This document shows, piece after piece, positions 1-64,000 of a stretch of DNA of 64,000 nucleotides (positions within the stretch are counted from its first letter, which is position 1; each line of letters opens with the position of its first letter). The notes under the pieces were generated by a model that had not been told where the DNA came from, searched no databases, and was given only the letters and a program-made list of their open reading frames with translations. The position numbers were made by a program, and so were the translations under genes. Source of the DNA: Isurus oxyrinchus (taxonomy: Eukaryota); assembly GCA_026770705.1 (NCBI GenBank), contig JANJGN010000065.1:1922001-1986000 (forward strand), in the 5' to 3' direction.

Positions 1-705
1 GTGCACAGGTATCTATGTGTCCTCGTGCAGGAGTCACAAAAAATTTGGCTGCAGGTTTAGCATGCAATTAAGAAGGCTACTGGAATGATATACGATATTG
101 CGACATGAATTCAACATTAAAGTAAGGATACCATGGTCAGTTAAACAGGCCATTGGCGAGAAGGCATGTCGGAAACTGTTTGCAGTTGGGGTCTCCTTAT
201 TGACGGAAGGATGTAAATTCGCTGGAAGCAGTTCAGAGGAAGTGTACTGGATTGTTATCTGGAATGAGCAAGCAGTCGTAAGGTAATTGGTTTGAGCTTG
301 CTTGGCTTGTTTCCAATGGAATTTCAAAGAGTGAGTGGTGACTTTATGAAGATAAAATCCTGAATGGATTTGACAAGGTCGATGCGGAAAGGATGTTTCC
401 TCTTGTTAGTGGGTCCACGACGAGGGAGTACACTGTTAAAATTAGGGTTCACCCTTATAGCAAAGAGAAGAAGAGTTTTTTTTTCTCTCTCTGAGAGCTA
501 TGTGACTTTGGAACTCTGCCTCAGAAGGTGGGCAATGATTAATTTTAAGGCAGAGTTGAAGATTCTTGTTAGCAAAAAGAATCAAAGCTTGTAGGGGATA
601 GATGGGAATGAGGAACTCAGAACGCAGTTAGATTCACCATGGTCATATTGTCTGGCAGAGAAGGCTCGAGAGACCGAATGACCCACTCCTGTTCCTAACC
701 CGTAT
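1..705 (+). mobile_element. CR1 LINE 3' fragment (degenerate ORF2 end plus tail)
   Basis: Degenerate CR1 ORF2 C-terminal pattern (gtcctcgtgcaggagtcacaaaaa...gcaggt...attaagaaggc), ending in a CR1-type tail (gaccgaatgacccactcctgttcctaa). It mirrors the better-preserved copy at 1110-2391. Confidence 0.7.
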
Positions 706-2920
706 GGAAGGTTGCTCACATGCTGTCGGTTGAATAAGTTAACAGATTCAAACAAATTGACATTTTGGTTTCTTATTGAACTGCGGCAACAGAGAGAGAT
801 GTTAACTGGTTAATACGCCAGTTTTATGCTATTCAGCTAAACAGAATAATGACGAACTTACTCTTCACAGACTAAGTTCAGACACTGCCTGCTGCTGATT
901 ATTCCCCTGCCATCAATGGGGAGTGTCTTGGCTAAGTTCGCTCATTTTGTTCGTGCTACTATATGCACAATGCATATTGCGTTGTTGTTATTCATTATTC
1001 TACTTTTTGCAACTGCTTATCGTTTGGTGAGGAAGTTTTTAAAGGAAAATCAGTTTTTATACTTCATTCTACAATTAACTTTGTCGGTAGCTCAATGATT
1101 TAATAGGACCATAAGACATAGGAGCAGAAATTAGGCCATTCCTCACATGGAGTCTGCTCTGCCATTCAATCATGGCTGACAAGTTTCTCAACCCAATGTC
1201 CCAACATCTCCCAGTAACCTTTGATCCCCTTACCAATCAAGAACGTATTTATCACGGCCTCAAATACACTCAATAACCTGGCCTCCACAGCCTCCTATGG
1301 CAAGGAATTCCAGAGATTCACCACTCTCTGGCTAAAAAAACTTTCTACTCATCTCTGTTCTAAAAGATCTTCCCTTTACTCTGAGGCTGTGCCCTCGGGT
1401 CCTAGTCTCTCCTGCTAATGGAAATAACTGCCGCACGTCCACTCTGCAGGCCTTTCAGAATTCAGTATGTTTCAATCAGATCCCCTCTCATCCTTCTAAG
1501 CTCCATCGAGTATAGACCCAGAGTCCTCAAACGTTCCTCATATGTTAAACCTTTCATTCCTGGCATCATTCTCATGAACCTCCTCTGGACCCTCTCCAGG
1601 ACCAGCATATCCATCCTGAGATACGGGGCTCGTCATTGCTCACAATATTCTAAATGTGGTATTACCTGAGCCTTATAAAGCCTCAGCAGCACATCCCTGC
1701 TTTAGATACTAGACCGCTCGAAATAAATGCCAACTTTGCATTTTCCTTCCTAACTACCGACTCAACCTGCAAGTTAACCTTAAGAGAATCCTGGACTAGG
1801 ACTCTAAAGTCCCTTGGCACTCCAGATTCCTGAATTCTCTCCCCATTTAGATAATAATCTATGCCTCTATTCTTCCTACCAAACTGCATGGCCTATCATT
1901 TCCCGACGTTGTCTTCCATCTGCCACTTCTTTGGCCATTCTCCTAACCTGTCTAAACCCATCTGCAGCTTCCCCGCCTCCTCAGTACTACCTGTCACTCC
2001 ACCACAAATCTTTGTATCATCTGCAAATTTAGCCAGAATGCCCTCGGTTCCTTCATCTCAATCATTAATGTATAAATTGAAAAGTTGTGGTCCCAATACT
2101 GACCCCGACGGAACTCCACTAATCACCAGCCGCCATCCTAAGAATGAACCCCCTTATCCCCACCCTCTGCCTCCTGCCAGACAGCCAATCTTCTATCCAT
2201 GCTAGTACCTTACCTCTAACACGATGGACTCTTATCTTACTGAGCAGCCTCCTGTTTTGCACCTTGTCAAAGGCCTTCTGGAAATCCAAGTAGATAACAT
2301 CCATTGGCTATCCTTTGTCTAACCTACTCGTTTGCTGCTCAAAGAATTCTAGCAGATTTGTCAGGCAAGGCCTCCCCTTGATGAAACCATGTCCTCCAGT
2401 GAGAGATGAGAGATGAATAAAGCCAGAAAAAAATCCTTTCTTATTTTCATGATGTACAGCTAATTCCAGGGGCTCTGAATAATATAGCTAACAATATAAA
2501 ATGGGTAAATAGTGCACTGTTTATTGAGCGCACTGATTCGATACCCATACAGTAGTGGAATAACTGCTGACTGCGATTATTCATTAAGTTACGTCATTAA
2601 CCCCTGGAAAATACAGAACATGAAGGTCTCACTGATACCAACTGGATTTTGCCTGTTTTTATGCTCTACTGGATAATCTCTCCAAAGTCAATCTCTGCAT
2701 TCTGTGCATTTTTCAGTCATCAACATATCAAATTCTTCTCTCTCAAGTACCTATCCACATGCTGCGAACAATCATTTCCTATGCTCGGCTCCATGTTCTA
2801 GTTCATTCCACCATCTGAACACCCCCGCACTCCAGTGTGAGATTCCTTTTTACGAGGACTATCTGTAATTATATAATTTCACTGAGTGTGTCACTATCCG
2901 GAGTGGAACACCTGACAGCA
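705..2920 (+). pseudogene. Remnant of a paralogous GPR139-like intron (segmental/tandem duplicate), interrupted by a CR1 insertion
   Basis: Collinear similarity to the intron of the intact gene. An exact 30-mer, attgcgttgttgttattcattattctactt, occurs at 976-1005 and 10775-10804. Further matches: 2641-2665 vs about 11085-11110, and 2850-2920 vs about 11275-11345. Confidence 0.6.
1110..2391 (-). mobile_element. CR1 LINE, 5'-truncated (RT domain to 3' tail)
   Basis: Minus-strand ORFs give VIYLDFQKAFDKV (2119-2304) and FGRKNRGIDYYLNGERIQES...VRKENAKLAFIS (1683-1889). The 3' tail appears on + as cataagacataggagcagaaattaggccattc at about 1110. Confidence 0.9.
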
Positions 2921-3519
2921 GTGTACATGTATTACTCGGATGATCTTTCAGTGTAAAATTTTATTGACAATGTATCACTAACCAGGGTGGTACAAAATGG
3001 AAACTATTGCTTCCAGTCAGTAGTGTACCAACTCCCTGGAGCTGCCGGCATGTTTTCCAGTTGAGTTGATGCTTGCTGCTGTGGGAAGTTCTTAGGTAAT
3101 ACGATAATAACTTGAAGTACATTGATGTTGCTCTGTTTCCTATTTAGCACTTCCACTGACAAGTATACAACAGGATGATACTGTCACTACATTCAAATTA
3201 TTGAACTCTCCTTCTGCTTGTTGCAGTAAATCCTTTGGCTCTCAAATGCAGCTACGCTGGAGTCTTTGATTCCCTTTAGTAAAATATGCACATTAGCTAA
3301 CATTTTTATGGACACCACAAACGTTGATTGAGCGATAAGAGAAACAGCCATCCTATAGGAATTTAAGAAATAACCTGCAAACATCAACAGGCATTAAATG
3401 TCACAGCTGGAAAATGAGTTGTATTGAAATAGAAAAATTAAACTTGCATACATTGCAGTTTCAACAAGTGGGCCATTATCATGCTTATTTAAAGGAAACT
3501 GATACTCTATAATAATCAC

Positions 3520-3640
3520 AAAAAATACGGCGGATCTGAAATAAGAACAGAAAGAGCTCTAAGAACTCAATCGGCTTGCCAACATCTGTGGAGGGAGAAC
3601 CGGAGCTAAGGTTTCGAATCCAACATGACTCTCCATCCAA
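3520..3640 (-). mobile_element. Penelope-like pLTR fragment
   Basis: Degenerate copy of the motif (aaaacagaaa..gctggaaa.actcagcagg...gcagcatctgtggag) that recurs at 9985, 18750, 23935, 27050 and 59620. Confidence 0.5.
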
Positions 3641-3929
3641 ACTTTGAGCCTGTTCCCCTATGTAATGTATACGATGCCCAAGTTACCAATTACTTGTAAC
3701 TCTGTAACGAGAGTGACATGATAGCAAGGACAATTTAAATATTAAATAATTAAAATAGCTGTAATCAACAAAGTTGTCATTTGCATTGAACTTCCAGGGG
3801 CCATATTAAAGGATTACAGAGGTAGAGATGGGTAAACAGCAATTTCCAGAGTCAAGTGTCCAGGCAGCTGAATTAAAGGCATTTGCACCAGCGATCAAGA
3901 TGGTGCCATATACAAGATGCATTGTAGCC

Positions 3930-4210
3930 ACTTGCCATGCCTCCTTCAACAGCGCCTCCAAACATAGATTCTCTGTCGCCTAGTTAAGCAAGGACTGTAG
4001 GTGCACATGAAAGCGACCAAGTGCATGTTCATCTCTAAGCAACATACCATCCTGATTTGGAATCACATCCTAACAGCACTGCTGGATAGCCTACACCACA
4101 GCGCATCAAGAAAATTACTCGCCACCACCTTCCAAAGGAAGATGCTGGTGAGCCATTAGCAATAGTAAGCAAACGCTTGCCGAGTCAGAAACATCCACAT
4201 CCAGCGAAAT
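3930..4210 (+). mobile_element. LINE 3' fragment (CR1/L2-clade family sharing its tail with the SINE)
   Basis: Reverse-complement similarity to 7260-7600 (ccttcaacagc...ctacaccaca...ctcgccaccaccttc...aaacgcttgcc). Confidence 0.5.
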
Positions 4211-5829
4211 AATAAATTCAAATGTAGCAGGACAAATATATTCGAGGGAGAAGGGCTGACGGATGTTACCTAGATAATGATGGGCGAGGCTTTGGGGGGA
4301 TTAAATCATTAACATTCTGCTATTTCTCAACTGAAGCCAATTGATTTTAGCAAGCATTGTGCATGATGGAGCAGTGCGAAGTGTGAGTTTGGATAAGGGC
4401 AGCAGTATTTTAAATGAAGTCAGATTGTTTAATATGGTAAGGAGGTTACTGGAGAAATTTTTGGAATGAAATGTACTGTAATGTAAATGTTATATGACAG
4501 AAATGCAGTCGGTCAAGTAAAATTAAAGTGAATTGTTGATATTTGTGTGATAGGCAATGGACAGTGGTTTTAGATCATATTTAATGTCATACAGGCAGTT
4601 AAGGTCTTTTCTTCAATTTATTATGACGCATGCATGAAATATGACAAAGGGATTTGTACCTCCCAGACATCTGCTTTGGAACAATATCAATGAAGCACTT
4701 GCTGTGCCTGCTTTCTAAAGCATAGTTATCCATCGAATTCCACCTCTGGCGACGTTCCATTTATTCCACGAACTGGTCGGGGTGTAGACGTTAGTTTGTT
4801 TGTGGCAGTGAGTAAGCTTCATGATAATCCCTTCATCCCGGCAGCCTGTGAAACCTACTCCTCATCCGGGACCTTCAACCGCGGAGAACATCGCTAAAAC
4901 CATGGTGAGATTGAGGCCCTGTCGTTTGGAAGTAATAGGAGGGTTGCATATGTATCTTAGGTGAGTGTGGAAAATTGGAGCTTTATGAATGTATTCAGAG
5001 GAAACGGTCATTGCAAGAGTGAGATGACTTGTAACTTCTTAACAGAGCCAATATCTGCATACCGATGTTGCTCGTGTCTGACTTGTGACTTCTCGCATTT
5101 TCAGCATTAGGCGTATGGTGTTAACTGAAAAGAAAAACACCTAACTGTTGCAAATAGAAACGATGGAAGATACAGGTTGAAAATAATGCTGTCAATAGGA
5201 ATGTTTCTGCCTCTTGAAATGGCAGTGGGAAAACGATCTTAACGCCTAATACCTCTTGCAAAATAATGCATTGCCATCCTATTTATATAATTATTCTGTA
5301 TTAAGATTTTATGCTTGGCAGTTTAATTGCTACAATGCGCCCATTTTACTTTCGTTTATTTTTTATTTTTGTTATTTCAGAAATAGTGAATCCATGTTTA
5401 TTTCCCTGTTTGTTTACAGTGCTAACATTTGTTTACTTTACGGCTCATCAATGGTGTGAAATTTGCTGAAGACTATGACAGATCATCTGCTCAAAGCGAT
5501 GTATGTAATGTTTTATATACATTGTAAACTACTGGACTCATGTTTCGTGTATCAATTTTCACTTACCCCCTAAATCAAAACTGAAGCTGTTGCTAATAAC
5601 GGGTTAGCATTAAACTATTTAACGCATAGTTTTGGATTGCATTACCTTGATTTCAAGAGTTCTGTTACATAGAATTCACAAGACGGGGAGACAAACTTTA
5701 GTGGAAACGCAGCCTCTTTTCCACTTTCCTCATTTAACCTTGTCAGCATAAACCTCTATTTACTCTTCGCTGTTACGGTTATCAATTATTTCCTTTGAAT
5801 TAATCTATGTGGCTCACTTCAATTACATT

Positions 5830-6096
5830 GTTGAACGGGCGTTTCCAGGTCAACCACATTGGTGTGGGTCACATGTCGGATGGGCCAGGTAGCAGCAGCT
5901 CATTTCTTTCCCATCAAGGCATTAGTGAACAGGATGGCTTTTGACAACAATCAGCAATGGTTTCATGGTCAGCATTTGAATTTTAGTTCCAATTTTTAAT
6001 CTGCCAAGTTGGGATTCGATCACGGGTCCCCAGAACATGAACGTTTGTTTCTGGAATACCAGTTAAGTGACCAACCACTGCATCATCGCCTCCCCT
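5830..6096 (-). mobile_element. tRNA-derived SINE (shark HE1-like)
   Basis: On the minus strand the head reads ggggaggcgatgatgcagtgg (A-box-like)...gtgatcgaatccc (B-box-like). The body recurs at 21290-21620 and 54920-55120. Confidence 0.65.
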
Positions 6097-6230
6097 TAGT
6101 TGTCATTTGCTTGGCTTTTAAAGCACAGGCATGAAGTTTGATATCTGCCAGTCTGCTTCACTAATCTGTTCTCCAACTAGTGATTAAAATGTTAAATAAT
6201 ACACCTGTCATTTCAGCCCGAGGTTTATGC

Positions 6231-6362
6231 NNNNNNNNNNNNNNNNNNNNNNNNNNNNNNNNNNNNNNNNNNNNNNNNNNNNNNNNNNNNNNNNNNNNNN
6301 NNNNNNNNNNNNNNNNNNNNNNNNNNNNNNNNNNNNNNNNNNNNNNNNNNNNNNNNNNNNNN
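6231..6362. other. Assembly gap (run of N)
   Basis: 132 N bases. Confidence 0.99.
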
Positions 6363-6364
6363 TA

Positions 6365-9190
6365 TTACTTGCAGGCATTGCACTAATTTGAGGCCCAATA
6401 TTATTTTTAGCTGCTGCGTTACATTGATAATCTGCCCAGAGAAAAATTATTTTGAGGAACATTATTCAATTTGAGGGGATTATTTATTTGAAGTTCTAAA
6501 TTTTAATCGGGAATCACGGTTTACCTGAAAGCGTAGAGTATTCAAAAGTGGATTATTCATGAGTGGCAATTAACTATACCACTGGGAATTAGATTAGACC
6601 TAGCAATTATAAGCCCCAGATAAGCTGGAATATTTTATTCCAGAGTAATGATCTAATTCATTGGATCCAGTTCCTTCATAACGAAGGTGCGTCTTCATCT
6701 TTGGTTGTCTATTAGTCAAGAAAATTAGCGGAAGCTGCCTTGAGTCAGCTTGGCGAGCCCTCCTCACTTTGGGGCGAATACGTTACGACAATCAGCCATT
6801 CAATTATTTATCATTCTCTTACCAAGTTGCAGGATATATTCTTTGGCTTTATCGCGTCGCGTCTATAAGGTCATCAGCTGGCTCAGCCACTGAAGCACAC
6901 TGCATTGCCCATTAACTTGATTTAGATATGAGAATCCTGAGATTAAACCTTATCAGGTTCAGGAATGCGTATACAAATGTATTTTCTTAGATTTATGCTA
7001 TAAATAGAAAGTCATGTTAAATTACTAAAACACATTCTATCTTCACAGCATTGCTGTACGTAAGCTCTTGCAAAATGAAGAGAAACTATAGCTACTTATA
7101 GGATGAGAGATCAATTGCTAAATTTCAAACAGTTTTATAGGGTGCTACATTAGGTTGAGGTTCTTTATGAACTAATGACTATGTATTCATTTGGCACTTA
7201 TGCTGTATTTTAATTAAATATCATTTTAAATTCTGGACTATTTTCGGTCGACATATTATTTTGAGATTCCTGAGTTGTGGGCTGCTCTGGCTGGGCCAGC
7301 ATATATTGTCCATCCTGAGTTACACCTGGGAAAGTGTTGGTGAGATCCTTACTGAACGCAGCGGTCCATGTGGCGTTGGTACACCCACAGTGCTGTTAGG
7401 AAGGGTGTTCCAGGAATTTGACTCAGCGACAGTGAAGAACAGGCCATCTATTTCCCAGTGAGGACGTTAAGTGACTTGAAGGGGAAATTCTAGGTGTTAG
7501 TTTTCCCATCTTTCTGCTGCCCCTGTCCTTCTACATGGCAGCGGTCTTTGGTTTCGAAGCTGTTGCTGAAGGACACTTGATGAATTCCTGCAGTGCATCT
7601 TGTAGATGTACACATTTATGCTGCTTTGGAGCGGTGGTGAAGGAAGGGACTGCTTGCGGATGTGGTGCCAATCAAGTGGGTTGCTTTCTCTTAGGCAGGG
7701 TCAAGCTTCTTGAGTGTTGTGGAAGGTGAAGTCATCCAGACAATGGGGAGTATTCCATCACACTCCTGACTTCTGTCTTGTATATGGTTGAGAGGCATTT
7801 GGGAGTCAGTAGATGAGCCTCTTGTCGCGCAAATGCCAGCTTCTAACCTACTCTTTTAACCACAGTATTTTTGTGGTGAGCACAGTTCGGTTTCTGACCA
7901 ATTATAACCCTCAGGATGTTGACAGCCAGAGATTCAGTGGTTGAAATGCCATTGAACATCAAGGGGTGATGGTTGGTTTGTATCTTGCTGGAGATTGTCA
8001 TTGCCTGACACTTGTGTGATGTGAATGTTACTTGTCTTTGTCAGCACAAGCCTGGTTAATGTCCAGTTGTTGTTGCATTTGGACATAGACAGCGTTTATA
8101 ATTTTGAATGGCTAGATTAGTTTAAGGTGCGTTCTATGCTTGAGGGAAACATTGGTGGACAGTGTCATATTGAGGGATTGCATTGTTCCGAGGGGCTACA
8201 TTATCTTGAGGGCTTATGTTAGTTTCAAATTCTTCCTTGGGTTATGCAGATGCATTTGTTTGAACGCTGTGTCAGCTGTTGTCTCTGTAGTACATTGAAC
8301 GGCATAATTAATAACATTTGAAGTGTTAAGCCAAAGGCTGAAAGATTTATTGTTGGAGTCTTCGTTGTCTTTGTTTTTTTTTTCTGGTTATGTATTAGTT
8401 TCAGCCAATTCTGTGCTTTTATAGAAATTATTTATTTGTGATCCTGTATGATTTGAGGGTTTACATAATTTTGAAAATTTGCATTTACTTGAATCACCGT
8501 ATGAGCTCCACGACCTGTATTAGGGGAAGTTTCTGAATTACACCCAGGCATTGCATTAGTCGTGAAGAGCTCAATTAGACTGTAGCATTCCTATAGATTG
8601 CAGCGACTGGCTTGGTTTGAGCAGCAGTATTTTTTTCAAGCACTATATTAGCTTGAGTATCTGTGCCCAATTTAGGAACTGGATTTTAGGCTGACAGAAC
8701 GCATTTCTTTGAGTATATATATGAGTTTGTCTAATTCTTTCACTTTGTTTTAAATGGCTCTGTTGTTGTTCGGCTGCATTCGCCCGAGAGGCTGTATTCT
8801 TTTTTTCTGTAGTGAGGGACAAGATTAATTAAGTTTATTAGAATTGGAGGCTGCAGTAGCTTGAGAGAATGCTTTGTCTTGCGAACCTATAATTTCATCT
8901 GGGTCCTTTCCTCTATGATGCAACAGTTTGCGCTACTGTTTCAGAAAATGTAGTTTTTCTAGGATGTGTGTCAGCTTCTGGGGCTACGTTTGTGGAGACA
9001 CTGTCGCTTTCAGCTGTTATATTCGTTTTGCTTTTTTTCATCGTTTGAGGGCTCTAATGGCTTCAGCTACTTCATGCGCTTCATGTGCTATTCTCTTTTA
9101 CAGTTCTGTATTAGTTTCTGTTGATAATTTAGATGAAGCTGCTATTTCAGATTTAAGTGGTCTACCGCTTAAGGATGCTGTAATGATTTA
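6365..9190. repeat. Highly degenerate 18-bp minisatellite (consensus about TGCATTAGTTTGAGGGGC), interrupted by a LINE at 7260-8095
   Basis: Consecutive 18-mers from about 8462: tacataattttgaaaatt / tgcatttacttgaatcac / cgtatgagctccacgacc / tgtattaggggaagtttc / tgaattacacccaggcat / tgcattagtcgtgaagag. Similar units occur at about 6378, 6450-6490, 7145, 8195, 8643 and 8850. Confidence 0.65.
7260..8095 (-). mobile_element. LINE fragment (CR1/L2-clade RT C-terminus plus tail)
   Basis: Reverse complement gives degenerate RT-end motifs (aagtaacattcacatcacacaagtgtcaggcaatgacaatctcc; caagacagaagtcaggagtgtgatggaatactcccca) and the tail shared with the SINEs. Confidence 0.7.
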
Positions 9191-9616
9191 GTGATCCAGT
9201 GATACAATTTCCCACTTCAGTATGTTTAAGTGAATGACCGCAATTCGAAAGCGAAGCTACATTATGAAGTAGTAAATAACAACACTCAGAATACCCTTAA
9301 AACAGTAGGAATTCAGTTAGTGAATGGCCACAACACTGTGAAGAAATGGAATTGTAAAAGTTATTAATTAGCACCTGATGACTTTTCAAAGAATATGACC
9401 TTTTATGATTTATACAACTTCTAACATTTAATGGTTATTTATTATAACCCCAAACATTCTCGTATTTGGGATTTTAAAATTAAATATCAGCGATAAATGC
9501 ACTCTATCAGTACAGAAAATTTATTCAGCTGTTACCATTTCTCCATTCACAATTTAATTAAAAAACAAATTCTGACGGTACTGCAGTAGCATTCCCACCG
9601 TTGAGATTTCAAAGGG

Positions 9617-9622
9617 TATAAA
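9617..9622 (+). promoter_or_regulatory. Candidate TATA box of the GPR139-like gene
   Basis: gggTATAAAtg, about 90 nt upstream of the exon 1 ATG at 9708. Confidence 0.45.
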
Positions 9623-9707
9623 TGAAAGGCGCTAGTAATTATCGCCTTACATTACCTTCGGCCGAACATGTCTGCAGCTCGATGAAGCCAATCAGTTAAG
9701 GCAGTAA

Positions 9708-9774
9708 ATGCTGGAAACATTTCATGGTGTTTATACAATATACTTCACGATCATTGTTATCCTTGGTGCTCCTG
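9708..9774 (+). CDS. GPR139-like: GPR139-like GPCR, coding exon 1 (MLETFHGVYTIYFTIIVILGAP + G)
   Basis: Encodes the N-terminus and the first half of TM1 and ends at phase 1 (CCT G). Joined to the phase-1 acceptor at 12309 it gives ...ILGAPVNLVTILILSRGKCGLS. The donor reads GAAAGAG rather than GTAAGAG. Confidence 0.8.
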
Positions 9775-9984
9775 GAAAGAGACAAGCACCATTTAAATTG
9801 TTGAAACCTGCTTATAAATTGGTTTCTACATTTGGCGTGTGACTATTACTTGTTTGTAAAGTGCATACCATTATGCCGTGACATTACTCAGTCAGTATCC
9901 TGAAATTTCTATGTTGTTTTATTTAATTGTCGATTTATAACAATGATCTATTCTCAACTCGCAGATTAACTGATATATCAGCTA

Positions 9985-10178
9985 AAAACAGAGAACTGAT
10001 GATGCTGCAAATCCAAAGCAAAAACAGAATCACCTGGAAAAACTCAGCAGGTTGGGTAGCATCGGTGGAGAAGAAAAGAGTTGACTTTTCGAGTCCTCAT
10101 GACCCTTCAGCAGAACCTTTTCTTGTGTGCTGGTGCTGCCACACCTGCTGAGTTTTTCCACGTAATTCTGTTTTTCTT
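9985..10178. mobile_element. Penelope-like pLTR inverted pair (fold-back) with hammerhead-like motif, intronic
   Basis: Arm 10021-10062 (aaaacagaatcacctggaaaaactcagcagg) is reverse-complementary to arm 10132-10175 (cctgctgagtttttccacgtaattctgttttt). The minus strand at 10079-10116 reads GTT CTGCTGA AGGGTCATGAGGACTC GAAA AGTC AAC. Confidence 0.75.
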
Positions 10179-11422
10179 TTGATATATGAGCTAATTGATT
10201 TCAGTGCATTACTTTTGGTTCTTGAATCACGCAGAAGCGCAGACAAATCATTGCTCGGAGCATCGAACCCTCTGGGACAGCACTGGGCGTGGTGATTAAC
10301 TGGGATAGAAAGTCTGACCCCAGTGGACACGTTTTAATAAGAGCATGTGTCTCTGTGGAACTGAGCTGAATGCGGGTCATCAAGTGTAATGGTACACACC
10401 ATTTTTGCTTAATAAAAACTAATCATTCGTGGGATTGATCACTGCGCACCATAGTAACCCTGCCTTGTATTCTTAAATAACTCGATGGCAAATGGAAAGG
10501 TTTTTGCTGCTGGTTGAATACGTCTATTGATTGAAACTGATTGACATTTTAGATTTCTTATGGAACTTCAGGAAGAGACCGAGTTGCTAAGTGTCCAGTG
10601 AGAGACGCAGAGTTGGACAGCAGTACCGTATTCAAATAATTGGAATAATGACAACGTTACACATTATTGACTAAATACAAACAGTTTCTGTTGTTGCCTA
10701 TTCCCCTTCCCTCGGTTGAGAACCCCTTTCCCAATTGTGTTCATTTTTTAATGTTACTGCTATGTAGGAGTAAGATTGCGTTGTTGTTATTCATTATTCT
10801 ACTTCTGAATCTCACTGAAGTTTGATGAATCGGTTCTTTTCTGTGAACCAGGGGAAGCATATAAACCCAGAAGCATACAATTCAGATTTTTCTAAAACGG
10901 AGCTGCGTCCACGGGCACGGAGTAATGCCATTCAAAAATTAAATATGAATTTATAGTGCACGGTTTTAATGAACAGACGGGTTTATCATCTGTACTGTTA
11001 CAAAGGAACTGATGAATATTGTTCGTAATTTAATTGCAGCTCATTTCATAGGATTTACAACAGAGGAATTTCCATTCGTACCAAATGGATTTTGCCTGTG
11101 TTTATGTTCCACAACAGTGCCTCTCCCTCACAGTCATGCTAAAGTTATTAGCATATCCATGTATTTCCTCACCTATCGATCAATCGAACTTCCCCTTAAG
11201 GCTTTTCACACCATTGGGCCCATGATATAGCACGTTCCTTACTCTGACCATTCACTAGCCCCTTTGGGAATTTATTACCACGAGGGACTGTAAGTGTATA
11301 ATTTTACTGACTGTTTGCTACTACAGGAGTAGAACACCTGCCAACAGACAGGCTGAAGAATGCCCGACCACGAGGGTGTCAGGGCGACGAGCGAAAATTA
11401 GTTATGCTGATCCGTTTTTTTT

Positions 11423-11475
11423 GGGGGGGGGGGGGGGTGGGGGGGGGGGGGGGGGTGGGTGGTGAGGTGGAGGGG
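11423..11475 (+). repeat. Poly-G / G-run tract (intronic)
   Basis: Long G runs interrupted by single T bases. Confidence 0.9.
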
Positions 11476-11574
11476 ATCTGATTCTTCAGAAACCGTGGAA
11501 GGATTCTAATCTAGTGGTAGTTGGAGACGTTCACCAATTCAGAATGACTTTGTGTCGTATGATTAGTCTGTTGA

Positions 11575-11995
11575 AGCATGTCATAAAAACTTAATAACGA
11601 AAGACTTAGCAGGAGTAGCCCACTCAGTCCCTCGAGCTTGATCCGGTATTTAGTAAATTCCTGGGTGATCTGTTTGTAACCTCAACCCCAGATTTCTGCC
11701 TACTGCCTCTTACCTTTCAGCCCTTTGTTAATTCAAAATCCATTGTTCTGTGCCTTAGAACTATTGAAGGTCTCTGCTGCCACTGCATTTGACGAATTGA
11801 ATTCTAAAGATGCACGAACCTCTGAGAGATACATAAAAAAAATCTCCTCATCGCTGCCTTTAATGGGAGGCCCGTTATTTTAAAACAGTGGCTCCTAATT
11901 CTAGGTTCTCACACAAGAAGAAACAATTTCTCCACATCCATCCTGTGAAGATTCCCCAGCTTCTAAAAGTTTGCAGTCAGGTAGCATCTTACTCT
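11575..11995 (-). mobile_element. CR1 LINE 3' fragment (intronic)
   Basis: Same tail pattern as 1110-1500 (agcaggagtagcccactcagtccctcgag...aaatctcctcatcgctgcctttaatggg). Confidence 0.6.
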
Positions 11996-12308
11996 TCTCA
12001 ACTCCAGTCGGCGTCAAATGAAGTGAATCCTGGAAACCCCGTTAAATCAAATGTTGCCAAAGACACTATCTGTTGAAATGGCCAGAATATTTTCCCAGGA
12101 GCATTTTCCGCCCCTTGTCCTGCCGGAGATTAATCTGGAGGTGAATGGATTCGAGTTTGGCTGGGAGATGGGTTGTGATTTCATTAACTCATAGCACCTT
12201 AAAATATACCAAATCACCCTTATGATGTAATCATGCCTTACAACCTCGACTAAAACACGGAGACTTTGCTCTGTCATTTACAATCTATTTTAATTTTCTC
12301 TCTTACAG

Positions 12309-13219
12309 TTAATTTAGTGACGATTTTGATCCTGTCCAGGGGAAAGTGCGGCCTATCCACTTGCACAACAAGGTACCTGGTAGCAATGGCAGCGGCGGAT
12401 TTACTTGTAATTATTACTGATGCCATTTTGTATCAGATACGTGATTATTATTTCCCTGGTTCTTTCCTGGACATCACTCCGTTATGTAGTGTTATCTTTG
12501 CCCTGATTTCTGCAGCCACAGATTGTTCTGTCTGGTTCACCGTCACTTTTTCCTTTGATCGATTTGTCACAATCTGTTGCCAAAAGTTTAGATCTAAATA
12601 TTGCACGGAGAAAACAGCAATTGTGGTTTTATCAACAACTTGTGTTGTGTTCTGTTTAAGAAACGTTCCATTTTGCTTTATATATGAACCAAGAGAGATA
12701 ATCGGCAATGTACCCTGGTACTGCCATGATATGCCAAGCTATTATACAGATCCAGCGTGGGTGGGCTTTGACTGGTTTCATAAAGTTTTAACACCATTGC
12801 TCCCATTCACTTTGATTCTTTTGCTTAATGTTCTGACAGTCAGGCATATTTTAGTGGCCAGTCGAGTCCGTAAGAAATTGAGGGGTCAGAGCAAGGGAAA
12901 AGGCCAAAATGACCCAGAAATGGAAAGCAGAAGGAAGTCGATGATCTTACTATTCACAATATCCGGCAGCTTCATGCTGTTGTGGTTGACAAATGTGGTA
13001 GAATTTTTATATTATAACATTACAGGAACAGATCCATATAGTTACAACGATTCTTTATACATTTTTCGGCAAGTAGGATTTATGCTGCGAGATGTAAGTT
13101 GTTGCACAAACACATTCATTTATGCAGTGACACAATCCAAATTCAGAGAACAGTTCAAAAGGGCGGGAACATATCCTGTTAGGTCAATTATGCAATTAAT
13201 AAATACACCGAGAGAATGA
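12309..13219 (+). CDS. GPR139-like: GPR139-like orphan class A GPCR, coding exon 2 (TM1 second half to C-terminus)
   Basis: Open frame with 7TM hallmarks: YLVAMAAADLL (TM2), SVWFTVTFSFDRFVTICC (TM3/DRF), PLLPFTLILLLN (TM5), SCCTNTFIYAVTQSKFR (TM7/helix 8). A polypyrimidine acceptor, ttttctctcttacag, ends at 12308. With exon 1 the CDS is 978 nt (325 aa). Confidence 0.92.
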
Positions 13220-13542
13220 GTGAATTCATAAACGGGCCGAATGTCTGTGTCACAACAATGAAATAGTGTACTCCTAAATCAGTCAACTCAATGAGAGCAG
13301 CAATCACTGACGACCTGCGAAGGGATCCGAAAATTGGCAATTACTGTATTGAAGAAACAATATTAGTTTTGTCCGATATTTTAGATAATTTGATTTGGAG
13401 AAGAGCAGTATTTGCAGAAGGCTACACGAACACCTAAAAGTGTGCAATCAGTTCGCTGACAGCTACATAATTAACGAACTCTTGAATAAGTCAGTATATC
13501 TAGCAGACTTTAGGGATACCTTGAAATCCCACAGTCCATCTC

Positions 13543-13700
13543 GCTCTCTCACACACACACACACACTCTCTCTCTCTCTCTGTTTCTGCCTTGCTCTCTA
13601 TCTCTTCCTCTGTCTCCCTCGCTCCCATTCTTTCGCCCGTGCTCTCCTTTCCCCTTTTTAACACACACACACACACACACACACAGACGGATATACGCAC
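13543..13700. repeat. (CT)n/(CA)n compound microsatellite
   Basis: Visible dinucleotide runs. Confidence 0.95.
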
Positions 13701-13899
13701 ACACTGCCTCCCGCACACTTTGCAAACAACACTAGGCCAAACACGTCGAGTGCCGGTAAAACATGCATGATTTAGAAATTAAACCTCCATCCACACTTTG
13801 CCATCAAGCACGCCTAGGCAGATTCAAGGTTGGCTCCATTTGATACAGTAAAGCTGAATCCATAGTCTACAATTACGAAGCCACCACTGACATCCACGA

Positions 13900-14200
13900 G
13901 GGCAGATTTTGACCCATTCTCCTGCCACCCGCCCGTCATCTGCATTTCATAGGTTGGGGGGAGGGGGGGGTGTTGAGGGTCTCGAATCCTGCAACTGGGG
14001 CACAGGTTTTGTGAAATTGAGAGGCAGATGCAGTGAAGGCAGAGCATGCGGGAGAATGAATAAATTCTGTCCATGAAATGATCATACCACTGGCAGGGCG
14101 AATCCTGTATAGATTTTGGTTAACCGTACAGAAGGTTGGAAGAGATCCAGGATTGTGCCGGCTACGTGCCACATTCAAAACCGCTTTCATTCTTTGAAAC
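13900..14200. mobile_element. GC-rich non-autonomous DNA-transposon-like fragment (possibly Harbinger-related)
   Basis: Begins gggcagattttgacc, resembling the terminal motif at 50131, and forms a GC-rich island in AT-rich DNA. Confidence 0.3.
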
Positions 14201-15649
14201 GGCAGGCCGTACAGACACCCTGAAAGTGTGAAGTTCAGGCCATGGCACCAATAGAAAAGGAACTACACAAGAAGGAACAAAAAAGGATTAAATAGGTGTC
14301 GTTGGGGAAAACTGCAAGTGCACGGTAACAGAGATGTATTCCCGTGACATTCATTCTGAGTTAGTTATGGTGTTTTGCCACCGTGTGCCAGGGTCAAGAT
14401 CAGCATGGACAGGGTGCAAAATGCTCGGCACGAGCAAGGGAGACAGCAGGTCTGCCCTTCTGCCAGAATTTCATGATTATAAATGACGTTGAAATGTAGT
14501 GCATGGGAATTAGAAAATCTTGTGTCATACCCATTGTCATTCCTGAGCGAAATCGGAATATATCGAGGATCAGTGTGTGGCCTGAGTACAATAATTTTTC
14601 TTCTGATGTCACAAGAGGCAGGAGATAACTTCACGAAAGTCAACATTATTAAATATTTTGATTCGTCTATCAATTCACGTTGAAAATTACCACAGAAGCC
14701 ATATTTGTGCTTTATGGACTATGGAATTGAGAATGGAAGAAACCACGTTCGGGGGAATCGTGTATAACACCCAGGAGGAACTTTGAGAGGCAACGGGATA
14801 TATGATTCTTAGCTAAATGAAGACGGAGAGGAAGGTACTAACAAATTAGCTGCTGCTGTTTGGCTGAAAGCGTCCGGCATTCTGCGAGCTTTGCAACCGT
14901 ATAGTTAGTGAGGAATAGGAGCATTTTTCTGTTCCTCCCAGAATTAAAAATTGCTGAGCTGCTAAGTCCACATGAAAGATGCAAACACCATTTTTTCGAC
15001 TGCAGGACACTTCATACCTGCTAAGCTGAACAACATGTTTCAACCCCTTGACTTTCACAATAGAGAGGCAATTCAAGGCATGGGAAGCGTTGATACCTTA
15101 CTTAGGATGATTACATTTTGCATATTTCAGGATTATTTCTACTCCTGTATTTAACATACGATTTGTGTTTTAGTAAATAGCGGCAACATTTTTACTAAAG
15201 TAGCTTTCAGCAATTGTTCTTCAATAAAATAAACTTTATCCTGTTTAAGGCTAAAGCTTTACCGTGTGTGTATGTGTGCTATCATTAAATGGGAACATTC
15301 ATAAATTTAAAAGGCGGCGACGTGCACACACGAACATACACACAAATAGACACGAAGACACACGGGCATATTCTTACTTCATAAACCACTTTGAAGAAAT
15401 GCATTTTACATGATTGTGAGAATATTGAGAAAGGTGTGTTGCCATATTAGATAGCAGTATCCTTAGATGTATTACGAGTAATACAAAGGTACATTCATAA
15501 TGCATGCTTGTAAATTAGAAATGGGGCGAAGAAATTTGGTCAACTACATACGTCCATAATCATACCGCGATATGTTATTTTTATGACAACAATGAAAACG
15601 TGAGCGAAAAATGGCATCGTTTTGCGCTTAGTTATCAAAGATATGAGGT

Positions 15650-16400
15650 GTTCCGAAAAAGTTATGGAGGTAGAAAGAATGAAGGTAGGATAGCAGGAGT
15701 AATTCGGCAATTTGTTCAGTGCAAAAAAAATGAAGTCCTTTAGTGGGCAAAAATAGAATTCATTTGGATAAAGATGAGAAACATAAAGGGGACAATCATG
15801 CTTCTGTGGGAATTGTAGAGGCCTCCAGGGAGTTGGGGGGGGGGGGGGTGGTGCGGGGGTGGGGTGGTGGTGTGGGTGTGGTGGGGTAGTGGGACACGTA
15901 GCGGAACAAATACTCAGATTGAATATGGAGAATTAATGCTTGGTGAAGTGACAGCATTGTGGGAATTTAATTGCCAAATATGTATGTTAGATGTCAAAAA
16001 ATAATCAAATGGAAATAAGGCTACTTTGAACAGTGATAAACGGGAAACATTCCCGAAATGTGTTCAGGAGAAATTTCGTTGAGTATTATTCTTTCTGTAT
16101 AACGAGAAAGAGGACACTAAATCATCTGATGCAAATTAATATAGTGGACAATGTGGGTAAATTCTGTGTGAAAGTCGATAAAGTAAGAGTGACCATTGCA
16201 TCATATAATATATTTTCACATTGGAAAAGAGCAAGTGGAAATCTTCAGAATAAGTTCCAAATTGGAAGAGGCCTAGCTTAAATATCAAGAGAGTGGATTA
16301 AACAGAGAAAAATGGAATCACAGATGTACAGAACAAACCTGCCATGTAATCATAGGTGAACTTGAATATAAGTGCATCAGTAATTGAGCACTCGGATTGA
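15650..16400 (+). mobile_element. Degenerate CR1 ORF2 (endonuclease region) fragment
   Basis: Remnant motifs tagaattcatttggataaagatgagaaac...ggaattgtagaggcctcc and gtgggaatttaattgccaaat (GDFN-like). Confidence 0.45.
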
Positions 16401-18260
16401 CCCCTACAGACTGCACCTCCAATCCAGTGCACCTTTGCTGACCTTTGGCCTCAACATCAATTTCCCACCCACCCAACGCATGCCTTGATTTCTGAGAGAG
16501 AAACGAAAAATTTCTGCTTCATCTTTAATTGCATTCACCTTTTGAGTGGGGAAATGGAACATACACAGTCATTTAAGTGAAGAAATTTCTCCAGAGCACA
16601 GACCTAACTAATCAATCCCTTATCTAGAAACCGTTAATGCATGCATTAGGTTTCGCGGCATGGGGATGTAACCAAATAGCATCTACACTTTATAGGCCTT
16701 CAGAATTGTTTATGAATTAATGAGAACACCTCTCTTTCTTCAAAGGCTGGATAGTACGAGCGTTGTTTAGTCTTTATTTTTTTTTAAATAGGAAAACAGT
16801 TCCATTCCAGAAACCAATCTATTGAGCATTTGCTCTCGCAGCTCCAAAGCAATTATATCCTTCCTGAGATGCGGAGAGCAAAGCTACGCACAGTACTCCA
16901 GGTGTGACTGCACCAACACCCCGTACAATTGAAACACTGCTTCTATATTATTGCACACCAATCCCAATGTCGAGCATGTCCTTTACACCCCTAATTCCTT
17001 TTTTGCAGCCACATGGAAAGTATTGTTTCCTATGTACAAGGGCACCAAAGCTCCTCGCAGCATGAATGTGTACACTTCTATCCCCTTTACAAACATTTTT
17101 TTTCATTCTTAACAAGGAAATAAAGAAGCAATTTTTTTCTTACTTTTATACTCCATCTGAGATTTTGCTGCTCAACAAGTTAACCCGTCTATACATCTTT
17201 GTCATATTTCTGTTGAATTTCTGAGAACTTAAATTCCAAACTAACTTCGCATTGTCAAACTTAGAAATATTAGCACTGTCAATTCGTCAAAGTTGTAAAC
17301 ATAGACTGCACGTCACTGAGAACGCAGCATTGCCTTCTGGCACTCCAATTTGAATATGTTTTCTTTATTCTTGCGTTTTGCTTCTTGTCCAATAGGCACT
17401 TCTCTATCCATTCCAATAAACGCTATTACCCCACAAATACCTTTTATCAGGACGTTTTTGAATTACATTTGGAAAGGCGAGTGAATTGTATCTACCTTTA
17501 TCAGCCCTGCTGGTTTCTTATTTTTGAAAAAGAGTCTAATTAGATTTCAGTCTTTGTACTTCCAGGTGACGATGTCTGATGATAATATAATCTTCCCCGC
17601 ACATTGTTAAATATTGAGAAATGATAGTTTTAAGAGTTTTCTGATGACTGACGTTTGACTCAAAGGCCTGCAGGTTAGTTCCTTTGTCGCACTCCATTCA
17701 TGAATAGCGCCATCACATTTCGTCATTCCCGATTCCCTGATATAATTTGAATAATAATGTTCAGAGCATGATGTACTCCGCAGTATTCACTATCAAACAC
17801 CGGGCATATAGCCCATCAGTTCCTGGGCATTCATCGGATAGCATTCCCCTAACTTTAGCCAACAAAGTTTTCTCTACTAATAGTAATTCCGAAGAGCATC
17901 GCACATGTATAGGTCATTTCATTTTCTTTTTTCTTTAATTCTGTGTTCCAGGTTTGTAAATTGCGCTCTCTACTGCTAAACAGATGAGGCAAATTTTCGC
18001 AACCGCTTCGACATTCCTCTTTCACCAAAATATCTCTTTTCTCTGCTATTCAAGAAACAAATGTCTTCACTTTTCTTATACATTTATAAAATATTTTGCA
18101 ATCTGTTTCTGCATTCTGTTTTCTCCTATTCTATAGTTTTGCCCTTTTGATCAACATTTTATTGGTTCTTGTAAGGTTCCTAATAGTCTCCCTGCTCTCA
18201 TATTTAAAACTCTTTTGCCACATTTTAAAACTCTCATTTTAATCAAATTTCTTTTTTTTT
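16400..18260 (-). mobile_element. Old degenerate CR1 LINE (RT to 3' end)
   Basis: Typical reverse-strand CR1 motifs (gcacagtactccaggtgtg, tatatccttcctgagatgcggagagcaaa, tagcccatcagttcctggg). Confidence 0.6.
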
Positions 18261-18747
18261 TACTTTCTCAGTGATGTTCCACTTATGTGCAATTTGAGAA
18301 CCATTCCTGTCATCTGAATAGCAAATCCCATCGAACAATTCTCGTGTTAAATTGACATTTGGCATTATTGTTCCTGTTCACCAAACCTGTGGTTTGACAT
18401 CGCCGAACAATTAGATCTGTGTGACACCACAGAAGCGTGCAACATCATGGAACTGATGAACGCAATCAATGCCTGCGAACCTGGCTGACGTCGCCAACGC
18501 CACAAAGATGCTTTACAATTTCACACTGCAGTGCAAAAAAAACAAACGAAAAACCCAAAACTATTTCTTGTTTGACTACATTGGCGACGTGGAGGACTTA
18601 ACATGATTTCTAGGCGGCTCCTCTGGGATTCTGCTCATTCGGATATTATATTATTTTGGATTGTTTCTTTATATGTTTCGGTCTGCGCTTTTACCAGTGC
18701 ATGTTTTAGTCTATTGGCTGACCTGCTTTGTTGAACTAGAAGTGTCA

Positions 18748-18925
18748 AGTGCAAAAACAGAAAATGTTGGAAATCTCAGCAGACCTAGAAGCATCTGTGG
18801 AGAGAAAAACAAAAGCAGGGAGTCAATCTTTCGAGACTGTAAGATCCTTTCTCAGAGCTTTGGAATTTTCCAGCTTTTTTGTTTTTGTTTCAGATTTCCA
18901 GCATTCACAATATTTTCCTTTTAGT
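18748..18925. mobile_element. Penelope-like pLTR inverted pair
   Basis: aaaaacagaaaatgttggaaatctcagcag...ttttccagcttttttgtttttgtttcagatttccagcattcac. Confidence 0.6.
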
Positions 18926-19849
18926 TCGCAATTTGAATGTGTCGTTCAAACCTAACTACAAAATGAATTTATCATAACCATTGCTTACCAGCAGAGTTTC
19001 CAAATGTAATTACTGATGAAACTTATTTTACAGTACAGAACTGAATGATAGTTAGCCTTATCCCTCAAATGTTTTGAATTGTCACGTTCCGGGCAAATAC
19101 CATGAAATATAGACTTATCTTGCAGGCGACATTTGCCAATGTGATTAAACAAATGGTACATTGATAATAAACTCCAAAATTATTGGATTATGTCTGTGGC
19201 AATTTAACAGTCGTGTTCCTCTTATTCATCTACCTTATGGTGAAAACATTAGTCCTGACTGACTCATATAAAGCGCCCTAATATTTAGGTTTTCACTGCT
19301 ATTTCGTTAGGTGGACCTTATTTGCAAGCCACTAAGATCGTTAATCTCTCTCCTCACAACCTGATGTGTGATGCTTCACTTCAGTCCAACTGTTTTTCAA
19401 TTTGACTCTCAACTTTTCTTTTTCAAATGACGTTTCTCAGTCTGCTTTTAGATAAACTCCGCTGCACCCTTTTACTCTCTCACATATTCACACTTGTAGG
19501 ATTTACTGAGTCATGGATCATAGTTCCATTTAAAGGGAGTCAGCCCAAAGGTAACATTCCCTCTTTCACAAGTTATGGTGCCAGTGATACATGAATTTAA
19601 CCCAATAGCTCGCACAAAACTCTTTGAGCCACATTAAGTCGGAAACGATTCAGGTACAGACTGGACTGTATATATTAACGGCTATAGAGAATGGAACCAA
19701 AGCTAGAGGTTCTTGGACATAGGAGGAGGAAGAGCACATGATACAACTAACAAAATGATACCATGTCGGAAAATTTTTCAAGTGGGAGCTAAACAAATTA
19801 AACGAGGTGTGAGGAATTCTGGAGAGTGAAAAAGGACATACAAGTATTT

Positions 19850-20722
19850 TTCTTTTCGTGGGATATCCTGGGCGTTTTCCTGGCATATTTAGAAGGCATT
19901 TTAACAAACAGGTTAGTGATAGATGAGATCCCCGCTACCTCCCTGGCTGCACCCCGATGAAGAGAATGACATTAACCCCTGGATAATCACTCCTGCTCCT
20001 TCTGACCTGTGGACTGGTTGCTCCTCAAAAGGGACTATTAGATGGATGTAAGTCCATGAATTTCCATTACTTCCTGGGTGAAGCGCCTGAGGAAAAGAAC
20101 AGCAGGCGTCTGATTGGATAGATGGAAAAGTAGGAAGTTTTTCAGCATTGATGAAAATACTTCAGGACAATAGAGTCTGATTCCTTGCAAATGGTTGTGT
20201 TTTAGACTGGAAGATCTTGAGAGTGGTGCTCTACAATGTGCAGTGAAATAGCCACTGTGGAACGTGAAAGACACTTTCAAAGTTTGCCAATGGTGCTATG
20301 CGTGGTGCAACAGAGAGTGTTGCAATTCCAACAAAATAGATAGCTCCATAGGCGAGCAGAATGAGCACAAAAATGTTAGATGGGATTTAATGCCGGGGCG
20401 GGTGAGGAACTTACGTTTGAGAGATGTGGTGGCGGACACAATAGCATGGGAACAGAACACTTCTAAAGAGAGCACAGGGACAAATAACACTTGTCCAGAA
20501 TTTGGCAGCACTGATATGGGACCAGCCGAGTCCGGTTCCTGAACTATATGGTGACTGGGACGTGAAAATGTATCGGTCTCTGAATTGTTTCACTAGCACG
20601 AAGAATGGGATGAATCGTAAAGTCCACATACTGCACCTTGGAGTTAGAGGCAACTTAATACGAGTGTTAATTTCTGAACCTGCCGAAATTTAGTGCAGGT
20701 GGCCGGGTTCTTAAATCCCTCC
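19850..20722. mobile_element. GC-richer non-autonomous DNA-transposon-like remnant
   Basis: Composition shift, with a terminal motif ttaaatccctcc similar to other putative Harbinger-like ends. No coding motif was found. Confidence 0.25.
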
Positions 20723-21289
20723 AAAATGAAACTTGTAGTTGAGCGAACAAATGAATGGAAGTGGGTAAGGCAAGGCAAGCAAATCTGTTTTCCCTTTCTT
20801 ATGGTTAATCAAGAATTTTAATGCCCTGAGTTTAAATGTGCTTACCAAATTTGCCAGTGACTGCTCTGTGATTATAAACTGAATTTAACATTAAAGTTAA
20901 TTGTTTCCATTTACCTACTTCTGAAAGTGATCATACACTCGAGTGAAGGAAGAGATATAAAATTTGCTATAGTATCAAATGAATTAGAATTAATTTTCCA
21001 CTGCATAAAATATTTTCTTGCATTGTACATTATTGCAAAGCTAGGTCAGTGTCAGGCCTGGAGCTAGTTACTTAAACTCAACCACTTGTTTTCAACAATG
21101 CTGTGCAAATCAGCTCTCTAATCTGTTTTGCCGTTTTAACGCTTAGACAGATATAATAGCTTCTGTCTGCCTTCAAAACAGCAAAGCATTCTGAACTGCC
21201 AAAAGATACATTAGTTTCGATGTTTGGTGCATTCCAAAGCAATGATGGAATCTACAGCAATTGAGTAATTTAGGACGCATAAGAAGGTG

Positions 21290-21620
21290 TGTTTTTCAAT
21301 TTGCTAATGGGATTTGGGCATCGGTCATTTATTGCCCCTTCGCAATAGCCCTTGTTCAGAGGACAGTTTCAGTGTGAACTATATTGCTGTGTGTCTGTAG
21401 TTACATGCAGAGAAGAACAGGAAATGCAGGCTGATTTCCTTCCCAAGAGCACGTCACTAAACCAGAAGCGTTTGCTCAACAAGTAAAAATGATATCTTAG
21501 TGATCAGACTTTTAATTCCAGATTTTTCTTGAATTCGAATTTCAAAATTTGCCTTCGTGGATTTCGAACACAGGCCACAATGCTAGTAGAATGACAGTAT
21601 CGCATTGCTACCACCTTCCT
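21290..21620 (-). mobile_element. tRNA-derived SINE (HE1-like)
   Basis: Collinear with 5830-6096 (ttcctgcatttcc, tagacttttaattccagattttt, gatttcgaacac). Confidence 0.6.
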
Positions 21621-21779
21621 GAATATAGTCAACGGTGTGTATGCTGGGTTCTCTGAGAGCTATATAGACATGCTTGAAACATCATTTGTATCCCATAGCA
21701 GTTCCAGCTTAATTACTTCAAGTGCACATTCAAGTATCGTTTGAAATCTTTAGAGGAGAATTCAACTTCCTCTGAATTC

Positions 21780-22430
21780 ACAGGGTAGCGATCAAATTTC
21801 TGGAAGGCCTTCCCACGGGTTACCTCCTACGGAATATTATGCCGGGATGGGCGAAGCTGAGAACAACCCACCAGCCCTTACCTCATTTGAGGCTCTTAAA
21901 TAGTCCATGATCACTCATCCAAGTGCCATATCTCACTCAGAACCAATTTTCAGGCTGGCGGGAGGAGTTGTGGGACAGTGGGGCAGCCAGCAAGTTAACC
22001 ATATTCAGGCCTCTGGTAGGAATGGCTGAGCCCTGCGGGGTATAATGCCCACACCCGGCTTCTCCACCGACATTCTCTCTCCACCACTTCCATGCCAGCC
22101 CTCAACTAACCTGGCCGGACTTGAGACATGGCCGTCCCATGGTTAACTTGGCCCTGGAATCCAGGGACTTATGTTCTGGGAAGAGATGACCGTGCTAGTC
22201 CTGGCTAATGCAACTCCTACACACAAGGCAAAACGGTTAGCACTCGATCAGAATGGCCATCAGTTTTCTGAGGCGGACTTCCTCCAGCGGGTAGGGCAGA
22301 AGCCCTAACTTCAACCACTTAACATTCGTTAGAGTGTGAGCTGGTAGCCTTGGCAGGCGGGAATGTAATTCAGCCGACTCCATGAATGAAGGAAAGAGAC
22401 GTTCTGCTGTGCAAAGTGCGCTGGAATTGA
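21780..22430. mobile_element. GC-rich non-autonomous DNA-transposon-like remnant
   Basis: GC-rich island sharing motifs (gaggctcttaaatagtcc, tgccatcagtttt.tgaggcggacttcc) with 25640-26335 and 62200-63700. Confidence 0.35.
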
Positions 22431-22439
22431 TTGATTCCC

Positions 22440-23420
22440 CTTCCAGTCACATCTTGGGCTGCGTTCTAATTGCCACTAACAACCTCTGCGTTATGAAGGA
22501 CTCGATCTGAGTTATATTCCCGATGTATCTTTAGCTCTTGACATTGAATGTATGACCCATAGTGCTAGAACCATCAGGCTAGAGGAACATGTTTTCGTTG
22601 ACTTGCTTATTGAGTTATGTTATAACCTTTTAGTAATCTATCAACTATCTCCACCCCTATTTTACTTAAAGAAGAACAATCCCAGCTTTTCCTAACTAAT
22701 TTTACGACAAAAATTTCCCATTATGGAAACTCATCTTCTAAATCTCTTCTGCCAGCCCACAAAGTCTCTCGCATCATTCCTGAAGAGTCCTGGACGAATG
22801 AGAAACATTAATACATTTGGGTCATCACCAGTTGTTTAGAAATGTTAAGAATATAATTTCTTTTTTTTGATCTCATCACCACTCTTTATAAGACCAAAGG
22901 TCCAATATGCCTTTATAACCACCTGCAGCAACACATCCCTCTCTTCCTTTACTTTAGTTGTAGCTCTGCCATTATGCCCACATTACTTATTCATATAACT
23001 TATTTTAATAAAATAATCACAGCATCACTGTTCCCTTTGGTAAATGTCATATGTCATTTGTCTGCCCAGTCTTCTGGACTTTCTATATTTTTCAGCTGAT
23101 TTGTACCATCGTCACTGTTTTCCATTCCTCTTGGTTTGGCATTACGAGCAAAGTTTGTAATTTCACTCGGTTACCCAAGATCCTATCTGTGTACATCTTG
23201 CAACAGAACGTAATGGTGCCATCGGTCATCAATTTGGAATACTGCTGCCGAATATCAGCAAACTGAAAAAAAATCATAATTACCACTCGCTGTTTTCTAC
23301 TCCATGTATTTATTTACTTTTGGCCCGTTGGCCACTGACTCTCCTGTTGGATAAGTCTCAATTTCGTTAATCAGCCTGTTACTTGTTATCTTGTACAACT
23401 GTTTCCAAATGTTCATAAGT
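22440..23420 (-). mobile_element. Old CR1 LINE fragment
   Basis: Reverse-strand CR1 motifs (aagaacaatcccagctttt, ctcgctgttttctactcc, gtttccaaatgttcataag). Confidence 0.5.
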
Positions 23421-23444
23421 AGTGGATTTGAATCTGGCTCCAAA

Positions 23445-24560
23445 GATAAACATGTTGTGGAAGCTTTTAGTTTTCAGTCATCAGGACAGTATCCACTAGA
23501 ATTCCAAATTTAAAATGTAACAATAATTTATATGCTTGAAAAATAATGTTGATTGGTTGGCAAGCGGACATTGATTTCTTGAGGTGTTTTCATGAGCAAT
23601 GCACCAGCAACAAATATGCTCAATCGTTTCTTTAAATTCAATGCAGGCAAATCGGTTAATATTTTCGATGTTTTGGCATTAAGAATGTTCCAAGGAAATT
23701 TTGAACCCCAATCCTTTTACTTAAATAAGGCGCAGTGACTGGGCATGTTATTGTATTTACATGGGACAATGCCTTGCGTCTGAATGCTGCATAAAAGGGT
23801 ACTAGCAAATGTGAGTGAGCCCGACTGCAAGCCGTTTGTTAATCTTATATTGAGTGCGAGTGTAAATCTCAACACACTGGAGATTGTTATGTAAGTCTCC
23901 CCAATTGCTGAATCACACTTAAAGTTTGATTACAAAAACATAGTTACCTGGAAAAACTCATCAGGTCTGCTGCCAGATCTGCTGAGTTTTTCCAGGTAAT
24001 TCTGTTTTTGTTTTGGATTTCCAGCATCCGCAGTTTTTTAATTTTTATTTTAAAGTTTGATTGTTTCTCCTGTGTTTTACAAAAACGGGGTGCTTGAGTC
24101 GGGTCAGTAGAAGCAATAGAATTGAACTGTTGTTGAAACGATGCACCAGTCATTGGGACATATCGCCTAGAAAGCAATAATCATAGAAACTATGGAACTC
24201 ATCCAGCACGTTACTAATTTGTGTGGTAAGAAGATCATATTTTCGCTTGTTGGCAACACTGTGCCACTATTGCACTACCACAGTGAAAAAATACTTTTTG
24301 CTTTGCCCGCAGCTCAAATATTTGAGACACCTTGCACTCCAAGGGGAATTTGACGTAGACGGAGAACTTGTCAGGAATAAAAGTGCTTACCTTTGTACAA
24401 TTCATGATGTTGAGTAGCACACAATGAGCAAAATTCCGATTGTCGTGCAGGGTAGCTTTGGTGCGTCCGATTTCAGAATCAAGGCTGCATGATGGAAAAG
24501 GTGACTGAGTACATTTTGGCGAAGTTGTGATATGTCCAATTTTGTAGTTCGTAAGGCTAT
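23445..24560 (-). mobile_element. Penelope-like element remnant (GIY-YIG region plus pLTR), with a nested pLTR fold-back at 23935-24050
   Basis: The minus ORF VYVKFPLECKVSQIFELRAKQKVF parallels the plus-strand copy at 56750-57560. A hammerhead-like CTGATGA...AAAAGCTTC lies on minus at about 23455-23490. Confidence 0.65.
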
Positions 24561-24817
24561 AGGAGCTACTAAAGTCTTCCACCCTCAATTCCTTCCTATA
24601 ACACTCTCCTTCTTTGCTCGAATTCTAAACAGTTCCTTTTATCTTTCCAGTCTCTCACACAATTCTTTCTCGGGTGGTGAAGTTGCTGACAGGCATTCTC
24701 TGATTGCCTTAGATTATTGTGGGAAACTTGATTTTCTCGTATATCTGAGGCTTATGCAAAGAATAACGACAGATGAGCAACTGAAGGCTCAAGCCAATTT
24801 TCAGTCAAATATCCTAC

Positions 24818-25634
24818 TGTCATGAAGAAATATTATTTTCTATACTGGAATTGGAAATTATTTTAAATTGGATTTTTTTTTTAGCCTGCCTCTGTTTGGC
24901 TCTGTGGGTCTTAATTGGATTAAAGCCTGCTAGCCTGGTTGCTTAGATGCATAGTAGGTTGGGGTGTCATTACAGTAAACGGGAGGTGTAGAAAGTAAAG
25001 GGTAACTTTGCATCAGTTGAAGAAACAATTCAAAAGAATATGTAAAATCTTGCACCAAGCCGGGAAATGCCACGCAATGTGTTTATATCACAAATTAAAT
25101 TTATGGAATGAAAATAATATTTCTAAGAGCGGTTTCTTTTTTAAACATTACAATAGAAAATTTACATTCAAAGATTAAGCTCGGTCTAGACAAAAAGGTG
25201 TTTGTTTGATCTGTCAGTGACATTTCAGATCTAATCAGTCTGTAAGTGCACAACTCTGAAAAGGAAACAAATTGAAATGAACCTAATTTAGATTTTTTAA
25301 GGTCAAATGTGTTTTGCATGGTGTCTATTTAAAATCTATCTGTTCTTATTGCCTCTGTGAAGATTTACGTGGTAGTTATTGTTGTAGGGATTCTTTTAAC
25401 TTCATTATTACGCTAGTAATTTGTAGACATGTTTATTTGTTTAATTCGTTGTTAATTTAACAAACTTTTAATTTAGTTTTACATTAAAAAATACTCTTGC
25501 AGCTTGATGGTCTTATTCATGAATTCAGCACTGCATCTGAAAAATACCTATTCAAAATATAGGTTATGATAGCTGTTCAAGTTTCCCTCCGGGATTTAAA
25601 CAATGCAATCTTTACTAACTGCAGTGCCATAAGA
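24818..25634 (+). mobile_element. Solo LTR related to the Gmr1-like element's LTRs
   Basis: Starts TGTCA and ends CATAAGA (degenerate ...TAACA). Internal similarity to 35185-35913 and 45295-46046 (ttaattggattaaagcc, gaattcag, taggttatga, ctgc..tg.cataa). Flanked by cctac / cttac (5-bp TSD, 4/5 match). Confidence 0.8.
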
Positions 25635-25639
25635 CTTAC

Positions 25640-26336
25640 CCACATGTGAACAGGTCTTCTTGGATGGCAATATATCCCTGATACTGCCTGTCCGGCAGCC
25701 ATTCAGTGTTTCAACGTGCATTTATTAGATTCAGGTGGGACCTACGACGATAAATCGGGAGTAAGTCCCGCCTCAGAGATCTGAGAGTGAAACTGACTGG
25801 CCAACTCTTCGCTAGTCCCAGTTCCGGAAGAAGTCCCCAAGGCCTTAGCCCTAGAGAAACAATAGTTTTTGGATTTCTCAGGATACGTAGGGGAGGTGAG
25901 GTTGGAGGAGGCGAAAAAAAACATATTTGGGGTGTCTGTTGAGAGGCGGGGGAGCGGAGGAACCCTGCAAGCGTGAGAGTTTTTGAGCAGTCTATCGGTA
26001 TTAAACAATGGCTGCTGATGGAACACCAGCACTCCCGTAAGTCCTCCCCCCAACACCACCACCCCCCACCCCCCACCCCCCCCCCCCCCCCCCCCCCAAA
26101 CACCCCAACTTGAAATCATCGTCTAAACAGCATTATGGCTGGGCGGAGACAAACATTAAGTTTTCAATAATTGGCCAGTTAATGGCTTCAATTGCATAAG
26201 GGTGGGTAGAACTCCCCCGCTGCGTCGTACAATTGTGTCGAGGTCTGGGCTTGCGTGAACACGTCCAGATGGTCATCTGGCAGATTTTACACTCACCACA
26301 AACACGCCGGCAGGGGGACACAAAGTTCTACCCCAT
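25640..26336. mobile_element. GC-rich non-autonomous DNA-transposon-like element with poly-C tract
   Basis: Ends aaagttctacccc (TIR-like). Contains ttggccagttaatggc motifs shared with similar islands; poly-C at 26045-26097. Confidence 0.35.
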
Positions 26337-27049
26337 GACTTGTAAACGTTTTTAGTGCCTTTGTAGCTCATACTGACGTGAAGTTAAAAAGAACAGTTGG
26401 TGACTCTATAATGATATTTTGTATCCTGATTAATAGTCCTTAAGTCATTAAAACCGTAGAAGAGGTTATTCAGTCCATCCAGATTTTGTTGGCACGCCCA
26501 GCAGCGAACCAATCGTTCCCATTCCCGAATCTATTATCAGACTCCCGCTGGTATATTTTGCATAAGCGTTTTCTAGCTTCTCACTGAAATAATTGGTTAC
26601 TCCATTTCCCGCCAAGCTCATAGGCAGGACGTTCCAACCCCTTAGTGCTAACTGCATGATAATGTTAATACCCCTTTCTCTCCAGTTCTTGTTCCTAACA
26701 GCTTAAATCTGGGCCCCTCGTTTGCAAAGTCGTCTGATGGATTGGAAACTTATTTCTCTAATGCATCTAAGCCAATCACGATCTTGCGCACTGTCATCAG
26801 ATCCCCCATCAATCTATTTTGCTTCAGGCAGAGCAACACTAGCTGCCGCAAGGAAAACTTAGAAGGAAAATGTAATATTTCTGAAACCATTCTGGTAAAT
26901 AACGTGTGCTTCCTTCCAAAGAGGCAGTTATCCTTTTCTGAGGATTAATGAACCTACCACGGAACAGTAATGCTGTTGTGGGCGAACAAAGCAACATACT
27001 CGTTCTGAATAAATTCCTTGCATTTGTACTCAATGTTTTGATAGATAAA

Positions 27050-29290
27050 GAAAGCAAAATGCGCTGATGATGGAAATCGGAAATGATAAGAGAAAATGCT
27101 GGGAAAAGACTGCAGATCTGGCAGCATCTCTGGAGGGAGAAACATAATTAAACTTTCGAGTCCGTATGACGCTTCTTTGTACATAAGAGGAGGGGAAATG
27201 TGTTGGATTTTATGTTGTTGAAGAGCTGGTGGAGCAGGTGGAGCAAGAATGAAAGTCAGGGTTTGATGACAGCTAAGGAGAAATTGACAGAAATGACACA
27301 GACACAAGACATAGTGAGTGTTAAAAGTAGTGGAAAACACTAAATAAGGTGTTGGTTGTCGCATTTAAGTAAGACCAGAACGTGTTAATGGCAAAGCAAG
27401 GGTCAGAGCTCTGTGAAATCACAACATGAAGACAAGTGATAGGTGGCACAATGGGCTTGGGGGTGAGGGTCACTGGATGTGGTGGGATGCGTAAAATGGC
27501 TAAAAAAATAGATTAATACATTTTTAAACAAAACAAATAAAAGTTAAAATGTTGGAAAAAAGAAAGAAATGTATACAAAAGACGTAAAGATGGATGACAA
27601 AGGTATGGTCTAAAGTTATTGACCTCAAATTTAATTCTGGAAGACTGAAAAGCTGCTGATCGGAAAGTGTGGTTTTGTCTGTTCAGGTTCCATTGTGCTT
27701 CGCCAGAACTTTGAAGCAGGCCGAGAATGTAGAACTGTGATGAGAGCAAGGTCATGTGTTGAAAGACAAACGGCAGAAAGTTATGTGTCATGCACATGAA
27801 ATGAGCCAAGGCATTATGCAAATCGGTCACCAATTGTGCGTTTAATCTCCCCAAAGTAGAGAAGACCACTTTTCTAGCAGCGAATACAGTTGCCCAAATT
27901 GAAGGAGGAGCTGGTGAAGCGCTCCTTCACCTGAAGGGAATCCTTGAGGTTGTGTATTAAGAAGAGAAGTGAGCTAAATGGGCTGGATTTGCATTTTCTG
28001 TGATTGCATGGGAAGATGCTCTGGGAATGGGATAATGTTTCAGGAGTGATGGAGGACTGGACCAGGTTGTCAACGTGCCAATGTTGGCGAGAGGGTGGGG
28101 GGATGGGGTGGGATGGTGAGGGAAAGACATGCTTAGTGCTGGTATTGTGATAGAGGAGGCCGAAACGCTATCAAATAAAATATCAAACCTGATGGGGTGA
28201 CAAGTGAGGACAACGAGGGCCCTTATATGCTTCCGGCAAGGAGGGGTAATAGTGAAGGCAGAGTTGGGGGAGATGAGTCAGAAATGGTTGATGACACTTT
28301 CAACCATCGTGATGTAAACATTGGTTAAGGAATAAGGAAGGCATGAGGCAAGCGCCATTATGGAAGGCAGAATCATTGGAACAGATGCAGTGGAATTGGT
28401 AGAACTGAGAGAACGGAATGTAGCCCCTGCAGGAAGTAGGATGTCAGCGGCTATAGTTGAGGTACCTGTGGAAGTCATTGGACTTGAAATGAATGTTGGT
28501 GGACATCTTATCACCAGGAATTGAAACAGAGAGGTCAAAGATGGGAAGGAAAATGTCACAGCTGGGCGACGTGAAGGTGAGACAGGGATGTAAATTGGAA
28601 GCAAAATCCATCTTCTTTTTCCAGATCCTGCTCCGACTTCCATTATTACCCAATGGAAACTGGAGGAACAACATCATATCTTCCAATTAGGCACGTTACA
28701 GCCTCGCGGATGTAACAATGATTTTGACCTCCTCCACCTTGACCAACTTTCAAAAATCGAACTTTTATTTACCTATTGAATTAATTTTTGTATTTTTTGG
28801 CAGCATAATTTTTATTTTTTCATGTCATTTTTGTTCAGTTTTAATTCTTTTTTGCAGCCTCCCTGCCCCAAAGAGCCTTCTCTTGTTTCTATGTAATTCT
28901 TTCACAGAGCACTGAACCTATTCTGCTCTTAACAGCTTCACCTTTTGTACCTTTATGCCAAACCCGGCACAGTCTTTACTCTTTCACATTTTCATTAACA
29001 CTCCATTTGTCTCACGTCCATTAAATCAAATCACTTTGTCTTTCTCTGGCATCAATCTCTTCTCAGCAGTCACCTGCCCCTGAACCTCTACCTTGCTCCA
29101 CCTGCCCCATCCCCTATTTAACTGTAGCAACTCGATCACATTTCTATTTACCTTTCGCTCTTAAGGAGAGTCAGCAGTATTCAAAATGTTAACTTTCTTC
29201 TCCTTTCCACAGATACTGCCAAAACTGTTGTGTATTTCCGGCATTTTCTGTTTTTATTTCAGATTTCCTGCATCCACAGTATTTTGCAAT
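27050..29290 (-). mobile_element. Penelope-like element, 5'-truncated, with an inverted terminal segment
   Basis: Minus strand: RT C-terminus LPIFDLSVSIPGDKMSTNIHFKSNDFHRYLNYS (about 28450-28550), GIY-YIG-like GLLYFGEIKRTIGDRFA (about 27820-27870) and a pLTR at 27050-27185. From about 28640 the 3' region and pLTR are repeated in the opposite (+) orientation up to 29290. Confidence 0.75.
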
Positions 29291-31129
29291 AACCTTTGAT
29301 TCCATTGCCTAATAATAATATATCTCCCTCTGCCTTAAAATTATTCATTGCTCCATTTCCGTCGCCTTTTGAGGCAGTGATTCCAATGTTGCACAAAATT
29401 TTGAGAGAAAAAAAAAATCTTCCTCATCTCTGTCCTCTAAGGCGACTCTTCATTGTAAAACAATGCCCCCTATCTTTGGTCTCCCCGAAAAGAGGGGGAA
29501 TAATTTCCACATCCATGGCATCAAGGAAATTCAGGATCATACATACTTCAATCTAGAAACTGTTCAAAGTTTTGAAATCCAGTGGAACAAAGCGTAGCCG
29601 ATCTAACCTTTCCTCATAAGACAGCCAATTCATTCCAAGGTATCGGAAACTGCAGGGAAATATACTGGACATTATAAAAACAATTATTGAATGTCCGGGA
29701 TGATGGACAGGCAGTGAAAGCCATGGAGTGGGAGTATACATTACCAGAATTGGAAATAAGGAAGAGTTTCTGAATTTCCATAATGGATCGGCTGATGAAT
29801 CCCATTTGAAGGAACATGCAGGTATGGGGGAAAGGGCCTCACATACGTTATGAAGGGATTTAAATAGTACTGGCATGGAAAGTCCGCAACAAACGAGCAG
29901 GGGTCGAAGCATGAAAAGGCATCACAGTGGATTAGATATCATACAGAACCATCGGGTGACTAAGATATTTTTGTGGCTGCTATTACATATGGATAAAACC
30001 ATACATGACGCTAAGGAGATATACTTAGAGAGTTGGCATGAATTTTGCGTGTATTGAAGGGTGCCAGGTGAGGGCCACCCAACATTATTTCATAAATTGT
30101 TCTGTAGAGAAATGTTCCGATCTTAGGGAGCTTATAAGGCCAACACGGGGTTAATAGTCATAAACACAGCATGTCAGCAAAGGGATCACCTTCAGGTAAA
30201 TGAGTTCCTGTAACCACGTAATGAAGAGATATGTGTGCAAATAAGACTTGGGAAGTCAATGAATGTGCGTATCATTTCACTGATACTTGCAGAGTATAAT
30301 AAATTTCAATTAGACCACTTTTGTTCAAGTGAGTTAGTCTCCAACTGAAGACAGATCGTGAATTTCTTTCTTTTTTCTGTTACCAATGCAGAAAACTCTC
30401 GCCTTCATGGTGATGCATTCTGTCAACTTTTGGTGGGATGGTAATATGGGAGATCCAAAGCACTGATGTTGATAGCAATAAATAATAACATCAGGATGGG
30501 AGGCAGGCTTCTGAGGCCTTTACATATGTGGGTTAGAAAGAAGCCAGTATCAGTTTGATGTTACCTTACGTCAACTATCATACTTAGAAATTGTTGGCCC
30601 TCTCAAAGTCAAACGTGCCGGTCCTCACAAAAATATGCAGATGCTACCAAAGCTGAGACAGAACACCACCAAACGCCAATTGGCTAATTGAACTGGCTAA
30701 GCATGCCAAAAAGACCATACACAAGCTGTTATGCCTCACAACTGAGCACTGTAATAAAACATCAACAGATTGAAGACTTTGACGCTGCTGAACAAAATAT
30801 TTAAAATCATGGTGAAGAACAGTGAGCTGAAAATTCTACCTTTAGGTCATTCTAAGAATACAAAATAATCGATGTTTTTGGTGCACCTAATGCAAACCTT
30901 TGCGAAGGGCTTTCGATTGCATCCCGTTTCTTGTTACTTCTTATGAGAGAAAGCAGCAAATGTTGCCTTTCAACTCGGAAAGCTGACAAAATGAGTCGAA
31001 TGGCAAAAACTACCCTGACTGCTGAGTTTTGCGCTCATTAAGGCAGTCGACATGGAACTATTATCATCAAATTTATTAATAGGAACTCCATATCAGGGAG
31101 ATGCGGAAGAAACCCTAATGATAGAAAAT

Positions 31130-32070
31130 CAGAATTATAGAAAACAGGAGCAGGAGCAGTCATGCGGCCTCCCAACTGCTCAAATGTTCAAACAGATCAT
31201 GGCTGATACTCGTTGTCAACGCAATACTCCAGCACACTCCCCAAATCCCATGGTGCCTTTAGAGCCTAGAATTTTTTCTAATTACTGCTTATGTATATTC
31301 AGTGACTTGGCCTCCACAAGCATCTATAGTCGGAAATTCCATAGGTTTACGACCCCCTAACTGAAATCCTCATCTCCGTCCCAAGTGCTTTACCCCGTAT
31401 CATGAAACTGTGATCTCCCAGTCAAAGCACCCCTGCATCGAGCCTGTTCAGCCCTGTCAAAGTGCGACACGTTTCAATGACATCTCCTCTGATTCTTCCA
31501 AAATCCAGAAAATACGGACCCAATCAGCCCAAACTCCCTTCATACGACAAACGTGCAACGCCAAAAATCAGTCTGTAATACCTTTGCTGCAATCCCTGTG
31601 TGCCACGTATATAATTTCTTATGTAAAGAGACCAACACTGCACACAATGCTCCAGGTGTGGTCTCATCAAGGCCCTCTTCAGCTGCAGTAAGACACCTTT
31701 GTTCCTGTACGTATGTTCTCTCAGTAATCAAGGCCAATATACCATTTGCCTTCTTAACTGCTTAATTGCTGAACCTGCAACCTTACATTCAGCAATTCGT
31801 GTATAAGGATACCCAAACCATTTTTGACATCAAAATTTCCCATTCTATCATAATTTGAATAATATTCTACCATTTTGTTTCATTTTTCCGACCGAAGTGG
31901 ATACATTCACAATTATCCATGAAATATTGCATCTGCGTTTTGACAGAAATGTTGCATTTGGACAGAATTATTCTTCCTAAAGTGTTCCCCCTATTGAGGT
32001 TGAGCTGATTGGCCAAGCATCCTGGGACTATCATCACATGCAACAACTTTTTTTTATTATTTTGAGTAAA
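31130..32070 (-). mobile_element. CR1 LINE 3' fragment
   Basis: Tail motif agaattatagaaaacaggagcaggagcagtc. Minus ORF has MQYFMDNCECIHFGRKN. Confidence 0.7.
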
Positions 32071-32569
32071 CAAACAGGTGTTGCATTTCTCCTGTCCTCT
32101 AGCCCAGCCTTTAGAAACATTGAAAGATTTGGGCAACGGCATTCACAGTTTCCACCCTTATTTACCAAAGATTTGTGGGTTTAACTCATCACCAGGGAAA
32201 AAACCAAGCATTGCATAATACATTAATAGGCAAAAATATCATTGGATCTGATACAGGCCCTCGATTGCAATTAATTAGATCTTGACACGAAATATATGCG
32301 GGTGCAAATGGGAGGAAAAAATATAATTGAGGCCTATGATGTTGCCCTGTCTTCCTGGTAAATTCAGATCTACCCCATTGTTATGTGATAGAGCATCAAT
32401 GCCCAAAGCAAGACAGATATTGAAATGGTTTGGCAAGTGATGGATGGCCATAAATGTTGCTTCCCGGTTGATGTGTTCGATTTGGAGAGGTGGGAGAGAC
32501 CATGAGGTATTTATGTTCTGATCGGGGGTTCCAAAAACCATTGATAATAGTGTAAAGCTGATCTTGTTA

Positions 32570-33440
32570 AAACAAGTGAAGGGTATTTTTTGGATAAAAG
32601 GGCAGAGAGAGGCAGAGAGGGAAAATGAAAAGAGTGCAAGCAAGAAGAAGGGTAGGTATTGGGGAAAGAAAGCGATGGAGGACGGGATTGAGGGGGATAA
32701 TCACAAAGGGAGGTTGACAAATGCAGGAGAGAAAGGTAGCGGCGAGCGATTTAGACTGGTGGCAAATGGATTCAGGAACAGAGAAATTAGGGAAGAAGAA
32801 AGAGTCGGAGATGGAAATGGATAAAGTTTAAGAAAGTTGGGAGGTGTGCTGCAGTTGGTGAAAAGAGCCCTCCAGGGACAGAGGGAGAGGGCTGAGGAAA
32901 ATCGAAGGAAGGGGAAGGTGGCAGAGGTGGAACAGCGGTGAGAATCAGAGATGGGTATGTGCTCGACGTTTTGAAGAACGAGGAAGAGGGACTGAGATAG
33001 AGATTGGCGAAGATAAGCAGAAATAGAACGAGAAAGTGAGAAATAGAGAGGCGAAGAAAATGTGTATGTGTGCGTGTGCGGGGGGAGGGGGGGTTCGTGG
33101 GGAGGGGTGGAGGCAGGGAGGGGAGAGAAAAGTAAGAGAGGGAGAGAGAACCTGACGGAGAGACATGAACACCCAGAAAGAGAGATACATATTAAGCAAG
33201 AGAAATAAGGAAAATTCAATTAAGAGACTGTGAAAAGTAAAACTAAAGCGCGGGCAAAAGTGGGAGAATCACAGAAAGGAAAAAAAAAATAATATGACAG
33301 ACATTAAGAGACAAAGGGTGCGATTGGAATGGGAGAAAGAGGGGAAGAATTAGAAATTTCGAGAATGAAAAGTAGGGAGAGGCAAGACGGTACAGAATGC
33401 GGCACAGAAAGAGAGAGAGACAGAGAGAAAGAGCTCGACA
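32570..33440 (+). repeat. Purine-rich (GA) low-complexity tract
   Basis: About 870 nt of strongly A/G-biased sequence with decayed (GA)n. Confidence 0.85.
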
Positions 33441-34124
33441 GAGTGTCAAAGACGGGATACGTTAAACATAGATGATATACACCTTATTCCATTCTTATAG
33501 TCCAAGCTTACAAGCATCTTCAAAGGTGCGTTAGAAAGCAAAGCCTTTACATCTAGTCAAAGAGAAATTAGGATTTAGAGAAAGATTTTGAGGTGCGCCC
33601 TGAATTCCACAAAACAAGGGGCTGAGAGATTGAGGAATGCAATTTTACATTCCTTACAAACATGCAGCTGAAGGCACGGCCTCCAATGGTGGAAAAATGA
33701 AAATGGAAAAGGACAAGTACCAGTAATGGAGGTTTCCAGATATCCTTAAAGGTTAAAGAGACTGCAAGGGAACACAAATCGAGTTAAGGTGTAGGTGCTT
33801 GAGGGGGTGAAAGATGGAGAGTGTTGGAGCCGCTGGAAGAACTTATAGAGGTCGGGGGCGGGAAGAGGTGCACTATTGGCTGGTAGGCTTCACAGTGATA
33901 AACTCTGTTGTAGTGCTTAGTAGGTTTACAGAGATATGGAAGAGTTAGTAGATGAAAAGTTTTGGGAGCAAGGCGACCCTGGCTCCATGTGTGACCACAC
34001 AGTCGCTCAGCCATGAACAGCGTCTTTTAAAGCTTGGGGGGAGAGGTATAAATAGAGGACAGCGATAAGGCTGGAAGGTGGCTAGGGCAATACAATAATT
34101 CGTTTCAATAAGTGAATAACAAAA

Positions 34125-34295
34125 TCAATAGATTGATCGATAGGTGTATGGATGCAAACTAAATGGGTGCGGGAAGGGTGATAGATGGCCGAAAGGATAG
34201 AATAACGGGATGAGAGAGATACAAAATCCATGGAAGAATGGACGATTAGACGGTCGGACAGACAGAAAGAGGGATGGATGGGGGATAAACAAATG
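34125..34295. repeat. Degenerate GATA/GGAT tetranucleotide repeat
   Basis: atagattgatcgataggtgtatggatg...gacagacagaaagagggatggatg. Confidence 0.6.
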
Positions 34296-34874
34296 AATAA
34301 AAGCATATTGACCAAAGGAGATTTCATCTATATGCAGCCTCTTGCTGTTATACAAACTTGTTTTCCGTTCTTTCTGAGAAGAAGCAAGGAGTTCAAAATC
34401 GTGAAAGTCTACTTTGAGGAAAGAATGTGTCTGCTGTGCTATTTTATGTTCATCAGGGAACGTTTTTACTGCCTTCCTGTCAACTTCACTTCCGGTTCAC
34501 CGAAGACCAAGTTTGTCCTTTGTCCTCTGCTCCCTGACTGCCCGCCTCCATCTGTTAATTTATTCCCCGGACTCTGCATGTTATATCTCGACATTGAAAC
34601 GCAGCCTTTTGCGTTAGAGTCTCCGCCTGCATAGTTAATAAATGTATTTTCAATGTCTGCTTAAATGTGCTCATTGAATGCAGTCCCCGGAAGTATCCCG
34701 ATGATCTTGACCCACTGCTTTTCGCTGTATCAGATAACTGTGGCACATTTTTCTTTAGTTTTTCCCGCTCACTGACCCATCTTAATTTTCGTTAACAGCT
34801 CTCCTCTGGATGCATTACTTCCGATACTGCTGCGGTTACCTCATGCCCCATGATTCTAGATATTTCAGCTGCTC

Positions 34875-35184
34875 TCAGTTCTTTTGTTCAGAAATTAATT
34901 TCTTAATCGATGTAGTGGATGATTCAGCGCGTTCTGTAACTGCACCCTGAACTAAGCCTGAGTCAACATATAAATATTTTTTTGTGCAGCAAACTTAAGT
35001 TCCACAGCATTTACGCAACATTATCATAGGTGCAAGAAAATTCATCATCTCAAGCATTTAGGACATCAAGATATCTAAAATATACACCAAAGATCGAAAC
35101 TGTGATTCTCTCGCACAGTCTGTCCCCTCAGTCTCTGGTGAACTCGGCTGGCCAATAAAATGTCTCTCGCTGTCAGAGATTTAA
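34875..35184 (-). pseudogene. GPR139-like pseudogene, 3' part of exon 2 (ICL3, TM7, C-terminus; TM6 largely deleted)
   Basis: Minus translation SLTARDILLASRVHQRLRGQTVRENHS matches VLTVRHILVASRVRKKLRGQSKG of the intact gene. Frameshifted remnants ...MLWNLS.CCTK.IYMLTQA*FRVQLQNALNHP match MLRDVSCCTNTFIYAVTQSKFREQFKRAGTYP. Confidence 0.85.
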
Positions 35185-35913
35185 TGTCAGGAAGAGGAAG
35201 TAATGATAATATCATTGGAGTTTTTCTAACATTTTTAATCGAGTATTAGTCTGTGTGTGCTAATTGGATGAAAGCCAGCGATGCTGGGTACTTTGGTGTA
35301 CCGTAGGTTTCAGATGTAAACAGGGCTGGCGGATACATTTGCATTTTGCTAAATAGAACATTCAAGAGTGCGGGTGAAATCTTGCATCTAGTTAGGAAGA
35401 CACCAAGTAATCCTTTTATTACTGATGACAATGGAACTATGAACGGATTTCAAAGGGCCTGGTCATACAATGAAAATTTGCATTCAGAAAGAAAGGCTAG
35501 GTTTAGCAGAAGGGTGAACCCATGTGCATCACAGAGACGTGTAAGTTGAAAATTTGTAAGATTAAAACTATTAGTATTGGAACCAAACAGTAGGGAACTA
35601 CATTTCGAATTCGTCTGGTGAAAATGCTCCGCCTAGTGTCTGCTTAAGTCTATTGGTTATTGTTTCCTTGGGAATTTGTTTAAAATTGAAAATAGAAATG
35701 TGTAGACATGTGTATGTGTTTAATACCTTTTTTGCAAAACAATACAAGTTTAATTTAGTTTGATATAGAGACGTCTGGGGGTTTGGCGGGTTCATTTATG
35801 AATTCAGAGTTCCATATCAAATATTCCAATTGAAAACATCGGTTATGACGGTTGTTGGAAGTTGTCCCCTCGGATTTTAAATAATAGTCTTTTAAAACTG
35901 CTATGGCATAACA
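35185..35913 (+). repeat. 5' LTR of the Gmr1-like element
   Basis: TG...CA termini; collinear with 45295-46046. Confidence 0.85.
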
Positions 35914-35919
35914 ATTTTG

Positions 35920-36240
35920 AACTGTTGAGGTATACAGCAATTTTGTCTGATATAATGTGGTCAACCTAGTGGGTGGAAGCTTTTCCGACCAGATCAAACA
36001 CATCCAAAATTATTGCGAAATTTATTTTAGAGAAAGTGTTTACACGTTATTTTAGTAAAATGGGTACAACAACTAGCAGAAACTGTACAAGAAGCAAATT
36101 ATGTAACTGCTCACCGACAGGGAAAGAAGAAACAGCAAAGCAAGGCTTATTTCGATGCAAAAGCTAGCCTGATAGAGTTGAGCCCCGGACAACGAGTAAT
36201 GATTAGTATGCATCAACCAACCTCATTCTTGAGTCCAAAT
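35920..36240 (+). pseudogene. Inverted integrase fragments of the retrovirus-like element
   Basis: Plus strand reads WVEAFPTRSNTSKIIAKFILEKVFTR (similar to the minus-strand core at about 36575-36640). It is fused to ILVKWVQQLAETVQEANYVTAHRQGKKKQQSKAYFDAKASLIELSPGQRVMISMHQPTSFLSPN (36049-36240), an integrase C-terminal region. Confidence 0.75.
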
Positions 36241-39200
36241 CCAGATCTACCAACCCCTCCAATCCCCTCATGTCCCTACCTGTCATAAGCCTATAAGGAG
36301 TGTATCCTGTTGAAGCCATGGTATTCCTGATTATTATCAGCACATAGGGCAGAACAAACTGCCGGTTTGTCTTGTGCTGCTGCACCATTTTGGCTATCAT
36401 GTTTTTCAATGTCCGATTCAGAATTTCCACAATTCCACTAGACTGTGGTCTATAGGGTATGTGGAATCTCTGCCTGATCCCAAAAAAATTCATAACATCG
36501 TGCATTACTTGGGCTGTAAAACATGTTCCCTGATGCAATTCTCTGCCTCCAGGTAAACCCCAGCATGTAAACACCTTCCCTAAAAAAAAAAAAATTGCAC
36601 TAATTTTGGCTGTGTTTGTTCTGTTCGGAAAAGCTTCCACCTGTTTAGTGAAGGTATCAAATAATACTAGAATATCCTTGTAGTCCTCTGTTGTGGGGGA
36701 AGGGATCCTACATAGTCTATCTGTAACTTAGTCCAAGGCCCTTCTACTGGTCTATTATGTTGGAGGCCCCTTTCCTAAAATTTCTATCGGGGTTGTGTTG
36801 TGCACCGATCAACAATTCTTGACATAGTGGTGCACACCACCTTTCATTCCTGGCCACCAGCATACCTCCTTTATCGAATACAGGGTGCTCTCCATTCCTT
36901 TATGTCCCGATACGTCATGGTACTGGTGGATAATTTGCTTTCGCCCCTCCTCTGGTGCCCCAAATTTCCACTCACGTAAAACCACTCAATTTTGAATATA
37001 GACCCCCTCGTGCCTTTTAAATATGTCTGACTGTGCTCCTTCTATAATTTTTTTCAATTCTCCGTCTTTCTTTTGCTCATCCATTAAATCCACTACTTTA
37101 ACCTGCTTCTCTTTCTGGCCCCCGATTTCCAAAATCTGTGGCTACCATTCCTGTCCACTTACAGCACCTCGTTTGGCTAGGTCATCAGCTTTCCTGTTCC
37201 CATCGGGAGATAATTTTGAATGAGCTTTAACTTTTTTGACCACAAATTCTTTCCCTTGTGCTTCTTGAAAGATGTATTTTAATAGCGGGGAGGAAGGAAG
37301 AGGCCTTCCATCTGCAGAGACAAAATCTTTTGCATCCAATAGGGGCAAATGTTCTGTGAGGCTATTACAGACAGACATGTCATCAAAATATATGACTGAT
37401 CTAGGCGGAAATATTCCGGGTGTCAAACCACATATGCAATGGCTGCTAGTTCTGCTCCCTGCACACTCATGGTTTTATGGATATTTCAAAGCCGCACTAA
37501 ATCTTTCCTGTCCGTTTTCATACTCTATGGATATCCCACAGAAAGTTCTCCTTTCCCCATGCTGTACTGATGAAGAGCCATCCACCAGGATTTAAAATAG
37601 GGTTTTCCTTTCCTGATTGCTTTGTTTTTCTACTTTCAGGCCCAGTCCTACTCCCTCCCTTTTCTTCTGATACAAATGGGCCCTTGGAGTCATTTGCGTT
37701 CATCATTTGACATTCCTATTTTTCTCCATGATAAAGTAAGTTATCTCTTAACATGATAATGTTTTATCCCCCTTTATGGTTATATTTCTCCCGTGCAACA
37801 TTATCCATCCAGGGATTCTATTTGTCTGACTGTACCATTCTTAATCGTTCCGTAATTCAGTAGCTGTACAGGAATGTGTTCTGTAAATGTTGTAATTGTT
37901 TTATTCCCACTATAAAGGTAAAATGCTGCACTGCCCAAAATTCAGTTAGCAAGTGTTTTGCGCATATCGTATACCCCTGCTGTACTGGTGAGAGCATATG
38001 TGAGGCATACGCTATGGGTCGTACGTTTCCATGTGTCTCCTGTAATAGAATTGCTGAAAGGGTGGTGTCTGTGATAGCCACCCCAAATGAAAATGGCTCA
38101 GTTGGATTTGGGGTTTTCAGAGCTGACACAGCAGCTAATGCTTGCTTTAGAGAGTTCATGGCCTGGGTTTGTAATGTTTTCCACTCACAAGTCAAATTCT
38201 TTTTTAATAATTCCATTAGCGGTGCTGCTTTTTTGGTGAATCCATCTATGTGGTCCCTACAATTTCACACCAAATCTAAGAAGGACGTTAACCCTTTTAC
38301 GTCTTGTAACATTGAGTCTGCCAACTGTGTTCATCCTACGCTTGTCAATGTCCCTCTTCCCCAGTGTCACAATCATTGCCAAGTGAGTAACTTATTGTTT
38401 CATGATCTGCGCTTGTTTAGGGTTGATCTTTAATCCCAAGTCATTTAACTGCAGTAATTCACTTAGTCGTTGATTATGTTGCTTTTTGGTTTCAATTTGT
38501 AGGGGTACGTCTCTACATACTGCACTAGAAATTCAGGCCTCGAGAATCCTTTTAACCCTTCCCTTACACGTTGGTGAAATATGGACAGGGAATTCTGAAA
38601 TCCCTGTGGCAGGGTGGTCCATGTATATTGCTTTCCATGGAAAGTAAAAACGAATTTATATTGACATACTTTCTCCCGTGGACTAGACCAAAAACCGTTA
38701 CTTATGCCAAAACTGTGAACCATTGCCATTCTCATTTTGTCGAACTACTGTCTCTGGGCTAGTTGCTACAGTAGGGGTGTTAAAGGGGTCACTTCCCTTA
38801 ATTCTCTGTAGTCTATCGTTAGTCGTCAGCTGCTGTTGGTTTTTCTCACCGGCCATATATGTGCATTGTTAGTAGAAGCTATTGGTCTTAATATCCCTTG
38901 CTGCAGCAGATTCTGTATCACCTTTCCTATCCCTTATTCTGCTTCTTTTGGTAAACCGTACTGCTTTTGTGGTTTGGAGTCTGGACCTTGTATGCACACA
39001 CGTCTGGTCATTTTCCCACAATCATGCTTTAGTCGGACGATTAATATTGAGTTTTGTGCAATAATTTGTTTTACATGAGGATCGTCACTCATTTCTCCTG
39101 GTTCTATCCACGTTTCCCCGATCGTGCATATCCTATCCTGATATTTTCCTACCCAGTGAGTGTGTGATTTATACTGCCTTTGTCCAAAGGCATTTGTTAA

Positions 39201-39560
39201 ATCATACAGTTAACTAGGTCAAAGCAGAATCCTGCTTTGACCATACAGTCGCTCCCTGAAAGATGTTCTAGTTCTCTGGGTAATTTGATAAGAGCCACTG
39301 AATGTTCTATCAATATGTCTCCCACACCGACATCCAACTCACATATCCTACTTGTGAATGTCCTGTGAACCGGCTTAGAAAAATGTTGTTTTTAATTTTC
39401 CAATCTATGTCATTGATCTGACTGGTGCTGAAGGAGGTGTGGGATCCCCCTGTGTCCCAAAGTAGTTTAATAGGCCGGCGTCCAACCCTACCATTCACTA
39501 GGGGTCTTCCCGTGTCATCCCACTGCATATCACACACCCATTATGGAGAGTCCTGAGACC
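36240..39560 (-). pseudogene. pol: pro-pol of the retrovirus-like element (PR-RT-tether-RNase H-IN)
   Basis: IKLLWDTGGSHTSF; ISNGFWS...KFVFTFHGKQYTWTTLPQGFQNSLSIFHQ...LVQYV(E/D); LKQALAAVSALKTPNPTEPF...RPIAYASH; LVDGSSSV...VKKVKAHSKLSPDGNRKADDLAKRGA; HDVSGHKG...WWPGM; YRPQSSGIVEILNRTLK. Confidence 0.85.
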
Positions 39561-39561
39561 G

Positions 39562-41350
39562 TCATTGCAGTTCGGGGTACAACTCAGAACTCGCTGGTAT
39601 TTCTATCATATCACACTGCGGACTTGCTCTATTCGGTCCATCCACGGGTAGGCTCCAGTTTCCTCCCTGACCTGAATTTTCTCGTCTCCAGTTTGGGCAG
39701 TCGCTTGAGAAGTTTCCCTCTCGGCCACAGTTATACCATCTGGACACCTAGCCCTGATTTCTCCCCGTCCCCGAGAAGTTTCCTTTTCCTCTGCCTCTAC
39801 CCAATGTCTGATAGGCTGGAGCGGGGTCCCTCTGAGGAGGTCCCCTCCCTTCATTTCTCCAGGTTGTCAGCTGATTCTTAACAAGCATTGCTCTGTCCCT
39901 GGATGTCTTGAGTAGTTTTGGTGTTTCCCTTTCCCATACTCCAACTATCTTTTTAATTATCCAGTGCTCTCTATGTGCGTCATATGTGGAATCAAACTGA
40001 TCCAATGCTTTCCTCGACTCCTCAGTGCCTTGCAACACGAGCATACTCTGCCATCAGTTCCTAAGCTCCAGCTGTAAATTATCCTTATCTAGCCCAGTGG
40101 CATTGACCAATTAAAATACCACCCAAATGCGAGCCAAACTGTGGTGGTGTATTCACCTTTTCTTTGATAGCATTTCATCAGCGCCTACACTGGGACCCCT
40201 CTGTTATCGTCCATGACAGGTAAAACCTGCTTCTTTGAGGCCTCATTTGTGCCTCTACCAAGTTTTTGCTCCTCCGGTAGGGCAGAGTATATATGTGGGT
40301 GTAGGCACATTAGAAGTAATTTTTCCTCATCATCGTCTAAGCCGTGTACCCCTCCCTGTTGCCTGACTGCGAGGAACCACTCGCTCGGATCATCCCTGGG
40401 TGCACACGTCCCTATATCTTTTGCAATATCCCTCAGTGCTTTTATCCCAAGTGGGCTGGAATATGTCATATTGGGCCCGGCTTGACCCTGGCCATCAGCC
40501 CTACCTTTGCTCTAGTGGTTACAAGGTGGGCCATTGGGGCAGACAGTTTTTCCGGATCTGGTTTATATGCCGGTGGTGGATCCTCTGGTGGAGTTTTCTC
40601 GTCACCCCCGTTGTATCTATCCGCCCCGCCTGCTAAATCATCCCAATCTATATCCCCTTGACATTTTTCTTCACTTCTTCCGGGTGTAAAAGCACACTGT
40701 ATGCCCCTCTGTGCAGGTGGCTGATCTTGCAGCCTCACTATTAGTTTCTGACACTTTGTGTGATCACAGGTAGTGCTCCTCTTTTCCTGAGCTGCTCTGT
40801 GAATCACATTCATAGCACTTTTAAAATCACTACGTTGTTGTTTCCAACCCTCCTCCTCAGCATTAGCTGTTTGGGCTTCTCCCTCTCTCTTACTCTTTTT
40901 TATCAGCCAATTTTTCGAACTGTAACTGATATCGGTTCATGTGCAACAGATCCACACTTCTCTGCTGTTTTAAATCAGTAACCTTCTCACTAAGGCACTT
41001 CTCACTAAACTCCTCATGGAGTTTCTTATTTTCTTCCTCTAGTTCGTCTTCCTCTCTCCTAGCCTGCTTTTAGAATTCTATCCATTCCTGAAATAAACAT
41101 CCAATCGCTACGGACTTCGGTACCTGTTTTAAATTTCTTATCTGACATCTTTGTTTGTGCAATTCTCCAAAGGGCCTCTATAGCGGGATTTCCCTTGTGA
41201 CCAATGTGACTTACATTTTCCGTGTAATGCGGCCACTCCCCTATTACGTATTTATGAAGAATTCCCTTCCAGTCAAAACAGATATTCCCTTTGATTCGTC
41301 ATCTTATGTTAACAGCTATGAATTAACCCAAACTCCTGTTATGCCTATAC
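39562..41350 (-). pseudogene. gag: gag of the retrovirus-like element
   Basis: Fragments include a coiled-coil region, CDHTKCQKLIVRLQ, PPEDPPPAYK (PPxY at 40565-40579), capsid-like LRDIAKDIGTCAPRDDPSEWFLAVRQQGGVHGLDDDEEKLLLMCL, and a degenerate zinc knuckle WYNCGREGNFSSDC. Ends with TGA at 39562-39564. Confidence 0.75.
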
Positions 41351-41396
41351 TTTGCCAAATTGGTTCGCCTGAGTCTCCCGGTAACTGAACTCAGAG

Positions 41397-41414
41397 ACTT
41401 ACACAGGGACACCA
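41397..41414 (-). promoter_or_regulatory. Primer-binding site, tRNA-Asn-like
   Basis: Minus strand TGGTGTCCCTGTGTAAGT, 4 nt after the LTR end. It resembles the complement of the vertebrate tRNA-Asn 3' end (TGGCGTCCCTGGGTGGGC). Confidence 0.55.
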
Positions 41415-41418
41415 AACA

Positions 41419-42205
41419 TGTTGCAGGAGGTCACCGGTAATGGTTAATGGCTTAGTACACAGAGGAGTAGCGCAAATTCTCTCTTAACTTTAAACGCGCT
41501 TATTCACGTCTTTAGATCATCTACACACAATTCATACATCTGTTTAACTATAGGCATACAGTTTACAGCAGGTTATACAGTTTTATACCAGAACTAGGAT
41601 CTAAACACTCATACACTAGGTTTCTCTGACACTCCCTGAGTGGTCACAGAATATAAAAGTTAGTATCCGAAAAGGAGAGCTGATGCTGGCCAGGCATTCC
41701 CTTCTCTCTCCGGTGCGTCTCTACATTGCGGATGTAGTTTCCCTCGCTTCTGCGATGGTTGGTCTCCAGAGTCTCGCTGCCCGATGCCCGAAGTCCTCTC
41801 AGTGTTACACTGAATTGTATATCTTCAAGTTGTTCTGTCTCTCTTCCCGTTGGTTTTGGTCTGCTTTTCTGATCATTGGCATCTTCCCTATTGGCTGTTC
41901 CAAGACTTGAAGGATCATCTCGTTTCTCTGTTTCTAAATATGGACGCATCACGTTTCCATTGTCTTGAAGAAACTCAGCTTCTTTGACAGCGGTTCTAAC
42001 CAGTTCGGACCCAGTGACTGGAGTCAGGTTTGAAAAGTTACTCAGGCCAGCAACTGGACTCAAGTTACTTCAGTTCAAAAGTTGCTTTTGCCTGTGTCTG
42101 GCAGTTCAGCTGCAGCCAGTGGCCAACATGTGCAACGATAGAGCTGGATCGCAAATGCGGTTGATGCTTATAGAAGTTGAGCAACCTGTATAATTATTTC
42201 CAACA
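41419..42205 (-). repeat. 5' LTR of the retrovirus-like element
   Basis: Terminal inverted TGTTG...CAACA, adjacent PBS, and a TATA-like GGTATAAAA on minus at about 41581-41589. Confidence 0.7.
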
Positions 42206-42209
42206 GAGC

Positions 42210-45100
42210 TGTTACAGTAGGAACATCCTGTATTCTTTCCCGATTGTGTTGTAACGCGGTCAAAATCTTACTGGGAAGAGCGAGTCGCACACAAAGGGCA
42301 TGCAGTTCAAAAGCTAAAAGATGTCCAAATCGAATTAGTTGACACTGTATTTGATATCATTTTTCTGGTGGAAAGAAGGCAGGACCGTTCAACAGAAGTG
42401 TTTAACTCAACGAAGTTAGTGAAGTTACAGAATAAGGGATTTACAAATAAAGGAGTTATATCAGAAAGCCTATGCAGAAAGAGACGCAAACTGTACTCCA
42501 ATATGTTATTATCTTTAGGGAGATATCTAAATGTAAAAGCAGAAGTCGGATCATTTCTTAGCAAATGAAGACTGCATTGAAGTTCATCAGGTTATCATCC
42601 CAGTTGGGTAAAAGAAAACGAAATTCTGAGGAATGTCACCAAATTCGAATGTGTGGAAATTTTGGAACTAGGAAAACACAGGGAACGAACCATTGCCTTT
42701 ACATTTTTGCCCAGTTTACATAGGGATGTATTAAAATTCTGTAGAACCTGTCATAAATGTCAAGCAGTGATTAATGCCGTGCGTTTAATCCCTATACCAC
42801 CGTTTGAATAACCTTTTACATGGGCTACAATTGATTGTGTAGGACCCTGTTCTAAGTTCAAAAGTGGAAATCAGTATTTTCTGACAATAATCAATGTACC
42901 TACCAGATTTCCTGAAACGATTGTGAAATATTTCAACTCAGAGGATTGTGGAGGACTATTTATTTTTGCATGTTATGGTGTAGGGTGTAGGTAAAAAAAA
43001 GCGTTCAGATAAGTCTTCAAATTTCATTTCGCAGCTTTTTCGAGAAAAAAATGAACAATTTGGGGATTCAACAGTTTAAGTCAACAGTTTATCTTCCGGG
43101 ATCACGGGGAACTTTTGAGAGATGGCTTCAAACTCTAAAGACAATGAGAACGGCATATTGTGAGAATTATCCACAGGATTGGAATGCAGGAATTCCATTC
43201 CTTTTATTTGCTATTAGAGACGCTCCAAATGCATCGACCGGTTTCAGCCCTTTTTAACTAATGTATGCCTCTGAGGTAAGGGGCAACTGAAGCTGATTCA
43301 TGAAAAATTGATGGGTGAAGTACAAAAGATATTTTTCTGGATTACATAAGATTTCAGGGAAAGATTGAACAGAGCATGTGAGTTGGCGAGGAAACATTTG
43401 AACATATCACAGCAATTGACGAAAGTGAAGGCCAATAAGCAGGCTAAACCACGCAGTTTTTCTTCTGGAGAGAAAGTGCTGGTTCAGTTACAACTGCGAA
43501 CTGATTCATTAAATGGACGATTTACTGGGCCTTACAGGATCGGAAACAAATTGATTGAAGGAAATTATTTAATACATACTCCAGATATAACCAAAAAGCA
43601 GAGGGTCGGACACGAAAATATGCTTCAAACGTGCTTTCATGGGGAAGAGGAACAAAAAGAGCTATTTTTGAGGTGACTGAAGAAGAACAATTAGAACTGC
43701 AGGTCTCTGCAATTAAATTTCCTCTAATCGAATTGGAAAATGAGGGTTTGCTTGAAAGTTTTAATGAACTATTTAGTTACGTTCCAAACAAGTGTCAAAG
43801 TGGTTTCGAAATTATTTTGCAGTAACAGATGTGTATTTGTGGAAACAAGTTGGGAAACATGCATTTTGCTATATTTAATGCCTCAGTGCAAGTTCTTTCT
43901 TCAATCAGGCAACATCCTTATAGATTAAACCCGGCAAAGTTATCCCAAATACAAAAAAATATCTTACTTTTGTCCTTCAAAGCTATATATGTGAGTCTAA
44001 TTGCACAAAATGGAGTGCACCTAATCCATTGGTACAGAACCCACTTGGAGAACTATGACTCTCTCTGGACTATGGAGAGATGAATGTGATGACAAAAACG
44101 GATTCATGTCCTACACGACGGTTGGAAGATTGTATTAAGAAAGTAGGGCAATCGAAATTTATCACCCAGCTTGGCTTGCTAAAGGAAAGTGGCAGCAACC
44201 TTTGTCAGAGAGAGCAGTAGGGATATGAGCCTTTGTAACACCAAGTGAACTACACCAGTTTAAAGTCATGCCATTTGTTATGAAGTATACACACGTGACA
44301 TTTTAAAGAATGACAAACAAATTAATTGCGGGTCTAAGCAATTGTGTTGCTTTTATTGATGATCTAAACGCTTGTACTTAGAACATTTACCCCCTCTGGA
44401 AAACATATTTACTCGAATATAAGAAGCTCATTTGGCGTTGAACTCGGCTAAAAGTGATTTTGCAAAAGTGCAGGTTAAGCATCCAGGACAAATCATTGGA
44501 AATTTTAAGGTTGCTCTCAGGTAATGTGAACGTCAAGGATATCGTGGATTTCCCAGTACCTCCGACAAAACAAGAATTTATGATATCTCTGGGCATGAGT
44601 GGGTTTTACGGTAAATTTATGCCAAATTTTAGCCGATTGGTTGCTCCACTGGCTGAATTATCATAAATGAACAGGAAGTTTCAATGGACATTGGTGTGTC
44701 AGAAGTCATTGAGTAGTTCGAAAGCTACGTGTTAACTATGACACCAATTTTGGAAGTACCCAATTATGCCACTTTATGTTCGCCATTGCTGCAAGCGATA
44801 TAGGCACTATGGATGTACGGTTACAATTTTATAACATTGGAATTGTAAAATCGATAGGATATTTTTTCACAGAAGCTGGACGTGCAACATAGCCGATAGT
44901 CAACGATAGAAATTGAGTTCAATAATGCTGGCAACGCAGCATTTTGAAATTTATGTTGCAAGCAATTCATTGGAAACAATTATTTATCTGGACCACAATC
45001 CCATGAAGATTTGGACAAATTTTGTGATAAAAGTGCAAGACCTTGTACGAAGAGATTATTATTACAACCATTTATTCTACGGATTATACATGTGGAGGAC
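42210..45100 (+). pseudogene. pol: pol of the Gmr1-like element (integrase, then RT, then RNase H)
   Basis: IN: DVLKFCRTCHKCQ, IDCVGP...GNQYFLTII, GTFERWLQTLKTM...GIPFLLFAIR...TGFSPF, RFTGPYRI. RT: IRQHPYRLNP, AFVTP..HQFKVMPF, AFIDDL. RNase H: FPVPPTKQEFMISLGMSGFYGKFMPNFSRLVAPL, IYLDHNPM. Confidence 0.88.
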
Positions 45101-45294
45101 CTGCGTTTTAATCTTAAAGGAAAACTGTGGATTTTCAAAAACATGGTCATTGCAATGGAACGATGCCTTATTTTAATGCATGCGTCTGGTAATTTAATAG
45201 GCTAATAAGTATGGGACATAGTGTGAGATGGTTTATAAAAAAATGGAAACTTCCTTTAGGATGCTGACTGTTCATTTTTCGATAGGAATGGGGA

Positions 45295-46046
45295 TGTCAG
45301 GAAGTGATATTCATGCAGATAAAAATATTGAAAATTTTCTTTGTTAGTAGATGTTTGGCCTATGCGAATTTTAACTGGATTAAAAACAGCTCGTCTAGGT
45401 ACTTTTATGTATAGTAATTTTGCGCCGTAATTAGAGGTAGAGTGTTCATTTAGATTTTGTTGAATGGAGCATTCAGGAATGGGTGTGTATTCTTGCATGC
45501 AGCTAGGAGATGCCAAGCAATGCTTATGTTATTAATAAAGCTAATACAATGATAGGGGATCAAAGGACCTGGTGAATCAATGCAAATTTACATTCAAAAG
45601 GAAAGGATCGTTATTAGAGAAGGGTATCTGTGTGCTTTGCAGAGACATGTAAGATGAAAGCCTGTAAGCCTACAGAAATAATAAGCATTGCAAAAGAGCC
45701 AAATTGAAAGGATCGTCATTTTGATACAATAAGGTGAAAATGCTTTACCTGGTGTCTGGTTAAGTCTATTGGTTACAGGTGCCTTAGTGGAGATTAATTT
45801 GGGAATTTGTTAAGAAGTTGTGATAGTTGTAATTTGTAGACATATATATGTATTTCATAATCTGTTGTAAAGAAATAAATATATAACTAAGTTTGATATC
45901 CACACCTCTTGGGGCTTCGTGGGTTCATTTCCGAATTCAGAGATGCATATTCAACATACCAATTGAATGTATAGGTTATGGTAGTTGTATACATTTTACC
46001 TCTGGGGTTTCAAATAAAAGTATTAACCAACTGCTGCGTTATAACA
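45295..46046 (+). repeat. 3' LTR of the Gmr1-like element
   Basis: Preceded by a PPT; TGTCAGGAAG...ATAACA; collinear with the 5' LTR. Confidence 0.85.
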
Positions 46047-46566
46047 GTTGAACAATGGAATTAACCCGATTGGAAGCAATAGGCTTTTTTTTCGAAGATC
46101 ATAAAACCAACGGATCATGCATCATTAAAGTAGCTTGGATTTTTAGAACAACGGCAAATTGAGCTGCCAATAACAATAATAGTTAAACCTAACCTAGGTT
46201 GGAAAGGTTATTTTAAGCAGGACGGAATGCTATCTGCTTCTAGACCGACAGCCGCAGTTTATCTGTTCCAATATTGAGATTTCAACTTCTGGCAACATAT
46301 GACGTCGAATCGATCAAAATTGAAAGCGACAGGTAACCAAGCAGCACAGTCTGTGGCTGCAAGAAACAAGATGTAGCGCACACTGCACACGCGTAATTTT
46401 CAGGAAATTGAGCGGGACACAATAATCATTGATTCGGTTTAGCATAACCCCTGAAATAATGATGAGGGCTTCTGTTGGTGCCATGACCACAGCGTAGCAA
46501 GTATCGCTGGTGGAGAGGCGACACTTTCCATAGGACAAGATCACAATTGACGGAGATGGGCGGTTA
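46047..46566 (-). pseudogene. GPR139-like pseudogene, 5' part of exon 2 (TM1-TM5)
   Basis: Minus ORF VILSYGKCRLSTSDTCYAVVMAPTEALIIISGVMLNRINDYCVPLNFLKIT. After frameshifts: AATDCAAWLPVAFNFDRFDVICCQKLKSQY, PSYFNDA*SVGF, LPIGLIPLFN. Acceptor ttcttcag ends at 46567. Confidence 0.88.
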
Positions 46567-46724
46567 CTGAAGAATTCTTTCCGTTTCTGAGTCCAGGTAG
46601 ATTGGATTTTAGCAGCACGAATTTGGTAGCAAGTCAGTGGTTAGGCTTAACTCGACCGTGACTTCAGCCAGCATCCAAACCAGGTGTAACCAATATGTTT
46701 CTGAGCCAAGCAGCAGATTACTTC

Positions 46725-46786
46725 CAGGAGCCAGGTTGATATCTTAAATGTTGTTCATGAGTAAACAAAATGGGTATACTGGACAT
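46725..46786 (-). pseudogene. Candidate degenerate exon 1 of the GPR139-like pseudogene
   Basis: ATG at 46786; ends ...GGCTCCTG, matching the intact exon 1 end GCTCCTG, followed by GAAGTAA. Its 62-nt length is frameshifted and protein similarity is weak. Confidence 0.35.
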
Positions 46787-47849
46787 CGTTATGTGATCTC
46801 CGACAACTCTCAGTGTAAGGAGTCATCCCAGTTTGGGATCACAGCCTTCTGCAGGAAACTCACCATTCAGGTGTGAGCAATGCCCTCATACAAGAGACTC
46901 ACATTTGTCTCAAACCACTCCACGGAATTTGGGTACCGGAGCTAAAGATGTATCACATTATTATGTATAGAAGGGTATTTATGGAGTTGGTGCACATGCG
47001 TTTAGAAAGCAGGCATTCAATTCAACTGGAAGATCACTAAAAGAACTAAAACATATTTTTGTTTATAGAATGGAGGTAATAGCGAATTTCACACATATGT
47101 TAGGTTCTGGCCAATCATAACAGAATCACAACTCCATGTATCAGTTGCAGACATTCTGTCCAAAGGTAATACGGAAACAAACAGATTAGCATTGTGGAAA
47201 TTGTTATCCTGTGGATAAGAGAATGCTCATGGGCTATTGAATGGAGGCCATTAAATTAACAGAGGCTAATGAGGATAGGATAGTTGTGACATATGTGTGT
47301 GTGTCCAATTCTCATTCACCTCAATGCAGGACAGTCGGCAATAAATCCATGAAAATACTAAAAAGAGAATGATATACTTTAATGTCGTTGAGAATATGGA
47401 ATTGCGACCACTTGGAGTGGATGAGGTGATATTTACGATGAAGTGAATTGAGTATGAGGGAAACAGGAATCGAAGATTATACTGATAGTCTCCGATGACC
47501 TGCAGAAGAATAGGGTTTGTCTCCAGCAGGAAGATTGGCTGAGAGCCTCGTTACTGTGCTGTAAAACCTGCAATTGGGTATTAGCTAATTATAATCATAA
47601 TGGAAATATTATTCATTAATACATTATTCTAATTTCCCAGTGGCTCTTGGGACTGTGTATGGCGATGGAGATTATTCAGCACCCAGAATCATCGTCATCA
47701 GCTCTACTTTCAGCAAGTGTAATATGATGCCCCGCACTGAATACATTTATACAATGACAGGTCCCACAGGAAAAACATGGTCGTATTTGGCAGGTGCAGC
47801 ACTGCATTAAATGTCCACAAAGGCATTGTGGATTTTTTTTTCATCTGTT

Positions 47850-47975
47850 TCACGAATGTCCTTTAGGGAGGGAAATCTGCCTGCATGTGAACCCAGACCT
47901 CCACCAATGTGTTTGACCATTTAAGAAGGGGTGCACAATAAATGCTGGCCTAGCCAGCGACGCCCACACCCGATG
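47850..47975 (+). mobile_element. SINE 3' fragment (HE1-like)
   Basis: aatgtcctttagggagggaaatctgcc...caataaatgctggcctagccagcgacgcccac. Confidence 0.6.
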
Positions 47976-49149
47976 CTTTTCCCCTGTACACGTGTAATTG
48001 GCCACTCTACCTACCTGTGGGAATTCAGTAGAACTATTCATAGATGCAAAAAATAAATTAATAAATAGATCGGTGAAATGTTTTTAAAAAGGCAGTCGGC
48101 CATTTCACCTGTCTTGCCAATGCCAGTTGCCAGCAACAGCAGTTCAGCAAAACTCACTCCCTTGTTTCCTCATCTTTATTTGGCGTAATGTATCTTCCGT
48201 CTATATTCCGTTCGCTTCCGCTTGAATCGCTACGAAGGTCGGACAGCTAATGGGGGAAAATAATCCCCTTTAACCTCGACTGCACTCTCTTCAAGTTTCT
48301 CAAAATTAAATTGTGGGACCTAGAACTGGAGGCAAAGGACAGGATTTGAAATATTTGTCCATCTCTCACGGAATGTGAGTTGTATAGCTTTCCTAGTTCA
48401 ACACTTCATTCGATAGGTTGATGATGATTCTTTTTGTAACAATTCCTTCTGTAAGGATGATCTTGACAGAGTCAACAATTTTGCTTCTATTTTCTAACCA
48501 CCCCACGCCTGCAAACGGGCCACCTGTGAACCTACCTTTATTTTGATTACTTTTCCATCTGAATTTCAGGGATTATTCTCAGCATTAATATTTTCTATGA
48601 ACTACGATATCAGAATGTTAAATTGCGAACTGTTCGTTTGAACCCATTTCCAGTAAACAAGGCACAATTCTCTCTTCGCCTTTGCAAATGTTCAGATGTC
48701 ACTGCCCATAACAAATCTTCAGATGTGCCTTCCTTTAAAATCAGCATTACTTAACCCATATTTTAATTGTCTGATGCCTCGGTAAAGACTGTTCCCTTTC
48801 CCAAATTTCTCCCCTCACTGTCTTCCCCTCCTTTTCAGCAGAAAGATACTTTTCCCCTTATTCTCACCTTCTATCCCAACCATCTCCACTTTCTGCACTT
48901 TATCGTCCACAATTTCCACCATGTCCACTTAGATCACTAATAACATCTTCCCCCACCCCTGCCAGATGTTCCATGTTTGTTCGTTATTTCCTCCACATGA
49001 AACATCTCATTTGCTTTCTCCCAAGCCTCTCCATATGCAAGAGTAGGGGATGCAATAGCTGCCCCATATACCTAACGCCTTATATCGTGCTCCTGACCCT
49101 TTTTGGCAAAGAGGTCCTCCTACACAACGCCTTCCAAAATCTCTTTTTA

Positions 49150-49990
49150 TTTAAGTAATACCCTGCTTTGATATCCTTGTGAACAAAATGGAAATCCTGA
49201 CATTTTCCCACTTTGTACAGTACATGCCAAAATTGTACAGTGCGTGTCAAAGTCTTCAGCTAACATCTCTAAACTACTTTCCAGGTTTGTTTGTATATTC
49301 CTAGCAATTTTATTTCCCAGCTCTCTTGGCATGGTTAGAAATTTTGTGTACAGCTTACTGGCCGTTTCATAGAACAAATTTGGAGAGTTTGGAAATAGGT
49401 CAGGCTGCACGATTGAGCCGTATGCCACTCCACTAGTTACCGAGTGTCAGGCTGAAAATGAAGCATTTATCCTGACTCACTTTAGTTTTGTTTACCATTC
49501 CCCCATATATAATAATGCGTTCTCCCCGACTCCATGAATGCTTTGTGGTAAGATTTTGTATTACACAGCATCAGATCGTTTTCTTTCTGTAAACCAAATA
49601 AAGTAGATCTACTGCTGCCACGTGTATCCACCCTGCTGCATACAACTGAAAATATAAGAATAAATTTGTCTAGGACTATTTTTCCTTCAAAAAATCATGT
49701 TCACTCTTTTTGTACTATAATTTCCGAAATTAACCGCTGCTCCATCATTAATCATGGATTCCAGTGTTTTCCCGGTGAGAGAGGTTTGGCTCACTGCTCT
49801 AGAATTTGTGGCTTTCGTCCACTACTCTATGCAAGAGAAGTGTTACATTCAGCATGTTACAACCCAGTGTGACGTTTCCAGATTTTGGAATTTCAGAATA
49901 TTTGAAGCAACCAATCATTTATTTCTGTAGCCACTATTCTGAAAACATTGGGTTGCATAGCATCAGATTAAAAACATTGGTTGCCATTTT
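49150..49990 (-). mobile_element. Old CR1 LINE RT fragment
   Basis: Reverse-strand CR1 motifs (ccactccactagttac, aagtagatctactgc, aaaaaatcatgttcactc). Confidence 0.5.
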
Positions 49991-51599
49991 TACTGTTATG
50001 TTTCTACGTATTTTGTCCTCTAGATTTAAATATTTCTACAAGTTAGACCCTTCCTTCTTCCCAATGATTTCCTATTTTTTTTTAATTTTATTTTTCTTGT
50101 CTTTCATGTAGGAATATTCTAAGGGTCAATGGGTGGAATTTCCTTGTCTCTGTTTGGCGGGCGTCATGGCGGGCGTGAATGGGCAACATAGCGGGAAGGC
50201 CAAACGTAGGAGTTGCACTTTCGTGAAAAAACAGTTTTTGAATAGCCTCTGCAACAGGTAATGACGGGCTTCACTTCCCGCAATCGAATGTAAGAAACAA
50301 AATGTGGAATTTTATTCCAGCAGGATGCTACAGTCAGCCGTAGCCACTGAAGTCTAGAATGGCTCCCCGCATTTGCACCGCCTTCCCAGCCATGAAGGGG
50401 CCGTAAATTTTGGTATTTTAATACTGTGCCGGGGGCTGGAATCATCCGTCCATGTTAATTCTACCTCCCACATCAATGTGACTTCAGAATGTCATGATAT
50501 ACGATTATCTTTACAGGCGTGCATCTGGCGACTTGAAGTTTTAGAGTCCTCGAAGGTAAGTGCACGCAACCTTGTGCAGTACTCAGAAGCCTCGCCCGTA
50601 GGGCATTTAGGAAGAGGCAATGCACACTCTGTTGGAGTCCCGGGGAGGGCATGTGTGGTGGGGAGGGAACCTGCAAGTCACTGATACCCAGCTGGCTTTT
50701 AGTGCAGTGCTGTGGCACGGGATCCGGTGTAGGTGGGCTGATAGGTGGGGAGCAAGATAGCAAAGACGGATGGATGCTCGCAGCCACAGGCCAGGTGTCA
50801 AAAATCTTGTCAAAATTGAGTTTTGCTGCACAGGTGGGATGGTTCAGCAGCAACTTCATTGATATGTTTGGAGTCAGGTTCTGAAACATGTCTGCTCACT
50901 CAAACAACGGAAAAGCATGAATGTGCCACCAAATTGTCTAGAGCCTCTCATCTGTCGAGCGCGCATTGCAAATTAATCAGCGTTTTAGGATGCTGCAACT
51001 GGACGACTGGGCAATTCGTTCACGCCCCTTGTGAAATGCGGCCACCTCACTTAGAGTCCTTGATATGTGGTTATTCAGATTTAGAACAGTTCCCTTCATG
51101 GTTTAATTGAGCAAAATAGCCTTGCTGTGTGTGTTAGGTGGATGCCCGCCTTGAGCTGAGAGTGCAGCATGAATTCCAGAAGACAAACTGCTGCAATAGG
51201 TCAAGGGAGCTGGGAATGAAAGAGGCGGTGTTTTGAACAATCATGAAGTGCACTGGCTTTTGCGGGGGTTCCCTCGCACTTGCTGGCAAGCGCCAAGTGG
51301 CCTTTTGTCTTCACCAAGAGATTTACTTTGGACCATATGCTAACCCAACCGTCTCTCTTTCTGATCCTGCAGGAGCAGACATCAGGATCGTGCAGCCGCT
51401 TGAGCTACTACTGTGTTTCATTGCTTACAGGGAGCAGAGAACAAAGGAAAGAGTGCCTGGCTCACAAATGAGTTGAAAGCTAACCTCACAATGAAGGTGT
51501 GGCAGGGCATCCTGCACATTCAGCTAAAGATCCACAGTGGGCCGTCGCTCTTAGGTGCCTCACTAGACCCAGGGCCCATAGATGGCCCCTGCCTTTTCT

Positions 51600-52580
51600 G
51601 CATATGGCTAAGAACCAGTGTTGCCATAGAGTGCAGATTTCTAGGGGATTGTCGGTCACATAACTCATCTACTGCACGATATAGAGCCATGGGGACATGG
51701 AGGACATCTACTGTCAGTGACCAGGAACGTGATGTAACACACAATTGGTTCCCCAGGTGACCTGTGCGGGATCTCACAAGCCTTCTCTCACAGGGCCTTT
51801 CATGAGATCGTGGACCTCTTCTTCTGAAGGCCCAGAACTTATTGCATTTTGACCGGGGTCAGGCAAGACAGGAAGTTTTCATTTAGAGCGCTAGGTCTTC
51901 CAGCAACCTCTGATTTTCTACAGTTGCATGGTGCCATCGCGCGCACTCATGTGGTGCCTATCTCTCTGTGGCAACAAACATCCAACGACATCAACCACAA
52001 GGGCCCCCAGTTAGTGTACACACAGCTGGTCTGCAACCTCAACAAGTGTATCCTCCAGCTCCCCAAATGATTCCCACAGCGTGTTCATAAACAAAAAATT
52101 ATTTGCCGGCCGCACATCCCAACATCCTCAAGTGTCTTGAGAGGCTGCAGTGCTGGATCCTCGGGGACAAGGGCGACCCACGTGGCTGACCAAGCTCGTG
52201 TGCCAGCCTCAAGCTACAACAGCGACATAGTATAATGAGGCTTTGCCATAAATCAGACGTTGGTGGAACAAACAATAGACATAAGGACATTGAGGGTCTG
52301 GTATCTCTGCAAGCTGTGTGGCATGTAATACAGCTCCCAGAGGGTGTCGCATCATCACAGCTGATTGGCGCTGCACAACCTGGTGCTGCACTGGGCAGAA
52401 GACCTGCATGTGGAGGAGATGAACGAGCTGCACGTCTCCTTCACGAGGAGGGCGTCGAAAGGGATGAGAGTGATGAGTTCCCGAAGCCGACGTTGACAGC
52501 ACTGAGGCCATAGCACTGGCCAGGCAAGGCAGACAATTTGATGAGGCTTCAATGGCCACCTGTTTCGTGAAGAATGATGA
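51600..52580 (+). pseudogene. Harbinger transposase (HARBI1-like DDE) remnant
   Basis: LQLHGAIARTHV (GAIDCTHV), INHKG..TQLVCNLNKCILQL, WILGDKG, YNEAL...VEQTI, ALHNLVL. Confidence 0.75.
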
Positions 52581-54399
52581 CGAGATGCAGGGAGGTCAGT
52601 GCTGGTATCTGGCTTGAAACATAGCCGGCAAAGGCAATTTCTGATAGGTGATGGAAAAACAAATCCTTGCATCGGTTCAAGTTTGGCACCAGGCTGATGG
52701 CAACGCACATTCAATCAGTGTTCAGGGACTTGCCTTGGAGTGCCACTGGAGGCCACAATTATTAGTTAGTTTTCAGGAGGATCATGAAAACATGCCATGA
52801 GGAGACTCCACATCTTTTCACATTTCTTCAGTAGACGTCTGACTCCTGTCTGGCCGAGGGCAGATTGCTTACATTCTGTGATCAGTCTCATATCATGTGT
52901 GTTCAGCGGTGCTACTCTAACAGCACCTGATCCTTTGGCAGCCAATATCACACTTTTTCGTCAGAACTGCACCGTCACCGGACGCTGATGCTGAAGAGAT
53001 TGGAGGCCAAACCCACCTCAAAGGCTCTGACAGCACACAGGGATAATGATGAAACTCTGTGATTCCTGCCGATGACATTCTGACTACAATAACATATATG
53101 ATCGATGTGCAGCTGTCACGAATGTGTCAATTGAGTGTGAAGCCGGATGATTAGTTGATCTGAAGAGACTGCACAGGGAAGAGGCTGAGGAGTAAGACAC
53201 TTCCCTTTATCTTCAGGAACCAGGTTTGCACATCTGAATGCCAAAACACTGTTCATCCCAACGTGCAGCAAGAGAATTAGACATTCTTGAGACTTTATTT
53301 ACAATACCAAACATTATGTACACCGATGCCCACATGGTGCTACAACATATTCTTTACAATCATAACCCTGTTGCTATGTCTTGGTGCTCCCCCGATGTGC
53401 ACATTGGAGGTGTGGGCAGTCTGCTGACTGCTACATCCAATTGCCTGTGATGCCTTTGGCGGGCATCTTCTGGAGGACCTAGACCAGGAGGGATTTCACG
53501 AGCTGCTTTGTGCACTCTGATGTGAAAAAATTAACCCTTTTCAGTCTTTTGAGCTGGAGATGTTGGTGACACCAGAAGAGGGGCTTTCGATGGGATGGGC
53601 ATTGCCAGAAACCTGTTGAGTGGCCTAGGATATGCAGCTGTTGGTCATCTTCCTTAAGGGTGTCCATCAGCCTCTGGCTGACTATTGAGGAGAAGGGGAA
53701 TCTGGAGTGAAATTGATTTGCCCCCCACCCCTCTTGCATTGAGAAAGGTTAAAGCCAACTGTGTCATCAGCGATGGAGTTCGGCCCGGGCAGCAAAGCAG
53801 GAACAATGCTTAGGCGACCGTCACCCTGCTAGTGTTTACCCCGATGCGTTCGCATGCCGGTGCTTTCATCTCAGGCTGAAGCCAGACAAAGTCTTATATC
53901 ACATTTTGTATCAGGAATCACTTCATGATGTTCCTGTGATTGACTTTGAAGCTCCAACAACTCATTGATGACTGAGTCAAAAGTCTCATCAACTGATTTA
54001 TACTCAACAATGTCCTTCCCTCCACTAGATCATTAAGTGCCAGCGATATCGGATGTCCCTGTCTCTGCCTTTAGTGGAATAGATTGTGTTCTGTGCTCAC
54101 CAGATTTAGAGCTCGACATCTAGGTCCCAGAGAGGTGTGTGTCACTGTGCTTTTAGAAATAGTGGTAGGGCGCTGTGACGGATCTTCAAAGGTGCTGCCC
54201 TCAGAGTCCTCATCATAGGTACTTTCTGTGCTTGGGTCAGCGTTAAGTTTGCTTGACAGCGACGTTAGAGGATGCGTCTAGGACAGTAACTGAAGATAAT
54301 TAGTTCCGGCACTCGCATTACGTGAGAAACAGTGGACTCAGTGTACCGTTGACAGCCGGATGATCTGGTGCGATATCCTTCTGTGGATTCTTGCCCGTG

Positions 54400-55377
54400 A
54401 TGTGAATTTCGCTGCAGGGACACTTCCCTTCTATTCTGGCTACCTCCACCATGGAAATCTCGAATAGAGTGAATAGCTCGATGACTGGGAATCCACCAGA
54501 AGTCTAGTACTCCGCCCATAGATTATCCGTGATCTTGCTCTGAATAAACAACGATGGGGAGATTGTAAGCAAGCCACTTGCCAGGCCAAATGGGAATGAT
54601 GCCAGGCATGTGTGTGTGCTAAGTGAAGCCATGGGCGACATGGGTTTGGGGGGTGGGGGGTTGGGTGTGGAAATATCTGGAGGAGATGAAGACAGATGGT
54701 GATCTGTGGGCGTGTGTGGGTGAGCGATGATGTCCCTTGAGCTGGCTGAGAGGACTGATGGATTTTTTTAGGGCATTTTTAAATTATTCGTTCTTGAGTA
54801 GTGGGAATCATGCGGCAGACCTAATCCTTGATCATGGAGCTTTTAAGAGTGAATCATATTGCTGTGGCTCTGAAGTAAAATGCACGCCAAACCAGATAAG
54901 GAAAGCAATTATCCTTCCCGAAAGGCAATTAGTGAATCACATGAGTTTTTAAGACAAACGAGAATGGTTTCATGCTCATCATCAAACCGTTTTGGTCCAG
55001 ATTTTTTATTGAATTCCAATTTCAGCATCTGCGTTTTTGAGATTCCAACCCAGAGTCCCAGAGTAATCCACTGGGTGTTCAGAATAACAGTCCAGTGAAA
55101 ATATCACCATGATATCATGATGAGATGGTTGAATTACCATTCTGGCAGGGGTGAGATAATTTATAATTTTTCTGCACTGGATGTCCGACCTGTTGTGTGC
55201 ACTGCTGGCGCCGACTGCCGCTGCCATGAGCTCCCAAACCGGGGTGGTGAAACTGATGCGCAGTCTATGGGCAGAACAGCGTAGAGGACATCATGCTTGC
55301 CTGGTGATGTCCTAAAAGCGTCTCAGGGATGCGTCATTGAATCCCAGAGTTGCACTCTGCTTTGCTTTTGTCGCCAT
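54400..55377 (-). pseudogene. Myb/SANT-like DNA-binding gene of the Harbinger element (exon remnants)
   Basis: ATG at 55377: MATKAKQSATLGFNDASLRRF*...WELMAAAVGASSAHNRSDIQCRKIINYL. A second exon remnant at about 54420-54540 contains TSGG. A SINE is inserted at 54920-55120. Confidence 0.65.
54920..55120 (-). mobile_element. tRNA-derived SINE (HE1-like) nested in the Harbinger element
   Basis: Collinear with 5830-6096 (ggcaattagtgaatcac, aatggtttcatg, ccagatttttattgaattc, gagattccaacccagagtcccagag). Confidence 0.65.
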
Positions 55378-56399
55378 GTCTTCAGTGAAGCCGTCCTGAG
55401 CTGCAAACATTCAGAACTGTGCGGATAACAGCAATTTAAGTATGGTGCATGGAGTAATAAAGTATCAAGGTAGCCATGCTGGGCATAGGGGAGGCGGCCA
55501 TCAGCAGCCACGCGTGAGTGAATTATTAATGGGGCGGTTGCACCGGTAAAGTGGGGCAAAAATCCATCATTGTGGCCGAGGGGTAATTCTCGTTTGTTAT
55601 TAATACCCACGGCTGAATTTAAAGCAACTCTACAATGATTCCACACACTCCCTAAACACTTTGCAGATGTAATTAAATACAGGCAAATGAAAATGTTTAA
55701 TTTTACTCGCAAAAAACTCAGTGAGACGATAAATGGTGCATATTTGAAAGCTGTCCCCGAGCAGAGTATTGAGCCTGTGTATCTATATTTATCATAGATT
55801 ACGGAAAGACACTTTGAGAGCGTGGTTAATGAAGTATAAAACATCCTCGGCTTCCTTCATGGTGGAATAGTGTATTAAACCAAAGCCTTTATGTTGAACT
55901 TTTTCAACTGAATATAACATAAACAGGACGATCTGGATAAGCATAACATGTCTACAAAGATGTGCGGAGAGAGAAACGAAGTTAACGTTTTGAGAACTGT
56001 ACAGAAGTGGAAATTTGACGGTTTATGCTGTTAAGAAGGTTAACCAGAACGGTCTGAGGGCGTGCCACTTCTTCCTTGAACGGAGGCCAGAACAGTCTAC
56101 ATCCACCAGCAATCCCCTCCATCTGGCTGAACTTGTTCTCTCATTGGAAAGTTTCTAATTAAACGTGTCACACTTCTTCCAAGTAAAAGGCATGGTTTTG
56201 GGTAACTGCATGGCCCCTAGTTATGCCTGACTTTCAATGGGGAATATAAAACCTTCTTTGTTCCAATTCTACCCTGTCCAACTCCCATAAAGCTTTTAGC
56301 TTCTTTTCTCGTTCATCTAAGAATGTACCTGCGCCAATGCCTGTTCTTGTGCAGAAATGTTTTTTTTTTATTATTTCCTTTAACATTACTTCCAATTTA

Positions 56400-57560
56400 A
56401 ACCCTTATCGCAGCTTCGCTTGTCAATCAATGTCGTACAGCTTTGAATTCCATTTCCGGGGATGGATTGCTGCTGTCAATAACCAAAAAAAGAACTCAGA
56501 ATCTGGAATAGCTTCACGGGTCAGTAAATGCATTGAGATTCTTAGAGTTTCGCAGACTATGACATGGGGCTTTTCAGCAACCTCATAAATCTGACCCGAT
56601 CCATTTTCTCATCATGCAAGATTGTTGCTGATCAAAGTCGCATGCAAATCTCCCTGCCTTTGGCTACCCTGATCAGATAATTTTGTGATGTGTTACATAA
56701 ATTCGGGATGACGCTAAAACCGTCACTTTCCATCCTGAAATGTGGCCAGTCTACCCTAGATTACCCTAAAATGAAAAGGATTGAAAAGTTCTGAGCCACA
56801 AATGCTACTATGCAGCCGCAACACGAGTGATGTCGCTACTAAAAGGATGTTGCCTTGATGCCAAAAAGAGTTCTCCTTATCACACAAATAAATAACCTGG
56901 CATATGGGTTTCAATGCTAGTGTGATGCTGGGTATGTAGGGTGTATGCCTCAAAGGCAGGCGGCTCATGTGAAAGAGAATATCACAGCCATTGTTTGCAA
57001 TGGACAAGCTGCAGAACTTACTCAAATAGCCCATGCTTCCAAAACCCACAATGGAGTGCCCAATATTACATGTGATTCCGTGATTGGACAACAATTGCTA
57101 AATCTTCAGTGCGTGAAGAATTACACTGACAACCATTTAAAAACTTGTAGTCAGTGTCACAATGTGGCTCATTTGAATGTCCTGGAAGCTGCATATACAA
57201 GAAATAGGGCACTGTTTTATACAAATAGATGGAACATTTGCACACATTGCGCCTGTTTCAGCTAAAGAAAATGAGTTACAGCCATTTGCTGACTCATTCC
57301 TCGAGGCAAAGTTTTGAAGAATGAGGCTCAATCTCCCTACTTTATAGTTCAAACAATGCTAGGCAGTTAACTATCACTCACCATCACTGGTGCATTTCCA
57401 TGGCAACGGCTGCATCAAGCTGAGTGCATTTGCATACCAAGTCTTCACATACAGTATAAAACGCTGGTTTCCCCTGATATGTTCGTATTCCTATGAAGTG
57501 CACTGATGAGAGCAAGACCAAATGCATCAGCATTTCTACTTTTTTCCGCAATTCTGGAAT
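56400..57560 (+). mobile_element. Penelope-like element remnant (RT end, GIY-YIG endonuclease, pLTR with hammerhead-like core)
   Basis: CDAGYVGCMPQRQAAHVKEN...CDSVIGQQLL...VAHLNVLEAAY (GIY-YIG). CTGATGA...motif at about 57503-57530. Confidence 0.7.
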
Positions 57561-57929
57561 AAGTTAAAGGTAGAAAATTATTATTTGCACGCTTGCAAAG
57601 GACAGCTTCAGCAGAAAAAAAATCACTCACAAAAGATCAGTCACATCAGGCTTTTGATACAATAAGTTCAACAAAGAAAACGCTTAACTGGCTGCAGTTG
57701 ATAAAAGGCAAGTTACATCATGTTCAGCCTTCACAATATCAGCTCACTCTTTGAGCAACAACATCAAGTAAAAATTGCTAACCAGGAAAGATGAGCTGTC
57801 CAAGAAGTTCTGACGGCAATATACAGCAAGAGAAAGAGATTTCAAAGTACACCTCATCTTAATCACATTAACCCTTAAATCCCAACATCATTACAAAGCC
57901 AACCGACCCCAAAGTTAATTCGACTTCAC

Positions 57930-58545
57930 CTCCTCACTCCTTGACTGCTTTAAAGACCCGATTTCGTTCCCCCAGTTTCTCCATCTCCATCGCATCTGAT
58001 CTGATGTTGCCACCTTCCATAACGGCAAATCTGAAGATCTTCCTTTTTTCTTAGCCCTGGATGCATTCCTGACTGTGATAGGCAGGGAACTCAACTCTGA
58101 ATAATCTTGTTCCTGCTCCTCTGACCTCCTTCACATCTCCCCTTAGCTTTTGAAACAATTTTAGAATCCCCCTTGTCCTAGCATTGCATCTCACCAAGTT
58201 TCATACTCAAAGTATCATCCTCTTCCATAACCAACAACTCTAGCATGATGCAACCACAAAGCATCTTTTTACCTGCCTCCTGCCAGCATTCAAAAGATAT
58301 AGCATTCAATCAGGATACACATATCAACTTCTCTGTCAACCTCAAAATCTCACCTTCCCCCCATGAAATCGTAGGAGGATCAATAAATGCCACTTCAATT
58401 CCTCCTTACTCACTGCCCAAGGCTGCAAAGCACTAATTTGAGAGAATTAAACATTTAACAATACGTTTCTCCCCGCTCATAATGCCGTTGCTTCTACACA
58501 GGTGAGACCAAAGGCGGACTGGTTGTCTGTTTTGGGGGTAATTTA
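57930..58545 (+). mobile_element. Older Penelope-like RT-end/GIY-YIG fragment
   Basis: tgctttaaagacccgatttcgttcccccagtttctccatctccatcgcatctg and ctacacaggtgagaccaaaggcggact (YTGETK). Confidence 0.55.
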
Positions 58546-58799
58546 TGTCCTTACGTTGTCTGGCCTATATGAAACTCCTGATCCACAGCCATGTGGTTGG
58601 CTCTCGATTATTCTCTTAAACAGATTAGCAAGCCACTCAGTTCTCAAGGCAAAATTGGTATTGTGAATAAATGATGGCTAGCTATTGATGCCCATATGCC
58701 ATTAATGATGCAACTGAAAATTCCAGACGCCCAGATGCATGAATGCGAATATTCGGTCTCTTTCCCTTTCAATTAATGACCTTGCTCTCATAAGCAAGT

Positions 58800-59760
58800 T
58801 TCTTTCCTCCTACTCCTCAACTCCAACCTATGGCACCTCCCCATGCTCACGCAAAAGCTGCAACACCTGCCCATTCAATTCCTCTCTCCTCACAGTCCAA
58901 GGTCCAAACACTCCTTTCAAGTGAAACAGCATTTCACTTGCATTTCCCCTAACTTAGTGTACTGCATTCGTCGCTCCCAATGAGGTCTCCTGTACATTGG
59001 AGAGACCAAACGTAAACTGGGCAACCGCTTTGCAGAGCACCTGTGGTCTGTCTACAAGAAAGATCCAAAGCTCCCTGCCACTTGCCATTTTAACACTCCA
59101 CTCTGCTCTCTTGCCCACATCTCTTTCCTTCGCTGGCTGCATTGTTGCAGTGAAGCGCGACACAAACTGGAGGAACAGCACTTCATCTTCTGACTAGGCA
59201 CTTCACAGACGTCTGGACTGAATATTGAATTCACCAACTTTAGATCTTGAAATCCCTCCTTCATGCCCAGTCACATTACGATTCTTCCCCCTTCCTTTAG
59301 TTTTTTTCCAATAATTTATATAGATTTTTATTTTCCCACCTATTTCCAATATTATTAAATCTATACCTTTGATGTCCTGTGAGACTTTCCACCCCACCTC
59401 TCCTCGAGGTGTACAGGGTGTCCCGCCATCCATTCTTTATTAGCACATTCGTTTGGAAAATATCACCACTTCTCTTTGTTCTTTTGACTGCGACATCTTT
59501 TGATTATCTGCTCCTAATACTGCTTGTATGTCTTTCCAATCACCCCCCGCCCCCGCTTCTCTCCCCGCCACTCCCCCACCTTAAACCAGCTTATATTTTA
59601 CCCCTCTTTTATTTTTACTTAGTTCTGCTGAAGGGTCATGAGGACTTGAAACGTCAACTCTTTTTTTCTTAGCCGATGCTGCCAGACCTTCAGAGTTTTT
59701 CAAGGTATTCTGTTTCTTGTTTTGGATTTCCAGCATCCGCAGTTTTTTGTTTTTATTTCT
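58800..59760 (+). mobile_element. Penelope-like element 3' part (GIY-YIG plus pLTR with minimal hammerhead motif)
   Basis: NLVYCIRRSQ*GLLYIGETKRKLGNRFAEHL...RKLEEQHFIF*LGTSQ. The pLTR at about 59615-59760 contains AGTT CTGCTGA AGGGTCATGAGGACTT GAAA CGTC AACT. Confidence 0.85.
59621..59659 (+). ncRNA. Minimal type I hammerhead ribozyme motif (Penelope pLTR)
   Basis: Stem I AGTT/AACT; core CUGCUGA (CUGAUGA variant) plus extra A; stem II GGGUC/GACUU with loop AUGAG; GAAA; palindromic ACGU stem III; GUC cleavage triplet. Confidence 0.55.
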
Positions 59761-59799
59761 GACCTCGCATGCTCTAACGTTCCAGTAAAGCACAAAAGA

Positions 59800-62150
59800 A
59801 GTTGGTGGAACTTAAACTCCTCTTCAGCTTAGAAATTTTACAGCATTCTGGATGCAATACTTTCTTATCAAAAACTGGCATATGTTATTGCCAAGACCCG
59901 GTCGTGTCTGGTTATCATGTTTATGATTTCGGAGAGTGTTGGCCAATATACCACTATGACACCTGCTCTCGTCCGATACTTTCTTAGTTTAATACTATCA
60001 TTACCACTCCGTTTGCATGATTTCCCATGACATCTTTGTGTTTTTTTAAAAAATTCCTCCTCACAAACCCAATCTTGTCCTGCCTTTCTTCTCCACGTGA
60101 CCTTCCGCCATTTTTCTGCGGCATAAAATATATGAGTGTTCAACTGCACATTTCTGAAAAGGCCTCAGTTAGATCTGCACACGATAGCACTTTTCTGTCG
60201 CTACAAATTCTGTCAGATCTGCTGGGTTTTTCAGCACCCCCTCTTTTTTTTAATTTTAGGTCGGCACCATGCACCGTGGTTTATTTTTATAATGTTATAT
60301 TATAGTTTTAGGCACGTGTGAAATACCTTCTTTGATAACTGCTACGTTGTCATTCTCGCTTTCCAACTTAACTTAAATTCTGATTTCACTCTTGACAATT
60401 ATCCCTTCATACCGTTGTGACATTTTTTTTAAGTTCAAGACTTTGTAGGTCCTCTATTTTCCACTTCAAAACAAATGGGAATTTATATAATTTTATGGTC
60501 AATCTTGTCGGAAGTATACGTAATCGTGAGATCCATTCCTTCTCATTACCTCTGACATCTGTGCTTTTGTCCAGAAGGCATCGTTCTCAGTAATTATTGA
60601 ATATGCATTCTCGGTACTCCCACTCTAGTTGACTATTGACATGTCAATTCCCCCCAGCTTTGGAATATTCAAACAGCTACTGGAATATATTTGTATAAGT
60701 TCTTACGATAATGGTGATGGTGATGGTAATGATGATGATGATTAGTGTTATTATTATCATCATTAATACTTGTAGTTGTTAATATTACTATCATAATTTT
60801 GATCTAACATCTGTCCTCTAGTGTAGCTAGTGTTAGAGGGGTGAGAAACAAATTTGAACATTGACATACTTTTTCCCGAAACTTGTTATTCCAAAATAAT
60901 GCCCGAGCTACAATTTCTGAGCCAAGATTATTTCTTACTCCATAATTGATCTCATAATCTATTAGCTATCACATTTTACGTTATTTTGCTCCTATCATTA
61001 TGAAATGGCAAATGCCCATGGAAAACTAATTCCAGCTTCGTAACTTTGGCTCCACGTTTATGCAGTGACGTCCCTGTCATAGCTTTCTATTTTCATTTGT
61101 GTCCATCTGGACCGAACGTGATTCAAGCAAAGCGTGACATAACAGTGCCGCGTTTATTTTCGAATTGTGGTTCTAGGACAACACGAATCAAAAACTAGTT
61201 CTCCAATGCGAATCTTTGAACATTTCTCTCTCTCATGTTATTTACCCGACGCCAAGTTTCTAGATGCTGAGGCAGTAATGCGCTGGTCGTTATGTTTGTG
61301 ATCATTTTTTTTTCTTTTGGGACTCATGGACTCTGTTGTACAAGTAGCATCTATCCACCCACCTGTACAATGGCCAGATCAATAAAATTTCCTTTCAATA
61401 TCCCTCACTTGGATTCTCTCTTGAATCACGGCTCATCCGTTAGGTAATTTCAGTTCTCATTGATACAAATTGCAAGAACCTCAATTCTACATGATAAATC
61501 TAAGGGTTTAGGAGCATCCAATGCTACCTTTCTGACCCCCAGGTCTCCCTCATTCTGAGTCACACACTCTCCTGCCCTTGTCCACAGGACAATTGTGAAC
61601 TACCTTACCTAAGTAACGTTTTTTCCTCGTAGAACAATACATACAGGTGACTCCCTAAGACACCGAAGTTTCACAAACTCGGATTCCAGCTCATGAAACC
61701 TGAACCATATTTTCTGTAGCGGCTGGAATCTCCTGCACATGTAGTTGCTGTGGATGACACTGCTGTCTACCAGCTCCCGCGCGTGACAACAATAACCCAT
61801 CACTTGCATTGCATCTCCGTTGTATTCTGTTTAATTACTTAGAATGAACAACTTAAAAATATCACTCAGTGATACACTGCAATAATATTATATAGTTTAA
61901 CGAGCTTAACTGTAAACGTAATACACCAATTTAATACTGTTTCAGAATAAACTACAGTCCTGGTTGACAGTGAAAATGAATTCATGAAACTCGCCAGCCA
62001 AACACCACTTGAATAACATTTATTGTGCTGGAAATTGACTCTCAGGCTTCGCTGCCTCTTGCTTAACAATCCACCTGAAGCTTGTTTTGTAAAAGATGGC
62101 AATGGAACTTTCTACCTTCCTGTTGCAGATAACCCGACACAACAAATATC
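59800..62150 (-). mobile_element. Old CR1 LINE 5' part (ORF1 zinc-finger/leucine-zipper and ORF2 endonuclease remnants)
   Basis: ORF 61609-61809, MQVMGYCCHARELVDSSVIHSNYMCRRFQPLQKIWFRFHELESEFVKLRCLRE, has the CR1 ORF1 N-terminal CxxC..CxxC plus zipper layout. GDFN-like remnant at about 60620-60655. Confidence 0.6.
60712..60770. repeat. (GAT)n/(ATT)n trinucleotide microsatellite
   Basis: atggtgatggtgatggtaatgatgatgatgattagtgttattattatcatcatt. Confidence 0.85.
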
Positions 62151-62299
62151 CCTGTTCAGTAATCTGTTGAAGATGTATTATGTGGTGCTGGGCTCCATGC
62201 GACCCTCTTCAACCCATGTTTTAAAAAGACCCTAATGTCAGGAATTATTGGCGTGGTTTCCCTTCAGCCATTGGAAGAGCCACTATCTCTGCAATACTT

Positions 62300-63700
62300 C
62301 CTTCACTTCAGCAATTTAACGCTCCAACAAAATATAATTGGCTTCTGGTGGGACACCTGCCCCTCGGATGGCAGAAGGACCGACCTAAAGACTGCCAGCA
62401 AATCTCAATGATCGGCAGATCTCTAGATCGTGAAGTGCCTAAAACTGCAGTGTACAGAATTGGGTCTGCAAGCAGCTCCCAGCGGCTAATGCCAGCATTT
62501 TTAAGATGGTATGGGTTATCTCCCTCTCCCCCATCCCTCACCCCCCGTCCGATGAGTCAGCGGGGAACATACCTGTGCGACAACTGTCTGCTTGCCAGCG
62601 AATTATTGCTCCAACAAACAATAATTAGCTGCATGTTTGGCTTCTTCAACTCACTTGGGAGGATGTCCTGCATTAATGAGCTGCTAACAAATCTGATTGC
62701 CTGACAGCTCCCTAGTCCCTGCAGTGCCAGCAGCTGCAGTGACCAGAGCTGGTAATACCTGGGGTTCAGGAATAGGTAATATACAGGGGTAGCAAGGAGG
62801 CGGGTTTATTGGAGGCCAGGGTTGAGTGGACAGTAGGGCATTGAATTGACGGGGAGAGACCGGAAGGAGGGATTAAGGGAAAGCCAGCAGTTTCGGGTCT
62901 GAACGGGGGAGGAGCTAAGTTAGTAGGCGGCTTCTGGTGGAAGACAACCCTCACTTGTCGCCTGAGGCGTAAAGGCCATTATGTTCGAAATTAACTACAG
63001 CTGGGAACTCCTCCTGATACCTTACAAAATGAAGCAGGTTGGGGTGTGGCCATTAAGTGCACATATAATGGACATTTATGGGCATTAATTAAGGTATCTC
63101 TGGGCAGCCCGCTGAAAGTCCTGCCATCCCTGTGCAAAATTCCAGTGAGCCTACGGCTTGCAGGAACACAGCATGATGCACATCCATGGAATTTCTCCCT
63201 AGCCACTTTACTCCAAACACGTAATGGGGAAATGTACATTTCAGAAAAATGGAAAACGTACGCTTTCGAATTTCCAGGGTGGGGATCTCAGGTGATTCCT
63301 GAGGAGAGCAGCAGTGTTGGGATTCGGTGTCGGTTGATAGATGGGCCTGCATGAAACCACTTAATGATGGAAGCTTTCTAGCTGGAGGCCATATGTTGAT
63401 TGGTGGCTGCGCGTGCCCGCTCCCCCTTCACACATGAGGGCTGAAGAGGGAAATTTCCTGGCTCCTGAAATAAGCCTCAAAATTGAAACAACATAGAAAT
63501 CAACCCTTAAGTTGTCAATAATTGTCCACATATGGGCCTCAGTTGGGGAGGGGAGGTGCTCAACATCCGAGCATAAATGTATGGCAGGCAGGGTCCCCAG
63601 GGCAAGGCATCCTGGAATGCAATCAAACAGGCTTTTCAAGCTCCCCCTTTACCGCACACCACTCGTCCCCGACACACCCACTCCATCTCTTGGCGGGGAA
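62300..63700. mobile_element. GC-rich non-autonomous DNA-transposon-like remnants
   Basis: Shares ggccattaagtg / ggcattaattaagg / cccttaagttgtcaataattgtcca motifs with 25640-26336 and 21780-22430. Confidence 0.3.
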
Positions 63701-64000
63701 TTTGTGAATTATGTCTGATATTCAAATCAAAAGATAGCTGAAGCCAAAACCATGTTGACGTTTTGCTTGTTTGATGTGCCATTCATTCAATGTAGTCATC
63801 AACATCTCAAGCAAAATCATTCAGCACGATCTGTTGATAACACATTTGTAATGCTTTAGAATATGCAAATCACTTTTGTTCGATTGACAGTTAACTGTGA
63901 ACCAAATTATCCTTTCTGAGGCATTCCAACAATCAAGATTAAAATGAATGACCTGTAGCTTTGCACACTTTTTTGAAGGATGTAAGATTTGCCGTTCCCC

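What the first reader, a model, noticed from the sequence alone, without database searches (positions are those of the whole stretch)
36240..42205. Retrovirus-like provirus with dual RNase H, PPxY late domain and single CCHC knuckle: candidate lokiretrovirus/spuma-related lineage in a cartilaginous fish
Seen: LTR, tRNA-Asn-like PBS, Gag with PPPAY and a degenerate CCHC, LWDTGG protease, RT with ISNGFWS / WTTLPQGF.NS / QYV(DD), a degenerate RNase H-like tether followed by a second RNase H (VDGSS...KAHS...GNRKADDLAK), then integrase. Established: tether plus RNase H duplication marks retroviruses and close relatives such as lokiretroviruses, not ordinary Gypsy elements. PPxY is a budding late-domain motif, and foamy-virus Gag lacks CCHC. 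Inference: this may represent a poorly described deep retroviral lineage.
Basis: partly seen in the sequence, partly recalled or inferred. Interest (0 to 1): 0.7.

Follow-up and report, generated by a model that had tools for sequence, protein, structure and literature searches.

The report
Dead shark retrovirus, F-type envelope family
This is a broken, truncated copy of a multi-copy endogenous retrovirus in a likely shark genome; its polymerase groups with ordinary retroviruses near the snakehead-fish retrovirus rather than with lokiretroviruses, and sister copies carry an envelope predicted to fold like the fusion protein of measles-type viruses.

Summary
The anatomy is real: LTR, tRNA-Asn PBS, Gag with PPPAY and one zinc knuckle, protease, RT, degenerate tether, second RNase H, integrase. 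Corrections: the LTR is 41419-42128 (42129 onward is a host Gypsy element), and the copy ends in a fold-back inversion, without env or 3' LTR. It belongs to a family of dozens of dead copies, two of them seen with both LTRs (LTR divergence 4-7%). It is not a lokiretrovirus: RT falls on the retrovirus side of the tree (100/97) and family+Loki is rejected (p-AU 1e-5). It sits in an unnamed shark-frog-coelacanth clade of the class III/'Huo' grade; snakehead retrovirus (SnRV) is the closest named virus by sequence, though not its sister in the tree (p-AU 0.026). Such ERVs are known from elephant shark. Sister copies carry an env whose model matches paramyxovirus/pneumovirus F (Foldseek 1e-9; Z 11.3) and which is homologous to SnRV Env (hhalign E 1e-5). 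So the F-type envelope is not a lokiretrovirus hallmark; I found no paper saying so in six searches. This scan reached the same reading seven times before on other DNA. Foamy and true ERV-L references were missing from my tree.

The parts
41419..42128 (-). 5' LTR (TG...CA, about 710 bp)
   Evidence: matches both LTRs of two-LTR sister proviruses at 83-84%
41397..41414 (-). primer-binding site for tRNA-Asn(GTT), worn in this copy
39562..41300 (-). gag, broken; N-terminal coiled-coil-like stretch; ends in TGA in frame with pro-pol (start approximate)
40565..40579 (-). PPPAY (PPxY late-domain motif)
   Evidence: PPxY kept in 11 of 19 copies that cover it
39697..39738 (-). single zinc knuckle, degenerate here
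   Evidence: zf-CCHC 0.008 here, 1.4e-8 in a sister copy; intact C-C-H-C in 11 of 16 independent copies
39200..39540 (-). aspartyl protease (LWDTGG), broken
38190..38975 (-). reverse transcriptase, several stops and frame changes
37860..38185 (-). tether (degenerate Gypsy-type RNase H)
   Evidence: RT_RNaseH_2 1.6e-19; catalytic positions substituted
37150..37595 (-). second, retroviral RNase H
36240..37090 (-). integrase zinc-binding and core domains
36043..36239 (+). the element's own integrase C-terminal region, inverted
   Evidence: 87-90% to the collinear stretch of sister copies
35970..36043 (+). inverted duplicate of the start of the integrase core (fold-back junction)
   Evidence: (I5)
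42129..45050 (+). host Gypsy element body (integrase before RT) into which the provirus inserted
35261..35916 (+). one LTR of the host Gypsy element (partner at 45372-46049, 68% identical)

Best explanation
This is a dead, 3'-truncated copy of a multi-copy endogenous retrovirus family of the class III/'Huo' grade, related to snakehead retrovirus and not a lokiretrovirus, whose sister copies carry an envelope predicted to have the paramyxovirus F fold. How the virus likely worked: reverse transcription primed on tRNA-Asn (PBS shown); Gag and Gag-Pro-Pol made from one frame by read-through of a UGA stop (in-frame TGA shown, read-through inferred); budding through the PPxY motif and packaging through one zinc knuckle (motifs shown, roles from established retrovirus biology); entry by a furin-cleaved class Ib fusogen (cleavage site, hydrophobic peptide, heptads and TM anchor shown; fold predicted); integration with a 4-bp duplication (shown at one sister locus). 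History of this copy: it inserted into an older Gypsy element, later lost env, the 3' LTR and the adjoining Gypsy sequence in a deletion with fold-back inversion (likely template switching), and the whole block was then duplicated to at least six places.
For: Two-LTR sisters colinear at 83-84% over 5.9 kb. RT tree of 66 rows: family inside the retrovirus side 100/97, Loki a separate clade 100/99; same with 38 rows; family+Loki rejected. RT scores: MLV 116-118 bits, foamy 93-97, Ty3 63-65; sister RT versus SnRV 47.5%/228 bits, versus 7 Loki-type rows 34-39%/165-176 bits. SnRV reference fetched whole (10,688 nt; length as in PMC12193657; RT equals the SnRV row of PMC7947760's supplement). TGA directly after the Gag end in 17 of 17 copies where the motif was found, of 22 examined; SnRV has the same in-frame layout with TAG. 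Env model pLDDT 72: Foldseek PDB top hits all paramyxo/pneumovirus F, E 1.1e-9; VIA Z 11.3, rmsd 6.8, 322 aligned to hPIV3 F; foamy Env Z 8.1, rmsd 4.9, 260 aligned. Env alignment versus SnRV Env: hhalign probability 81.9, E 1.1e-5, 262 columns; hmmsearch E 1.7e-4 against best of 300 shuffles 0.55. Rearranged junction at 6 places, collinear in the other 34 scored copies.
Against: SnRV is not the sister of this clade: the tree puts SnRV with gamma/epsilon-type rows (97/96, 85/94) and clade+SnRV is mildly rejected (p-AU 0.026); unnamed turtle and ostrich ERVs score slightly higher than SnRV (245 and 240 bits). No foamy virus and no true ERV-L row was in the tree. Gag shows no similarity to SnRV Gag outside the knuckle. 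No Pfam or PDB sequence hit for the env; the full VIA search gave best Z 9.9 with coiled coils close behind. The env is from sister copies, not from the window. The window's RT row ran through frameshifts and has a long branch.
Confidence: 0.85

Rival explanations
1. A lokiretrovirus, the first from a cartilaginous fish.
For: Dual RNase H; F-like env, and by eye the env resembles the Loki-Lch Env printed in PMC7947760's supplement; integrase 47-51% identical to Loki-type rows; the quick RNase H tree leaves the family on the same side as Loki with weak support (91).
Against: RT outside the Loki clade, union rejected at p-AU 1.35e-5 (family) and 0.021 (wider clade); RT motif differs; integrase is closer to non-Loki rows (56-63%).
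Confidence: 0.03
2. A fish foamy-like (spuma, clade Tu) endogenous virus.
For: Foamy Env has the F-like core (PMC11468914; Z 8.1 to the model); DISNGFW resembles the foamy motif; foamy-like ERVs are reported from a catshark (PMC10699275).
Against: Zinc knuckle and gag in frame with pol; RT core 39 of 56 to SnRV against 22 (SFV), 20 (AciFLERV), 24 (ZFERV-2) by hand count; MLV RT scores above foamy RT; standard N-terminal signal-like segment and short env without the large foamy insert.
Confidence: 0.05
3. An independent deep lineage deserving its own name: neither SnRV's clade proper nor ERV-L, with its own or an ancestral F-type env.
For: 21-row shark-frog-coelacanth clade at 95/96; clade+SnRV p-AU 0.026, clade+turtle/ostrich/caecilian rows p 0.38; PBS Asn and UGA differ from SnRV's UAG junction.
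Against: Support falls to 91/86 in the smaller tree; RT alone is 266 columns; published Pol trees already collect such elements in clade Huo or the SnRV clade (PMC6001957, PMC12193657). This is compatible with the best explanation and differs only in rank.
Confidence: 0.35

Closest known systems
Snakehead retrovirus (SnRV; unclassified Orthoretrovirinae)
   Same: RT 47.5% (39 of 56 in the palm core), one zinc knuckle, coiled-coil-rich Gag N-terminus, gag and pol in one frame across a stop, homologous Env
   Different: Not sister in the RT tree (p-AU 0.026); UGA against UAG; no room for a 3' accessory ORF between env and LTR in the C10 sister; Gag unalignable outside the knuckle; env about 700-750 codons against 1134
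CmiERV lineage I of elephant shark (PMC4422223) and clade Huo / class III ERVs (PMC6001957)
   Same: Cartilaginous-fish ERV of the SnRV-related grade, similar length (about 9.5 kb) and LTR divergence (0.033 there; 0.039 and 0.072 here)
Lokiretroviruses (PMC7947760)
   Same: tether plus RNase H; F-like env with basic cleavage site
   Different: RT clade and motifs; none found in 3 chondrichthyan genomes in that study
Foamy viruses (PMC11468914)
   Same: class Ib, F-like fusogen core
   Different: zinc knuckle, in-frame gag-pol, RT sequence, smaller env

Membership tests
Retroviridae | LTR-gag-pro-pol-env-LTR with RT, tether, second RNase H, integrase last | tested here: met
   env and 3' LTR seen in sister copies only
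Retroviridae | RT groups with retroviruses, apart from Ty3/Gypsy | tested here: met
Lokiretrovirus | RT inside the Loki clade, sister to other retroviruses | tested here: not met
   Loki rows labelled by motif match to the paper's supplement and by host name
Lokiretrovirus | Env related to paramyxo/pneumovirus F | tested here: met
   fold match in a sister copy; also true of SnRV Env by homology, so not diagnostic
Lokiretrovirus | RNase H with foamy group I; integrase near CGIN1 | tested here: inconclusive
   quick trees poorly resolved, no foamy or CGIN1 rows
Spumaretrovirinae / foamy-like ERVs | Gag without zinc knuckle; Pol not made as an in-frame Gag-Pol (second part recalled) | tested here: not met
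   absence of knuckle in spumaviruses from PMC2717909
Spumaretrovirinae / foamy-like ERVs | RT in the foamy clade | tested here: inconclusive
   no foamy row in the tree; pairwise scores and hand counts are against it
Class III / clade Huo (SnRV- and ERV-L-related) | Pol outside gamma/epsilon, beta-like and foamy clades, near SnRV | tested here: met
   outside the gamma/epsilon-type clade (100/98) and nearest named relative SnRV; beta-like RTs score far lower
SnRV clade in the strict sense | monophyly with SnRV on RT | tested here: inconclusive
   p-AU 0.026 against but highest named similarity; long SnRV branch, 266 columns
Gamma/epsilon ERVs with gamma-type Env | RT in class I and TM with ISD and CX6CC | tested here: not met
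   RT outside; no retroviral Env Pfam hit in 11 env pieces; model matches F

The most novel reading that the evidence does not exclude
The F-type (class Ib) fusogen is the ancestral envelope of all Retroviridae: it is kept in lokiretroviruses, foamy viruses, SnRV, this unnamed shark-frog-coelacanth clade and, by the BFVD matches, the walleye epsilonretroviruses, so the gamma- and beta-type Envs of textbook retroviruses are later replacements within Orthoretrovirinae.
Probability: 0.4. Interest if true: 0.7.

Novelty: new member of a known kind. Interest (0 to 1): 0.38.

Why it matters
The locus itself is an ordinary dead provirus. The family matters because it puts an F-type envelope on an orthoretrovirus-grade polymerase. 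PMC7947760 lists four scenarios for the origin of retroviral env and cannot choose; PMC11468914 treats orthoretroviral Env as class Ia and only foamy Env as class Ib. F-like envs across the SnRV-related grade favour an F-type env in the common ancestor, and they remove 'F-like env' as a marker of lokiretroviruses when annotating fish and amphibian ERVs. Screens built on gamma- and beta-type Env queries (10.1101/2021.11.23.469661) would miss them.

Tried and rejected
Sequence searches for the env found no family: Pfam (one weak Baculo_F hit, E 0.001, in 1 of 30 homologues), PDB by single sequence and by profile, ESM Atlas (one hit at 0.82, chance level). A single-sequence model of SnRV Env had pLDDT 36 and was not searched, so SnRV Env being F-like rests on homology. 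A search of the own genome with a Loki-type Pol returned only this and related families at 26-41%, but only 25 of 45,387 candidates were scored, so it does not show absence. A foamy protease profile gave one weak match without usable RT, so no foamy row entered the tree. IMG/VR held SnRV only. Integrase and RNase H trees were too weak to use. Three rows first taken as ERV-L-like (P0002, P0041, P0052) do not match the HERV-L/MuERV-L rows closely and are left unnamed. The reading of 35970-36239 as a second, opposite-facing provirus was rejected: the pieces continue this element's own integrase. Rows left out of the RT tree: of the 149 Pol-type hits, 55 were chosen by hand to span the groups; L029 was dropped for length; the AU tests used 38 of the 66 rows.
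Full report
OBSERVATION. The minus strand of 36240-42128 carries, in order, an LTR, a PBS, gag, protease, RT, a tether, a second RNase H and integrase, all broken by stops and frame changes. Pfam on the window's frames finds the tether (RT_RNaseH_2, E 1.6e-19), the second RNase H (E 1.4e-5, at the cut-off), RT, integrase core and a weak zinc knuckle. A sister copy has both RNase H-type domains in one open frame (1.6e-24 and 5.2e-20) and aligns to MLV RT/RNase H across both. In the tether, the acidic residues that four Gypsy RNases H keep at three catalytic positions are substituted, as in SnRV, MLV-like and Loki-type rows. The PBS of independent copies is complementary to host tRNA-Asn(GTT) genes.

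CORRECTIONS. The LTR is 41419-42128: family LTRs match only that part and 42129 onward matches another high-copy repeat. That repeat is a Gypsy element with integrase before RT and LTRs at 35261-35916 and 45372-46049. At the 3' side the provirus ends in a rearrangement: 36043-36239 is its own integrase C-terminus inverted, 35970-36043 an inverted duplicate of the integrase core start, 54 bases from the Gypsy LTR. Env, the 3' LTR and the Gypsy sequence on that side are gone. The same junction is present at five other places, 96.8-97.0% identical to the window with flanks, while the other 34 scored copies are collinear. So the order is: Gypsy insertion, retrovirus insertion, deletion with fold-back, block duplication (order inferred from nesting and shared junctions).

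THE FAMILY. The genome is 4.98 Gb; a shark is inferred from the hosts of the nearest named proteins and from other notes on this genome, not shown directly. About 70 of the 150 listed RT matches are at 70% identity or more (hand count, some are two pieces of one copy); the LTR had 684 first-look candidates, 40 scored. Two sisters have both LTRs, with K2P distances 0.039 and 0.072 and, at one, a 4-bp target duplication. With the two shark rates assumed in PMC4422223 and PMC10699275 (2.2e-10 and 5e-10 per site per year) that is roughly 40-160 million years; the rates are assumptions. In 22 copies examined, the Gag end is followed by TGA in all 17 where the motif was found, and knuckle and protease share a frame in 12, which points to UGA read-through (inferred). 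PPxY is kept in 11 of 19 copies. No family env match has an open frame long enough for a whole env.

PLACE IN THE TREE. References had to come from the tools. P0057 is SnRV Pol: it equals the SnRV row in the supplement of PMC7947760 and maps at 99% to a 10,688-nt contig, the length given in PMC12193657. Seven fish proteins with the CPFGYANSPA-type or NIAIYVDD motif serve as Loki rows; P0097 is MLV-like. In the careful 66-row RT tree the three family rows form a clade (100/97) inside a 21-row clade of shark, frog and coelacanth ERVs (95/96), on the retrovirus side (100/97); Loki is a separate clade (100/99). On 38 rows, family+Loki is rejected at p-AU 1.35e-5 and clade+Loki at 0.021; clade+SnRV at 0.026; clade plus three unnamed turtle, ostrich and caecilian rows is not rejected (0.38). 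Over a 56-residue palm core the sister RT shares 39 residues with SnRV, 25 with HERV-L, 24 with ZFERV-2, 23 with Loki-Lch, 22 with SFV and 20 with AciFLERV (hand count). Foamy and ERV-L rows could not be put in the tree. The element therefore belongs to the class III/'Huo' grade, with SnRV the nearest named virus but perhaps not the sister group.

THE ENVELOPE. Between integrase and the 3' LTR the sisters carry a broken gene with a signal-like start, a basic cleavage site followed by a glycine/alanine-rich hydrophobic peptide, long heptad helices, a cysteine-rich beta region and a TM anchor. Homologues occur in sharks, a ray and frogs as uncharacterised proteins (42 hits; 9 of 10 clusters looked up carry a name). 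A model from a 36-row alignment (pLDDT 72, pTM 0.51) matches paramyxovirus and pneumovirus F: all 36 listed Foldseek PDB rows, best E 1.1e-9; VIA Z 11.3, rmsd 6.8, 322 aligned for hPIV3 F, foamy Env Z 8.1; in the unbiased VIA search NDV F ranks first at Z 9.9 with unrelated coiled coils at 8.6. BFVD adds lispivirus, baculovirus F, walleye epsilonretrovirus Env and feline foamy Env. SnRV Env is homologous to this env.

LITERATURE. PMC7947760 (main text parts 1-3 of 4; supplement part 1 and searched passages; the file is cut when stored) defines Loki by RT and found none in 3 chondrichthyan genomes. PMC4422223 (part 1 of 2) reports elephant-shark CmiERV lineage I clustering with SnRV. PMC6001957, PMC8922424, PMC12193657, PMC12287698 and PMC2717909 (passages) describe clade Huo or the SnRV clade, and SnRV's single knuckle. 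PMC11468914 (passages) shows foamy Env is F-like and classes orthoretroviral Env apart. PMC12583693 (passages, section 9), 10.1101/2023.10.26.564294, PMC11521997, 10.1101/2021.11.05.467493, 10.1101/2024.03.17.585361 (passages) and 10.1101/2021.11.23.469661 (parts 1-2 of 6) do not state, in what I read, that SnRV-grade Env is F-like; PMC10699275 (part 2 of 4) reports a foamy-like catshark ERV. Searches found no such statement; subscription papers and bioRxiv supplements were not visible and may hold it. The scan's own notes reach the same reading on seven other loci; I saw them after my tests and they are not independent evidence.

VERDICT. A real but ordinary dead provirus of a known grade of fish and amphibian ERVs, not a lokiretrovirus and not shown to be spuma-related. 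The point worth keeping is family-level: an F-type envelope on an orthoretrovirus-grade polymerase, shared with SnRV. Interest 0.38.

Noticed in passing
G000:C40:8928251-8930431 (L017:752-2932, minus): An open frame of 727 codons homologous to the family env (27-28%) lies downstream of a broken pol of a different lineage (L021); a candidate host-retained env gene.
   Followed up: partly
window 34900-43300 and G000 C53, C55, C65, C119, C166: The nested Gypsy/ERV block with its flanks occurs at six places on small contigs at 96.8-99.1% identity: a segmental duplication or large repeat unit of unknown extent.
   Followed up: partly
window 35261-46049: Host Gypsy element has integrase upstream of RT (Gmr1-like order; label recalled), LTRs 68% identical.
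   Followed up: partly
L022-L028: At least three further ERV families of the same clade in this genome; all seven loci fetched have a match to the same F-like env downstream of pol.
   Followed up: partly
(BFVD): Walleye epidermal hyperplasia virus 1 Env (E 3e-9) and walleye dermal sarcoma virus Env (E 1.3e-7) match the env model among F-type fusogens, suggesting epsilonretrovirus Envs are F-like too.
   Followed up: no
window 12254-13216 (+): Intact single-exon 321-codon rhodopsin-family GPCR frame (7tm_1 E 2e-20).
   Followed up: no
L002:3563-4389 and L015:511-1404: A Penelope-like (label recalled) retroelement fragment is inserted in two sister proviruses.
   Followed up: no
P0188 cluster: A frog (Mantella) has at least 12 listed full-length 677-aa copies of a distant homologue of this env at over 90% identity, pointing to a young expansion of the same env type.
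   Followed up: no
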